Assembly: GCA_001661245.1 (NCBI GenBank)
Contig: KV454012.1
Coordinates: 1,136,848 to 1,200,847, forward strand
Direction of reading: 5' to 3'
DNA: 64,000 nucleotides
DNA from: Pachysolen tannophilus NRRL Y-2460
Taxonomy: Eukaryota
Under the pieces are notes generated by a model. The model was not told the origin of the DNA and searched no databases. It saw only the letters and a program-made list of their open reading frames with translations. This document shows, one piece after another, positions 1-64,000 of the stretch. Made by a program: the position numbers and the translations under genes. Each line of letters opens with the position of its first letter. The stretch's first letter is position 1.

Positions 1-870
1 TGTTGGTTTATGAAGAGGTAATTCTATAGTTGTTTTCAAGATTTCAATCTCTTTTTTCAATCCACCCATAGACAGGTATGTGATTGGGTATGGTATATTA
101 GGATATTTGGTTCTAGAAATAGAACTTGAATTGTCTAAAAATACCTTTGTTGAGTTTTTTCTGAAAATAAAAAATGGTGATATTAATGGTAAATTTATAT
201 CTTCGTTAGCTTGAGCTTCATCAATGTTTAACCTTGATAGCCCATTATTGATAGAATCCATGGTAGGGTCCAAATTCACATCTATTATGGAAATATAAAT
301 TTTTTGATGATTATCAGAATTATTTTTGGTAAAAATCATTCCAGGCAGTATAATCCCAACATCATTTAAAATTGTTTCTAAAACTTCAACCGATAATGAC
401 TCGTCAGAAACTGAAACCAAAACTGATGCTGCATATTCTATTCTTCTATTACAAGCAAAAATATTAACCTTATGACCTAATAATAGTCCCGAATAGTTTC
501 TCAAACTCGATGAAAGTTGTATTATATTATCACCACCACCATTTGCAAAAAGTTTAACTTGCGCTATGATTGAAAATGAAGAATCCTCTTTCCGAATATG
601 TACCAATTCATCATTCTTAAACTCATTACTGGAATTATAGATATACGCTTTCGCAAACGTAGAGTATTTACTCGATACCAATGGTCTAACAATAAAACTT
701 TTCATCTGTACCCCATTCTCATCTCTAGTTAAACCCGACGAGAACGAAGAAGATGACGACGACGGCAGTTTCCCACTCTTTGACACCCCATTGTTTGTAC
801 CCGCAGAAGACAGTACAGCCAGCGACGACAGCAGCTTTGTTGGTTTATTATTCAAGTTTAGCTTAGCCAT
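1..870 (-). CDS. AFG2: AAA+ ATPase Afg2/Drg1 (60S maturation), 5' part, runs off window start
   Basis: ATG at 870, frame open to position 1. Translation FIVRPL..AYI..LSSSLRNYSGLLLG..LNDVGIILPGMIF..TYxSMGGLKKEIEILKTTIELPLHKPT matches the Afg2 N-domain and start of D1. RRPE upstream. Not in the ORF track because it has no stop in the window. Confidence 0.85.
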   Translation of the reverse strand, partial: MAKLNLNNKPTKLLSSLAVLSSAGTNNGVSKSGKLPSSSSSSFSSGLTRDENGVQMKSFIVRPLVSSKYSTFAKAYIYNSSNEFKNDELVHIRKEDSSFSIIAQVKLFANGGGDNIIQLSSSLRNYSGLLLGHKVNIFACNRRIEYAASVLVSVSDESLSVEVLETILNDVGIILPGMIFTKNNSDNHQKIYISIIDVNLDPTMDSINNGLSRLNIDEAQANEDINLPLISPFFIFRKNSTKVFLDNSSSISRTKYPNIPYPITYLSMGGLKKEIEILKTTIELPLHKPT

Positions 871-967
871 TATTCCATCTGATTAAAAAGCAAAAAACCA
901 ATAACCAATATTATCTACAACATATACTATTAAAAATACCTTAATAAAAAATTTTTTTTTTTTTTAG

Positions 968-978
968 TGAAAAATTTT
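968..978 (+). promoter_or_regulatory. RRPE element TGAAAAATTTT upstream of AFG2
   Basis: Exact RRPE consensus about 100 bp upstream of a ribosome-biogenesis gene. Confidence 0.6.
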
Positions 979-1346
979 GTTTACCAAGAGATAACAGATT
1001 AAGAAACAAAATCAATTAAAACAGTTGATATTTATTGACGAGGAAGGTCTTTAATAGATCAAGATATTGTTGGAGCTTTGCCGTTTTCAAGATTTCAAGG
1101 AAGAGTAAATTTCCAATACTTTTACTAATTTTGGTTGGGGTTCTTTTAATTATTATTAGGCAAATAATAATCTGTTTTTAGTAGGTATACATATTCGTTT
1201 ACTATTGAATAATCAACAAATGAGTCAAAGTGGATAGTGATTGATTAAATATTGATACATATACATATATTTATAAGAGTTCAGGGCCAATTTTATTTAT
1301 TTATTAATTTATTTATTTAAAATAAGATAGTTTTTGTTTATTAGTT

Positions 1347-2366
1347 ATGGTTGATTTACGTGAAGTTTCGACAAAAGTATTATCTATTCAGTCACATACT
1401 GTTCATGGATATGTTGGTAATAGAGCAGTGACTTTCCCATTACAATATTTGAATTGGGATGTTGATGTCTTGAACACTGTGAATTTTTCTAATCATACAG
1501 GGTATGGACAAGTTTTTGGGACTGAAACCAGTGCCGAGCAATTATTGGAAATTTATAAAGGTTTATCAGTTATTGGTGTTGAATATGATGCTGTAATGTC
1601 TGGTTACACTCCTAATAAGGAATCTCTAAAAGCTGTTGGAGAGATTTGTAGTGATATCAAGCGGAAATATTCTAATGCTATATGGTTATTGGATCCGGTG
1701 ATGGGTGATGAAGGACAGTTATACGTGGATGAATCAGTTGTTCCTGTATATAAAGAAATTTTACAATCTGGAAAAATCGACATCATAACTCCAAACCAAT
1801 TTGAAGCAGAATTAATAGTTGGTTATGAAATTGTTGATAAATCCACTTTAAGAAAAGCACTTGATGATTTACATGATAAATTTAATATTGATCATGTTGT
1901 CATATCTTCTTTTTCTAGTGAGTTATCATCAAAGTTAAAATTAAGAGAAGATGATGAACCTTCGAAAAATGTCATTTATACTATAGTATCATCAAAGTCA
2001 AAGACTCAAAAGGAGAAAACAATGTATTTTAAAGTTCCAAAATTAAATTCATATTTCACTGGAGTAGGTGATTTGTTTTCTGCATTATTATTAGACAGAG
2101 TCTATAAATATACTCATCAAAGACAAAATTCAGGTAAAGAAGCTCAGGCTCAAATATTAGTTGATTCTGTAGCTGAAGTCTTGACTGTTATGTCCAAAGT
2201 ATTAAGAATAACGCAAAAAATGATTTTTGATAAATTAGGAAGTAACGTCGAAGGCAAGATGGGACATAAAAAGGAAATGAAAGAATGCGAGTTACGAGTA
2301 ATCGAATCAAGAGACTACTACGCATTAACAGATAAAGATTTCAAGGCCTATAGTTTGGAAAATTAA
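1347..2366 (+). CDS. BUD16: Pyridoxal kinase
   Basis: Motifs VLSIQSHxVHGYVGN, FSNHTGYG, DPVMGDEGQLYV, ITPNQFE and FTGVGDLFSALLLDR. Confidence 0.9.
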   Translation: MVDLREVSTKVLSIQSHTVHGYVGNRAVTFPLQYLNWDVDVLNTVNFSNHTGYGQVFGTETSAEQLLEIYKGLSVIGVEYDAVMSGYTPNKESLKAVGEICSDIKRKYSNAIWLLDPVMGDEGQLYVDESVVPVYKEILQSGKIDIITPNQFEAELIVGYEIVDKSTLRKALDDLHDKFNIDHVVISSFSSELSSKLKLREDDEPSKNVIYTIVSSKSKTQKEKTMYFKVPKLNSYFTGVGDLFSALLLDRVYKYTHQRQNSGKEAQAQILVDSVAEVLTVMSKVLRITQKMIFDKLGSNVEGKMGHKKEMKECELRVIESRDYYALTDKDFKAYSLEN

Positions 2367-3057
2367 AAGAAAAAAAAAAAAAAAAAAAAAAAAAAAATTA
2401 AAATATGTAGTATTATTTTATATATATATGTGTATAGGGAGAGAGAAAGCAAAATAGAGATAAAGATGGATAGATAGAGAGATAGAGAGATAGAGATGAA
2501 TATATATAATACCCAAAAAAAAATAATGGACATATTCCTAAAAAGGTTAAACGGGCACAAATATATTGTTCTTGCCTTTTTTGGGGTTTGCCCTTTGAGT
2601 TTTGACTCGCTTAATTTCTTTGTTTTGTTTGTTTCTATGGAAACAAACAAAACCAAGTCGTCTGCGCAATATCAAATATTCCAAAAAAGGAATTTTTTTT
2701 TTTTTTTTTCAAATTTATGTCTTTAAAACAGTAGTGCGTGAAATAACAAGTTACTTTTTTCTTTTTGATTTTTTTTCATTTCAATCTTTGTTTCTGCCAA
2801 AGCATCACATGACACATTGTATTGGTATTGACACGCTAAGTTTTAGAGAGAAATTTTTTAATTTGTTTGATATTTTTCAAACGACTTTGGTTCTTTAGTA
2901 CTGTTTTATTTTTTACTAGTTTAAACTGTAGAGCAGAGCAGAGCAGAGCAGAATAGCTTTTTTTCTTTCTTTTCTTTTTTTTTTATTTTTTTTAATTCTT
3001 TCACCAGATGCCCATAGATGAGGTATATCTATTGGTGGTGGAATATATAAGAGTAAT

Positions 3058-5796
3058 ATGGTACCCAATCGTTCTTGTTCGGATTCGAATTCTAGGCATA
3101 ATCTTCCGTTAACTTCTTGCCGGTCATTGTCTCCAAATTCCTTATTTTCTGCGTCCCCTTCGGCTTCTGGTTTTAGTGAAATTACTGGTGATTATTTCAA
3201 GACATTGAAAAATTCTTTAAATTCGGATTCGGACTTGGTTTCACCAAGTCCAGGCAGTAGTAAGCCACTGATTGTTCATAAATGGAATCTTGGGGTTTCG
3301 GTACTATGCATTGCTTCAGCTCCCGAGAGAGGTTTATTATTTTGTGGTACACAAGATTCAAAAATTGTAGTTTTTGATTTAGAATCTTATCAACAAAAAT
3401 TTGAATTGAAAGGTCATGCTGGAGCTGTTTTATGTTTAACAGCTTCACCGGATGAAAAATATCTTTTCAGTGGTGGTAGTGATTCTTTAATTAAAGTATG
3501 GGATATTGATTCAATGAAGGAAACACATACAATTTATTCATTAGTTGATATTGGTGATATTTTCAGCGTTGCATGGTCTTCTAGATTAAATACAGTTTTC
3601 TTTGGTGCTCAAAATGCTTCAATCCTATATGCTCAAATTTTGGATACTTCACCTTCACTGGGTGATCCAAGATCTTTACCTTCTTATAGATTTGATAAAT
3701 TTTTTGATTCAAAAGGTCCTGGAGGTCATCATGGTAATAATTTGAAACCCCATAATAATCAACATCGTAATTTACAAAGACAAGAAGAACAAAAGACTAT
3801 TGATACCACCTTAGTTGCGTCAACAAGATTAATTGAAGTTCCTTCACAAAATATCATTAGTTATGCACATAATGGGTACGTTTATGCAATGAGATTGATT
3901 GAAAGAGATTCAAAATGTGATTATCTTAGTGGTATACCAATTGAATATAAAGAAATATTGATCAGTGCTGGAGGTGATGGTTTTATAAGAATCTGGGGGT
4001 TTAATGAAATTACTGAAAATTTTACATTTATTAAAGAATTAGATAATAATGATAGTGTTTTATCAATGACTTTGGATGAAACTTTTCTTTATTGTGGGTT
4101 GACCGATGGTGAAGTAAAAGTTTGGGACTTATCTACATATCAAGTCTTGAAATGTTTTCAAACAGATGATAACGAGGGAAATATTTTTTCATTAGCAGTA
4201 CATAATGGCTGTTTATTTAAAGCAACAAAATATGGTGTTACAAAATGGAAAATAAGAGGTGATCAGCAATCAGATTGGGATGCTCATGAAGGATTTGCAT
4301 TAGCTGTTCAAATTATTAAGAGAAAGGGAAATTTTTACTTAATCACTGGAGGAATGGATAAATCACTAGCAATATGGAATATTAATCAGGTTAATGATTC
4401 TGAAACTGAAGATGATGATAACAATAGATTGCTGCATAGAGGATCTATTTCGTCTTTAACCAATGATTCTTTATTGGAGACTTTACGTGAAATGATCTCT
4501 TTCAAAACAGTTTCAAAACAACCAGAGTACTTTATAGATGATTCCAGGCGTTGTGCAAATTTCCTTAGAGCTTTATTTACAAAATTTGGTGCTAAAACAT
4601 CAAAATTGATACCTGTTAATGATGGGAATCCTGTTGTATTTGCTGAATTTAAAGGTAAAATCCCAAAAAATGGGAATCTGAAGCCAAGAATATTATGGTA
4701 TGGACATTATGACGTTGTTGAAGCTGATGATCTTAGAAATTGGAATACTTCACCTTTTAAATTAACTGCAGAAAATGGATACTTGTATGGTAGAGGTGTA
4801 ACTGATAATAAAGGTCCATTAATGGCTGCTATCTATGCTGTTGCAGAATTATTTCAAGAAGGTGCATTATATTCTGATATTCTTTTCTTGATTGAAGGAG
4901 AAGAAGAATGTGGTTCTTTTGGTCTTAAAGATGCAATTGTATCAAATAACGATCAATTTGGAGAAATTGATTGGGTATTGTTAAGCAATTCTTGTTGGTT
5001 AGATGATAAAATTCCATGTTTAAATTATGGATTAAGAGGTCTTGTTAGTCTTAAAGTTGAAATTTTCAACGATAAACCTGATAGACATTCTGGTGTTGAT
5101 GGTGTGGATGGTAGATTTTCCAAAGAACCAACAATTGATTTAATCAATTTACTTTCAAAGTTGACAAATGATGATGGTAAGATAATGGTCCCTGGTTTTT
5201 ACGATCCAATAAGAGAAGTTACGAAGGACGAGATGAAGTTATATGAAAATATCATGTCAAGATCTAGCATAGAATCTAGTATTGATCAACTTATGGCAAA
5301 ATGGAGGTACCCTTCTTTAACAGTACATAACATATCAGTTTCTGGGCCTGGAAACTCAACAATTATTCCTCATTCTGCATCTGCATCATTATCAATAAGA
5401 GTTGTCCCAGATCAAGATGTCTTTAAAATCACAAAGATGTTTACCGAATATTTAACCAAATGTTTTGAAAATTCAAAAACAGAAAACCATTTGGACATCT
5501 CCATAGTTCAACAATCAGAACCATGGTTAGGTGACCCTAGCAGTGTTGCATTCCAAATTTTGAAAGAAGAGATTGAGACTGAGTGGTCAATTGAACCATT
5601 ATTTGTAAGAGAAGGTGGATCTATCCCATCAGTTAGATTCTTGGAAAAAAATTTTAAATGTCCAGTTGTGCAAGTTCCATCAGGTCAATCTACTGATAAT
5701 GCACACTTGGGTAACGAAAATTTAAGAGTAATCAACTTATACAAGACAAGAAATATCTTGAAAAGATCTTTTACCAAGTTACCGAACAGAACTTAA
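3058..5796 (+). CDS. DUG2: WD40 + M20 peptidase-like subunit of the glutathione degradation complex
   Basis: N-terminal WD40 repeats with FDKFFDSKGPGG. C-terminal M20 motifs WYGHYDVV, LYGRGVTDNKGP, IEGEEE, REGGSIP and DNAHL. Confidence 0.92.
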   Translation: MVPNRSCSDSNSRHNLPLTSCRSLSPNSLFSASPSASGFSEITGDYFKTLKNSLNSDSDLVSPSPGSSKPLIVHKWNLGVSVLCIASAPERGLLFCGTQDSKIVVFDLESYQQKFELKGHAGAVLCLTASPDEKYLFSGGSDSLIKVWDIDSMKETHTIYSLVDIGDIFSVAWSSRLNTVFFGAQNASILYAQILDTSPSLGDPRSLPSYRFDKFFDSKGPGGHHGNNLKPHNNQHRNLQRQEEQKTIDTTLVASTRLIEVPSQNIISYAHNGYVYAMRLIERDSKCDYLSGIPIEYKEILISAGGDGFIRIWGFNEITENFTFIKELDNNDSVLSMTLDETFLYCGLTDGEVKVWDLSTYQVLKCFQTDDNEGNIFSLAVHNGCLFKATKYGVTKWKIRGDQQSDWDAHEGFALAVQIIKRKGNFYLITGGMDKSLAIWNINQVNDSETEDDDNNRLLHRGSISSLTNDSLLETLREMISFKTVSKQPEYFIDDSRRCANFLRALFTKFGAKTSKLIPVNDGNPVVFAEFKGKIPKNGNLKPRILWYGHYDVVEADDLRNWNTSPFKLTAENGYLYGRGVTDNKGPLMAAIYAVAELFQEGALYSDILFLIEGEEECGSFGLKDAIVSNNDQFGEIDWVLLSNSCWLDDKIPCLNYGLRGLVSLKVEIFNDKPDRHSGVDGVDGRFSKEPTIDLINLLSKLTNDDGKIMVPGFYDPIREVTKDEMKLYENIMSRSSIESSIDQLMAKWRYPSLTVHNISVSGPGNSTIIPHSASASLSIRVVPDQDVFKITKMFTEYLTKCFENSKTENHLDISIVQQSEPWLGDPSSVAFQILKEEIETEWSIEPLFVREGGSIPSVRFLEKNFKCPVVQVPSGQSTDNAHLGNENLRVINLYKTRNILKRSFTKLPNRT

Positions 5797-6010
5797 AAAT
5801 ATATTCATTTAGCTCTTTAAATAGTTTTTTCATCAATTCTTGTATTGTGTTCTGATACACGAGTCTGGTTCTTCTTTTATCTATAAAAAGAAGTCCAGAA
5901 ATGTAAATTATAAATTTAAATAAAGTACTTTTTATTTGAGACTTAATTATTAATTAATTTACTTATTTATTTATTATATTTATTATATTTACTTGTCGTA
6001 GAGTTCAATT

Positions 6011-6697
6011 ATGGCTGGTCCAGAGAATCGGATACAATTTTTAGATCTTGGTGCTGATATAATAGTATCAAATCTTGTTCCAAATTTATCACCAAAAGAT
6101 ATAAGAGCTTTAAGTTTAACATGTCATCGATTAAATTCATTAACTCAAGAATCATCAATTGTCTGGCATGAGTTGTTTAAAAAGACTTTTGGAGCAAACC
6201 CAACACCTTTTACACTCTCTGAGTATAAATGGCCAGATTTATTCAAAATGAGAAAATCAGCAAAATTAATGACTTGGGGTAAAGCTGAAGGTAGATTGGG
6301 TTATTCTGTGAGAGACATTCCTACAGAAAATGTTGCAAGAAAATTCTTTAATACTGCTGTTGTTAAACCAACTGTTGTTAAGAACTTTAAAGAAATTATA
6401 TTGGCGGATGTTACTGCTGGAGGTTTCAGTTTCCAAGTGTTATCTAGCGAGGGGAACTTATATTCAACTGGTGTTAATTGGCATGGTGGCTTAAGAACTG
6501 GTCCTGGTCCTGATGTTGATGATTTTTTCCCACAGGATTTGATTTTAAGAGCTCAACATGACCTGGATAACACATCACAGCAGTTACCACCATTACCAAG
6601 AGATAATCTTATACATATTTTACCCATTGGTAATTTTAGAAGAGGAGGTCGTATATTCCCACCAATGCCTACAAATAGAATTCAACCAGAACCAGGG

Positions 6698-6728
<31 letters not shown>

Positions 6729-7855
6729 CAGCACCAGAACCAGCACCAGAACTGAGACACTTGGCACCAACTCCTACTCGTGCTGGCGCTAGTGCAGATG
6801 TTGTTCGTACTGGTCCCCCTGCACCAACACAAGTTTCAAGGCCGGAACCTGAGTCTACAGTTAGTCATGTATCTGTTGCAGGTGAGGAAAACAATGAGAA
6901 AGGTGAAAATGTCAGCTTGAAAGATGGTTTTATTCGTAAAATGGAAATCCCTACTAAAAACAAAATTGTTTCCATAAGTAGTGGTAGAGCTCATTTCATC
7001 GCCTTGGATGATACAGGTAGTATATGGACTTGGGATAATCCAAGACAACACAATATCGGTATAAAATTGAAGTTTATGGATCCACAAACCAATGTGAATT
7101 TGATCAACGAAAGAAACATTGTTACAAAAATAGTTGCTGGTTGGAATATCAGTTGTTGTTATATATTAAACGTTGGTATTGTTATTTGGTTTAAAAGAGA
7201 TAGTTTAAAAAATAATGAACCAAGAGACACCCTGGTTAACCTGCATTTTAAAATTGTGAAAGATACTGGTGATTTATATGGTGCTAGCAAAGTTATTGAT
7301 TTCATGGCTGGAGAAAGTTTCATAGTATTTATTACCCTGGAAGGTAAACTTTATAAGATGGATTGTTCAAACCCAGAATTATTAGATACGGAAAGACCTT
7401 ACCCATTAAATAAATTCAATCAGTACCTAGCTAAACACTCACAAGTTATGTCTTTTCCAGCAAAATTTAAAAGACTATCAGGTACTTTTAAAACTTTTGC
7501 AGCTTTTAGCGACGAAGATCATGTATTGATAGGACACAAAGACAGCAACGATAACGTTACCGTTATTAAAGAATTGCAACATAAACATTGCATATCTGTT
7601 GCTGTTGGAGACTATCATTTTTTGGCATTATTAAGAAATGGGGATTTGTTAAGTTGGGGTTTGGAATCTCAGTTTTGCGGGTGTTTAGGTTTAGGTGATT
7701 CAGAAAATATAGTTTCCAAATATCATGGAGAAGTCAATGGTAGAAGTGGAGTCAGGGTTAATGTTCCAAGCAAAGTTGATGTTAATGGTGGAGAAGTTTT
7801 AGCTATTGCTGCCGCTGGCTGGCAGTCTTGTGCAATTGTTAGTTTTAAAGATTAA
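6011..7855 (+). CDS. SAF1: F-box / RCC1-repeat SCF-associated factor
   Basis: N-terminal F-box (FLDLGADII..LSPKDIRALSLTC) and RCC1-like repeats (AGGFSFQVL, SSGRAHFIALD, VGDYHFLAL, SWGLESQFCGCLGLG, AAAGWQSCA). Adjacent to DUG2 as recalled for S. cerevisiae. Confidence 0.88.
6685..6751 (+). repeat. Coding hexamer repeat (CCAGAG)n giving a Pro-Glu tract in SAF1
   Basis: CCAGAR/CCAGCA units encode PEPGPEPEPEPEPEPAPEPAPE. Confidence 0.85.
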
Positions 7856-7933
7856 TTAATTTTAAAAAGAGTCAACATAAATATAAATACATATTTATAA
7901 AGAAAATAAATAAATAAATAAGATTAAAATATA

Positions 7934-8905
7934 TCACAATTCATCTTTTTTAACCCTTTCTTCTTTTGCATTCTTGGAATTGATTTCATTGATTTTTTTA
8001 ACAATATTGTCATCAACACCATTACTAATCAATGTTTTCCAAGTTTTCATTCTTTCAAATCCATTGATTCCATATTGATAACTCATCATTTTTTGTTGAA
8101 TTTTTTCTTTTGAAAGTTGTACAAAAGGACCATATTGTACTATTGGTTGATTGAAAACTTTTGCAGCAACAAGAATGAAACTTGCCTGTTCGTTACTAGA
8201 TTCTGGAATTTTCCCCTGAATAAAATCACCATCTCTATTGAAAAAAACGGCATTGTATTGTGGAATTTTTGTTGAATCATTTAAGATTAACGATCCATTC
8301 ATTAAATATAAGAAAGCATTATAATCTGCCGGTATATTTTGTTTAAATTCACCTCCTGGTTGAACGGTATAATGGTAATAAACCACAGGAGTATAAGCCA
8401 AATCTGTTACAGATTTAACGCCATAACTTTCACCGCTAATAACTTTTACCTCAACTTTATCACTTGGCCTTGCAATAGGAATTTCATGAGATTTCAAATC
8501 TCTATACCTTGGTTCACATTCTTTCAATTCTGCAGGTAAATCAACCCATAATTGTAAACCAACAGAGCTGGAACCATCTTTTTGAGGAACTGGCATTTCC
8601 GAATGAACAACAGCTTTACCAGCAGTCATAAATTGTAAATCACCCGCATTTAATATTCCAACAGAACCTGTAAAATCTTCATGAGCAAGCAGACCCTGGG
8701 TAATATATGTTATAGTTTCTTGACCACTATGTGGGTGTTCTGGGAAACCACCAGATTCTGGCCGAACGTTAAAATGATCAAGCATAAGAAAAGGTGGAAA
8801 ATTTTTCATCGAAGAAGTACCTATTGATCTTCTAACTCTAGCCCCTTGACCTTCAGCTTGTTCCAAAGCCAAGAAGAATTTTAAAATTGATCTACCTGAT
8901 ACCAT
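7934..8905 (-). CDS. Pirin (bicupin) family protein
   Basis: EGQGARVRRSIG, PFLMLDHF, FPEHPHSGQETITY, QFMTAG..HSEMP, LQLWVDLP, QYGPFV. ATG at 8905. Confidence 0.92.
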   Translation of the reverse strand: MVSGRSILKFFLALEQAEGQGARVRRSIGTSSMKNFPPFLMLDHFNVRPESGGFPEHPHSGQETITYITQGLLAHEDFTGSVGILNAGDLQFMTAGKAVVHSEMPVPQKDGSSSVGLQLWVDLPAELKECEPRYRDLKSHEIPIARPSDKVEVKVISGESYGVKSVTDLAYTPVVYYHYTVQPGGEFKQNIPADYNAFLYLMNGSLILNDSTKIPQYNAVFFNRDGDFIQGKIPESSNEQASFILVAAKVFNQPIVQYGPFVQLSKEKIQQKMMSYQYGINGFERMKTWKTLISNGVDDNIVKKINEINSKNAKEERVKKDEL

Positions 8906-9088
8906 TTTCCTAAGCAAAAAAAAAAAAAAATCCAATCTATAAAATAACGAATAAATATATATTTATATTATCAATATACAATAAATAACTAAAGAAAACA
9001 CAACAACTTATTTTCCTCGAACATATAATCCATATTTTATATATTTATATATTCACCTTTAAACATATTATCTTTGATTATATTCATT

Positions 9089-9119
9089 TTAGTAAAACTG
9101 TTTAGTAATCCATCAGTAA
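9089..9119. promoter_or_regulatory. Yap1-type response element cluster upstream of pirin
   Basis: TTAGTAA at 9089 and 9102 plus TCAGTAA at 9113, about 190-215 bp upstream of the pirin ATG. Confidence 0.45.
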
Positions 9120-9223
9120 TCATTTGTTCTGCATTACTTTCTGTCACTTTTCATGTCAGCAGCATCGTGACACATGACACACTTTTTTCCCCCACTTCAG
9201 AAAGAAAACCTTTCTTGACCATC

Positions 9224-9817
9224 TTATTTTTTACCAAAGAATGCCATTAGAGATGCCTGTTTCTTCTTATTAGTGTTATGAGGGCCTCCATTATTGGTAT
9301 TTGTTGACAGGGTCTGTGTTTTTTTCCTTTGTGCTTGTTTCTTTTCAGGTTTCTTTTCAGGTTTTTTATTAGCCTTTGTAACTAGGTATCCATCTTCATC
9401 GTACTCAGTAGTAACTTTAGGTTGTTCTGGCTCTTCTTCTTCTTCTTCTTCTTGTTGATTTTCTAAAATTTCATCCCTTGGATTTGGTATATCTTCATTA
9501 TCGACATCCATCTGATCATCGAGATCTTCTTTTTCATCTTTTACTGTTTCGCTAGAAACCATGATTGGTTGTGATTTGGATGTGTGATCAGCATTTTCCT
9601 CATCATCAAAGTCATCATCAAATAGCGACAACAAATCCTTATTATTTTTCAGATTTTTCGTCTTTTTAGGAATGTCGTCAACTTCCATATCATCGTCTTC
9701 ATTTTCGTCAACATCATTTGAAATGACAACTTTATCTGGCTTTATCTTTCTTGATGTGTAAACCGGGTGGGTCTTTGCCAGCGGTACATTTCTATTAGAA
9801 GGCCTAGACAGTGGGGC

Positions 9818-9850
<33 letters not shown>

Positions 9851-10534
9851 TTGCAGCTGTTGATTCTTTCTAGAGACATATACAAATGGTTTCTTAGCGG
9901 GTTCAGGTGTTGCCGATTTCGTATCCTCACCAAGATTCTGCTTCTTCGTGGGCTGCGGTGATTCTTTTTCCTTTGCAAGATCATGTTTCTTAGCTGTCAC
10001 AGGTTGTTTCACCAGTGGTGATAATTTAGATTCCAGTACTAACAGCAGCTGTGATTTACCTTGCACATCATCCGATATTTCTTCAGTATAACTAATTCCA
10101 CTTATATACCCCCATTTAACGTAATTTTTATCATCCAACAGAGCCAAACTAATTGCTTCATCATTATTCGTTTGAATGACATTATTCAATTCACTAATAT
10201 CATTTTGAAGTGGTAATAACGCGAATACTTGAATTGACTCAATCTTATCAAATTTGGCTTTAACTTCCTCAAGCTTTGAAGCATCCCGAATTAACCTCAC
10301 TGTTAACCCAGTCTTCAATCCTTCGCTACCTTCGCTATACCCATAACCTGCAATCAAATAAATGGGAGCAACCTTATCTTTATTCGATTGATAAAAACCA
10401 TATAATAATTTTTTGGCATCACTTATAGAAACATCCAATTTTCGACTCAACAATTTGTATGTCACCGAGATACCATCAACCAACACCCTGTTAGCCAAAA
10501 ACCTTTCACTCTCAATCTCTACTCCCATGACCAT
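9224..10534 (-). CDS. POL32: DNA polymerase delta subunit 3
   Basis: N-terminal VTYKLLSRKL..AKKLLYGFY winged-helix region, low-complexity middle, EYDEDGYLVT, and C-terminal PIP box QASLMAFF. ATG at 10534 or 10528. Confidence 0.88.
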
Positions 10535-10590
10535 ACTTCTATCTAACTTGCCTTGACTATAAACCCATTTTTTTTTTATTCTGATGAACA

Positions 10591-10596
10591 ACGCGT
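10591..10596. promoter_or_regulatory. MCB element ACGCGT upstream of POL32
   Basis: Exact MCB about 60 bp upstream of a replication gene. Confidence 0.55.
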
Positions 10597-11151
10597 CTGT
10601 GCAGGTTGATCTTTACCACCGATGAACACCATCAAAAATGTTTGGGTCGTGTCAGAAAGCTCAATTAATAACATTTTAAAGTCGTGTTTATATTGCCAAA
10701 AAAATAAAAACAAAACAGCCCCTATTACATTTTCACAGCCTCTGAATTAAAAAGTTACCGCCCCTAAATGGTTCAGCGCCCCTATTTGCTTTCTAAATCG
10801 CCCCAAATTAATCGAGGGCTGTTTGCGGGCTTATCAATTTTCTTTTTTTCTTTTTTTCTTTTTTTGCTTTTTCAGTAATAAATTTATAAAGGCATCATCA
10901 CCTATTCTTTTTTATTAGTATGATGGAAATTAAAAGCATAGACATATATATATTACAAATAAAATAATTTGAAATTAAGTTCGTTGTATTTCTATTGTTA
11001 GGGGAGGTTTATTTTCATTTAATTCTTTTTTTTGATTTTTTTTTTTTTTTTTTTGATTTTTGTTATTGCTTTATTTCTTTGATTTCAAAGTTTTTATTTA
11101 CTTTTTTTTTTTTTGGGAAAACTTCTTTTGAGACCTGGTAAATTTAGGGGA

Positions 11152-13060
11152 ATGTGTAAGATGAATCAGGTTAATAATTATAATTTAAAAATGGAATCTT
11201 CAAGGGAATCGATGAGTTTATCTAATCATTCATCTACAACGGCATCTCAAGATGAGGTTATTTCTTGTTCAACTAATAATATAGAGAATGATGTTGATAA
11301 CATGGAGGGGAAAGATGGTAAAGAAGAAAGGATTGGAACAGGAGGGATACCAGAGTCAAATGTAGTAAGTGAAAATACAATTTCAGGAAAGATAAAACAA
11401 ATTAGAAGACGGAGAGTTGGTAGAAAGACATCACGGGCTTGTAATCATTGCCATAAGGCTCATATGACTTGTGATGATTCAAGGCCTTGTAAGAGGTGTA
11501 TTCTGAGACATTTAGAAAGTTCTTGTGTAGATGCACCAAGAAAAAAAAAAATATTTATTAGATGCTCCTCCTCCACCAGCTCCTCCACCATCTCAAAATT
11601 CTGGTGGCTCAATAATACTGAATACACAAAATAAAGTAGATACAACAAGTTCTGAATTTTTGGGGATGAATTCAATTGGAGAAAATAATGATATGATGAT
11701 TTTTAGTAGAAATCAAGAATCGGTATCGCCATTATTTCATAATAATAATAATAATAATAATAATAGTGTGAGTAGTACTGGATCGAATAATTACCGTCAT
11801 CATCCACCTTCTTCGACATCACAAAATACTTATAGATCAACTCCTTTCTTGTCAAATACAGCTAATTTGGAATATTCGATCTTGGGTAATATAGTTAATG
11901 AATATCCTTTAAGTAATTCTAGCAATTCGCCGGCGATAAGTCCGAATAATAACTATGCCGTTTCAGATGATCAGTTGACACCTCTTGGACTTGATTCAAA
12001 CTCAACAATATCAGCAACATCAGGAAATAAAAGATCTTTTTCAAATTTGGCATTATTCCCAAATAATGATAATGACCCAACACATAAACAACAATATCAA
12101 AATCATAAAAATCATCACGAATCATCGTCATCTTTTATTAATCATAGACAAAATAAGAAAAACTCTTCACAAAGAATCCAAACTTCACAGGGACATTCAT
12201 CTACTTCATCTTCATTATATTCGGATTCACCTAAATGGGATGAACCAATAAATCAATATTATATTGGTCCAGTTCATGGTGCAAATGAAGAAATATTGAA
12301 AACTATTACATTTCCTGAAGTCTTACGTGTGATAAAATTTAAAAATAAAAATTTTAAAAAAATTAAAAAAACTTCAACTGTTTCATTTTCAATAGGTTTA
12401 ACATCTGAAAATGAATATAATAGGAAAATCATTGATCCACAAAATGTAGATATTGGGAAAGGTGGTTTAAAATATAAAGAACCTCAAGAGATTTATTCAA
12501 AGATAAAAGAACCATTTAGTTATTACCCAGGTTATCATCAACTTATTCGTTATTTAACTGCAAGATTTAATAAGGCCAAATTAGTATCAATGGCTAGAAC
12601 AATGGCTGAATATAGACCTTCTTTCATTGCAGCAACTTGTAATTTACAAGAAGATGATTTAATATTTATGGAACAATGTTTTCAAAGAACTTTATTAGAA
12701 TATGATAATTATATCCAAATTAGTGGAACTCCAACTATAGCATGGAGACGTACTGGTCAAATTGCTTATGTTGGAAATGAGTTTTGTATTTTGACTGGTT
12801 GGACAAAAGAACAATTATTAAATAAAGTTACATTTATTGTTGAACTCTTGGATGATGAATCTGTATTGGAATATTTTAAACTATATAATAATATCTCGTT
12901 TGGTGATCTTAGAGGTGCAAGTATGGCCGAATGTACTTTGTTAACGCCTGATAATGGCAAAATCAAGACCAGATGTTTATGGACTTTGAAAAGAGATGTT
13001 TTCGGGATTCCAATGATGATAATTGCAAACTTCCTACCTGTTTTAAGTAATGAAGAATGA
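11152..13060 (+). CDS. ERT1: Zn(II)2Cys6 + PAS gluconeogenic transcription factor (Ert1/AcuK), frame broken at an A11 run (11541-11551)
   Basis: The first frame has RACNHCHKAHMTCDDSRPCKRC..CVDAPRKK. The second frame continues KYLLD and ends in YRPSFIA..DLIFMEQCFQRTLLEY..SGTPTIAWRRTGQIA..KRDVFGIPMMIIANFLP. Start codon uncertain (11152, 11161 or 11191). Confidence 0.85.
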
Positions 13061-13211
13061 ATGAATGAAAAGAAAAAAAAAGGTTTTATAGACATTATTA
13101 GAATTAAGCTATTTTCAGAGCTTATAAATTAATACATAATATAGTTTGAACTATTCAAAAAATAGAAATCTGACCAAAATCTCTAATATCCATATACGAA
13201 GAAGAAGAAAA

Positions 13212-13243
<32 letters not shown>

Positions 13244-13283
13244 GAAAAAAAAAGCATTAGCTATATATAAATAACAAAACTAT

Positions 13284-13818
13284 TTATTGTGCCAAGATTG
13301 ACTTAACAAATTCGACATAATCAACATTACCGTCTTCAGTGACATTAACACCTTTTAACAATTCATCAACTTCACTATCGGTTAATTTTTCACCTATTGA
13401 AGTCAAAATGTAACGCAATTCACCTACACCAATAAATCCAGTCAAGTTTTTATCGAAAACTTGGAAACCTCTAATATAATCTTCAGGTTGACCTAATGGT
13501 TTAAAACCATCTGGTCTATCTATAACTTTGACATAAGTTTCAAAATCCAATTCTTTGTTTGGTAACTGCAGTTGTAAGTCTGCCAATTCGGCCAATGTTG
13601 GGTTCTGACCAACAGCTCTTAACAAATCACCTAAACTTTCTGGTGGAACTTTTCCAGTACCTTTCTTATCGAAAAGAGCAAAAGCGTCTTTATATGTTTT
13701 CGTGTTGGTGGACTAAATAAAAATTGTTAGCAAAACATAACAACAACAAAAAAAAAAAGAAAACATTTAATTTTTCTTATTCTATAGTTTCCCTCAAAAA
13801 AGAATGAATACTTACCAT
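13284..13818 (-). CDS. MLC1: Myosin essential light chain (EF-hand), 2 exons: 13818-13816 and 13712-13284
   Basis: ATG|GTAAGT donor at 13815, branch TGCTAAC 13732-13726, TAG acceptor ending 13713. Spliced product MSTNTKTYKDAFALFDKKGTG..LRAVGQNPTLAE..GFQVFDK..GELRYILTSIGEKL, 143 aa. Confidence 0.92.
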
Positions 13819-14044
13819 TATCCTAAATTGATGATCGATAGCTTACAACAATTATATTCTAAATTATTAAAATATATTTATATATAGTGATGATTTGTTT
13901 ATTTATTTTACTTCATTAACTCGATTTAAAGGTAAACAAATACAAATTAGAAGTTTGTGTGGTTAATTTTACACTACCAAAATTTTCTTACCATAAAATT
14001 TTTGGTTCAATTCAAGAATTGAATAGTTGAAAGATGTGTTATCG

Positions 14045-15187
14045 ATGTCAGAGAGGGATATAGATGGTGGTATGGCTATTGGAGAGTTTGAAAGTGAGAG
14101 TGAGAGTGAGAGGGAGAGTGAGAGGGTAGCTCTTACTGAAACAGAGTTGCCTCCATGTTGTTTGCGTGTATCACCTTTGGATTCATCAATAATAGTTGTT
14201 GGAACATATATGTTGGATAAGCAAAATTCTACAAGGTATGGTTCGATTGATATTTATAAAAAAAATGAGTTAAGCCTTGAAAAACTTTCATATGTTAATA
14301 CTGAAGGTGCAGTTTTAGATTTAAAATTTTCTCCCTTTACTAAGAATCTTTTAGTAAGTTGTCATTCTACAGGTAATGTTATGCTTTGGAAACTTTTTAA
14401 TGAAGATGATTTTTCCCTTAAATTGGAATTATTAGCAAATCATAATTTATTTGAATCAAGTAATTTGATAACTTCAATTTCATTTTCACCAATTTTATCA
14501 GATATTATATTATTAACTCTTACAAATGGAGAAGTAGCAATAACTAGATTAATTTCTAATTCTGGTTTAACAAAACCACAAATTTTCCAAGATAAACATA
14601 ATCTTGAATGTTGGACAGGTTCATTTGGATCTCAATATGCTTTATCTAATATTATTTTTTCTGGTGGTGATGATGGATGTCTTCAAGCACATGATTTAAG
14701 AGAACCTGAAAATTTATCAATTTTTAATGCTAAAAGAATTCATGATGCAGGTGTAGTATCAATTTTACCTTCAACTATAACACATGATCATATTGGAGAT
14801 TGGAATTTATCAAGACCTTATGATTTATGGACTGGTTCTTATGATGATTGTTTAAGAACTTTAGATTTAAGAGTAATATCACCAATGCCATTAATTGATG
14901 GATTAATTCCAAAAATTAAAACAAAACAAAATTTAAATGGAGGAGTTTGGAGATTAATTCAATCACCATTATCTAATGATGATAGAATATTAGCATGTTG
15001 TATGTATGATGGAGCAAGAATTATTGATATTAATGATGAAGGAAATCCTAAAATTACAAAAAAATTTAAGAAAAATCATGAATCAATGTGTTATGGTGGA
15101 GATTGGTCACCAGATGGGGATTACGTTGTTACATGTAGTTTTTATGATAAAATTATACAAGTTTGGTCACCAAATTTAAATATATAA
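14045..15187 (+). CDS. DPH7: Diphthine methyl ester hydrolase, WD40 protein
   Basis: TELPPCCL, VVGTYML..RYGSI, HNLECWT, FSGGDD, HDAGVVSI, LWTGSYDD, NLNGGVWRL, CMYDGA, HESMCYGGDW and TCSFYDK motifs (Dph7/Rrt2). Confidence 0.9.
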   Translation: MSERDIDGGMAIGEFESESESERESERVALTETELPPCCLRVSPLDSSIIVVGTYMLDKQNSTRYGSIDIYKKNELSLEKLSYVNTEGAVLDLKFSPFTKNLLVSCHSTGNVMLWKLFNEDDFSLKLELLANHNLFESSNLITSISFSPILSDIILLTLTNGEVAITRLISNSGLTKPQIFQDKHNLECWTGSFGSQYALSNIIFSGGDDGCLQAHDLREPENLSIFNAKRIHDAGVVSILPSTITHDHIGDWNLSRPYDLWTGSYDDCLRTLDLRVISPMPLIDGLIPKIKTKQNLNGGVWRLIQSPLSNDDRILACCMYDGARIIDINDEGNPKITKKFKKNHESMCYGGDWSPDGDYVVTCSFYDKIIQVWSPNLNI

Positions 15188-15209
15188 AAATTTTTTTAAT
15201 TTTTAATTT

Positions 15210-15728
15210 TTAATCTTGTGCTATATTTTCAATCCAATTTTTTAAATTAATCCAATCAACTTCTTTATTTGGATCTTGAGTTAAATTTTTATCGATATAA
15301 CTATCTACAATCAATTGTTTTCTTAATGCAACAACCATTGGAACATGATCCACTCTATATTCCAACATTAACTCTCTTGTACCAGGTTCACTAGCTTCAA
15401 TATCTACTAAATTAATTTTTTTATCAGTTTCTAATGCAACTATTCTTTGTAATGCACCAGTTAGTTTATCACATTCAGGATTTCTTCTATATGTAAAATT
15501 AAGTAATAGTGGTGGTTTTTGCATTAATATTGGATATAATTCATCCAGATATCTAATTGGTAAAAAAATTCTATTACCTTGTTTTGTATCATTTGGAGGT
15601 GTAAGTAATGGACCTAATTGTAAATTAAATGGCCACCAATTGAAATATCTAGCTAAACCAAGACCAGATATCAGTACACCTCCTGTACCATATAATAATT
15701 TTTTAGAAATTGGAGAAATTGGTGTCAT
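15210..15728 (-). CDS. Uncharacterised thioredoxin-fold protein with N-terminal hydrophobic segment
   Basis: 172 aa. PLLLNFTY..PECDKLT..INLVDIE..LMLEYRVDHVPMVVAL follows the Trx pattern, but only one Cys remains at the CxxC position. Confidence 0.65.
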   Translation of the reverse strand: MTPISPISKKLLYGTGGVLISGLGLARYFNWWPFNLQLGPLLTPPNDTKQGNRIFLPIRYLDELYPILMQKPPLLLNFTYRRNPECDKLTGALQRIVALETDKKINLVDIEASEPGTRELMLEYRVDHVPMVVALRKQLIVDSYIDKNLTQDPNKEVDWINLKNWIENIAQD

Positions 15729-15781
15729 GGATATATAGTAAATTAGAAAAAAAAAAAAAAGAATCAAAAAAAAGAAACCCA

Positions 15782-15783
<2 letters not shown>

Positions 15784-15817
<34 letters not shown>
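15784..15817. repeat. (TA)n microsatellite
   Basis: Uninterrupted TA dinucleotide run. Confidence 0.9.
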
Positions 15818-15824
<7 letters not shown>

Positions 15825-17274
15825 GTGTGTTTTCTTATTTCTTGCTTTTTGCTAGAGATAAAGAGATGAGGACATAAAGAAGTATTGCTGCATTAAACTA
15901 CACATTCCACAATTATATAATTAAAGCAATTGATATCAATAATAATACCGAGAACGATGTGCGCAATTGCGTATTATTAAAAGCGGTAAACAAATTAAAA
16001 GAAAGAAATTTTTCTCTTTCAGTAGTAATGGTGGTACGCACTTGTGTAAGCTTTTTACAAATTAGTCTGCGATACACTTGTTCCTTATCACTAGCGTACA
16101 GAGGTGCGTACATACTTTGAAGATTATTAAGTGGTACGCACAAATATTATTAAAGTACCGCTCTTGTGCTTTTTAGCGCACGCAAATTTATTTTTTAATA
16201 TGATTAAAAAAAAAGGGAGAAATGATATTTAAAAGATGAGCAACAACAATAACAACTAACAAAGAAGGAATATTAAAAGATCTCTATTATATCATCAAAA
16301 AAAAGAAAAAAATGATTAAGTTTCTATGAAATCTTTTTTTCTTTTTTATAAATATTGGGAACTGCAAAGATCTGTGATTGATTACATTCTAAAGGATATA
16401 AGGAAGAAAGATCTTTATTAACTTTGTTTGTTTTTTTTTGGTATCAGTTTTTCCGTTATAAAACTAGTTTATTTTTAAGTTTATTATTTGATCCTTATAA
16501 TGTAATTAAAATTGGGCATTACAGTAGAAGGGAATTTAAGAACCTTGGAAATAATTAGGAATTTAGGAGTTTAAGAGTTTTAATGATTTTATTGATTTGA
16601 AAATTCGGAATCGGTTGGCTTGTGAATGATTTCAATTCGACTTTGTTTAAATTCAATTTGTTCTCATGCATGTGGTATTGCATATACATAAACATCTTCA
16701 TTTTTTTAAGGGAGCAAAATCAAAATCTCAATTAAATCTCGAGATGGCTTTTAAATCAAAATGCTCACTCTAATGTCCTTTTAAATCCCTCTTTGTCTTG
16801 TTGATATAGGGATTACCTCAAATAATAATGAACCAGTTATAGCCCAAAAAAAAAAAAAAAACAAAACAAACAAACAAACAAAGAGAAATTTTTATGATAC
16901 GTCTTAAAATCTTTTATAATTGTTTTAATTTAATTTAGTTTAGCTTTTTTGAATGTCCCTTTACTATTAACTAGTGACAAGGGTTCAGATAAACTTTGTA
17001 TTTTTCTTAAATAGCACACAATCAATTTTTTTTTTACAAAGCTGTGTAAGTGTGTGAGAGAGTGAGTTATTGATAGTTATTGATTAAGTGCTTTGTTTTT
17101 GATAAAGAAAGAGATTGTTTGTGCTTGGTTTTCTTTCTTTTGTTTCTTGTTTAAAATATATAACAAGACAAGAAACTATATTGTTTTTTTTTTTTTTTTC
17201 CTTTCTTTTCTTTTCTTTTCTTTCTTTTCCTTGTATTTTTATTATTCAATACAAAGAGATAGATAGAAAGAACT

Positions 17275-18785
17275 ATGGCAAACTTATTGCCAATTCCATC
17301 AGCTGAAGCATTAAATTTTGAACCTCAAGAACAAGAGAAACGGGAGTCTACAGATCAAATCATACAACCATTTGATAAATTATGTAGGATTTCAGTTGCT
17401 TCTGAGGCATCTCTGATATCAAGTTCAGAGATATCTCTTGTTTCAGAATCTATGTTTAGAGTTGAAAATAATCATGTTGTTAATGATGATGATGATGATG
17501 ATAATAATGATGGTAATAATGGTTATTCTAATGGTAAAGAATTGGATACTAATATAAATACGGATGAATTAGAATTACCAGATTTAAATGATGCAAGTTT
17601 TATTTCAATGGATAATTCAATTACAAGGCATTCTGAAGATCGTTTAAATGATTTAAGTTTAAGAGCAATAGATTCTGATTATTATAATTATGCTGAACAA
17701 CTGTGTTCAGATCAAGTAAATGAAAAAAGAAGTAGTGATTATTTTTTTGCATTGGATAATTCAATGTCATTATTACAAACTCCAAAGAAAAGGGATACTA
17801 AATCAAATTCTAAAAAAAAAATGAAAACAAAACTTTCATCATCATCATCATCAACATCAACTTCATCATCATTAAAAAAGGAAAAAAAATTTCAAAAACA
17901 TTAAATGATAATAATATTACAATTGCAACAAATTCAAATACAATAATAAATACTGGAACTGATGTTAATTATATGGCTAATGCAAGATTAAGATCAATAA
18001 ATAAAGCTGCAGATGAATTACATCAACAACATAGACAAAGTTATAGTTATGGTTATAATTATGATAGGAGAATTTCTAATAGTACAACATTAGTAGATTT
18101 ATCTTCTAGTAATAGGTTTAGTTTTCCTGGAAAATTAAGATTACGTGGAAGTATTTCTACCAATAAAAGGGATACAGTCTTATCATTGGATAATAGCCTT
18201 GCTGCAATGTCATCTTCACTGCGAACTCTTAATCCATATCCAACAGGATTTATTCCTAAAACACAAGATCCAGAATTTTTTTATTCATTAACAGCATTAA
18301 ATAGATTTGGAAAACCATTTTCTTTTGAAACTTTAAGAAATAAAGTTGTCTTGGTTGTTAATGTTGCATCAAAATGTAATTTTACTCCACAATATATGGA
18401 GCTTCAAAAATTATATGAAACTTATAAAGATAAAGGATTAATGATATTAGCTTTCCCAACATCACAATTTGGTTTAAATCAAGAATTTGATAAAATGGGT
18501 GAAATTTTTCAATTTTGTAAAACAAATTTTGGAATTACTTTCCCTATAATGCAAAAAATTAAAGTTAATGGATCAGATGCACATCCAGCTTATACTTATA
18601 TGAAATCAAGAAAATCAAGAGCTTTTGGATTAAGAAGAGTTACATGGAATTTTGAAAAATTTGTGATTAATAGAAAAGGAGTTGTAGTTAAACGATATCC
18701 ATCATATAAGAAACCAAAATCTTTAAAAAACTTGATTGAGAAATTGCTAAATGAAAAACCAAAAATCCCTTGCGAAGAAGAGTAG
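17275..18785 (+). CDS. Glutathione peroxidase paralogue with long low-complexity N-terminal extension; two ORFs joinable by a -1 shift at A8 (17882-17889)
   Basis: C-terminal GPx domain (VNVASKCNFTPQY, NQEF, FCKTNFGITFP, WNFEKF). The downstream frame is open from 17814 and overlaps the end of ORF 17275-17904. Confidence 0.7.
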
Positions 18786-19145
18786 AGATTATCTAAAAGA
18801 GAATGGCTTTGTAAAATTGTTTTTTTTTTTTTAATTGTTGCGTCTTTTTAAATTTCTATCGATTTATTTTTTTGATTATTATTTGTGTATAATCGAAATG
18901 GTATATAGTGGATATGAATAAATTATCATATCTTCTAGGTTTAGCTAAAACATCTACAAGTAGTTATACTACTCCATAATTAAGTGAATTTTACCTTTTC
19001 ATTAAGCTAAATAAAATTATAAAGAAATTATAAATAAATTTCTGAAAATACAAATTAAAAAAAAAAAGAAAAAGAATTATTATTATTATTAATATCAATT
19101 ATAGCAAACATAATATATTTTAAACAGTTTTACTTCATTTTGCTC

Positions 19146-19631
19146 TTATTTTGCTAACAATTCCTTGATAGTTGATTCAAAAGATAAAGGAGTAGTAATT
19201 GATGAATATCTTTGAACGACATTTCCTTCTTTATCAATAAGGAATTTTTCAAAATTCCATTTAATACCTCTGAAACCCAAGATACCAGCTTTTTGAGATT
19301 TTAAATATTGATAAACTGAATTAGCTTCAGCACCATTAACTTTAGTTTTCTTCATAATAGGGAAAGTAACACCATAATTTAATTGACAAAAATTTTGAAT
19401 TTCTTCCTGATTTTCAAATTCTTGATTAGCAAATTCCGAAGTTGGGAACCCCAAAATAATAAAACCTTGATCTTTATATTTACCATATAATTGTTCTAAT
19501 TCCTTATATTGTGGTGTAAACCCACATTTTGATGCAACGTTAACAATTAATACAACTTTACCCTTTAATTGTTCAAAAGAAAACGGTTGGTCCTTTTGAT
19601 CTAAAGCAGACAATTCATAAAATTTCGACAT
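19146..19631 (-). CDS. GPX2: Glutathione peroxidase-like thioredoxin peroxidase (Gpx2/Hyr1 type)
   Basis: VNVASKCGFTPQY, FCQLNYGVTFP, IKWNFEKFL; 161 aa. Next to ISW1 as recalled for S. cerevisiae GPX2. Assignment as HYR1 is also possible. Confidence 0.85.
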   Translation of the reverse strand: MSKFYELSALDQKDQPFSFEQLKGKVVLIVNVASKCGFTPQYKELEQLYGKYKDQGFIILGFPTSEFANQEFENQEEIQNFCQLNYGVTFPIMKKTKVNGAEANSVYQYLKSQKAGILGFRGIKWNFEKFLIDKEGNVVQRYSSITTPLSFESTIKELLAK

Positions 19632-20032
19632 CTCTTATACACAATTCTATAGCTATTATTTATAATTTAATAAAAAATTTAACAATAAAATTATCTTATT
19701 AATTTTTTAAACTGATCTTTATCGTTCTATTTATTGAACGTCTGTTGTGAAAAATAAAAAATAAAAAAAAAAAAAATTTTTTTTTCTTTTTTTTTCTAAA
19801 GGGTAGAGGCAAGTTTTGACCTATTTCCGAGGACTTTTCAAGAATGAAGATGAGAATTTATAGCAGAATTGGAAGTTGGATCATAAGAAGGGATATTAGT
19901 TTTCTGGTTTATGTTTAATGGACATGTAAAGTAAGAATTTAATTATTTATTTATAAAGCAAAAAAAAAAAAAAAAAGAAAAAAAAAAAATTAAAGGAATA
20001 AAGGGTCAAAAAGTCAGTTTCTTTTTTCTAGT

Positions 20033-23000
20033 TTATTTCAACTTTCTTTTCTTCGAACCATTACTTGGTTTTTCAGGGGAAATTTCTTTCAAGATGCAAG
20101 CTAATAAAGTTTGGACTCTTCTTGCTAATTCATTAGTTGTTCTACTTTGAAAGAAAAAATCAAAAGTAAATAAAGGGGAATGTGAAATAGATTCTTTTAT
20201 CTTTTCATACAAGTCTGGCGATTCTAAACCATATCTGAAAACTTGTAAAACTAAATATTTATCTTCTTCTTCTGAATAAATACGTCCTTTTGAAGTACTT
20301 GGTGGATATTTGAAAGTCAATTCTTGTAATGGACTCTTGTATTGGCTAATTTTTCTTCTTAAAGATTCTAGCTGAAGTTTAATTTTCCTTATTTTTTCTT
20401 CACCATTTTCAATTTGTGAAACATAACGTTCATGACCATCTATTTCATTGAAATTTTCCCAAAATACTTTAGCATAATCTAAAGTATCTTCATAAGTCTT
20501 ATCTTCAAATTCTGATGCAATATTATGAATAGCAGTTTTACCATATTTAACACACATTTGAATAAAATGATAAAAATCCTTTCTTGACCAATTATAAAAA
20601 CCTTCTTCTAAATATTTCTGTTTTCTTGCTAATTCCTCATCAGTTAATGGTCTTGCATTTTTTATTTCTTCTTCTTCTAATTGCTGATCAAGTAACCTTT
20701 CTTTTAAAGTTTCTTCAGGACCATCAGCTAATGGAACTTGATAATCTGTTAATTTTTTATAATAATTCTTCTCTAAATCGTACAATTCGTACAATTCATG
20801 GTGATAAAATTGATGATCATACAAGTTCAACTGTTTTGGAGGTTTTGGACCTGATGGCTTAGGAGCAGCACGTCCACCACCTGTATTTAATACATCTCTA
20901 TAATAGTTATCAACAGAATAATTCTCTTTTCTTTCCCTCTTGGCAGGGTTTATCCATGTCAAAGCAATGTTACCAATACCACCACCAGTTTCTTTTTTTT
21001 GAAAATTTTTACCATTCCATTCATATACAGAATCAGAAGATGCAAAATTTTGTAAATCGTCCAAGCCTAATTTTGAATATCTAGAGTTTAACTCTGCTGT
21101 CTTGGCTTCAGATTTAGCCAAGATCTTATCGATATCATCTTCTTCAGAATCTACCAGTGATTCTTCATCACCTTCTGATTTCTTTACTGGTTTCTTAAAT
21201 ACATCTGCAGCACCGTGTTGGATCATTGATAATAATTCATCTTTAGAAGAAGCCTTTTGAGTCTTAGACAGCAGATTGGAGATATTGCGTCCTTGCTGTA
21301 TAACTAATTGATCTAACCTTAATTTTTGTGAAGCTCTTTCTAAAATCTTTTCTTCGATGGCATTATCAGTGATGAATCTATAAACGTAGACTTGCTTTGT
21401 CTGACCAATTCTATGAGCTCGATCCATTGCCTGTAAATCAGCCTGTGGATTCCAATCGGAATCATACAATACAACCACATTGGCAGCAGTTAAATTAATA
21501 CCTAATCCACCTGCCCTTGTAGTCAATAAGAAAACAAATTTGTCCGAATTAGGGGCACTATAATCATCAATCGCCTTTATTCTATCAGCATGATCAGTTT
21601 GTCCATCAATACGGCAATAATTATAACTTCTGAATATACAATAATCTTCCAATATATCCAACATTCTACTCATTTGTGAAAAAATCAATACTTTAGAACC
21701 TTCTCTTTGACATCTTTTTAATAATTTATCCAATACTTTCATCTTTTGTGAATTATATATTAAATGTTCATCTGTAGTAAAAGGAGGACCCGGTTCAGCA
21801 CCTTCAAATAAGTATGGATGATTACAACATTTCCTCAATTGCATGACTATATTTAACAATCTTGTTTTTGATTCACGTTTACCATTAGCTCCATTAACTG
21901 CATCAATATCTTTTTCCAATATACTTTGGTACCATCTTCTTTGCATATCAGACATTCCGAGGTAAACATTGACTTCTTTCTTTGGAAGTAAAGATTTCTC
22001 AACATCTGATTTAATACGACGCAACAAGAAAGGTTGTAATACCTTGTGCAATTGTTGAACTAAACTGTTATCCTTTTCATTTTCATTTTCATTTCCATTT
22101 TTATCATCAATTTTTCCATCATCGTTTCCCTTTGAAAACCAATCATCAAAACTTTCAGAATTTGCAAATACATCTGGTAAGATAAAATTTAACAATGCCC
22201 ATAACTCGTGCAAATTATTTTGTAGAGGAGTACCAGTAATTAATAATCTGTTTTTAGAATGAAACATTCTAATGATTTGTGATAATAAGGATTCTTCATT
22301 TTTAATTCTATGTGCTTCATCGATAACGATATAATTCCATGCAAATTTTCTAAAAGCAGCTTTTTCTCTAATGACAATTTCATAAGAAGTTATAACAACA
22401 TCAAAATCACAAGATAATAACCTTTTTTTAATCAATTCATTTCTTTGATCTTTATCACCTTGTAAAACTAAAGTATTTACTTCTGGTGTCCACCTTGCAA
22501 ATTCTCTCGACCAATTATCTAATGTTGATTTAGGAACTACAACTAAATGAGGACCTTGAATATGTTTAATATAACGTAAATATCCTAAAAATGAAATAGT
22601 TTGTAATGTTTTACCTAAACCCATTTCATCAGCTAATATACCAGATAAATTATTTTCATTTAAAGAAATTAACCAATTCAAACCTTGTATTTGATAAGAT
22701 CTCAAAGTCCCATGCACATAAGTTGGACTTTCTGTAAAAACAGTGATTCCTTCTTTATCATCATCTTGTTCATCTTGTAATAATTCTGCATCTTCTTCCT
22801 TTTCTGTCTTTCTTCTTCTATTATTTGCCAGAACTTTCTTTTCATTATTCAATTTTTCATTTTCAATTAAATTTAAAACTTGTTGGAATTTAGGATCATT
22901 ATTAGCCTTAGCATCAATAAAATGTTGAAATAAATCAGTTAACCCAAGAAGATACTTGAATCTTTTAGCAGTCTCTTCAATATTAAAATAAGGTTTTTCA

Positions 23001-23338
23001 GATTCAACAAAGTAATCTTTTTTCTTATCACCATTGGAAATCTGATGATCATTATAACCACCAGAATTTGATAAATCATAAGATGAATCATCCGCCTTAA
23101 AAATAAAAAAAATAAAAATATTTCAAATCTTAGTATTTTATTCCTTGTAGAAAGCAAAAAAAAACCTAAAAAATAAAAAAAAACATACTTTTAATTTTGA
23201 TTCTTCCAAATCAACACTAGATTGACCCAGAGTACCATTTTGCACTCTTTGTGGCACATCTGTAATCACCGAATCTTGATCTTGAACCTCATTGCCTTTA
23301 AATCCAATCGGTTCTGATACTACTTGATCTTCCGACAT
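20033..23338 (-). CDS. ISW1: ISWI chromatin-remodelling ATPase, 2 exons: 23338-23189 and 23095-20033
   Basis: SNF2 motifs [26 protein letters not shown] and [11 protein letters not shown], plus HAND-SANT-SLIDE C-terminus. Phase-0 intron GTATGT(23188)..TACTAAG..AAG(23096) joins a 50-codon exon in frame to [13 protein letters not shown]. Confidence 0.92.
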
Positions 23339-24262
23339 TATTCAAATTTAAATCAACAAGTAACAAGTAACAATTAATTTCCTGATTCTTTTTTCCTTTC
23401 CCAAAATAAATTTTAATTTTAATTTTAATTTTTTTTATTTTATTTCTTCTTCTTCCAATCTCACTTGCTTCTTAGATTAAAAAAGCACTTCCAAAACTGT
23501 GCCAATCACCTATAGATTTATTATTAGAATCACGGAATTATCTTGAATCTATTAAATAATCAATCACTTTATCATAGGATCCAAAACTATGGAAAAACGT
23601 GAAAACAGTGCAAAAACCCCAAAAGTAGTGTTCAAAAATTACAAAAACTGTTCTGGGCGAAAAAACGCGTTTTTTTCCTTTGAAAGAACCGCCGAAACCA
23701 CCAAGAAACCGGGCAACAAATCAGCTATTAAAGCAGCTATGAAGCAGAGTTAAAATAACTAGAAACTAATCAGTACATATTTCTTTTTAGATCTTTTAAT
23801 CGCCTTTATGTGAATTTTTCTAAATGGTTTTAAAGATAGGTACAAAAAGAGAAAAAAAACCAAAAAAAAAAAAAAAAGAAAGCTTACACTAGCCACATCT
23901 TACTGTTTCAGGCACTTTTTTTTTTTTTTTTTCGGTTTTTGTTTTTGCCTTCAAAATAAAAAATAATAAAACTAGTCGTGTTTCAAATTACTAAAAAGTT
24001 TTTTTATTTTTTTAATAAGCCACGCACTTGCCGTTTTTGTCTTTTTTTTTTTTTGTATTTGCTTTCCGTTTTAGGAAACTCTTCGACTTTAAATTTTTTC
24101 TTTGTGGCTAAACAATTGTGGCTGGTGGATTGCTAATCAATCATATCACTCTTTTTAAATCTACAAAAGAAATAAAAGAAAAAGAAATTACTAATATTTT
24201 CTTATATATATCTTATATTTATTTATTAATTTTATTTATTAATTCAAAAGTTCATATTGGAG

Positions 24263-25291
24263 ATGATAGCTGTTCGGCCTCATCAACTGCAGGAGGAGCA
24301 TAGGTTTGCGGATGGGGAGATACCAGAGTTACTGCCTCAGCCAAATAATCCATATTTGAAGGCACCGGAGCCAGAGCATTGTCCTGGACCTGAATCTGAA
24401 AATGCTGGTAAATCAGATTCTTGTACTGGATGTGCAAATAAAGAAATATGTTCATCATTACCAAAAGGACCTGATCCTGATTTACCGATTATTACGGAGA
24501 AGTTATCCAGTGTTAAGCATAAAATTTTGGTTTTAAGTGGGAAAGGAGGTGTTGGGAAATCAACTTTTACATCGATGTTAGCGTGGGCATTAGCCGCTGA
24601 TGATGAATTAGAAGTTGGTGCAATGGATTTAGATATATGTGGACCATCATTACCTAAAATGTTGGGTGCTGTAGGGGAATCCATTCATGCTTCAAATTCT
24701 GGGTGGTCACCTGTTTATGTTGGTGATAATTTAGGTATGATGTCGATTCAATTTATGTTACCGGATAAAGATTCTGCAATTATATGGAGAGGTTCTAAAA
24801 AAAATGGATTAATTAAACAATTTTTAAAAGATGTTAATTGGGGACAATTGGATTATTTAGTGATAGATACTCCACCAGGAACTTCTGATGAACATTTATC
24901 TGTAACTTCATATATGAAAGAAAGTGGAATTGATGGTGCTCTTGTGGTAACAACTCCTCAAGAAGTTGCTTTATTAGACGTTAGAAAAGAAATAGATTTT
25001 TGTAAAAAGGCAAATATAAAAGTATTGGGTTTAGTTGAAAATATGTCTGGTTTTGTTTGTCCAAATTGTAAAGGGAAATCGATGATTTTTAAACCAACAA
25101 CTGGTGGTGGTGAAGCTTTAGCTAAAGAAATGGGTATACCCTTTTTAGGTTCGGTTCCATTAGATCCTAGAATAGGAAAATCTTGTGATACAGGTGAAAG
25201 TTTTCTAGATATGTACCCCGATTCTCCAGCTTGTACAGCTATATTAGATGTAGTCGATGCATTAAGAGATACCGTTGGTGATGAAGTGTGA
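24263..25291 (+). CDS. NBP35: Cytosolic Fe-S scaffold P-loop NTPase
   Basis: N-terminal HCPGPES..CxxCANKEIC cysteine motif, [39 protein letters not shown]. Confidence 0.95.
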
Positions 25292-25602
25292 ACAAAAAAA
25301 AAAAAAAAAAAAAAAAATTTGTATATTAATTTAAGGACCTGGGACATTTTTTTGGTAATTTTTTTTTATTTATTTATTTTGTTTTTTATAGTGTGATTTT
25401 AATATATAAAAGTATTAATAATGCAGTTAATTCAAAATCTATGATGAACTTAAAAAAAAAAGCTTTTGTCAAAAGAACAAAAAGAAAACAAAAATGACAA
25501 AAAGTCAAAAAAAAATAAAAATAAAATCATATCTATAAATAATGTAAAATGTAGAAGAAAACAAAAAAAAAAAAGAGAAAAAAAAACAATCTTCAATTTA
25601 TT

Positions 25603-28600
25603 TTAAAACAAAATATTTGAGTCATTTTTAGTATTGCTATCACTTTCTGAAAGCTTCTTTTTAAAAGCTTTTATGTCGCTTTCACCCATTGGAAAATTCA
25701 AAATTGAATTCAGTCTAATGCCTCGTTCACCATGTTCTCTGCTAAATGCAATAACTTTGTCACCAACTCTACGTGAAATAAGTGTCATGCTAACTTTGCT
25801 TTGAAAGGAAAACTCTGATCTGTCCAAAGATGGCAAATTCCAAGTGAGATATTTCAAGATAGTTGCAAATTCATCTTCATTTTCCTTTTTCTCATTTTCT
25901 AATCTTAACAATTTACTATAATTAAAATAAACTTGCAACTCAATTTTCCGATCTGAAACAAATGCATGTAGTGGTATCTTTTTAATTAATTTTTCTAAGT
26001 TGGAAATATCTTCACCATCAGATATGACAGCTAAGGGAGCAACGTTTTTAACTATACAAAGTGTTGCCTCTCCCCACAAATCTGCATTAACTAAAGTTTC
26101 AGCCTCATCCCAATATTTACCATTATATCCAAAACGAAGTGAAACAGCTTTTAATAGTAACCATTTTGGAATATGCAATAAGTCAACAAGTGGATTATTG
26201 GATAAATCAGTATTCGAATTTTCAGGAACAACATAATCCACACAGGAAATAACAAATTTCGAGATATGATCAAAACATAAATCATCATCGTACAAATGTA
26301 TCAAGAGAAACAATGCCTCTTGATAAGACCCTGATAATTTCAATTGTTCAGCAAATGCTATAGACAACTTATCACCTATTTCTTCACTTTTCAGCATCCG
26401 TAGCGTTTTTGAAGACCTTATTAAAATTTCGTACAAAAACCATTGGGTCTTTACATCCAAAATACTGCCATCATTAAATTTTGATAACGTAAACGTCATA
26501 TCGTAATCACCTTCAAACAAATAACTATAAAGTTGTAATATGTTGAAAATTTTATCTTTATTCAAAATTGGAAGATTGCCTCTCAGTTTATGTGATCTTA
26601 TGAAAATCGATATTGTTTCATAAATAGAGAAATTACCGTAATTCAATAATAAAGAGAAACACAATTTCCACGATAATCCTTCTGTGATGTCAATTTTCAA
26701 GTCATCTTCGTTGGAAAACAACCCACTTAATAATATATAAATTTTAATAATTGGTTTTGGAATAAATTTGACAGCTTTAGTTTTTTTCCAGTCGTCCAAT
26801 TGCTTTCTACAACTAATAATAACATCTGGATCATTGGACCCCAATAATGAGATTAAAACTGCCAAATGATTATTATTTGTTTTTATTGCTAAAGCTGCAG
26901 CTTTTACTAATTCATTTCCAACGATATATATAAATATCATTTCTAAAGAATCATGCAGGTTTTTTTCCAACATACATTTGATCTCATTAGCGCAGTTTTT
27001 CTTAAACCAAAATGATATTAGTTCACGTTTCTTTAATTCTCTCAAGTTTCGAGAGGTAGATATTATTTCTATAGATGGGATTCTCAAATCATCAAATAGC
27101 CTGGAGCATAAATCCCAAAAATTCATCTCATCACTGTCTTTGTCATCTGCAAACCCCAGTAAGAGAATATCGAATGTTAAATTTTTTTGAATCATTATTC
27201 TTGGAAAACCGTTATTTCTCTCAAAGAATTTAGCTGATTTTAAAAGATTTCCCAATATGTTTGTAGTACTGGTTAAATTTTCAATTTTGAACAGTTTCTT
27301 TAGGGATTTAATTTCAACTCCAGATGAATTAGTTTGAGGATTAAAACTGGTAGCCTTTCTGACAATTTCACCGCTGTTAGACCATTGAATAAACGTACTA
27401 TTTTCCATTCTTCGCTCTTTTTTGATTTTTGTATTCGTAGCCAAAGTTTTATTAAAATCAGCAAACAACAATTCATCAACATCAGAAATAGTCAACCTTT
27501 CCTGAGCCAAGTTAGTTTTAGAAATTTCGAGCGGACTAAATGCAGAGTCTACTCTAGAAGCAAGTTCAAGCTGAGTTACCCAATTGTCAGAGGTAGGATA
27601 TTTAGGAGAAATTTCTAAGGCAGTTATGTCTATGTCATCGAGCTCAGGTTCATAAACTTTTTCATCAACGATATCTGAACCAGTATCCATATGACCTTGA
27701 ACTTCTTGATTTTTCTGATATTCAATGTGATCATTCATTACTGTTTCCTCATTTCCATCATCTTCTGCAATTTCAATAGGCAATTGCTCCGCTTTCCTAT
27801 CAGACAATTTTTTATGTACATAAGAATCTTTGCTATGTGAAGGGCCGCCGTCCGCTGTTTCTGGCACAAAACTCCAACCTCCCGGAATAACAGGATTTGC
27901 TGAACTATCGTTATTTTTCTGCATTTTCAAAACAAATGAGTCATCAATTAACGATCTTGCACCAAACCTTTTGTTTCCTAAAGAATTAAACTTGGGTTTT
28001 TCTTCAGTGGAAACCCCAAGTTCTTTCTTTTCTTGGGATTTTTTTATTTCTAAATCCGCTTCTTCTTGCTGAGTCTTCTGCCATTCTTCATAATCATCAT
28101 CTTCCTCAGATTCGACTAAACCCCAAATAGTAAAATGTTGAACTTGAAATATCCAAGTCCCAACTAATGGATAATAATTAAGAAATTTCATACCTTTTAA
28201 ACTTTTCAATTTCTTCACATGTGTCTTAACCTCCAGTCTAGTTGGGTCAAGAATTGGTTTTTTAGTTTCAGGATCTACTGGCGCCATATTTTCTATAGTA
28301 ATAGTAGCTGGAACGTTTAAACCTGATCCTCTAGCAGGCTTTGGATAAGACGAAGAGTATACTTGAACTTTCTGATTTGTAATTATTATCACTCCACCAA
28401 ACAAATCCTTTTGCAAATTCTCTCGAAAAGCAGTAAGATCAACAGGGCAATTGAACGCAAGCTGTCCGTATCCAACCCGTCCAATAATAAAGTCTTCAAT
28501 ATTAGATAAGCGCTCACACGACATTTCAGCTAGCTCCTTAATTGATGGGAAACACCAATATCCATTGTCGCCATCAAGAGTGCTTTCTCCAGTCGCACCC

Positions 28601-30897
28601 GTGTCTGAGGTAATTTCTTCTTGCTGTTGTATTTCGCTTTTATCATTAGCAATAGCAGAGTCCTTCTTAGTTTTATCTGACAATTCATCTTCATTAGAAA
28701 CAGTCTTTGAGTTTTCAAAAACTTTACTAACAGGGTGGGAAAGTTCTGAGATGGTTCCATCTGTATTCACTCTTCTCTTTTTAATTTGGATGTTTTCTTC
28801 ATTATTACCACCATGCAGCGAGTCAGTGAATATAGATCTCCTTATTCTCCTGTTATTCAAAATATTTTTTATCTCTGTTAGCTTTGATGATGCCAAAATT
28901 TGTTTGAAATTTCTTCCGCTTTTTAAGAAAATTGCAGTTGAATTTGAGGTTAAAATATTTTCAAACAAACTATTTCTTGACTTTGAAAATATTCCAGTTA
29001 AATTACCTGAACGGCTATAAACTTGTTCCTTTTTCAATTCAATTTGTTGTTTCAACCTTTTAACAATTGTACTTTTTCTAGGCAGCAATGATGTTGAAAA
29101 TTTTAATTTAATCAGCGGTGGATTTGAGGCTAGTAAGTCAGCCTCCAGTGATCCTGTAAACAATGGCGAGTTAAGGTGTGCAATTTTTATAGGAGAAGTG
29201 CTTGAAAGAAATTCTTTCTTCGATGTAGGGGTAACTGAAGGCATTAAACCATCAACTTGTACCGATATTGGTTTGATTGGTTTGATTTTTGACATTCCAT
29301 AGGGATCAGCGTCAATTGTGGCAATAAAATATTTATTTCCGGTATTATTGTTTAGGTTACCCAAATTCATTGGGAAGTTATTGTTAACATTACTTAATGA
29401 TGTACCAGTTGAACCTGTTGACATTGCACTACTTCCTGTACTCCTATTATTACCATTGCTCAAGTTGTTCATATTGTTAAACAGGCCTTGAGTTGAAAAC
29501 TTATTATTCATAAACGATCCTCCAGTTGATGAGTTATTATTATTTATGCTGCCAAAAACACCTCCTCCGTTGATTCCTCTAGACATATCATTATTATAAT
29601 TATTAATATTGTTGTTGTTACTGGTATTACCAAATAACCCAGCTGCAGAAGCATTATTTGAGGCAGAAGTATTATTGTTATTAGTGGAGCCAAATGTGGA
29701 ACCCAATGTGGAACCAAATGTAGAACCAGTTTGTTTTTTGACGCGAAGAGGAGCAGAGTCTGTTGGTTCACCAACGCTATTAGCCATACCAGAACCAGAA
29801 CCAACCCCAGTCGAAGCCGTTATTTGTTGCCCGACTGGAAAAGAAGTTACTGGTCTACCATTAACCGCATCAGAATTATAACCAGTAGGAGAATTTGCTT
29901 TACCGTTCTCGGGAGAAATATATCTTTCTTTGTTTCTGTTAATAAGCAAACTGGTGTCAGATCCAGTTCGTTTATTGTTGCTATTAATTGGACTAGAACT
30001 AGTACCTCCAAAAGCTGTTTGTTGTCCATTCCTAGATGTAAACCCTGTTTGTGCATTGTTATCAAAAGGGTTGGGACCAAGACCTGCTGATGTATTATTA
30101 CCAAAGGGATTGTTACCAAAACCTGTAGAATTTGTTGACTGATTATTACCAAATGCAGCACCATTTTGAGCACCATTTTGGGAATTGTTATTACCCAGGT
30201 TAGAACCAAACATACCAAAAATTGATCGTTGTTTATTGTTAGGTGCGAGACCAGTTGATGCATTATTATCAAAAGCATTGTTACCAAAACCTGTTGATTT
30301 ATTGTTATCAAAAGGATTGGAACCAGGACTTGAAAAATTTGTTGATTGGTTATTACCAAATGCAGCACCATTTTGTGCATTATTATTGCTATTGAGCAAA
30401 TTAGAACCAAAACCTATAGAATTTGATGGCTGATTATTACCATATGTAAAACTTGATTGTGCATTATTATTATTATTATTATTATTACTATTGCCCGCGT
30501 TAGATCCAAAACCACCAAAAGTTGTTGGTTGCCCCCCAATGTTAGATGTGAAACCTGTTGAAGCAAAACCTGTTTGTTTATCATTGGAAACACCAATATT
30601 AGAACCAAACCGATCTGTCATAGAACCTGTTTGCTGATTACTACCAGATATGAAACCTGTTGGATTATGATTATTGTTACTGGTCATATTCGAGCCAAAT
30701 CCTGAAAAAGATCTCGGTTGGTCATAATTAGCATTGAAACCTGTTGGATTATTATTATTATTGTTGTTGTTATTGTTATTGTTGTTGTTAGGCGCATTAG
30801 ATCCAAACCCCATTGGTGTGAAACCTGTCGTATTATAATTGTTATTAAACAGATTAGAACCAGAACCTGTAAACCCAGCACTAGTTGATCCCATCAT
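25603..30897 (-). CDS. NUP145: Nup98-Nup96-type autoproteolytic nucleoporin precursor
   Basis: N-terminal FG repeats, DADPYG, autoproteolytic domain (GYWCFPS..FIIGRVGYG..GSGLNVPATITI..GTWIFQVQHFTIWGL) and a long helical Nup96-like C-terminus. Adjacent to NBP35 as recalled for S. cerevisiae. Confidence 0.9.
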   Translation of the reverse strand: MMGSTSAGFTGSGSNLFNNNYNTTGFTPMGFGSNAPNNNNNNNNNNNNNNPTGFNANYDQPRSFSGFGSNMTSNNNHNPTGFISGSNQQTGSMTDRFGSNIGVSNDKQTGFASTGFTSNIGGQPTTFGGFGSNAGNSNNNNNNNNAQSSFTYGNNQPSNSIGFGSNLLNSNNNAQNGAAFGNNQSTNFSSPGSNPFDNNKSTGFGNNAFDNNASTGLAPNNKQRSIFGMFGSNLGNNNSQNGAQNGAAFGNNQSTNSTGFGNNPFGNNTSAGLGPNPFDNNAQTGFTSRNGQQTAFGGTSSSPINSNNKRTGSDTSLLINRNKERYISPENGKANSPTGYNSDAVNGRPVTSFPVGQQITASTGVGSGSGMANSVGEPTDSAPLRVKKQTGSTFGSTLGSTFGSTNNNNTSASNNASAAGLFGNTSNNNNINNYNNDMSRGINGGGVFGSINNNNSSTGGSFMNNKFSTQGLFNNMNNLSNGNNRSTGSSAMSTGSTGTSLSNVNNNFPMNLGNLNNNTGNKYFIATIDADPYGMSKIKPIKPISVQVDGLMPSVTPTSKKEFLSSTSPIKIAHLNSPLFTGSLEADLLASNPPLIKLKFSTSLLPRKSTIVKRLKQQIELKKEQVYSRSGNLTGIFSKSRNSLFENILTSNSTAIFLKSGRNFKQILASSKLTEIKNILNNRRIRRSIFTDSLHGGNNEENIQIKKRRVNTDGTISELSHPVSKVFENSKTVSNEDELSDKTKKDSAIANDKSEIQQQEEITSDTGATGESTLDGDNGYWCFPSIKELAEMSCERLSNIEDFIIGRVGYGQLAFNCPVDLTAFRENLQKDLFGGVIIITNQKVQVYSSSYPKPARGSGLNVPATITIENMAPVDPETKKPILDPTRLEVKTHVKKLKSLKGMKFLNYYPLVGTWIFQVQHFTIWGLVESEEDDDYEEWQKTQQEEADLEIKKSQEKKELGVSTEEKPKFNSLGNKRFGARSLIDDSFVLKMQKNNDSSANPVIPGGWSFVPETADGGPSHSKDSYVHKKLSDRKAEQLPIEIAEDDGNEETVMNDHIEYQKNQEVQGHMDTGSDIVDEKVYEPELDDIDITALEISPKYPTSDNWVTQLELASRVDSAFSPLEISKTNLAQERLTISDVDELLFADFNKTLATNTKIKKERRMENSTFIQWSNSGEIVRKATSFNPQTNSSGVEIKSLKKLFKIENLTSTTNILGNLLKSAKFFERNNGFPRIMIQKNLTFDILLLGFADDKDSDEMNFWDLCSRLFDDLRIPSIEIISTSRNLRELKKRELISFWFKKNCANEIKCMLEKNLHDSLEMIFIYIVGNELVKAAALAIKTNNNHLAVLISLLGSNDPDVIISCRKQLDDWKKTKAVKFIPKPIIKIYILLSGLFSNEDDLKIDITEGLSWKLCFSLLLNYGNFSIYETISIFIRSHKLRGNLPILNKDKIFNILQLYSYLFEGDYDMTFTLSKFNDGSILDVKTQWFLYEILIRSSKTLRMLKSEEIGDKLSIAFAEQLKLSGSYQEALFLLIHLYDDDLCFDHISKFVISCVDYVVPENSNTDLSNNPLVDLLHIPKWLLLKAVSLRFGYNGKYWDEAETLVNADLWGEATLCIVKNVAPLAVISDGEDISNLEKLIKKIPLHAFVSDRKIELQVYFNYSKLLRLENEKKENEDEFATILKYLTWNLPSLDRSEFSFQSKVSMTLISRRVGDKVIAFSREHGERGIRLNSILNFPMGESDIKAFKKKLSESDSNTKNDSNILF

Positions 30898-31193
30898 CTT
30901 TGCTCTTCTAAACAAGAACAACTGTCAATGGATTCACAGAATTAAAAATTGACAACAGCGCTTTCTATTTGTACAAATATTTAAATGATTTCTCTTACCA
31001 TTCTGATACAATTTATCTTTCTTGTTTACTCTTGTAGCAGGCAACGCTAACTTCCACCAGAGAGAGAAAAATTTCGAAAAACAAAAAAAAAAAAAAAAAC
31101 AAAAAAAAAATTTTATTTCCTAAAACGTAAATTGTGTTTTAAGTGAACTACTTTGACTTTTATTATTATTATTATTGAGAAAAAGGTTTATTC

Positions 31194-31268
31194 TATGTAT
31201 GTATGTATGTATGTATGTATGTATGAGTATATGAGTATATGAGTATATGAGTATATGAGTATATGAGT
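31194..31268. repeat. Compound microsatellite (TATG)n followed by (ATGAGTAT)n at the MAG1 3' end
   Basis: About 8 tetramer units and about 5 octamer units abutting the MAG1 stop codon. Confidence 0.85.
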
Positions 31269-32302
31269 TATGAGTCTAGAACGTTTATGTTAACGTCGCT
31301 GATACGCCATAATATTAACATAAGACAGCTTTTAAATGGTGAAAAGGCTTCACTTAAGGTCTCTACGTATTCTTCTTCGACTGCAGACCAATTACGTTTC
31401 TTGAGCTGTTGTTTTTTCTTTGATTTAAGTAAAGTTTTCAGTTTAATTTCTTTTAATAATTCAGGACGTTCATTTAAGTATATTGATCCACCTCTTAAGA
31501 TACCCAAATCTTTATGACTAAATACGTTTAAACGTTTCAAGCAGAAAAGTAAGAACATGACCACGGACCAAGGTCCAATTCCTTTGTAAGATATTAGTAT
31601 TTCATAAATTTCTTCATCTGTGGAATTTTCAAAAAGAAATTTATTCAATTTCTTATCTATATAAAAGCTTTTTGATAATGATTTAATATATTCAATTTTT
31701 TTATGAGAAAGACCACATGATCTTAAAATTTCTTCTGAAGTTTCATAAAAAATTTTAGCTGAAGGTAAGGTAAGTTCTTGTTTTTTGTTTAAAGTTTTCA
31801 TTAATTTTAATTTTATTGATTCTGCAGCCTTTCCTGATAATTGTTGTGAAATAATACCATTAATAAGTCCTTCAAAATAAAAGTGATCTGTCTTTTCCCT
31901 TGTTGTACCTGAATTTTTAAGAAATTGTTTAAATTTATTTTTTAATACAACTGGCAATAATGAAGGGTCTTTATTAACAATAAATTTTAAACCTTGAACA
32001 AAATTTTCTTCATGATTCGATATAAACTCTTCTCCTAAAAACTCTACGGATGGCGGAATCTTCAAGTTGGCATAATATACTATTTCAAAAGTAGTAGTAG
32101 TAGTAGTAGTAGTAGTAATTGTCTTATCTGGAATTTTATCAACTTTTTGAACTTTTTGAACTTTTGGTGCAGGCACCGAAGCCGAGACAGGTGCTTTCCT
32201 CTTACTCCTCTTCTTCATCACACTAATAGAACTCGGTATTCTCTCTTCTTCAATCTCTAATACATTTCCCCCTCTAGCCGACCTGAGAATTCTTTCACTC
32301 AT
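31268..32302 (-). CDS. MAG1: DNA-3-methyladenine glycosylase (HhH-GPD)
   Basis: IISQQLSGKAAESI, LRSCGLSHKKIEYI, YKGIGPWS HhH motif, DLG catalytic Asp, FSPFKS..LILW. Confidence 0.88.
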   Translation of the reverse strand: MSERILRSARGGNVLEIEEERIPSSISVMKKRSKRKAPVSASVPAPKVQKVQKVDKIPDKTITTTTTTTTTFEIVYYANLKIPPSVEFLGEEFISNHEENFVQGLKFIVNKDPSLLPVVLKNKFKQFLKNSGTTREKTDHFYFEGLINGIISQQLSGKAAESIKLKLMKTLNKKQELTLPSAKIFYETSEEILRSCGLSHKKIEYIKSLSKSFYIDKKLNKFLFENSTDEEIYEILISYKGIGPWSVVMFLLFCLKRLNVFSHKDLGILRGGSIYLNERPELLKEIKLKTLLKSKKKQQLKKRNWSAVEEEYVETLSEAFSPFKSCLMLILWRISDVNINVLDS

Positions 32303-32671
32303 TTTTTAAATTGTTTTACCAATGATATTTGTCATTAACATTTTATTCTTCTTTTCAATTTATATTAGCTAATCATTAATACCTGTCTGCCTAACCTCTG
32401 CGCTGCGCTGCTCTTTTAATCTAAAAAAAAAAAAATCTTCTCCGCAATCTTCTCCACAAATTTCTCCACAAATCTCCTACTCGGAGATGTTTTGAGCTCA
32501 GAATTTTTTCCTTTTTTTTTCAAATAGAAACCAATTTTGGGTTTAGGAAAAAAAAAAAGCGACTAATATTATTATGAAAATGGATTAATATTATAAGATT
32601 ATAAACTAAATACAGTGGGTAGTTTCTTCTTGAAATTGATACTGATACTGATACTGAAGTTGTGGGTGAAG

Positions 32672-33283
32672 ATGTCAGATATTGAAACTAACTTACCGTC
32701 ATTGACACCACCTTTGAAATTCAATGCTATCCAGCCAGGAATATTTAGAGGTTCATATCCGAGGCCGATAAATTATGAATTTCTCAGGACGCTAAATTTG
32801 AAAACAATGATATCAATAGTTGAAAAACCAATTTCTTTTGAGACAGATGCTAATTTGAATAATTTTATCAAGGAAAATGATATTAATTTGATTCATATAG
32901 AGTGTTCAAAGGGGGGGAAGGGGAAAAAAAGAAATATACCTATAGATTATCCATCTATAGTTAAAGTTATTGAAATAATTATAGATAATGATAATTCTCC
33001 ATGTTATATTTTTTGTATTAATGGAGGACAGATAACTTCATTAGTTGTGGCATGTATTCGTAAGATATCTTTTTGGTCATCGATATCTATCTTTAATGAA
33101 TTTATTACATATTCAAATGCTATAAATCATAATGATAGGTTATTTATTGAAAAATTTCAAGGAGAGATAAATTTACCTACAAATAGAGTCCCATGGATAT
33201 GGAATGGACTAAGTAAAGTTATTATTGAAAATCATCCAACTTTGAAATTTAAGGAAAATAAGGCTCAAATTACTGGAATTTAA
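32672..33283 (+). CDS. OCA6: Oca-family tyrosine-phosphatase-like protein
   Basis: LTPPLKFNAIQPGIFRGSYPR, degenerate P-loop FCINGGQITSLVVACIRK, WSSISIFNEF. ATG at 32672. Confidence 0.85.
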   Translation: MSDIETNLPSLTPPLKFNAIQPGIFRGSYPRPINYEFLRTLNLKTMISIVEKPISFETDANLNNFIKENDINLIHIECSKGGKGKKRNIPIDYPSIVKVIEIIIDNDNSPCYIFCINGGQITSLVVACIRKISFWSSISIFNEFITYSNAINHNDRLFIEKFQGEINLPTNRVPWIWNGLSKVIIENHPTLKFKENKAQITGI

Positions 33284-33415
33284 CTAAACTTCTATTAATT
33301 TATTAGTTTACTATATATTATTTTGGTTATTTTTTTTTTTTTAATTATTAGAAAAAAAAAAATTAGTTTAAAAAAGTTTCTGAAATAAAAAGGGATTATA
33401 ATTAATCACAAAACG

Positions 33416-34720
33416 TTATTGGAATAGTAATGAGGCAGCTAAATCCACGTTTCCATCACATTGTTGTAATGCATTTATCACTTCAGCCCTTTGGAAACCC
33501 AAATTAATTAATTGTGTCACTTTTGATTCATCTACAACACTTGATGAACCTGAACCTGAACTTGAACTTGAGCCTAAACCACCATTTGGTAAAATAGTCG
33601 ATTGCTGTTGAAGTTTTTGTCTCTTTGTAGCGGCAGCTGCTGCAGCTGCTGCAGATCCTATAGGCACGGATGAGGATGAAGAAGGTCCACCACCACCAAG
33701 AACTTGTGCTTGAACTGGTGATGTGAATAAATTGTTGGGAATTTCAGCCTCACTTAAGAATGGAGTCTCCACATCGCTTAAAATTAAAACATTTTTTTTC
33801 AAATCAACAACACCCAGATGTCTTCTAAGCATATCTAAGCCCAATAATAAATCAACGGAAGTATCTATAACTGTGAATGAACATGGAACATAAGCATCTC
33901 CAATTTTTAAAGGTGCAGAATGAATTCTTCCTAAAATTTGTGTAGTACCAACACCCCTCGCCTCTCCTTTAAACCTTGTATCGATTAATTTTGATAACCC
34001 GCATTTCTCTGCAAGTTTAGGGCTTAAGATAGTCAGCTGTGCTCCTGTATCAACAAATGCCTTAACAGGGACTTTATTCAATTCTAAATTGACATAGAGC
34101 ATATGTACCTGAGTAAAACTTTCAGGTGAAATCTCATATGCCAATTTCATATTTTCTTCAATAGCCTCTTGTTGTATCAATTCCATAATTCTTTTCTGAT
34201 TTTCAATACTATCTGGATTTCTTTGTAATTCCAGTAATTCCAGTCTTGTAGAAGAATTACCATTAAATCCGCCACCTGAAAATTGTTCAACCTGAGCCAA
34301 GGCCAATCCTTTAAATTCTTCAGGTTTATCCAACACAGCTGCCATAGCAGGATTCGTCATGTTAAGTTGATTTCTTAAAGTCTCATTATTTAAAAACTTC
34401 AATCTTAATTCTTCAATCTGTCTATCAACTTGATTACCAATAGCCGCTGATGATGATAATACCCCTGATCCTTCACTATCATTATTATTGTTAAGTGAAT
34501 TTTGCCTTATCACTATTAAATCATTATCCGCAATCCCAATCTCTTTCAAGTTCTTTGAATTCTCTGTTAACGCCTGCGAATTCAATAGTAACGTCTGATT
34601 CTCCGAAGCTATATCTGTTTCTGCTTCTAAATAAGCTTTTAAATCAGCTAATGATAAATCGTCCCCGATATCTACTGAAAATACTTGACCACTACTCTCA
34701 GTGGCGATCGTTAACTTCAT
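33416..34720 (-). CDS. DDI1: UBL - retroviral-type protease - UBA proteasome shuttle
   Basis: UBL N-terminus, PESFTQVHMLY, AFVDTGAQ, GVGTTQILGRIH, DLLLGLDMLRRH, and C-terminal UBA LGF..AASLLFQ. Confidence 0.95.
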   Translation of the reverse strand: MKLTIATESSGQVFSVDIGDDLSLADLKAYLEAETDIASENQTLLLNSQALTENSKNLKEIGIADNDLIVIRQNSLNNNNDSEGSGVLSSSAAIGNQVDRQIEELRLKFLNNETLRNQLNMTNPAMAAVLDKPEEFKGLALAQVEQFSGGGFNGNSSTRLELLELQRNPDSIENQKRIMELIQQEAIEENMKLAYEISPESFTQVHMLYVNLELNKVPVKAFVDTGAQLTILSPKLAEKCGLSKLIDTRFKGEARGVGTTQILGRIHSAPLKIGDAYVPCSFTVIDTSVDLLLGLDMLRRHLGVVDLKKNVLILSDVETPFLSEAEIPNNLFTSPVQAQVLGGGGPSSSSSVPIGSAAAAAAAATKRQKLQQQSTILPNGGLGSSSSSGSGSSSVVDESKVTQLINLGFQRAEVINALQQCDGNVDLAASLLFQ

Positions 34721-34874
34721 TTCCTTTAACAATTAGCTTATCAAGATATTTATTTAACCTTTCCTTTCCTTTCTTCTCCTGTCCTGTCCTTTCTTTATAT
34801 ATTTAAATATAATATATATTACTAAGAATTCCTTGTTTTCTACTTGATTTTTGAATCTTGTTTTTGTTTACAAG

Positions 34875-34883
34875 TTTGCCACA
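34875..34883 (-). promoter_or_regulatory. PACE-like (Rpn4) site TGTGGCAAA upstream of DDI1
   Basis: One mismatch to GGTGGCAAA, about 155 bp upstream of a proteasome-linked gene. Confidence 0.5.
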
Positions 34884-35292
34884 ATACAGTTCGTGAACTA
34901 TGCACGACAAAGACAACCCCAGATCAACAGCCGCACTTATACTAATAATGGAAATAAAAGATGAAGCTTTAGTATTTAAAAGTTCATTCTTCTGATAAAG
35001 ATCAATTGAATGGCTATATTGTCTGTTGTTAAATAAAAATAAGCATTACTAACTCCTATATAAAAGAATTTCTTCAAGAGAAAAAAAAAAAAAAAAAAAA
35101 AAAAGAAAAAAAGAAAAAAGAAAAAGTGAAAAATGAAAAATGAAAAAAATTTAATCCTATATGAATGAACCAACTCTTGAAAAGAAAATAAAACAACTTA
35201 CTACACACGTAAGCAAAAGAAGAATAAGTTTAAAATTAAGAAAAAATGAACAAAGAAAACCAGCGACCAACCAATTGAGTTACGATGCAAGC

Positions 35293-36663
35293 TTATTCCC
35301 AATCATCGTCATCATCATCATCATCGTCATTATCACCAGCACTGGCACTAGCACTGGCACTATTTCCCTCTTCATTGTCCTTTTCTCTCTTTGTAGCAAT
35401 TACTTCTAAAGTTGAGCTATTAGCAGACAGTAAGTTATATGTCACCTCACTTGAAGTTCTAGATTGGTTTTGAGCTTCCAGTTTAAGGTTAGTGTTGGCT
35501 TCATTTTCACCTTCTTCACCTCCTTCAACCTCTTCACCTTCTTCGCCTTCTACTTCGTCTTCATCATCGTCCCAATCAAATTTTTCTTCAATATTATTAA
35601 GTTTACTACTTTCCAATAATTTCTTTCTTGTTACTTCTTCTTTATCAAACAAATCTTTGTTATAATAATATAAAGTCCAAAATTCTGTATCTGAGATTTT
35701 TTCTGGAACAATTAAATTATGTAAATTCAGTAAATCATTATTTTGTGATAATAATTTTTCAGTTTCATCTTTTTTAATAGAAATATTTGATGAAAATTCT
35801 TGAAATTTTTTCAAATCTTTAATTTTATTTTTATTCAAATACAATTCTTGAGAATTATTCAACTCGTACAATTGTTGTTCTGATCTCGAGGCATAAACTT
35901 TCCTAGTCTGAGCCAGAGTCAGTGCCAGTGCCCTTGCATCTAAATTTGAAGGAACGTTAAATAACATTTTCGAATCCTTATCATCTATTTCATCGTCATC
36001 ATCATCATCATCATAATCATTATTATTATTTGAATTTTCCTTCTTGTCAGCACCAGACGATGATGCAATAAGTGGTGACTCGATTGTGACAACATCTTTT
36101 AAATAAGAACCAAATTTTGAAGCAAACCCACCAACTATTTTTTCAACTTCATCTAAATCATCATCTAATTCGTTCATATAACTACTAGTTGTAGTAGATA
36201 ATAAATCCAACATCTTACGGGCTTCAGCTTTACTTTGGGTAAACCTCTGAGCTAACAGTTCTTGTCTTGATGCCTGTTCTGAAGATGATACTTCTAAACC
36301 TCGCGTCTTATCATCTTTTTCTTCCTTAATCGATAATTTTTCTAATCTATCTTTAGTTTGATTAACATAATCTGGTAAATTTTTTTGAAAATTTGTTAAA
36401 AATCCATTAAATGAACCCCAATTTTTACTAGTATTTCTTTCAAAATTATTATATAATTCATCAACTTTATTTTCAATATTTTCAGCAACTTTTTCAGTTT
36501 TCAGGTTAATATCATCTCCACCACTTGTACCACCACAATTTTCAACTCCACCTCCATTTTCCGACTTGACATTCGTCAAAGTTTCAACCGAGTTATCTGA
36601 ATGCATAAGACTTGATTCTTCCTTCGCTGAAGAACTCGGATTGATTTGATCATAAATATCCAT
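35293..36663 (-). CDS. DOS2: BSD-domain protein
   Basis: LLNLHNLIVPEKISDTEFWTLYYY BSD motif followed by FDWDDDEDE and an acidic tail ending DDWE. Lies in the OCA6/DOA4 block. Confidence 0.8.
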   Translation of the reverse strand: MDIYDQINPSSSAKEESSLMHSDNSVETLTNVKSENGGGVENCGGTSGGDDINLKTEKVAENIENKVDELYNNFERNTSKNWGSFNGFLTNFQKNLPDYVNQTKDRLEKLSIKEEKDDKTRGLEVSSSEQASRQELLAQRFTQSKAEARKMLDLLSTTTSSYMNELDDDLDEVEKIVGGFASKFGSYLKDVVTIESPLIASSSGADKKENSNNNNDYDDDDDDDEIDDKDSKMLFNVPSNLDARALALTLAQTRKVYASRSEQQLYELNNSQELYLNKNKIKDLKKFQEFSSNISIKKDETEKLLSQNNDLLNLHNLIVPEKISDTEFWTLYYYNKDLFDKEEVTRKKLLESSKLNNIEEKFDWDDDEDEVEGEEGEEVEGGEEGENEANTNLKLEAQNQSRTSSEVTYNLLSANSSTLEVIATKREKDNEEGNSASASASAGDNDDDDDDDDDWE

Positions 36664-37930
36664 TTTGAAATTTAATTTCTTTTTTAAAAAAAAAATTGAA
36701 ACGAGATTAACGCTTATATATAATTTTTTAAATTATCAATTTGGCTTGTTGTTTCTTCTTTTGGTCCACTAAGTGAACCACTTTGATTTTCGTGTGTAAA
36801 TAAATATATTTGTATATAAAATGCACTACTTTTGTTGTAATTTTTCACTCCAGTTTAAAATTCTGGGGTAAATCAATGGTTCAGAAGAGATTTAAAAAGA
36901 GACGAATAGTTATATTAGAATACTGGTGGGAAAGAGATAAAAGAGTGATTATGATTTGAAAAAAGAGAGAAACTAGAGTTTGTTATTTAGTTATGCTTAT
37001 TGTAGTTTTTGTTTAACGTCTAGGCCTGTGCTTTGGGCATGTGCTTAGGCCTAGGCTTGAGCCAGGGCCAGGGCCCCGGGGGCCAGAGCCAAACCCAAAC
37101 CCAAATGGGTGAGTTACTTCAGAGATATTTAAGGTAGGTATTAATTCATTTAATACCCCTAATTCTTAACTGGTTTGTAACCAATAGTTTATATATTAAT
37201 ATAGACTAAACTATTGTAAAAATATTTTTCTCTTTCGATTGATAATGATAAGACATAGTTTATTTCGGCTTTGGGGGTAAACTGGGAAGTTCCAAAAAAA
37301 AAAAGAAAAAGAAAAAAGGTTTCAAACGAGCAGTTCTATTGTTGTCCCGCACGATTATGCAAGCTAAAAGATAATAATACCCCCTTTTTATAACTTCAAT
37401 AACTTGAAAAGGTTTGTTATATTGGAGAGTAGTAGGTAGATGATTGTAGCTTTTTAAAATGACTAGATACTAAGAGACTTTGAAAAATTGGGTCAAGGTT
37501 GTTGTAATTTTTTGTTATCGATTAAATTTCTGAAATTGTGATCTGGATCAACATGTAAAATTTTATACATTATAACATCAAGTGAACTTTTTTTTTTCGT
37601 TTTCTTTTATATACATGGTTTGTACTGAAAAAAAGTGGACTTCTTAATAAAATAATACTTGTATCTAGTGTTGTTTTTTCTTTGCATTTGAAATTCTCGT
37701 CTCAGTGTGTAGTTATATCTTAGTAATTCTCACCGAAAACTCTACCATTTGGGATAAAGTTACCTGTGATATTGCATGGTTGATACTAACCAGGCTACAA
37801 AGAATCAAGCTATTTTTTTTTTTCAAAAGAATCAAAGATTGGTTTTTAGCAAAAAAAAAAGTTACTACATTTTATTTAAATAAAAAATATTGTTTTCATA
37901 TATTTAAAATATAAATAGCGAAGTGCAGTT

Positions 37931-39079
37931 CTAGCTTTCTGACTGTTTTTTTGACAGCTTTTGCAGAAACATTTCATCAATTTCTTTCTTATTAGCCTTG
38001 GCTCTTTGAGCTCTCCAAATTAAGTACTCTCTACAAGTTGTGACTGGATACTTTTGAGGGTTTTCTTCTGAGACACAAGTTGGAAGGGGATTTAAAACGT
38101 AATTTGGATTAAATCCAAAAAAGAAAGGAATGGAGTATCTTGTGGTAGCTGAATTATTTACCACTCTATGAATGGTGGATACAAATTTATCATTGGTCAA
38201 TCTCATTAAGCAATCGGCAACATTAACAACTAAAGCCCCTTCAATTGGTGGGACTTTAACCCAAAAATTCCTTTTATTTAAGACTTGTAAACCTGAAACT
38301 TTTCCTGGGTTAACTAATGTAAATATCTCAAAATCAGAATGAGCACCAATACCATTTTGCTCATCTTCAGTTACATCTTGTTGTGGGTAATGGAGAATCC
38401 TCATACATGCAGCAGGAGTAGTAACTGCTTCATCAAAATAGTCTTCTGGTAAATCCAATGCTAAGGCTACAATTTTAATTAAGGTCCTTGATACTTTTAA
38501 ACATTCTGAATGATATTTGAACATGTTTTCTTTAAAACCAGGAAGGCTCGAAGGCCACAAATTTTTAAATTCAGTACAATCACTGTTCTTCTCTGGTTTT
38601 AATGGATCAAAATCTCTTTCATAAGTAAAATTAAAAGCTTCCATCAAATCATTATACTTTCTATTTCCTCTATTATACCTACCAAAAGGGTGATAACCTT
38701 GGTACTCACTATCTGGAAGCAAACCAGTATAAACTTCCATTTTTTGATCTTCAGTTAAAGAATGGAAAAATTCTTTAGACCATTTAAAAGTATTCTCAGA
38801 AATTTCATCTGGTATACCATGGTTAATTGCATAGAAAAATCCAACTTTAGTACATACATCAAAGATATTTTTTGCAACTTTCTTCCTTTTTGCCAAGTCA
38901 GAAGAATACATATCTGCCAAATCAACAATTGGAATTGAGTCAAAATCATCTTCAAAACTAACTGAAGAATTAGAATCTGTATGAATGACCTTGCCGTTAT
39001 CCAAGTAAATTGTGGATTGGTCATGAGAGACATCCTTATTCTCAATTTTGGCAAAAGTAGTAGCAGTAGTCATTTCCAT
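37931..39079 (-). CDS. 2-oxoglutarate/Fe(II) dioxygenase (IPNS/DIOX_N family)
   Basis: IPIVDL..VGFFYAINHGI, RILHYP, HxD (GAHSDFE), GLQV, distal His (STIHRV) and RxS motif (RYSIPFF). ATG at 39079 or 39073. Confidence 0.92.
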   Translation of the reverse strand: MEMTTATTFAKIENKDVSHDQSTIYLDNGKVIHTDSNSSVSFEDDFDSIPIVDLADMYSSDLAKRKKVAKNIFDVCTKVGFFYAINHGIPDEISENTFKWSKEFFHSLTEDQKMEVYTGLLPDSEYQGYHPFGRYNRGNRKYNDLMEAFNFTYERDFDPLKPEKNSDCTEFKNLWPSSLPGFKENMFKYHSECLKVSRTLIKIVALALDLPEDYFDEAVTTPAACMRILHYPQQDVTEDEQNGIGAHSDFEIFTLVNPGKVSGLQVLNKRNFWVKVPPIEGALVVNVADCLMRLTNDKFVSTIHRVVNNSATTRYSIPFFFGFNPNYVLNPLPTCVSEENPQKYPVTTCREYLIWRAQRAKANKKEIDEMFLQKLSKKQSES

Positions 39080-39447
39080 AAAAAACAACTAGAAAAGTAG
39101 ATTGGACTAGATAAGCTAAATGGAAAGTTTTTGCTGATTTTCAAAAAAATAGTGAATTACAATTCACAATTGATATATATCTTGAATTTTCTTTTCTTTT
39201 TTCCTTTTTTTTTTTGACCAGTCACTAAAGAGGTCTTTGCCGAAATATAGTTAAAATAAGATATTTCCAATATGGTACAGATTTAGATATGATATTAACA
39301 TTATATTTACAAAAGGTTTACCACGGACTGCCAAGATCACATGGTATGAATGATGGACTAATAATTGGATACAGTCTTTAACTCAATTTTAAAGATAATT
39401 AATTATACATGGAAGAATTCAAACTCTTCTCTCAACTGAACCCTCAC

Positions 39448-39468
39448 CTTATCTTATCTTATCTTATC
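39448..39468 (-). promoter_or_regulatory. Four tandem overlapping GATAAG sites in the shared dioxygenase/transporter promoter
   Basis: CTTATCTTATCTTATCTTATC. Further GATAAG sites at 39110, 39785 (reverse) and 39977. Confidence 0.6.
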
Positions 39469-40079
39469 GAGTTTATCTTTTGATTCATTTATTGACACGT
39501 CGGTGAAGAGTACAACTGGTTCCGATGGGTCTATATTGTTGAACAGTACCTTCCACTTTCTCGGGAAAACCAGTGAGCTATCTATCTAGTGAAACTAGTG
39601 AAACTGGTAAGGCTAGTAATACTGGTAAAGCTAGTAAAGCTATTAACGGGTCATCTAGACATGCTGTCTTTGGTTTCGGTATACATGCCGACGGAGACGG
39701 TGCTCGAGAGCTGGTTTCAGCCGGCATACGTCTTTCTTCGTGAATCCAGTCGCAATCACCCAAACGCATAAAGCATCTTTCCTTCTTATCTCCTTCCTCA
39801 TTGATCATCATGCACCTTTAATTGCAAAAAGAAGATAATGAAATCTTCATTACTCTGTATGTGACTTCTACTTAAAATAGCATAGGAAAGGGTATTAAGC
39901 GACAAGATGCATGAGATAGATAAAAACTATGTTTTCATTTTTTTTTTTTTTTCAGGGTCAAGATGAAGTTTTGGTTGATAAGCAATGGTGGATGTATATA
40001 TAATGAGAAAAAAAAGCATTAAGCGTGTTTGATATTTGATTAAAATGTTATCGGGAAGGAAATCTTTGGGTTTTGGATA

Positions 40080-41585
40080 ATGTCTTTGATGGAGAAAGAA
40101 ACAGGCGAAGTTTCAGTTAAACCTGTACTTACAGATGAGATTTCAGGTAAAGAAGGTACAAACGGTTTATCTGAGGCACCTGTAGTGCACTTGAAGAAAT
40201 GGAGATGGAAATCTCCAGAAGTTCAAATGATGTGGTGTTCCTTTCTTGTTGCGTGTACAGCTGGGTTATATGTTGCAATCAATGGTCTTAGAAACAATGG
40301 TAAAATTAACAGTTCAACTTATACGCAAAACACTGATATTTCAACTGCAATAGGTAACGCTGTTTGGGTACTTTCTTCTTTGGTAGCAGGTGCAACGCTT
40401 AATTCTCTTGGCCCAAGATGGAGTATGGCAATTGGAGCTTTAGGGTATCCAATGTATATTAGTGGATTTTGGTTTTATGGTTCAGTAGGAACAGAAGGTG
40501 CAAAATACTGGATCTTTTTGGTGAGTGGGTTAGGTGCTGGACTTTTATTTGGGTTTTTATGGGCAGTTCAAAATTATCTTGTCAATTGCTATGCTAAAGA
40601 GAATGAAAAGGGATTATATGTGGCTCTCAATTGGTCAATCATTAAATCTGGTGCCGTTGTAGGATCGCTTATTGGGCTTTGTCTTAGTACAAACCTGACT
40701 TCAAATTCCGAAGCAGCTCCTTGGTATCTTTATTTGATCTTTATCTGTATCAATGTTGTTGCCATATTTGGGTCATTTTTTCTATGTGATCCAAGTGAAG
40801 TAAGAAGAAGTGATAATTCTAAAGTGGCTGTTTTCAAAAAACGTACCCTCAAAGAAGAACTTATAGTATTGAAGAATGCATTAATGGAAAGAAGAATTCA
40901 ATTAATGATTTTACCATTATTTTGTGCAGAAGTAAGTTTGGCTCCATGTTCTTCTGCTAATGCCTTCATTTTCAATGTTAGAACAAAATCTCTTAATAAT
41001 TTGTGCTACTGGATAGTACAAATACCTGGTGCTTTTATTCTTCACAAAATCTTGGACCGTAAAGGTGTTCCTAGAAAGACGAGAGCTTATTGGGGGTTAT
41101 TATATATATATGTTTTCATAACTGCAACTTTCCTCGGTTTTTACATAATGTACGGTGCCTGGGGAGGTGAACTGGCTTTTAGTAAAAGCTTATCATCCGA
41201 CGAATATCCAGATATTGATTGGACTGAGAAAAGGTATGCTGGCCCATTTATCTGGTACCTATGTTGTGGTGTTAGTTTCGGACTGTTATTGAACTACAGA
41301 TTATGGCTCATAGGGGCAATGAGCAATGATCCTAAAGTTTTGGGAACCTATTCAGGATTAGTTCCAGCATTCCAACTGGCGGGTATTGCATTGGCATTTG
41401 GAATTGCTTCAACCACTATTTCCTATACAAGTATGTTTGCCATTTGGTGGGTTTTACTTATGGTTTCTCTTCCATGTATGTTTTTAGTCATAAAGTATTA
41501 TGTCACTGATACTAATTACTTCAAAGAGGATGATGTCTACGTACCTGCTGAATATATAGAACAACTCAAGGTTAACGAAACTTGA
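40080..41585 (+). CDS. MFS transporter, UNC-93-like/DUF895 type
   Basis: About 12 hydrophobic segments. LNSLGPRW..GALGYPMY, GFLWAVQ..Y..ENEKGLY, VRRSDNSKV, FNVRTKSLNN, WLIGAMSND and VTDTNYFKEDDV are typical of fungal UNC-93-like transporters. Confidence 0.85.
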   Translation: MSLMEKETGEVSVKPVLTDEISGKEGTNGLSEAPVVHLKKWRWKSPEVQMMWCSFLVACTAGLYVAINGLRNNGKINSSTYTQNTDISTAIGNAVWVLSSLVAGATLNSLGPRWSMAIGALGYPMYISGFWFYGSVGTEGAKYWIFLVSGLGAGLLFGFLWAVQNYLVNCYAKENEKGLYVALNWSIIKSGAVVGSLIGLCLSTNLTSNSEAAPWYLYLIFICINVVAIFGSFFLCDPSEVRRSDNSKVAVFKKRTLKEELIVLKNALMERRIQLMILPLFCAEVSLAPCSSANAFIFNVRTKSLNNLCYWIVQIPGAFILHKILDRKGVPRKTRAYWGLLYIYVFITATFLGFYIMYGAWGGELAFSKSLSSDEYPDIDWTEKRYAGPFIWYLCCGVSFGLLLNYRLWLIGAMSNDPKVLGTYSGLVPAFQLAGIALAFGIASTTISYTSMFAIWWVLLMVSLPCMFLVIKYYVTDTNYFKEDDVYVPAEYIEQLKVNET

Positions 41586-41812
41586 AAATTGTTGCTATGC
41601 CTGTTATTATTATTACTACTATTACTATTATTATTTTATATTATTATTTTTATTACTGTTATCGTTTTTTATTCAATTCTATATTTTATTTATATTCAAT
41701 GTTTTTTTTTCTTTCAAAATAACTATTCTAAATGTGACTGACTGACTGATCTATATCTTAAAAAGTAAGCAAAAAAACAAAAAAACGAACGAACTGAAGC
41801 TTGAGAATCTAA

Positions 41813-44785
41813 CTAAACACGAGTATAAAATAAAACATATGCATTTACATTAACGACTTTTTCCTGAAAATCACAATTCTTGTAAACCTTTGTATCATCG
41901 AAGTAACACCATCCATTTACCATTCCACTTTTATTTACTCTGGTCCCTTTATCGACATATGCTGTATAATGACCATTGATCAAGTTACCAAAATGATTGA
42001 CTACTCCGTATAGTTTATAATCAAATGGCGGATTCTGTCCTCTCTTAGGTAACTTTTCCAATAACTTCTTATCTCTTTCACTTTCCACTGAGGGCCAATA
42101 TTTAGTTAATGACAAAAATTGAGTATAATGAACGAATGAATTCAATTTTGAAATATAGTTTCCGAGTTTAAACCTTTTCAAAACAATAATCAAATTCTTT
42201 GGGAGTCTCGAAATTCTCAAGGTCTTTATTGTTTCTTGTTTTTTGTTACAATGTGGACAAAACCATTTGTCATCTCCTTTTAAGATTTCAGAACTACAAA
42301 ATTCATCAAAGCATTTTTCCAAGGAGATTCCTTCCGAAACTTTTGCACGAGGAATAGGTAGACTCAAAGTACTAAAAGAGTTATATGTGGTCGATGTCGA
42401 ATTACAGACAGTACATTGCAATCTCGAAAGATACTGACCTTGAAACAAGTCAACAATGCTGCTGAAATTATTTTCTAGATATCGTTCCCACTCTATGGTT
42501 GACGCTAATCTTATCGACATCTTTTCACGCAGTTCCTCTTCATTTTTGCCTAACTCAGGTAATCTTTCATGATTTCCGTTCTCATTTAGATCTTCATGAA
42601 GTGCATCCAATATGTAATTCAAAAACTCAGAACAGTCTTGCTGCTCTAATGATTTAAAATTAGGGTTCACTGAACCTACAACGTGCTTAAATTGTTTTGG
42701 AATGATGTATTTGACACCTCTAGTCTCTGTTGTCGACTTTAGGTACATTGAATATACAACTTCATAAAAAGCTTTTGCAATGACCCCTTTAGAACCCAAT
42801 TTATTATCAAAATTAATATGTTTTTCATAATTGTCTAATAAGAAAAACTTAACCAAACTTTTTGAACCAATAAGACATTGCAATATACAGTTCATATAAC
42901 AAGTATTTCCCAAATTAGAGATCCCAGTTATTATTTCCAAATTCCTTTCCTCAAATTCTTGGACAGATTGAATATTTTTGTTAGTGATAGAATCAGTTGG
43001 CTTAGCTGAAAAAGAATAACCTTGTTGTGGTTGTGATTGATTATTGAAATTGTTGCTTATCAAAACTGGAGAATTTTTTTTGATCGTAGATTGTGCAATC
43101 ATATCTTTATCACTATTCCAATCATTATTTGAAAATTTAGATGATGATGAAGACGGTACCAAAACTGAATGTGAACCATTCTTCCAAGAGGAATTCAAAA
43201 AATCTGTATAACTTTTATTGTAGATTTGGGAATTTTGCAGCAGAGCTTTTACTTTATCTGAAACGCTATTCCCATTTGTCGAGACCACTCTGGAAGGCGA
43301 GACTGATCGAGATTTATCGAGCACTTCCACCATACCACTTTTTGCAATAACTCCAATATTAGAAGCTATACCTCCGACACCGTATGTTGCTATCCAAGCC
43401 TTTAAACCGCCTTTTAGTAACACTGGATCTTTTTGTAATGGCTTCCCTGAGTTTTTATTAATCAAAATATCAAACAAATTAAAAATTCCAGTTTTGTAAT
43501 TGTTTTCAGTAACAGTTTCAGAATTCCAATCGTAAATCACAATCAATTCAAATAAATTTCGATTTTTGAATAACGTAATTTCATGCTCTGAAGAAGTGGC
43601 CATCGATAAGTTTTCAATATCAAGACAAGAAAAACTCTGACTTACAGTCAGTGGATCAATATGCAACAATTGTGTGCTATTCGAAAAATAAATGTGCTTT
43701 TCATCAAATGCTGCTTTAGACCGATAGTCAATACACAACATAGATTTTGGATTCATGGAAACTAAATCGTTTAGCTCTTTAGGAAGTAGAGTAGAAAATG
43801 ACGAGCTATCACCACCATTTCTTCTTTCAGATGGAAAATTATTCTTCACTATAGGAAAAAGCGATTGTGATGTTGGTGATAAACTTAATCTAGTAGTATT
43901 CAGATGCAAAAATGCCGGTTGTTGTTGATGTTGCTGTTGTTGTGGTGGTAATGGTGGTGATTTACTACCAATGAAATTATTAGCAGTAGGTAACGAACGA
44001 CTGCTATTATTAAAACTTCTTGCGACTGGGCTCCCACTACGTGGTATGGAAATAGCATTTGCGTTATTGTTATTGAAAGTAGGTAACAAAGATGACGCAG
44101 ATGATGTAGACGAAGAAGAAGATTTTGGAGAAGGCAAGTGCGTATAGAACCCAGCCTTACTATCATTATTATGAATATTGTTATTGGGCGTAGCAGAAGA
44201 AAATGATAACGGACCTTTCAACTTCTGAAACCTCGATAACAACTTATCATTTTTATTTTTCAACTCAATATGGTCCATTATCTCTTGGAAATATATTTTA
44301 TCATCCGACAAACATTCAACCAAATGTTTATATAACTTGTTTTCATTTTTGAAAATTTCAAAGTTATCGACCGAAGTCGGTAACAACTGTTCTATAATCA
44401 TTTTGGAAACTGTATAGAACATATATATGGACTCAAAATCTACTTGATCTTCATCATTTTGTTGATTTTGATATATTCTTTCATTCTTTTGTACCAAGTA
44501 TTCATCTATTAATTTCTTAAAATCGTTATAACTTTCTTGTGATTTAGTCAAGTAATATACTGATATATCAGAGAAAAGAGATTTCTCATCTTCATCGTTA
44601 GCGATGGATACAACAAGTTCATTAGCTAACGTGTTCAATTCTGAAATCGATTTAAGCTTTTTCTTAATAGTGGTATTAATGTTTGAGTCAAAATCATTAC
44701 CTACTTTCTCCGTACTAATAATTTTACTTTTATCGTGATCTATCATCGCTGTTATCCTCCCATTGTTGATCGAAGACAATGGCAT
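41813..44785 (-). CDS. DOA4: Rhodanese-domain ubiquitin-specific protease (Doa4/Ubp5 family)
   Basis: Rhodanese-like IDYRSK..FDEKHI..LIVIYD..LLKGGLKAW, Cys box TGISNLGNTCYMNC, QQDCSEF, His box HFGNLINGHYTAY. Position near DOS2/DDI1 supports DOA4/UBP5. Ubp7-like identity is not excluded. Confidence 0.75.
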   Translation of the reverse strand: MPLSSINNGRITAMIDHDKSKIISTEKVGNDFDSNINTTIKKKLKSISELNTLANELVVSIANDEDEKSLFSDISVYYLTKSQESYNDFKKLIDEYLVQKNERIYQNQQNDEDQVDFESIYMFYTVSKMIIEQLLPTSVDNFEIFKNENKLYKHLVECLSDDKIYFQEIMDHIELKNKNDKLLSRFQKLKGPLSFSSATPNNNIHNNDSKAGFYTHLPSPKSSSSSTSSASSLLPTFNNNNANAISIPRSGSPVARSFNNSSRSLPTANNFIGSKSPPLPPQQQQHQQQPAFLHLNTTRLSLSPTSQSLFPIVKNNFPSERRNGGDSSSFSTLLPKELNDLVSMNPKSMLCIDYRSKAAFDEKHIYFSNSTQLLHIDPLTVSQSFSCLDIENLSMATSSEHEITLFKNRNLFELIVIYDWNSETVTENNYKTGIFNLFDILINKNSGKPLQKDPVLLKGGLKAWIATYGVGGIASNIGVIAKSGMVEVLDKSRSVSPSRVVSTNGNSVSDKVKALLQNSQIYNKSYTDFLNSSWKNGSHSVLVPSSSSSKFSNNDWNSDKDMIAQSTIKKNSPVLISNNFNNQSQPQQGYSFSAKPTDSITNKNIQSVQEFEERNLEIITGISNLGNTCYMNCILQCLIGSKSLVKFFLLDNYEKHINFDNKLGSKGVIAKAFYEVVYSMYLKSTTETRGVKYIIPKQFKHVVGSVNPNFKSLEQQDCSEFLNYILDALHEDLNENGNHERLPELGKNEEELREKMSIRLASTIEWERYLENNFSSIVDLFQGQYLSRLQCTVCNSTSTTYNSFSTLSLPIPRAKVSEGISLEKCFDEFCSSEILKGDDKWFCPHCNKKQETIKTLRISRLPKNLIIVLKRFKLGNYISKLNSFVHYTQFLSLTKYWPSVESERDKKLLEKLPKRGQNPPFDYKLYGVVNHFGNLINGHYTAYVDKGTRVNKSGMVNGWCYFDDTKVYKNCDFQEKVVNVNAYVLFYTRV

Positions 44786-45066
44786 CACCAGCTGCTCTAT
44801 ATCTATAGCTTCTATTATATATATATAAGTATTTGTAAATTAATAAAGAAACAACAATATATTATATGAGTTGTACATTTCTCTCTACACAAACAAAAAA
44901 TAAAAAAAAAAAAAAGAAAAAAGATAAGATAAATAAATACAATACAAAGACCAGATTTATGATTTATGATTTATGATATTTGAAAATTATTTAAAAATTA
45001 TTTGAAAATTAATTAATTAATTGATATCTAACTAAGATATGTATTTACAACTATTAAAGGTCTCAC

Positions 45067-46752
45067 CTAGTACATCAGCTTCTTACAATCTTCTCGAGTA
45101 CATGCTAGTACATCTTTTAAGTTCCATCTTGGTTTAATTCCTTTTAAATAATCACCTTTATTTTTTTCACCACCACCAATACCAGTACTAAATTTTAAGA
45201 ATAATCTACTACCAACTTCATCTGTACATTTTAAGACGTAGTCCAAATCATCTTTAGTCAATGCTGCAGATACACAGAACCGTACTCTTGAAGAAGTTAA
45301 TGGAGTTGCTGGGTATCCAACAACGACAACAGCAACTTTTAATGCATACATCATTCTACTAAAAGCCGGCATATTTGGTGGTATATATAACAATAATGGG
45401 ATAACAGGAGAATCATCTGCTCCATATATGATAAAACCCAATCTTTTTAAACCAAGTCTTAAATATCTTGAATTGAAAGCAATTCTTTGAAGTCTTTCTT
45501 TACCTTCATTACCATTCAATTGTCCATCAATTATTTTTAAAGAAGTTATAATTTGTTGCAAAACTGGAGGTGCAACTGATTCACCATGTGTATTTGTTGA
45601 AATATCTATTCTTAATCTAGCAATTATATCTTTATTTGCAGCAACATAACCACCTGTTGCTCCAAAAGATTTTGTAAAAGTACCCATTAAAAGATCAACA
45701 TTAGATGGATCAACATTAAAATAATCACAAACACCTTTACCATTTGGACCCATAGCACCAATAGAATGAGCTTCATCAACAAATAAATAAAATTTATATT
45801 TTTTACGTAATTCCACCAATTTAGGTAAATTACATAAATTTCCTTCCATAGAATAAAGACCTTCTACTGCAACTATTATTTTTGACCAAGGTCTATGACT
45901 TCTTGGTTGACCATTAGAAATTTCTTTTCTTAATAATTTTTCTAATGCTTTCATATCATTATGAGGAAAAATTTTAACAACTGTTCCTGATAATCTAACA
46001 CCAAATCTAATTGATGCATGATTTAATTCATCAGAAATAATAAGACATTTTTTATTTACTAATGAAGTAAATAAATTTGCATTTGTAGAAAATCCCATTG
46101 AAAAAATAACACTATCTTCTTTACCAACAAATTCTGCAACAACTTTTTCACATTTTAAATGTAAATCTGTTGTACCACATATTGTTCTTGGACCACCAGC
46201 AGTTGAACCATATTGTAATAAAGCTTTTGTTGAATTATCTGTACAAATACCACTTGATTGTCCAAACCCTAAATAATTATATGATGATAAATTAAGACAT
46301 TCATCAACAGTACCATTATATTTATATGTATAATTATAATCTAAAGATTCTCTATGGAAACATCTAATAAATCTACCTGGAGCACCACAAATTGGTCTTG
46401 CAAAACAATCATCTAATCTCATTTTTAATCTTCTAGTATAAAAACTTTCAAAACTTGAATACCATGGAGCAAATCCATTATTTTCAACCAATTCTTTAAA
46501 ATATTTTCTTTGAAATTTTTTACCAAAAAAATCTCTAACATGTCCAATTATTATTAAAATTAAATAATTTAAATAAGTAATTATAAGTATATAATATGGC
46601 GGCTCATCATCAAAAGTATCCAACAGAACATCCGGACCATATTTAGCAACACATAAATCTTTTGGAGATGAAAGTTTACCAAACTCTTTTTCCGCTTTTT
46701 CTTCTTTAGAATAATTTTTTATAGGAGCACTAGGAATAGCAGATGAAAACAT
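45067..46752 (-). CDS. LCB2: Serine palmitoyltransferase catalytic subunit
   Basis: CLNLSSYNYLGF, SDELNHASIR, VEGLYSMEG, DEAHSIGA and the PLP lysine motif GTFTKSFG. Confidence 0.96.
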   Translation of the reverse strand: MFSSAIPSAPIKNYSKEEKAEKEFGKLSSPKDLCVAKYGPDVLLDTFDDEPPYYILIITYLNYLILIIIGHVRDFFGKKFQRKYFKELVENNGFAPWYSSFESFYTRRLKMRLDDCFARPICGAPGRFIRCFHRESLDYNYTYKYNGTVDECLNLSSYNYLGFGQSSGICTDNSTKALLQYGSTAGGPRTICGTTDLHLKCEKVVAEFVGKEDSVIFSMGFSTNANLFTSLVNKKCLIISDELNHASIRFGVRLSGTVVKIFPHNDMKALEKLLRKEISNGQPRSHRPWSKIIVAVEGLYSMEGNLCNLPKLVELRKKYKFYLFVDEAHSIGAMGPNGKGVCDYFNVDPSNVDLLMGTFTKSFGATGGYVAANKDIIARLRIDISTNTHGESVAPPVLQQIITSLKIIDGQLNGNEGKERLQRIAFNSRYLRLGLKRLGFIIYGADDSPVIPLLLYIPPNMPAFSRMMYALKVAVVVVGYPATPLTSSRVRFCVSAALTKDDLDYVLKCTDEVGSRLFLKFSTGIGGGEKNKGDYLKGIKPRWNLKDVLACTREDCKKLMY

Positions 46753-46829
46753 TTATACCCAATAAAACCAGAAAATAAAGAAGATTAAAGTAAAGAAGAA
46801 AAAAAAAAAAATTAAAAATTAAAACAAAA

Positions 46830-46860
<31 letters not shown>

Positions 46861-46972
46861 TTCACAACAATAAGCGCTTCAACTTGAAAAATCTATTAAA
46901 CTAAAGAATGGATTAAATCAATATATCAACTATAAACAAAATCTTATTCATATATTATTTTTAATAGTATTA

Positions 46973-47005
<33 letters not shown>

Positions 47006-47335
47006 GTAATTGGAAAGGTGTTTTGGCCTTGATTCCGAGGACGTGTTTCGAAGCCTTTTAAGTAACAAAAAAAAAAAATTAAAAAACAAGGTCGTGTTCT
47101 AATTCCCACGCGTACGGTCAACGAGGCCTCAAAAAAAAAAAACAACAGCCAAGAAAGGCCCGCCCATGACCGTCCGCAGGGTGCAGGCAGCTGGCCGCAG
47201 CAGCCCAAGACTGCTTTCCGAAAGCCGAAAGCCGAAAGTCGTGCTTGGCAGTGGCAGTGGCGGGCCCCGGGGAGCAACAGCTACTGCCGCCGCCCGCCGC
47301 CGCCCGCTAACAATAATGGAATAAAAAAAGTATTA

Positions 47336-48070
47336 TCAAGTTTTTCTCTTCTTTGATTCACTTAAGTTATCATATTCTTGTTTTCTCTTGTATAATTCTT
47401 CTAATTCTGTTTCTCTATTAATTAAACGATTTTTTTCTCTTTGTAATCTCATTAATTCTCTTTTTTTCCATAAATTGTATTCTTCTTCTGGGTTTAAATC
47501 ATCTGTGTCATCAATATCCTCTAAGTACTCTTTATCTTCTAAATTTTGCTGTTGTTGATGTAAAAATTGTTGATTTATAGTTTCTGTAATATTATGTTGA
47601 AGTTTTTGTAAAGTAATTTCCTTTTTCCTATCTGCATCTACTTCCAGTGACAGTATATTCTTTAGCAGTATATTCTGCCTTTCTTTTTTCGAAACGAAAA
47701 CTGGCTTGATTAGTTTCAAATCTTGATCAGAATCTGATTCATCTTCCTCACCACTACTGTTTTCTTCACTACTACTATTTTCCTCACTACTACTTGTATC
47801 TTGTTTCTCTTCAAGCTCATCCTTAATCGGCTCTTGTTCCAGCAGCACTTGTTCCAGCAGCACTTGTTCCAGCAATCCACCTACAGGCTGTGTATCTATT
47901 TTCTTTATAATCAATTTCTTTTCATCTCTTCCATGATCGAATTCTTTTTCTACGAGTTCTTCCTCTTCAAATTCTTCTTCTTCATTTTCTTCTTCAGAAC
48001 TTTCTAAATCTTTATCATCTTCTTCTTGATTTTTACTAGCAAAATACCGAGTCTTGATCTGTCTTGACAT
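47336..48070 (-). CDS. SPP381: MFAP1/Spp381 spliceosomal protein
   Basis: Acidic N-terminus, KPVFVSKKER and DDTDDLNPEEEYNLWKKRELMRLQRE motifs. ATG at 48070. Confidence 0.75.
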   Translation of the reverse strand: MSRQIKTRYFASKNQEEDDKDLESSEEENEEEEFEEEELVEKEFDHGRDEKKLIIKKIDTQPVGGLLEQVLLEQVLLEQEPIKDELEEKQDTSSSEENSSSEENSSGEEDESDSDQDLKLIKPVFVSKKERQNILLKNILSLEVDADRKKEITLQKLQHNITETINQQFLHQQQQNLEDKEYLEDIDDTDDLNPEEEYNLWKKRELMRLQREKNRLINRETELEELYKRKQEYDNLSESKKRKT

Positions 48071-48253
48071 CACAAAAAACAAAAAAAAAAAATTATCCTC
48101 TTCTTCTTCTTCACCTCTCAACACTATCAAGCATCCTCTCTTTACCTTTAGAATACATCTATCAATAATTTCAATCTAATCATCTATCGTTGCTGGTTTT
48201 AAATTGATCTGAGAAAGAAAATTGTGGTCGTGCGCTAAAACACCAAAAAGTTT

Positions 48254-48306
48254 GCTCATCGGAAAAAATAAAAAGAAAAAAAAAAAAAATAAAAAAAAAT
48301 TTTTCA
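48254..48306. promoter_or_regulatory. PAC + RRPE elements upstream of BRX1
   Basis: GCTCATCG at 48254-48261 and AAAATTTTTCA at 48296-48306. Confidence 0.7.
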
Positions 48307-48402
48307 CTTTAATAATAATACTAAAGATATAATTTAAATAGTTGTAATTATTTGATTAAAAGATCAGTGAAGAAATATTAGAGATTTTTTTTTTTAAAGA
48401 GA

Positions 48403-49290
48403 ATGTCAGCTATATATAAGGCTCTTGCCGGGAGATTTAATGGGAATGGAGATTCATCGAAGAAGGAGAAGAAACATATAAATAGACAGAGGGTGCTACT
48501 TATTTCTTCTAGAGGAATAACTTATAGGCATCGTCATCTTATAAATGATTTATATTCATTATTACCACATTCAAGAAAGGAACCAAAATTAGATACTAAA
48601 AAAAGCTTATATGAGTTAAATGAGATTGCTGAATTATACAACTGTAATAATATTATGTATTTTGAATCAAGGAAACATATGGATTTATATTTATGGTTAT
48701 CAAAACCACCAAATGGTCCAACTTTAAAATTTCATTTACAAAATATACATACTACAGATGAATTAAATTTTACTGGGAATTGTCTTAAAGGTTCAAGACC
48801 AATATTATCATTTGATCAAAGTTTTGAAGATGAAGAACATTTAAAATTAGTTAAAGAAATGTTTATTCATTCATTTGGTGTTCCACCAAGAGCAAGAAAA
48901 TCTAAACCTTTTATTGATCATGTAATGTCATTTTCAATATTAGATGGGAAAATTTGGTGTAGAAATTATCAAATAAATGAAACTTTAGAATTAAAAGAAA
49001 ATGAAGATGGTATTAAGACAACAGATGAATTAAAAGAATTATCTTTAGTTGAAATTGGTCCAAGATTAGTATTAACTTTAATTACTATATTAGAAGGTTC
49101 ATTTGGTGGACCAAAAATTTATGAAAATAAAGAATATGTTTCACCAAATTTTGTTAGAGCTCAACAAAAACAAGCTGCTGCTGCAGAAGCAAGAAAAAGA
49201 GCAGATGAATCATTGAAAAGAAAAATTAAAATTAGAGAAAATGTAATCACAGCAGATCCATTAGATAATGCTTTATTATTCCAAGATTGA
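48403..49290 (+). CDS. BRX1: Brix-domain 60S biogenesis factor
   Basis: MSAIYKAL, NRQRVLLISSRGITYRHRHL, ELNFTGNCLKGSRP, KSKPFIDH, LVEIGPR. Confidence 0.96.
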   Translation: MSAIYKALAGRFNGNGDSSKKEKKHINRQRVLLISSRGITYRHRHLINDLYSLLPHSRKEPKLDTKKSLYELNEIAELYNCNNIMYFESRKHMDLYLWLSKPPNGPTLKFHLQNIHTTDELNFTGNCLKGSRPILSFDQSFEDEEHLKLVKEMFIHSFGVPPRARKSKPFIDHVMSFSILDGKIWCRNYQINETLELKENEDGIKTTDELKELSLVEIGPRLVLTLITILEGSFGGPKIYENKEYVSPNFVRAQQKQAAAAEARKRADESLKRKIKIRENVITADPLDNALLFQD

Positions 49291-49664
49291 ATGAAAAATT
49301 TCAAATTTTGTTTTTTAAATACGAATATTGAAATCATTCTATTTATAATTTTATATATAAATAAGTGAATATATATATATATATATATATATTTATTTTA
49401 GTTTTTTTTTTTTTTTTTTTCTTTCTTTAAAAAAACAAAAATACAACTAATTCTAATCTAAAATTCATCAAATAATAATATGATTTTCATTTCCTTTCTG
49501 ACTTTTCCAAAAGAATATTAAAGTACAAAAGTTGAAACTTCTTTTTTTTTTTCTTTCTTTCTTTTTTTTATATGTATATCTTCTCTCCTTTTTCTCTTTT
49601 CATGTAACCATCCTCTGGTATAAATCAATTCATTTATTCAGTCATATCGGTTTTAAATTTTAAT

Positions 49665-50008
49665 TTACTCTGATTTTTCCTTTTTAGCCAAGTACTCTTT
49701 AATAAATTTTTCTTCCTCTGGTGAAGAAGCACCAATTGATGGAGAAGCCAATGTCTTTGAACCCCATGGTTTTGGAATAACGAAAAACAAAACTGTACTT
49801 AAAGTAGCAATAGCCAACTATTCATGAAAAACAAAATATAATTAAATTAAAATCATAAAACAAAAATTAGTAAACTCAATTCCTCATCAAAGAAAAAAAA
49901 AATCTTTCTCTATTTTCCTTTTCAATCTTTATTTATTAACACACTAAAAATACATACCTGATGCGGTTGAACAGATCTTCCTAATATTTGATAAGCTGGA
50001 CCACTCAT
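49665..50008 (-). CDS. ATP19: Mitochondrial ATP synthase subunit k, 2 exons: 50008-49958 and 49817-49665
   Basis: GTATGT donor at 49957, TACTAAT branch, TAG acceptor ending 49818. Product MSGPAYQILGRSVQPHQLAIATLS..PKPW..EEEKFIKEYLAK, 67 aa. Sits between BRX1 and AVO1 as recalled for S. cerevisiae. Absent from the ORF track. Confidence 0.9.
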
Positions 50009-50307
50009 TTTCTTATAAAAATTCAAATGATTTAATTCTTTTTTTCCTAAAGAAAAATTATTATAATTATTAAATTTATATTATAATTATTGATTTGATA
50101 TTAAATTTGAATTTTGTTATATTTTGTTTTGTTCATTAAAATTTCCGTTTTTTTCATTTTTAATTGGCTGCTCGAAAAACAAAAAAAAAAATACGTTTTT
50201 TGGTGCACTACTTTATAAAAGTATTAATTAAATTATTAACAAAATTTAAAAAGATATAACAAAGGACCAAAAAGAAGAAGAAGAAGAAGAAGAAGAAGAA
50301 GAAGGTT

Positions 50308-53256
50308 ATGGCAATACCGTATCAGGACGTTGATCATATTATAAATAGGTTACGGGATTTATTTGTGACTAATAATAGAGATGAAAATAATGTTGTAAAG
50401 CCTTTGATTAGAGAAGATTCTGATTTTAATTCTAAAGAATTTGGTGCTTATTTTCCTAATTTAAATTTACACAAGAATTCACCTCCAATTAAATTTAAAT
50501 TAAATGTAACTGGACTTAATGAATTAGAAGATATTGAAGAGATTGATTTGAGCGGTAATGGTGGTGATAGGAAAGCTGGACAACATAAACTGAAATTGAA
50601 ACAGAATGAAAAACAAAAACAAATTGAAAATCAAAATCATAGAGTACGTCATGGTAAGCGCGCTACAATAAGTAATGCAGAATTAAGTATTGATAATTCA
50701 CAACGTCTTGGAGAAATGGAAAATAATCTTAAAAATACAATACCTGTTTCATCCTCGACATTGAAGAACTCAAATCCTCATTTTGCTTCTTTAAGATCAA
50801 CTCAAAGTAACGAAACTTTGTTGTTGAATAATGATAATGCTAATAATATTAATAAGAATTCCCATCATCAGAAAAATAATAGTAGTAGTACTACTACAAC
50901 CGCCACAACCACCACAAATCCGACTGTAAATCAGCATAGTAGGAAAAAATCATCAAATAATATATTGAAGAAATCAAATTTTACAAATTTGTTCAAGCTG
51001 AGAAGTTCCAATAGTAATAATAACCTGGATACTTCTTCTATAGGGAATAAAGTTGTACCTGAAGAAGAGGAAGTACACGGAGGCGGCGGTGAGGATGATG
51101 AAGGTACCATGGGTGATGACTTGGACCTGGACCTGGATATGGACGTCCATGTCAATGAAGAAGAAGAAGACGAAGAAGAAGATGATGAAGATCTTAATAC
51201 AACAGGTGATACTACTGGACAAGATCATAAACCAGGAGTAGAACATTTCAGCGAGGGAAGTGATGACGACGACGATGACGACGACGATGATGATGATTTA
51301 TTACAAGTTGACACATCAAATGGAACCATACATCTTGAAGATATGACCAATATCGACCATGAAAATAATATCACAGGTGCAATTAATCGTGATATAGACG
51401 CGGACGACCTAATTGATGAACAGGCAATTGAAGATGAGGATGAAGATGAGGATGATAGAGATGAAATTGGACAAGTAGGAGACGCAGAAGAAGATATTGA
51501 TGACGATACTGTAGATGATTTAGCGTTATCTGATTCCGATTTTACAGATTCAGATAGTTATTTTATCGATGATGGTTATTCTACTTCTACCAAAAATGAC
51601 AGTATAGTCTCAACAAATTATAACTCTAGCAACAATAATTTAATTTTGAAAAATTCACTGAGACGTAATAAAAATCAGCAATTTTCAAGTTCAATTACAC
51701 CAAATGAAAGTATATTAAACAATGGAAAACATCATTCTCAAAGTCTTACTTCTGGTACTGCCCCGAGAGCTAGGCCGAATGTAGATCTTTTAACTGGGTC
51801 ATTGCTGGACAACCCCGAATCAACAACAACAGCAGCAGCAGCAACAACAACAACAACTTCAAAGAGAAATTTTGATTTTTTTACTAACTTACTTGGAAAT
51901 AAAAATGATATTGAACTTAACGATGAACAGAATGATTTGGTAATCACACAAAAGAAATCAACAGAATTGATAAAACCTCCATTAAAATCAAATTTAACTC
52001 TAATGATTCAAGAACGTTCTCTGAATAAAAATAAAAATCCTTTAGAATATTATGCATCGATTTCTGGTGATGATAATAATAAAGAACTGACAATAGAGTT
52101 GAAAGTTTTCATACCTGCTTCACAAAAGTTTAGTGGTACACCTTTAACTGTAAAAGTGTTGAAAGATGCAAAGATAAAAGATTGTATTGGTTTTATATTA
52201 TTGAAATTATCGCTTTTAAATGAAACTCAATTCATTGAAAAGACTAAAAGTTTGATGAACCCAAATTTTTGGTGTTTAAAAATTGTTGATGAGGAAGAGT
52301 TTGGATTATTGGATAGAAATAAGCCAGTTGTAAGTTATGGAACAGATGAATTATCCTTAGAGCAGGTCTCTACTAGGGAATTTAAATTAAATGAGAAACT
52401 ATATCCATTACCTTTTAGTTTATTTGATTCTGAAGATGAAATTCAATCTAACTCTGCTACTAAAGGAGCATCCATTAAGACAAGTACTATGATTCCAGAA
52501 GAAGTAGCTTTATCATCTGATAAAGGTTCAATTGCATTATCATTAGATAGTACTATAACATTACCTAACAAGCCAACTACTTTGTTAGAAGCCATTGCAT
52601 CATCTGATTCCAAACAGGGAACTAGCAAAGCAAAGAAACAACAACCACAGCAATTGTATCAAAAACCACTGAAGCCTAGAAATAGGACTAAACCAAGAAC
52701 TGCATTGCCCACTGGAAGAAAATCGATGGATGAAGGTAGGAAACATGCTTTTTCATATAAGCCAAATATTTTATCATCATCATCTTTCAAAAATAGATCA
52801 AAACTTTCATCTGCAGTCTCTCATAGAAATAATGCCGCATACACTGATGGGTACAATGATAATCCAAATACAGAATTAACTACATCAACTTTTTTAAAAT
52901 GGACTGTTTGGAGAAGACAACAACTTTCATTTATGAATCGTCACGAACGATCATTATCTATAGATGGTGAATATGTCTACATAATCCCAGACACAGCCAT
53001 AGACGACAAGATCTCTTACAAATACTTGGTTGACGCTTCAAACCTCAAGACCACTTCTTTCCATATATCTCAAATAATAAAATGCAAACAATCCAAGAAA
53101 TACCCAATGAACTTTAAAATAGTCGTCATGAAATCAAATGGCCCCAAAAGATACGACCTAGAAGCTATAAACTCACAGCAGTGCCAGGAAATTGTCACAA
53201 AGTTGAACAGTCTAGTCAAGGCATATAGGATCAATAGTTCAGGTGCTAGTGGATAG
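50308..53256 (+). CDS. AVO1: TORC2 subunit Avo1/Sin1
   Basis: INRLR N-terminus, KSNLTLMI..NPLEYYASISG, CRIM region DCIGFILL..NPNFWCLKIVD, and PH domain WTVWRRQQLSFMNRHERSLSIDGEYVYI..KRYDLEA. Confidence 0.9.
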   Translation: MAIPYQDVDHIINRLRDLFVTNNRDENNVVKPLIREDSDFNSKEFGAYFPNLNLHKNSPPIKFKLNVTGLNELEDIEEIDLSGNGGDRKAGQHKLKLKQNEKQKQIENQNHRVRHGKRATISNAELSIDNSQRLGEMENNLKNTIPVSSSTLKNSNPHFASLRSTQSNETLLLNNDNANNINKNSHHQKNNSSSTTTTATTTTNPTVNQHSRKKSSNNILKKSNFTNLFKLRSSNSNNNLDTSSIGNKVVPEEEEVHGGGGEDDEGTMGDDLDLDLDMDVHVNEEEEDEEEDDEDLNTTGDTTGQDHKPGVEHFSEGSDDDDDDDDDDDDLLQVDTSNGTIHLEDMTNIDHENNITGAINRDIDADDLIDEQAIEDEDEDEDDRDEIGQVGDAEEDIDDDTVDDLALSDSDFTDSDSYFIDDGYSTSTKNDSIVSTNYNSSNNNLILKNSLRRNKNQQFSSSITPNESILNNGKHHSQSLTSGTAPRARPNVDLLTGSLLDNPESTTTAAAATTTTTSKRNFDFFTNLLGNKNDIELNDEQNDLVITQKKSTELIKPPLKSNLTLMIQERSLNKNKNPLEYYASISGDDNNKELTIELKVFIPASQKFSGTPLTVKVLKDAKIKDCIGFILLKLSLLNETQFIEKTKSLMNPNFWCLKIVDEEEFGLLDRNKPVVSYGTDELSLEQVSTREFKLNEKLYPLPFSLFDSEDEIQSNSATKGASIKTSTMIPEEVALSSDKGSIALSLDSTITLPNKPTTLLEAIASSDSKQGTSKAKKQQPQQLYQKPLKPRNRTKPRTALPTGRKSMDEGRKHAFSYKPNILSSSSFKNRSKLSSAVSHRNNAAYTDGYNDNPNTELTTSTFLKWTVWRRQQLSFMNRHERSLSIDGEYVYIIPDTAIDDKISYKYLVDASNLKTTSFHISQIIKCKQSKKYPMNFKIVVMKSNGPKRYDLEAINSQQCQEIVTKLNSLVKAYRINSSGASG

Positions 53257-53373
53257 CCATCTATAAATATAAATAAATATATATTTAAATATATACAAAT
53301 ACAACATTTGTAATGTGATATTTCCGTTTTAGTGAGCTTGATACCGATGGCACTACTTTAATTTTCCTTTTAA

Positions 53374-53404
<31 letters not shown>

Positions 53405-53480
53405 CACTTTAAATTTTTATCAAGTAATTTAAAAGTAGTTAGCGTTTCTTTGTTGTAATTATTTCAATTTATCAGCGGTG

Positions 53481-54413
53481 ATGGAAACCAGGAATTTATC
53501 CTCCAACTGGTTGAAGCTTCAGAAGAAGAATGAGTCCAAAAATGGTATATCCAAAAAGAAGCGAAAACTGAATGCGAAAACTGTGACAAATGTCAGTAAA
53601 ATAAGCTCATCTTCTAAGAAAGTTACAAATAAAGATCAAGCTTTAAAGATACTTGACAAGGTAACTCAGGATTTAGATTCAAAAACAATAGGTTCTTCTA
53701 AGGTTTGTAAAACGGCTACAGAGCTAGCATTATGGGCTCAGGACAATGATATCAATAAATCAGATTTAGAAGATGCTTATAATTTATCTCAAAAAATTAA
53801 TAATGGCTTATCAATAATACCGGATAATAATATATCAACTTCCAGAAAGACAGATGTAGGGAAATTTTTGGCAATAGATTGTGAATTTGTTGGTATTGGT
53901 CCTGAGGGCACGGAATCTGCTTTGGCAAGAGTTTCTATTGTTAATTTTTATGGTCATACTTTATTAGATGTATTTGTAAAACCTAGAGAAAAAGTAACGG
54001 ATTGGCGAACATGGGTTAGTGGGATATTACCAATACATATGAAAAACGCAATTTCATTCAAGAAAGCCCAAAAACTTGTATCTGACTTATTGGTGGGACG
54101 AGTACTAGTTGGTCATGCAGTAAATCATGATTTAGATTCGTTAATGCTATCACATTCTGGTTATTTAACTAGAGACACTTCAAAGCATCCACCTTTTAGA
54201 AAAATAAGTAATGGGAAAACACCAGCATTGAAAAAATTGGCTAAAGAATTTTTAAATATAGATATACAAGGAGGAGAACATTCGTCTGTAGAAGATGCCA
54301 GAGCAACCATGTTATTATATAGATTGCATAAGAAAGAATTTGAAAAATTGCATAGGCTGAAGTATGGTAATCATAATCATAATAGTAACTATAACAAGAG
54401 TGAGAAATCTTAG
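53481..54413 (+). CDS. REX4: DEDDh RNA exonuclease 4
   Basis: [50 protein letters not shown]. Confidence 0.94.
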
Positions 54414-54781
54414 AATGGAGTTTGATTTTGTTTAATTTTAGTTTTACTGGGAAGATTTTTTTTTTTTTTTTGGTCTTTTTTGTCATTTGTATATTAAATC
54501 CTTAAATCCATTTATAGAACTTTATGATACAGTTATATATTAAATTGTAGTAAAAGAATTATAAAGCATAGAAATGACTTAATGCGTACCTATTCAAAAC
54601 AGTGAATAAACAAAAAGAAGAAAAAAAAATTTAAAGAAACGTAACAAATGTCCATGACAATATAACAGGATATAACCAGAAAAATAAAAATTATGTGTAA
54701 AAGGTTAATATTAAATTGAAATAAAAAACAAACAACAAACAAACAAAAAAAAAAAAAAAATTAATAATAAGCAAAAGTCCA

Positions 54782-57700
54782 TTAATCATCATCTAAAACT
54801 GAAGAAAGTATTGTGTTAATCATTTTTATAAGCGTAGGGATTACTGCCCCATTAATTCTATCATTTAAAATAAATAAATTGCACTCGGCAAATCTCATAT
54901 CTTTGGCTCCAACTAAGTTGTAATTCTTAACCAACTCATTTAATTCTTCCAGAAATTCCTCTAGTCTTTGATATTTACTGGATTTGATAGCATCTGATGA
55001 TATATCGTAAGCGCAATTCAATAAAAGTTGAGTAGAGGTATTTGTACAAACTTTTCTTAAAAGATTTTTTATCTCTGGATAAAGCAACCATCTTAAGCGC
55101 TCTGATCTTTCTGAAATGTACTTATACATCAATAGGAATCGATAATTCGATAACTCACTTGCTGCCAGTGACGACTGGTAAATAGTTCCTTTCATTAACG
55201 TTAAGACTGGAAAGTCCGAATTGCTTAATAAGAAATCAACAAGAACTTTTGGAATTGAAATATGGTCATCTAACTTAATCAATTCAAGGTTTTCTATAGA
55301 TGCTTGCTTCATATAATCAAGCAATTCGTTATCACTCTTCACTAAAATAAAGATGATGACCAAATACGAAAAGCAGCGATCATCTATAGGACCATTAGTG
55401 ATCTTTGACTTTAATATGGCATTTTTCAGCCTGACTTTGAATGAAATCAATAACGCAGTAAAAGCTGAATGCTTCGTGTGTCTTTCTTGAAGGCCCCTTA
55501 TAAAAATGGAAATGACTATTAAGTCAAGATTCTCTGGTGTAACCGCTAAATCAAAAGATTTTTCATAATCTTCGATAACAGAAGAAAAAATTTCACGCTT
55601 TTTGAAAAGTCCTTCAATAAGGTCTCCGTTAACAAACTTACCACGTTTATCAATTGCCTCTAAAGATTTTGCTAGTAACTGTATGGAAGTTTGCGCAAAA
55701 AGCTCACTATCAGCATAATTTAAAGTTAAAGATAGCCAATAGAACCTTTCAGTGTAAGGTGAACTTGGTGATAGACCTTCCACGACTCTGCCTAAAGTAT
55801 AAAGTGCACAAATAATTAAATTGAAACTTTTGATATCTGGAATCTGTTGACAGAATCCGACTGTTGTAATCAAAACTTTTCCAACTAACATATCAGTAAC
55901 ACCATAGCTTGCCAAAGTACCTAGCAATAAAAATGCTCGATCCTGAAGCATTGAATTATCTCTGAAAGCGGCATCAACTGCATAACTGTTCCATCTGGCT
56001 CTCCACTTGTTTCTGTCCAGAATATCACCACTAACACTGATGAATTTAATCAACGACTCACAGTATGTTTCCAAAGCAGATATTTTCTGAATAATATTAG
56101 CATCATTTTCGATCAAATTGGTAGTATAACCGTCCCTGTTTAGACCTAATAGTAATTTAGTCCTATCGTCATAAAAGTTTGAAATAATAGAAATAATTTG
56201 ATTCTTATTTTCTTCACTAAGATCATCTTTAGACAAAAAAGAATTCATAACGTTGACCACTAACTTATGCAAAGAAACTCGTAATTCTTTTGGACCCATA
56301 TCCATATATATGGTAGAAATATAAAGAATATCGGCCATAAACATTTCAGAAAAAAATAAAGAATCAAAAAATAAGGTAACACATGCGTTGACTAAAACTG
56401 TGATTTCAATCCAGCTGGTATGGGTAAATATCGAACTCTCATTCTCAGGTTTAGGAATATGTGATAATTCTCTTAGTCTTGTGACTACTTTACCGCAGAC
56501 TTCAACAGTTGGGGTTAAAGTCAACAATGAAATGATATCGTCCCATGGCTTACCTTCGGCTTCACGATCAATAGCAGCCCCAACAACTTCTTTGATTAAA
56601 ATAAATGCTATTCCATCTTGTAAAGCTAGCTTGCTCCAAACATACCTTTGAAATATAACCAAATTTTCTTTATGCATTATAGATACTTCAATAAATTTCC
56701 TAAGTAACAGTGATGCTTTTTCATCCTGAAATTCCTCGTCAAGTAAATTGATATTTTTAAAAACATCTTGAATAAATGCTGAAACATACATGATTGTACT
56801 AGGCCTTTGATAAGAAGCAGAATTTTTATAAGCAGCAAAAAATCCGTTGACGATATCATAAGAATAATTTTTATGATTTTCTGCAAGAGTCTTAGCCGTT
56901 TTGATAACATATGACGCATTGTCTTGAGGGAAATTAACACTAGATGATGACTGCATTCTTCTCCCAAGATCAATTCTGAAAGACTTACTTAATGAGCATA
57001 ATAAGGTGTAAGCAACTTTACGAATTTCTTCATCATCTGAAAGCAATCCAACAAAATCAATGTTAATCAATTCACCAATCCAAAATTCAATTCTTGTAAT
57101 ATTATACTCTTCTTTATGCGATAAGGAAGTGTTTCTAGTCTTTGAAAAGTAAATTGTTCTCATAATTTCGATTTTCTTAGGAGAAGCCAATATCAACTGA
57201 GAACCGTCAATCGAATTAGTAATACAAATTTCATCAGGAACACCTGTTATACTTGATGCTTCGGCACCAGATAAATCCGATATTCTATAAATATCGGTAA
57301 TGGTAAGTGATTTCATAACATTGCATACTTTGAATTTAGTAGGTTGTCTGAAACCAATTTGAAGAAATTCATCACCAATTTTAATTGTTACTGGAACAAA
57401 CCTTTTTTGTAAAGGTTCATATAATGAAACATCATTGAAAACGACTCTACTATCGTCACCAACTGCTGTAGATGATGCCGACAAACCAAAGCCAATCTTA
57501 TTAGAGTCGAAACAACTTGCAAAATGAAATATATCTTTGGAATGGTCAAGAAAAGAACTGACCTCTAACATTTTAAGATTCTGTAATAAAATCCCAAAAT
57601 ATTTTTGAGAGACGTTATAATAATAAATACGATCAAGATTCTTCCTCATAATGTCAGTGACATACAATTGGGCTAGTTTATCAATAGCCTTAAAGAATTC

Positions 57701-60700
57701 GACCGTACCATTAAAACCTGTGCAATCTATGACAATATAAAACTTAGAATCCCAAATTTTAGAAGCAACGTGAAATATATAGTACATGAGCAATTCAGAA
57801 TCTTCCAGTGAGGCACTTTTCAAACTACAATAGTTTAGTACAATTGTTGGGGTACCATCAGAGGAAATTGTTTCATGAACCAAGGACTCCTCACTCGAAT
57901 CAAATTCTCTCATAGAAAACTTTGACATGAATTCATAAAGACTATTTTCACCTTCTTTACTGTTTTCTTTAATAGATTCAGGTATTTGATGCCCATAAAG
58001 CATGTGTGGTTGACCTAGGGCACATAAATAGTTATCAAACTTCGAAAAAACCTCAATTTTCTCTTCAATTGAAATATCTGGATATGAAAGATAACACTCT
58101 CTAATTTTTTGAGCATAATTATAAAAGAATCTGTGCAAGAATCTAAAATCAAAGTTTTCAGTAACATTGACAGGATCTATAAAATCCGTTTTTGGAGTAA
58201 ATTTGGCAACCTCTTTCAAAAAGTTAGTTATTTGAACATGCAAAATTGTCAATTCATTCATTCTACTCAATAATAATGGTGACTTTATAGAGGTTATTGA
58301 GCTGTTTGCCAATATTTGGATAACCCTCGCTAACTGTAAACATGATTTTTTAAATTGAGCATCGGGTATGAAATTTATGATTTCACTAGACTCTGGGGTA
58401 ACAATTGCTGGGACAATAAAACGCAAGAACATAAAAGCAGAGACTGAGTATGTTTTCGAGTCCGGTAAAATAGACCCGGTTGTTTCATAAATAACTGAAG
58501 AAATATACTTAAAGTCATTCGGAAGATATTCAATGGATCCGACTATAGAATTGACCAACTCATGCAAAGATTCCATGAAAACATCAAGTTTTTCCTGAGA
58601 AGAAGGATCATCAATACTTAACTTATCAATATCAATATTTTGCTTCGACTCTGCAATTTTTAATAAAGTTGGTTTCAAAACTCTTTGCAAATAATCCAAG
58701 CCTCCCCTTTTACAGTATAAAGCAAGCATCCTGGTTGCCACAGTGTTGTATCTCAAAAGATTCTTTTCATTCTTGACATTGGAAATCTCTCTTTTGAGTA
58801 ATGCACATACTGTATCCAAGATTTGTATTTTATTATCTGAAATACTTAATAACGATAAAGCCAAAGTATCAATATCTGAATTAGGACAGGATTCTGCAAT
58901 ACTTACAGCAAGTGGAAGATTTTTCAGTATTAACTGTGAGCACTCATGAAAAATTCGCAGGTTTTCAATATCCGGGTTATCATAAACATTGACCCGATCG
59001 ACTATGTTCGCAAAAACTTTTAAAAGTGATAACCTAATTTTACGTGATTGGTTATAGCTCAATGGTAAAGCAAACTCTAAACCAACATCAACATTTGATT
59101 GAATCAAATTGGCTAAGCCAAGAACTGCACTGTCCACAACGATATTAATTTTATGTTTTAAACTCAAGCCCATTTCAGCAGAATTAATTCCATTATATTT
59201 TTCCAAAATACGGTACAATAATGAAAAATAGTTACCAAATACAACTTTTTTAGACCTAATTAACTCTTTTTCATGAGTAGCTTGAGGTGCCTCCAAAGGT
59301 AAAGACTCTAGTAAACCAACCATGACTTTTAGTGATTCAACACCAACATCAAAGTAAAGCAAATCCATTTCTCTTTTTTCCTTGGTATCACTAGGAATAA
59401 GAGTAGAACTGGTTTTTTTAGCAATCAAAAGAACTTTTGTGACTTTGTTCTTTTCTCCAGATTCATGCATTAACCCCTTTTCTGTCCACTCCAAAAACCT
59501 TCGAGCAAAAATATTTCTATATTTTATTAGACCCCAAGTAGACATCTTCAGTTTACAAGAATCGATGAACTGACACACTTTTCCTAATTTCAATTTTATT
59601 TTCAATACATGGAAACTATCAGGTATCGAATCTAAAATTTGAACAAATATTAAAGTTGAGAGATATAAATCAGAGACCAAAGAGTATACATATTGGGGAT
59701 CTGCCGTAAAATAATATCTCACGATTGAAATATACTGTTCTATCAAGCTGAGGTCGGTTTCTGTGAGAGCTGTAACATCTTTTTTCTTAATTTCAGCTGT
59801 TTGTTTAACCATTGCGGCTACAACAAACTTGAAACATAAAGGATGCATTTCAGATGATAGTACTTCTCTTGCTGTTTCCCTAATTCTCAAATTTGCTGAC
59901 TCCAATAATTGCATCTTCTGAGTAATAAAAGTGTCGATTTTTTCCAAGAACTCTTCTCTTAACTTTTTATCTTTAAAAGAATTGGTCAAGAATATGCCGC
60001 TTGCTGAAGCCAAATTATTGGCATAAAATGAATCATCCTTATCTTGTTCAACAACTGATTGCCATTTGCTGAAAAGTTTTAACCAAGTTTCAATAACCCC
60101 TGATGTTGGTCGAACTTTATCAATATAGAGCTTCTTCATCTTTCTTTGCAAAGCCACCAAACCTGTTATGACTGAAGCGTCATCATTTATACTCTTGTAT
60201 AACGTCATATTAACATCCGCATAACATCGGTCTTCATGGAAATTTGCATCCAGTTCTAAAATGAAATATTTGAGTGCTCTTCTCGTTAATCTAAAAATAT
60301 CAAGGTCAGGTAAAAGGAAGGTAGCCAAGAATGCTCTCTCCAATGATTCGTTAATTTCTTGGCAAATACTAGCTTGATGAATGTCTTCCAAGCTAGATAT
60401 CGGTGATAACTCTGAATTCATTCCATTATATTTACCTTCCATAAGAGTGACCAAAAAATCCAAGACCTCCTTTACCTTGTTTACCGGTAATTGAGTTTCA
60501 AGTGATTCTCCAAGTAAGTTACTAACAGCCAAGATATTATAGGAACATGCACCAACGAAAAACATTTTAGCGCCAAATGATTTCGCGCTTCTTAGTTTTT
60601 CTAAAAAGCCTAGTGAAAATAATGATGCTGCGTCAACTATATTCGAGTCATCCTCTGCAACTAAATAAACAATGGGAGAAATTAATTCTTCAACTTTAGT

Positions 60701-62924
60701 AAAGCAATTTTTGCAAAAAACTGGATTTTTAATTAGATCATTAAAAAATTCCTCTGTCAGACCTTCTGGGAATAAATACAGCAATGGCTTGGCACGGTAA
60801 ACAGCCAACAAATTTACTAAGATAGTCTTGTACAAGACAAGAGTGTCGCATATTTCTATGGGAGAAAGTGTACTTGTACTTCCTGAACTATGGGCAATTG
60901 ACTGGGTAACTAATTGTTGAGCTGATAATGACGAAGACCTGTATAAAGTTTGTTTTTTACTTTCACGCTTATTTTTAAGAAGTCTAAAATTTGAAATCGA
61001 ATCCTTTTTATGAGGTTTTGGAGGGAGACGATGGTGATGTGGGAAGACATTTCCTCCACTAATACTGCTACCAGAAGAAGAATCCTTACTTGTAGAAGAA
61101 AAAGCAGAGCTATCATCTTTCAAAGTTGATGGTTTCTCCGTGACTAGTGGTGATACTGGCGAAGAATAAGCTGATACTAAAGGTGGTGATGACGATGGTA
61201 TGGAAGCAGATGCCGCAATTCTTTGAGAATTGGAATCTTTGATTACAAGCTCTGCTGCTTTCAATATAAACTCCCTTAGTTCGTTAGAGCATTGATCGAG
61301 ATATATGATGAAATATTTTTTGGCGTCAGGGTTTGTACTCAAAGCTCTTAATCCACCTGAAATAATTTTCATAATTGGTAATGAAATTTCAGGGTCTTTA
61401 ACTTGTTTGATAACCTTATTGATGAACTGATCACCTAACAAGATTGTTGCAGCGACAAAATAATCAACTCTTAAACTATCAACTAAGGTCGTCACAGCTC
61501 CTGCAATATATGTACAAGGATTATCCATAGATAAAGTATCGTATAACAATTCTGAATAATGAAAAGAAAATTTAACTAGTTGAGAATCAGGATTATATTT
61601 TTTTGTCGAACCAGCAATTATCATTACATTTACAATACAACGGGTCGCAGCTGTTAATTTGGGCCCTTTTATGGTGACTTGTTTTATTATTTCTTTTAAA
61701 AATAATTGTTGATTTGTCCTTGGAGCAAATACTTTTAATTTATTTGCATTCATGAAATGATCAAGTGAAGTTGGAGATATTAACAATGTGAAAATTAAAA
61801 AAACTGAAAGAGATTCAAAATATTGAAAATTTAAATCAAATTTTTTAAATAGCGATTCAAAAATCTTGTCACTTACATTTGATAATTCACTATTTGTACT
61901 ATTAACAGCTTTAACGTATTGTTGTGGATTAGAAAGTATCCAAAATCTTATACTTTCTGTTAGAAATAAAAGTACTAATTGTTGATGAGTTTCTAACTTG
62001 ATAGCTTCAATTTCTGACAGAAGTTTTTTCAAATAAGAAATGATCAAATTTTCATCAAAATAAATTAAAGAGAGTAAATCTGCATATTGATAATAATTTG
62101 CATTTATATTGATATTTGTTATTGGTGTTGATTGTTTTTCTATTAATTGAGATTTTAAGAAAAAAAGAAAATTTCCTGGATTTGATGCAGCCAAATATCT
62201 TAAAATTGATTCACAATTTAGATCTATGCTATCTATTAATGATTGATGAATATGATTTGGTTCAAAATTTTCATTTCCTTTCATTTCATTTATTTTTTCT
62301 AAAACTGCTCTACCAGATTTCAAATTTGCTATTATCAGTAATGCTTTATTCATTGTATCATCATCCAATTTCTTTGGACGTACAGTATGATAATATACTC
62401 TTGAAGCTGATGAACCTATTCCAGCAACAGAACTCAATTCATTTGAATTATAATCTTTCTTAATATATTTTACAGAAGTTTCTTCCATAGTATTCCAATT
62501 AACTTCCAATAAATCAGAAAGTAATCTTAACATTACTAAAATTGATCTTAATGAAAGCTTCTTACGGTCCACTAATGGAACATATTTATCGTACTAAATA
62601 AATTATTAATAATTAAAAAATTGTTAGTATAATGGAATTGTTTTGAAATTAATAATTGATAAATTATGAATTTTTATTAACCATTATTTTACTTACAGCA
62701 TTGATCTCTTCTAAAATTGAACATGTACATCTTATCATATCAGAAAATTTATCTGTTTCTGCAATTTTTAGTAAAGTATTTCTACTTCTTACAAAAAAAA
62801 CATCTATCTCCAATTCCGACACTGTTAACCCTGATTTCAAAGGAAGCTGAGGACCTATCCTTGAATATATGGATTCCACAAGAGAACCAGCAGGAATATT
62901 CGACTTATCCCATATCAACCCCAT
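54782..62924 (-). CDS. IRA2: Neurofibromin-like Ras GAP (single Ira1/Ira2 homologue), 2 exons: 62924-62697 and 62593-54782
   Basis: RasGAP motifs LLRYNTVATR and FMFLRFIVPAIVTP, followed by a Sec14-PH-like region. Phase-0 intron GTAAGT(62696)..TACTAAC..TAG(62594) adds a 76-codon exon, giving about 2679 aa. Next to REX4. Confidence 0.9.
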
Positions 62925-63908
62925 TATAAAGTATATACATACATATATATATATATATGTATATATATATGAAGTGATTAATTGCTCTTGTATATGATTT
63001 TATATATCGAATTGCTATGCTACTTCAATAATAACAAAACAATATTCCCAAAAAAAAAATAAAAATTTAATTCTTTATCTATGATTATCAATTAAAAAAT
63101 GGGTAATTATTTGATTTAATGATTTAATTTATTTCTGTTTAATGTTTAAAAAAAAAAATAAATATTAAACTTGAAACCCCATCCAATTGATCATCAAGAT
63201 AAACTTCTTTGATACCTCGATAACAATAACAATAACAATAACAATGTCTATTTATATTCTTATTCTTATTGTTATTATTAATATTAATATTACTCCAATT
63301 ACTTTTTATAAATATTTAAGTTAACCGCTGTTACAAATTGTATATAATTTGCCTTATACTAGTTAAAGAAGGTATCTATCTGTTTTAACGGTTTCGTTAA
63401 ACTTAGTCGCAAAGAGAACAAAAAAAAATCAAAAAAAAAAAAAAAACCAAAAAAAAAGAAATTAAAAACAGCTTTTTGATTATCTGCGCACTACTGTGTT
63501 TACATATATATATACATATATACCACATCACAGCGCGATTAAGGTACAGTGCTTACCGCTCATACATTAGGCGCATCGCAAGATGAATTTATAATTATTT
63601 TAAATGTGGACCGCAGTTAAAGTACACAGATGCGTACCACAGATGTAGTAAAGAAGAGCGCAAAAAAAGGTTTTTTATTATTATTTTCTTCAATAGTAGT
63701 AGTAGTAGTAGTAGTTATAATGATTACTATTAAGACAGGAATATCAAAACACAAGTATATTTCTGATTGTAATTTATTTTAAAAATTATGGAGCAAGCCA
63801 TTAAGGAATGTATATTATTAGCTACTTTTTCAAATTTATTTTTTTTTTTTTTTTTTGTTGAGCCAGAAGCAATTTACTAACTTATTATTATTTTTATTAT
63901 TTATTTAG

Positions 63909-64000
63909 CCGTTGTTGTAAGAGGTCGTTATGCCGGTAAAAAGGTAGTTATCGTCAAACCACATGACGAAGGTACCAAATCCCATCCTTTCCCACATGCC
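63909..64000 (+). CDS. RPL27: 60S ribosomal protein eL27, exon 2 (partial, runs off window)
   Basis: After TACTAAC (63875-63881) and TAG (ending 63908) the sequence reads [33 protein letters not shown], i.e. eL27 from the conserved phase-1 intron position. Confidence 0.9.

What the first reader, a model, noticed from the sequence alone, without database searches (positions are those of the whole stretch)
37931..41585. Divergent 2OG-Fe(II) dioxygenase + UNC-93-like transporter module inside a conserved gene block: candidate nitrogen-scavenging system
Seen: an intact dioxygenase (HxD..H, RxS) and an MFS transporter share a 1-kb divergent promoter with at least 7 GATAAG sites. Established (recalled): DOS2 and DOA4 are immediate neighbours in S. 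cerevisiae, and MAG1/OCA6/DDI1/DOS2/DOA4-UBP5 form one ancestral block. GATAAG clusters mark nitrogen-catabolite-repressed genes. This enzyme family includes thymine 7-hydroxylase and amine/amino-acid hydroxylases. Inference: a co-regulated import-and-oxidise unit for an unknown N-containing substrate, inserted here or lost elsewhere, possibly shared with or acquired from filamentous fungi.
Basis: partly seen in the sequence, partly recalled or inferred. Interest (0 to 1): 0.72.

Follow-up and report, generated by a model that had tools for sequence, protein, structure and literature searches.

The report
Yeast nitrogen-scavenging oxygenase–transporter gene pair
A budding yeast carries a head-to-head iron/2-oxoglutarate oxygenase and transporter gene pair that is also clustered in two distant yeasts and looks built to import and break down an unknown nitrogen compound when nitrogen is scarce.

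Summary
An intact DIOX_N/2OG-Fe(II) oxygenase (37931-39079, -) and an UNC-93/MFS transporter (40080-41585, +) share a 1,000-bp spacer with 7 GATAAG (0.68 expected); 4 form one tandem array. In this CUG-Ala yeast genome, 3 or more GATAAG occur before 5 of 12 ammonium or urea-type transporter genes and before 1 of 127 background genes. Close relatives of both genes lie 2-3 accession numbers apart in Wickerhamomyces anomalus and Ogataea polymorpha, with 1-2 unidentified genes between. In published data the linked O. polymorpha oxygenase ranks 19th of 5,513 genes induced in nitrogen-free medium (about 300-fold), although that medium also lacks sulfur and vitamins. Acquisition from filamentous fungi is not supported: the yeast oxygenases lie outside the filamentous clade (AU p = 0.006). 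Best reading: an old, patchily kept, GATA-controlled import-and-hydroxylate module for an unknown organic nitrogen source. It is not the genome's thymine-hydroxylase-like or NGT1-like gene; both lie elsewhere. Oxygenase-permease pairs are common here (5 of 9 paralogues), so the kind is known. The pairing of these two subfamilies and the substrate were not found described.

The parts
37931..39079 (-). Fe(II)/2-oxoglutarate dioxygenase, IPNS/DIOX_N fold, 382 aa (380 from the second Met); member of an uncharacterised fungal subfamily
38333..38341 (-). H247-S-D249 iron-binding motif
38168..38170 (-). H304, distal iron ligand
38132..38140 (-). R314-Y-S316, 2OG C5-carboxylate motif
   Evidence: T7H Arg286/Ser288
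39080..40079 (.). 1,000-bp divergent spacer: 7 GATAAG, 15 HGATAR; single copy in the genome; no Rfam match
39448..39468 (-). Tandem array of 4 overlapping GATAAG, about 370-390 bp before the oxygenase start; (GATAAG)x3 occurs at only 3 places in the genome (backward control: 7 matches)
39785..39790 (-). GATAAG, 295 bp before the transporter start
39977..39982 (+). GATAAG just upstream of the transporter's TATA-like box
39110..39115 (+). GATAAG 31 bp before the oxygenase start, downstream of its TATA-like box; may be non-functional (inference)
39677..39700 (.). CGG-N8-CCG inverted and CGG-N3-CGG direct triplets, possible Zn2Cys6 activator sites; weak (3 of 65 background promoters have both kinds)
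39174..39180 (-). TATA-like element about 95 bp before the oxygenase start
39997..40003 (+). TATATAA about 80 bp before the transporter start
40080..41585 (+). UNC-93/DUF895-type MFS transporter, 501 aa; rare clade, separate from the NGT1-like paralogue
35293..36663 (-). Left flank: BSD-domain gene (DOS2-like; name recalled); not part of the module
41813..44785 (-). Right flank: ubiquitin hydrolase of USP8/15/4 type (DOA4/UBP5-like; name recalled); not part of the module

Best explanation
A nitrogen-catabolite-repressed scavenging module. When good nitrogen runs out, Gln3/Gat1-type GATA activators bind the shared spacer and switch on both genes (inferred), perhaps with a substrate-sensing Zn2Cys6 factor (weak). 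The UNC-93-family carrier imports a small polar organic nitrogen compound (inferred). The Fe(II)/2OG enzyme hydroxylates it, most likely at a carbon bonded to nitrogen, so that the hemiaminal falls apart to an amine or ammonium plus a carbonyl, and the nitrogen is assimilated (inferred from family chemistry). The 1-2 extra genes in the Wickerhamomyces and Ogataea clusters would be the downstream enzyme or the regulator. My rough odds for the substrate class: a sugar-like nitrogen compound (amino sugar, glycosylamine or iminosugar) 0.3, because the only characterised fungal relative of the carrier that I found is the GlcNAc transporter Ngt1; an N-heterocycle 0.25; an N-alkyl amino acid or amine 0.25; other 0.2. 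The module is old in budding yeasts, moves as a unit and is often lost. Shown: the genes, motifs, GATA enrichment, linkage by accession number, and induction of one relative. Inferred: everything about transport, chemistry and which factor binds.
For: GATAAG: 7 against 0.68 expected. Background: 91/29/6/0/1 of 127 promoters have 0/1/2/3/4 sites. Ammonium and SSF/DUR3-type transporter genes: 5 of 12 have 3 or more (Fisher p = 7e-6 for the 11 counted first; the 12th has 2). Three AreA/Gln3-type single-finger GATA factors are encoded. W. anomalus: ODQ61446 (oxygenase) and ODQ61444 (transporter), both on a 2,230,146-bp contig. O. polymorpha: KL936_004362/004365, KL905_004271/004274, KL937_003631/003627-8 and OBA16930/OBA16932. 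OPOL_43259 is rank 19 of 5,513 in NaKG versus YPD, mean log2 -8.27, beside DUR1,2, GAP1 and DUR3 (PMC5720833 S1 Table; matched to OGAPODRAFT_43259 by number and description). The transporter OPOL_16380 rises 3.8 log2 on RME1 overexpression, in a list with DAL4, DAL5, DAL1, GAP1 and YNR1. The oxygenase is sulfur-rich (4.2% Cys+Met; relatives 3.3-5.0%), unlike the paralogues L093 and L099 (1.1%, 0.8%), and the spacer has no CACGTG, Met31-type or SreA-type motif.
Against: NaKG lacks sulfur, vitamins and inositol too: JLP1 twice, a TauD gene, SEO1 twice, INO1 and THI7 are in the same top 25. The transporter is not in that top-25 list, the full table is not given, and the RME1 list also holds sulfur genes. 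The induced O. polymorpha gene is a paralogue of older split, not the nearest orthologue (AU p = 0.008 against grouping it with the query). The O. polymorpha transporter is frameshifted in 3 strains, including the one assayed, and whole on 8 contigs. In a second W. anomalus assembly the two accessions are 66 apart. The oxygenase subfamily is far wider than the transporter clade (61 rows against 8), although the transporter searches were lossy. Seven of 12 nitrogen-transporter promoters lack 3 sites, and a two-finger Sfu1/SreA-type factor that could read GATA sites is present. Gene orientation and distance in the other yeasts were not seen.
Confidence: 0.65

Rival explanations
1. The pair is a functional unit but answers to another shortage (iron through a Sfu1/SreA-type GATA repressor, sulfur, or general starvation), and its substrate is used for carbon, sulfur or a cofactor.
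For: A two-finger GATA factor is encoded (L045/L046). NaKG induces sulfur and vitamin genes as well. The enzyme needs iron.
Against: No ATCWGATAA, CACGTG or Met31-type motif in the spacer; the protein is sulfur-rich. In this genome 3 or more GATAAG go with nitrogen transporters, while the sulfur-poor oxygenase pairs have 0-1.
Confidence: 0.15
2. A detoxification or secondary-metabolite unit: the oxygenase modifies a plant toxin or an own metabolite and the MFS protein exports the product.
For: The closest solved relatives include tailoring enzymes (SpoC, TropC, TraH). Many hosts are plant- or wood-associated fungi (names). W. anomalus WICANDRAFT_99915 shifts about 2-fold under 12% ethanol (PMC9664796 supplement row).
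Against: No synthase gene among the window's Pfam-scanned ORFs. GATAAG enrichment and induction beside DUR1,2 and GAP1 fit scavenging. The characterised fungal relative of the carrier, Ngt1, is an importer.
Confidence: 0.1
3. The genes are relic neighbours with separate roles: only the oxygenase is nitrogen-regulated and the transporter is decaying.
For: Transporter frameshifted in 3 O. polymorpha strains. Oxygenase widespread without a detected partner. Accessions 66 apart in one W. anomalus assembly.
Against: Linkage kept in three yeast lineages at 40-61% protein identity, apparently in different neighbourhoods. GATAAG and TATA-like sites on the transporter's side too. Both trees place the query nearer Wickerhamomyces than the linked Ogataea copy.
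Confidence: 0.1

Closest known systems
Thymine 7-hydroxylase (N. crassa T7H, PDB 5C3P; PMC4787775, passages read)
   Same: Same fold; iron triad, 2OG residues (Arg190, Tyr194, Arg286, Ser288 equivalents), Phe292, Glu122 and an aromatic residue at Tyr217 are kept.
   Different: Distant match (E 2.6e-28). Asn87 is Tyr and Asn294 is Gly here. A much closer T7H relative (E 3e-68) lies elsewhere in the genome, beside an NCS1 permease (L092).
EFE-related IPNS-family oxygenases: reconstructed EFE ancestor (9OVH), PaIPNS (6JYV), plant homoarginine-6-hydroxylase Din11 (PMC12329707, PMC11018352; passages read)
   Same: Best PDB matches (E 1.9e-45 and 1.1e-40). Din11 gives a precedent for hydroxylation next to nitrogen followed by spontaneous release of a nitrogen compound.
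   Different: PaIPNS has no known substrate. No direct comparison with Din11 was run. The query's subfamily has its own conserved residues (T118, P122, N150, Y153, N-terminal L-x-N-G).
Ngt1, the GlcNAc transporter of the fungal NAG cluster (bioRxiv 2025.04.14.648653, passages read)
   Same: Same UNC-93/MFS family. Ngt1 is an importer of a nitrogen-bearing sugar.
   Different: The genome's NGT1-like gene is a separate paralogue (31% identity) beside NAG1- and DAC1-type genes (L100). The query falls in another clade (SH-aLRT 100).
Permease plus oxygenase scavenging modules (A. nidulans hxn cluster with hxnY, recalled; Seo1/Jlp1-type sulfur modules; yeast DAL genes under NCR, recalled)
   Same: Transporter beside a catabolic oxygenase under nutrient control. 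5 of 9 paralogous oxygenases in this genome have a Pfam-confirmed permease next door.
   Different: Different transporter family and oxygenase subfamily. 'hxnY' on some relatives is an automatic label and was not tested.

Membership tests
IPNS-fold Fe(II)/2OG dioxygenases | DIOX_N plus 2OG-FeII_Oxy domains above Pfam cut-off | tested here: met
   83.3 and 81.4 bits against cut-offs 27.3 and 23
IPNS-fold Fe(II)/2OG dioxygenases | HxD...H triad and RxS motif | tested here: met
   H247, D249, H304, R314 invariant in 43 of 43; S316 in 42 of 43
IPNS-fold Fe(II)/2OG dioxygenases | 2OG-coupled oxygenase activity | not testable with these tools
   needs an assay
Thymine 7-hydroxylase | Asn87 and Asn294 contacts to the pyrimidine ring | tested here: not met
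   Tyr126 and Gly322. The closer paralogue L092 also lacks both, so this test is soft.
Thymine 7-hydroxylase | Being the genome's closest T7H relative | tested here: not met
   E 2.6e-28 against 3.2e-68 for L092
Thymine 7-hydroxylase | Phe292/Tyr217 sandwich and Arg190 | tested here: met
   F320, F250, R227; common across the fold, so not diagnostic
EFE / homoarginine-6-hydroxylase | Arginine-binding pocket residues | tested here: inconclusive
   True EFEs match only weakly (E about 7e-8); no structural model was obtained
UNC-93/DUF895 MFS transporters | PF05978 above cut-off | tested here: met
   46.3 bits against 22.9; Atlas neighbours are UNC-93/DUF895 clusters
NGT1 GlcNAc transporter orthologues | Same clade as NGT1 and placement in the NAG cluster | tested here: not met
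   Separate clade; an NGT1-like paralogue sits with NAG1- and DAC1-type genes
Nitrogen-catabolite-repressed genes | Clustered GATAAG in the promoter | tested here: met
Nitrogen-catabolite-repressed genes | Induction on poor nitrogen | tested here: inconclusive
   A paralogue in O. polymorpha is induced about 300-fold, but in medium lacking other nutrients too; no data for this species
Nitrogen-catabolite-repressed genes | Dependence on Gln3/Gat1 | not testable with these tools
   candidate factors exist
Horizontal transfer from Pezizomycotina | Query nested among filamentous sequences | tested here: not met
   AU p = 0.006 against placing the query in the filamentous clade

The most novel reading that the evidence does not exclude
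An undescribed route for stripping nitrogen from a sugar-like compound (amino sugar, glycosylamine or plant iminosugar). A Ngt1-family carrier feeds a 2OG oxygenase that cleaves a C-N bond. The 3-4-gene cluster has moved as a unit within and possibly between yeast orders, which would explain why both gene trees join this CUG-Ala yeast with Wickerhamomyces and not with the linked Ogataea copy.
Probability: 0.17. Interest if true: 0.72.

Novelty: new member of a known kind. Interest (0 to 1): 0.45.

Why it matters
It would give a first function to a fungal oxygenase subfamily spanning yeasts, plant-associated ascomycetes and brown-rot fungi, and to a branch of the UNC-93/DUF895 carriers for which I found no substrate. 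It would add a nitrogen source to the list that industrial yeasts can use. The test is cheap: O. polymorpha is tractable, the oxygenase is among its most starvation-induced genes, and natural strains differ in whether the carrier is intact.

Tried and rejected
Identity of the intervening genes: not found. Paper search by locus tags gave 0 papers. Supplements of PMC12289573, PMC13602539 and PMC3866509 held nothing. PMC9664796 lists only the oxygenase and is sorted by P value. Neighbouring OPOL numbers gave YKL077W-like, GCY1 and a mannosyltransferase, none named as the intervening gene. The metagenome scan returned 5 distant loci (31-38% identity, GC-rich where printed, apparently bacterial) with no fungal context. 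No RNA holder listed; this says nothing about expression. No structural model was obtained, so no fold search was run. No solved structure matches the transporter profile. NCBIfam: no hit. Rfam: no hit. Tight genome-wide GATAAG-triplet patterns were not informative (8 matches against 6 for the control; loci not followed up). Colletotrichum oxygenase and transporter accessions are not adjacent, but that transporter is outside the orthologous clade. A C. immunda oxygenase to pair with PV07_04085 was not among the hits seen. Grouping the query transporter with Ogataea is not rejected (AU p = 0.063). The 77-aa and 92-aa ORFs at the locus were taken as incidental and not tested. The idea that the enzyme is the fungal deoxynucleoside 2'-hydroxylase (recalled, from Neurospora and Rhodotorula) was set aside because neither genus is among the named hits. 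Searches that found no description of the pair: (open-licence library only), and the scan's notes.
Full report
Observation. The window comes from a budding yeast that reads CTG as Ala: NCBI table 26 reproduces the database proteins of both genes exactly, tables 1 and 12 do not. A 382-aa ORF (37931-39079, -) carries DIOX_N and 2OG-FeII_Oxy domains, and a 501-aa ORF (40080-41585, +) carries UNC-93 and MFS_1 domains. H247-x-D249, H304 and R314 are invariant in 43 of 43 aligned relatives, S316 in 42. GC and GC3 of both genes lie within the window's range. One contig in each of runs X1 and X2 bridges the flanking BSD gene, both genes and the flanking ubiquitin hydrolase; the four runs are one sample, so this only argues against a misjoin. 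The flanking Pfam domains fit MAG1, OCA6, DDI1, DOS2 and DOA4. Those names and the S. cerevisiae order are recalled. From recall DOS2 and DOA4 are convergent there, whereas here both lie on the minus strand, so the junction has probably been rearranged.

Promoter. The 1,000-bp spacer has 7 GATAAG against 0.68 in 2,000 shuffles, none reaching 7. Four overlap in one tandem array, leaving 4 separate places (9 of 2,000 shuffles reach 4). To calibrate, I took 40 evenly spaced 10-kb stretches of the genome. Of 127 upstream regions, 91/29/6/0/1 have 0/1/2/3/4 sites; of the 65 that are 700 bp or longer, 43/16/5/0/1. Of the 4 ammonium transporters and 8 SSF/DUR3-type genes, picked by family, 5 of 12 have 3 sites; Fisher p = 7e-6 for the first 11 against 127, and 1.4e-4 against 65. 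Two of these promoters are shared with a urea-carboxylase-type gene and an M20 hydrolase. So the signal is specific but not sensitive. Three AreA/Gln3-type factors and one two-finger Sfu1/SreA-type factor are encoded (type names recalled). The spacer lacks CACGTG, Met31-type and ATCWGATAA motifs, holds one TCACATG and one TGCACC, has TATA-like boxes on both sides and weak CGG-triplet sites. The oxygenase is sulfur-rich (4.2%), unlike paralogues L093 and L099 (1.1% and 0.8%).

Linkage elsewhere. The closest relatives of both proteins are from W. anomalus (61% and 54%): ODQ61446 and ODQ61444, both on a 2,230,146-bp contig. In a second assembly the accessions are 66 apart on contigs of equal length, which I cannot explain. 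In O. polymorpha (58% and 40%) the tags are 004362/004365, 004271/004274 and 003631/003627-8 in three strains, and OBA16930/OBA16932 in NCYC495. Linkage rests on accession order; I saw no DNA from these yeasts, so orientation, distance and the 1-2 genes between are unknown. Model numbers near OPOL_16380 belong to genes unlike this window's, and a Cyberlindnera copy is mis-fused to RSC1; both hint that the module has moved. The O. polymorpha carrier ends at the same frameshift in 3 strains and is whole on 8 contigs.

Expression. PMC5720833 (passages and supplementary tables S1 part 1 and S5 part 6 read): OPOL_43259 ranks 19 of 5,513 genes induced 2 h after transfer to nitrogen-free NaKG, mean log2 -8.27 (YPD:NaKG), beside DUR1,2 (20), GAP1 (7) and DUR3 (11). 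I equate it with OGAPODRAFT_43259 by number and description; that protein is 99% identical to P0003. NaKG also lacks sulfur and vitamins, and sulfur genes fill part of the same list. The table gives only the top 25 and a few chosen genes at the induced end, so the carrier's response is unseen. On RME1 overexpression the carrier (+3.8) and the second oxygenase copy (+4.2) rise with DAL4, DAL5, DAL1, GAP1, YNR1, SEO1 and JLP1. The full RNA-seq tables, which I could not see, bear directly on the claim.

Phylogeny. The oxygenase search found 1,742 hits, of which 120 were listed. I built a tree from 80 of them plus 2 paralogues (quick method): 61 rows form one subfamily (SH-aLRT 99) of yeasts, Pezizomycotina, Lipomyces and Gloeophyllales. 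The 11 budding-yeast-type rows lie outside the filamentous group. On 30 rows, forcing the query into the filamentous clade is rejected (p = 0.006), as is grouping it with the linked Ogataea copy and C. boidinii (p = 0.008). It groups with Wickerhamomyces, Cyberlindnera and a second Ogataea copy. The carrier forms a clade of Ogataea plus (query plus (Wickerhamomyces plus an unnamed row)), near Cladophialophora immunda and apart from the NGT1-like paralogue; grouping it with Ogataea is not rejected (p = 0.063). Early duplication of the module with differential loss is the simplest reading. An old yeast-to-yeast transfer is not excluded, nor is a very early transfer into the yeast ancestor, since the root is unresolved. 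The two word-based carrier searches were lossy (searches missed rows that were in the query alignment), so its rarity is a lower bound.

What it is not. T7H matches weakly and two ring-reading asparagines are replaced; a much closer T7H relative lies beside an NCS1 permease (PMC4787775 passages read). The NGT1-like gene lies in a NAG cluster elsewhere. The best PDB matches are a reconstructed EFE ancestor and PaIPNS, which has no known substrate. No structural model was obtained.

Mechanism and verdict. Most likely a GATA-activated import-and-hydroxylate module for an organic nitrogen source (0.65). Hydroxylation next to nitrogen with spontaneous release is inferred from Din11-type chemistry, and a sugar-like substrate only from the carrier's kinship with Ngt1. 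The design is ordinary for this genome: 5 of 9 paralogous oxygenases have a Pfam-confirmed permease next door. The new points are this subfamily pairing, its conservation in three yeast lineages and the starvation induction of a relative. Six library searches (listings and abstract starts only) found no description; subscription journals are not covered. One earlier scan note describes a separate sulfur-type pair in this genome; my sulfur-content numbers agree with it. Interest 0.45; new member of a known kind.

Noticed in passing
L091, L092, L097, L098, L099 (and L093): Five of 9 paralogous DIOX oxygenases sit beside a Pfam-confirmed permease (NCS1 twice, SSF twice, MFS once), several near contig ends. 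L091 also has a cytochrome P450; L097 an amidase. The neighbour in L093 had no Pfam hit at 1e-8.
   Followed up: partly
L101:4388-8093: A second UNC-93 paralogue, close to the NGT1 clade, with 3 GATAAG upstream, lies beside a Gfo/Idh/MocA oxidoreductase and a nitronate-monooxygenase-family gene at a contig end; possibly another amino-sugar or nitrogen module.
   Followed up: partly
L092:1181-4545: T7H-like oxygenase (E 3e-68 to N. crassa T7H) beside an NCS1 permease and near a fungal transcription factor, but with His and Ser in place of Asn87 and Asn294.
   Followed up: partly
window 41283-41285 (transporter codon 402): One of the transporter's 4 CTG codons aligns with Leu, Met or Ile in 7 of 7 relatives, another with Ala in 5 of 6; the first could be a relic of an older reading. 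One codon is weak evidence.
   Followed up: partly
P0019, P0035, P0037; P0009, P0011, P0014, P0021, P0052: Lipomyces oxygenases nest among Pezizomycotina sequences (SH-aLRT 96), and Gloeophyllales basidiomycetes hold members of this otherwise ascomycete subfamily; candidate transfers, not tested.
   Followed up: no
P0357, P0358, P0360: The O. polymorpha transporter is frameshifted at one place in 3 strains, including the laboratory strain NCYC495, and whole in others.
   Followed up: partly
window 37022-37107: GC-rich, partly palindromic stretch upstream of the BSD gene in an otherwise 29% GC spacer; no Rfam match.
   Followed up: no
window 17973-19631: Two convergent glutathione-peroxidase genes side by side.
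   Followed up: no
L103:1022-8683: Urea-carboxylase-type gene divergent from an SSF permease (3 GATAAG), followed by a LamB/YcsF gene.
   Followed up: no
L074:1616-3208: The only background gene with 4 GATAAG upstream is an uncharacterised MFS transporter.
   Followed up: no
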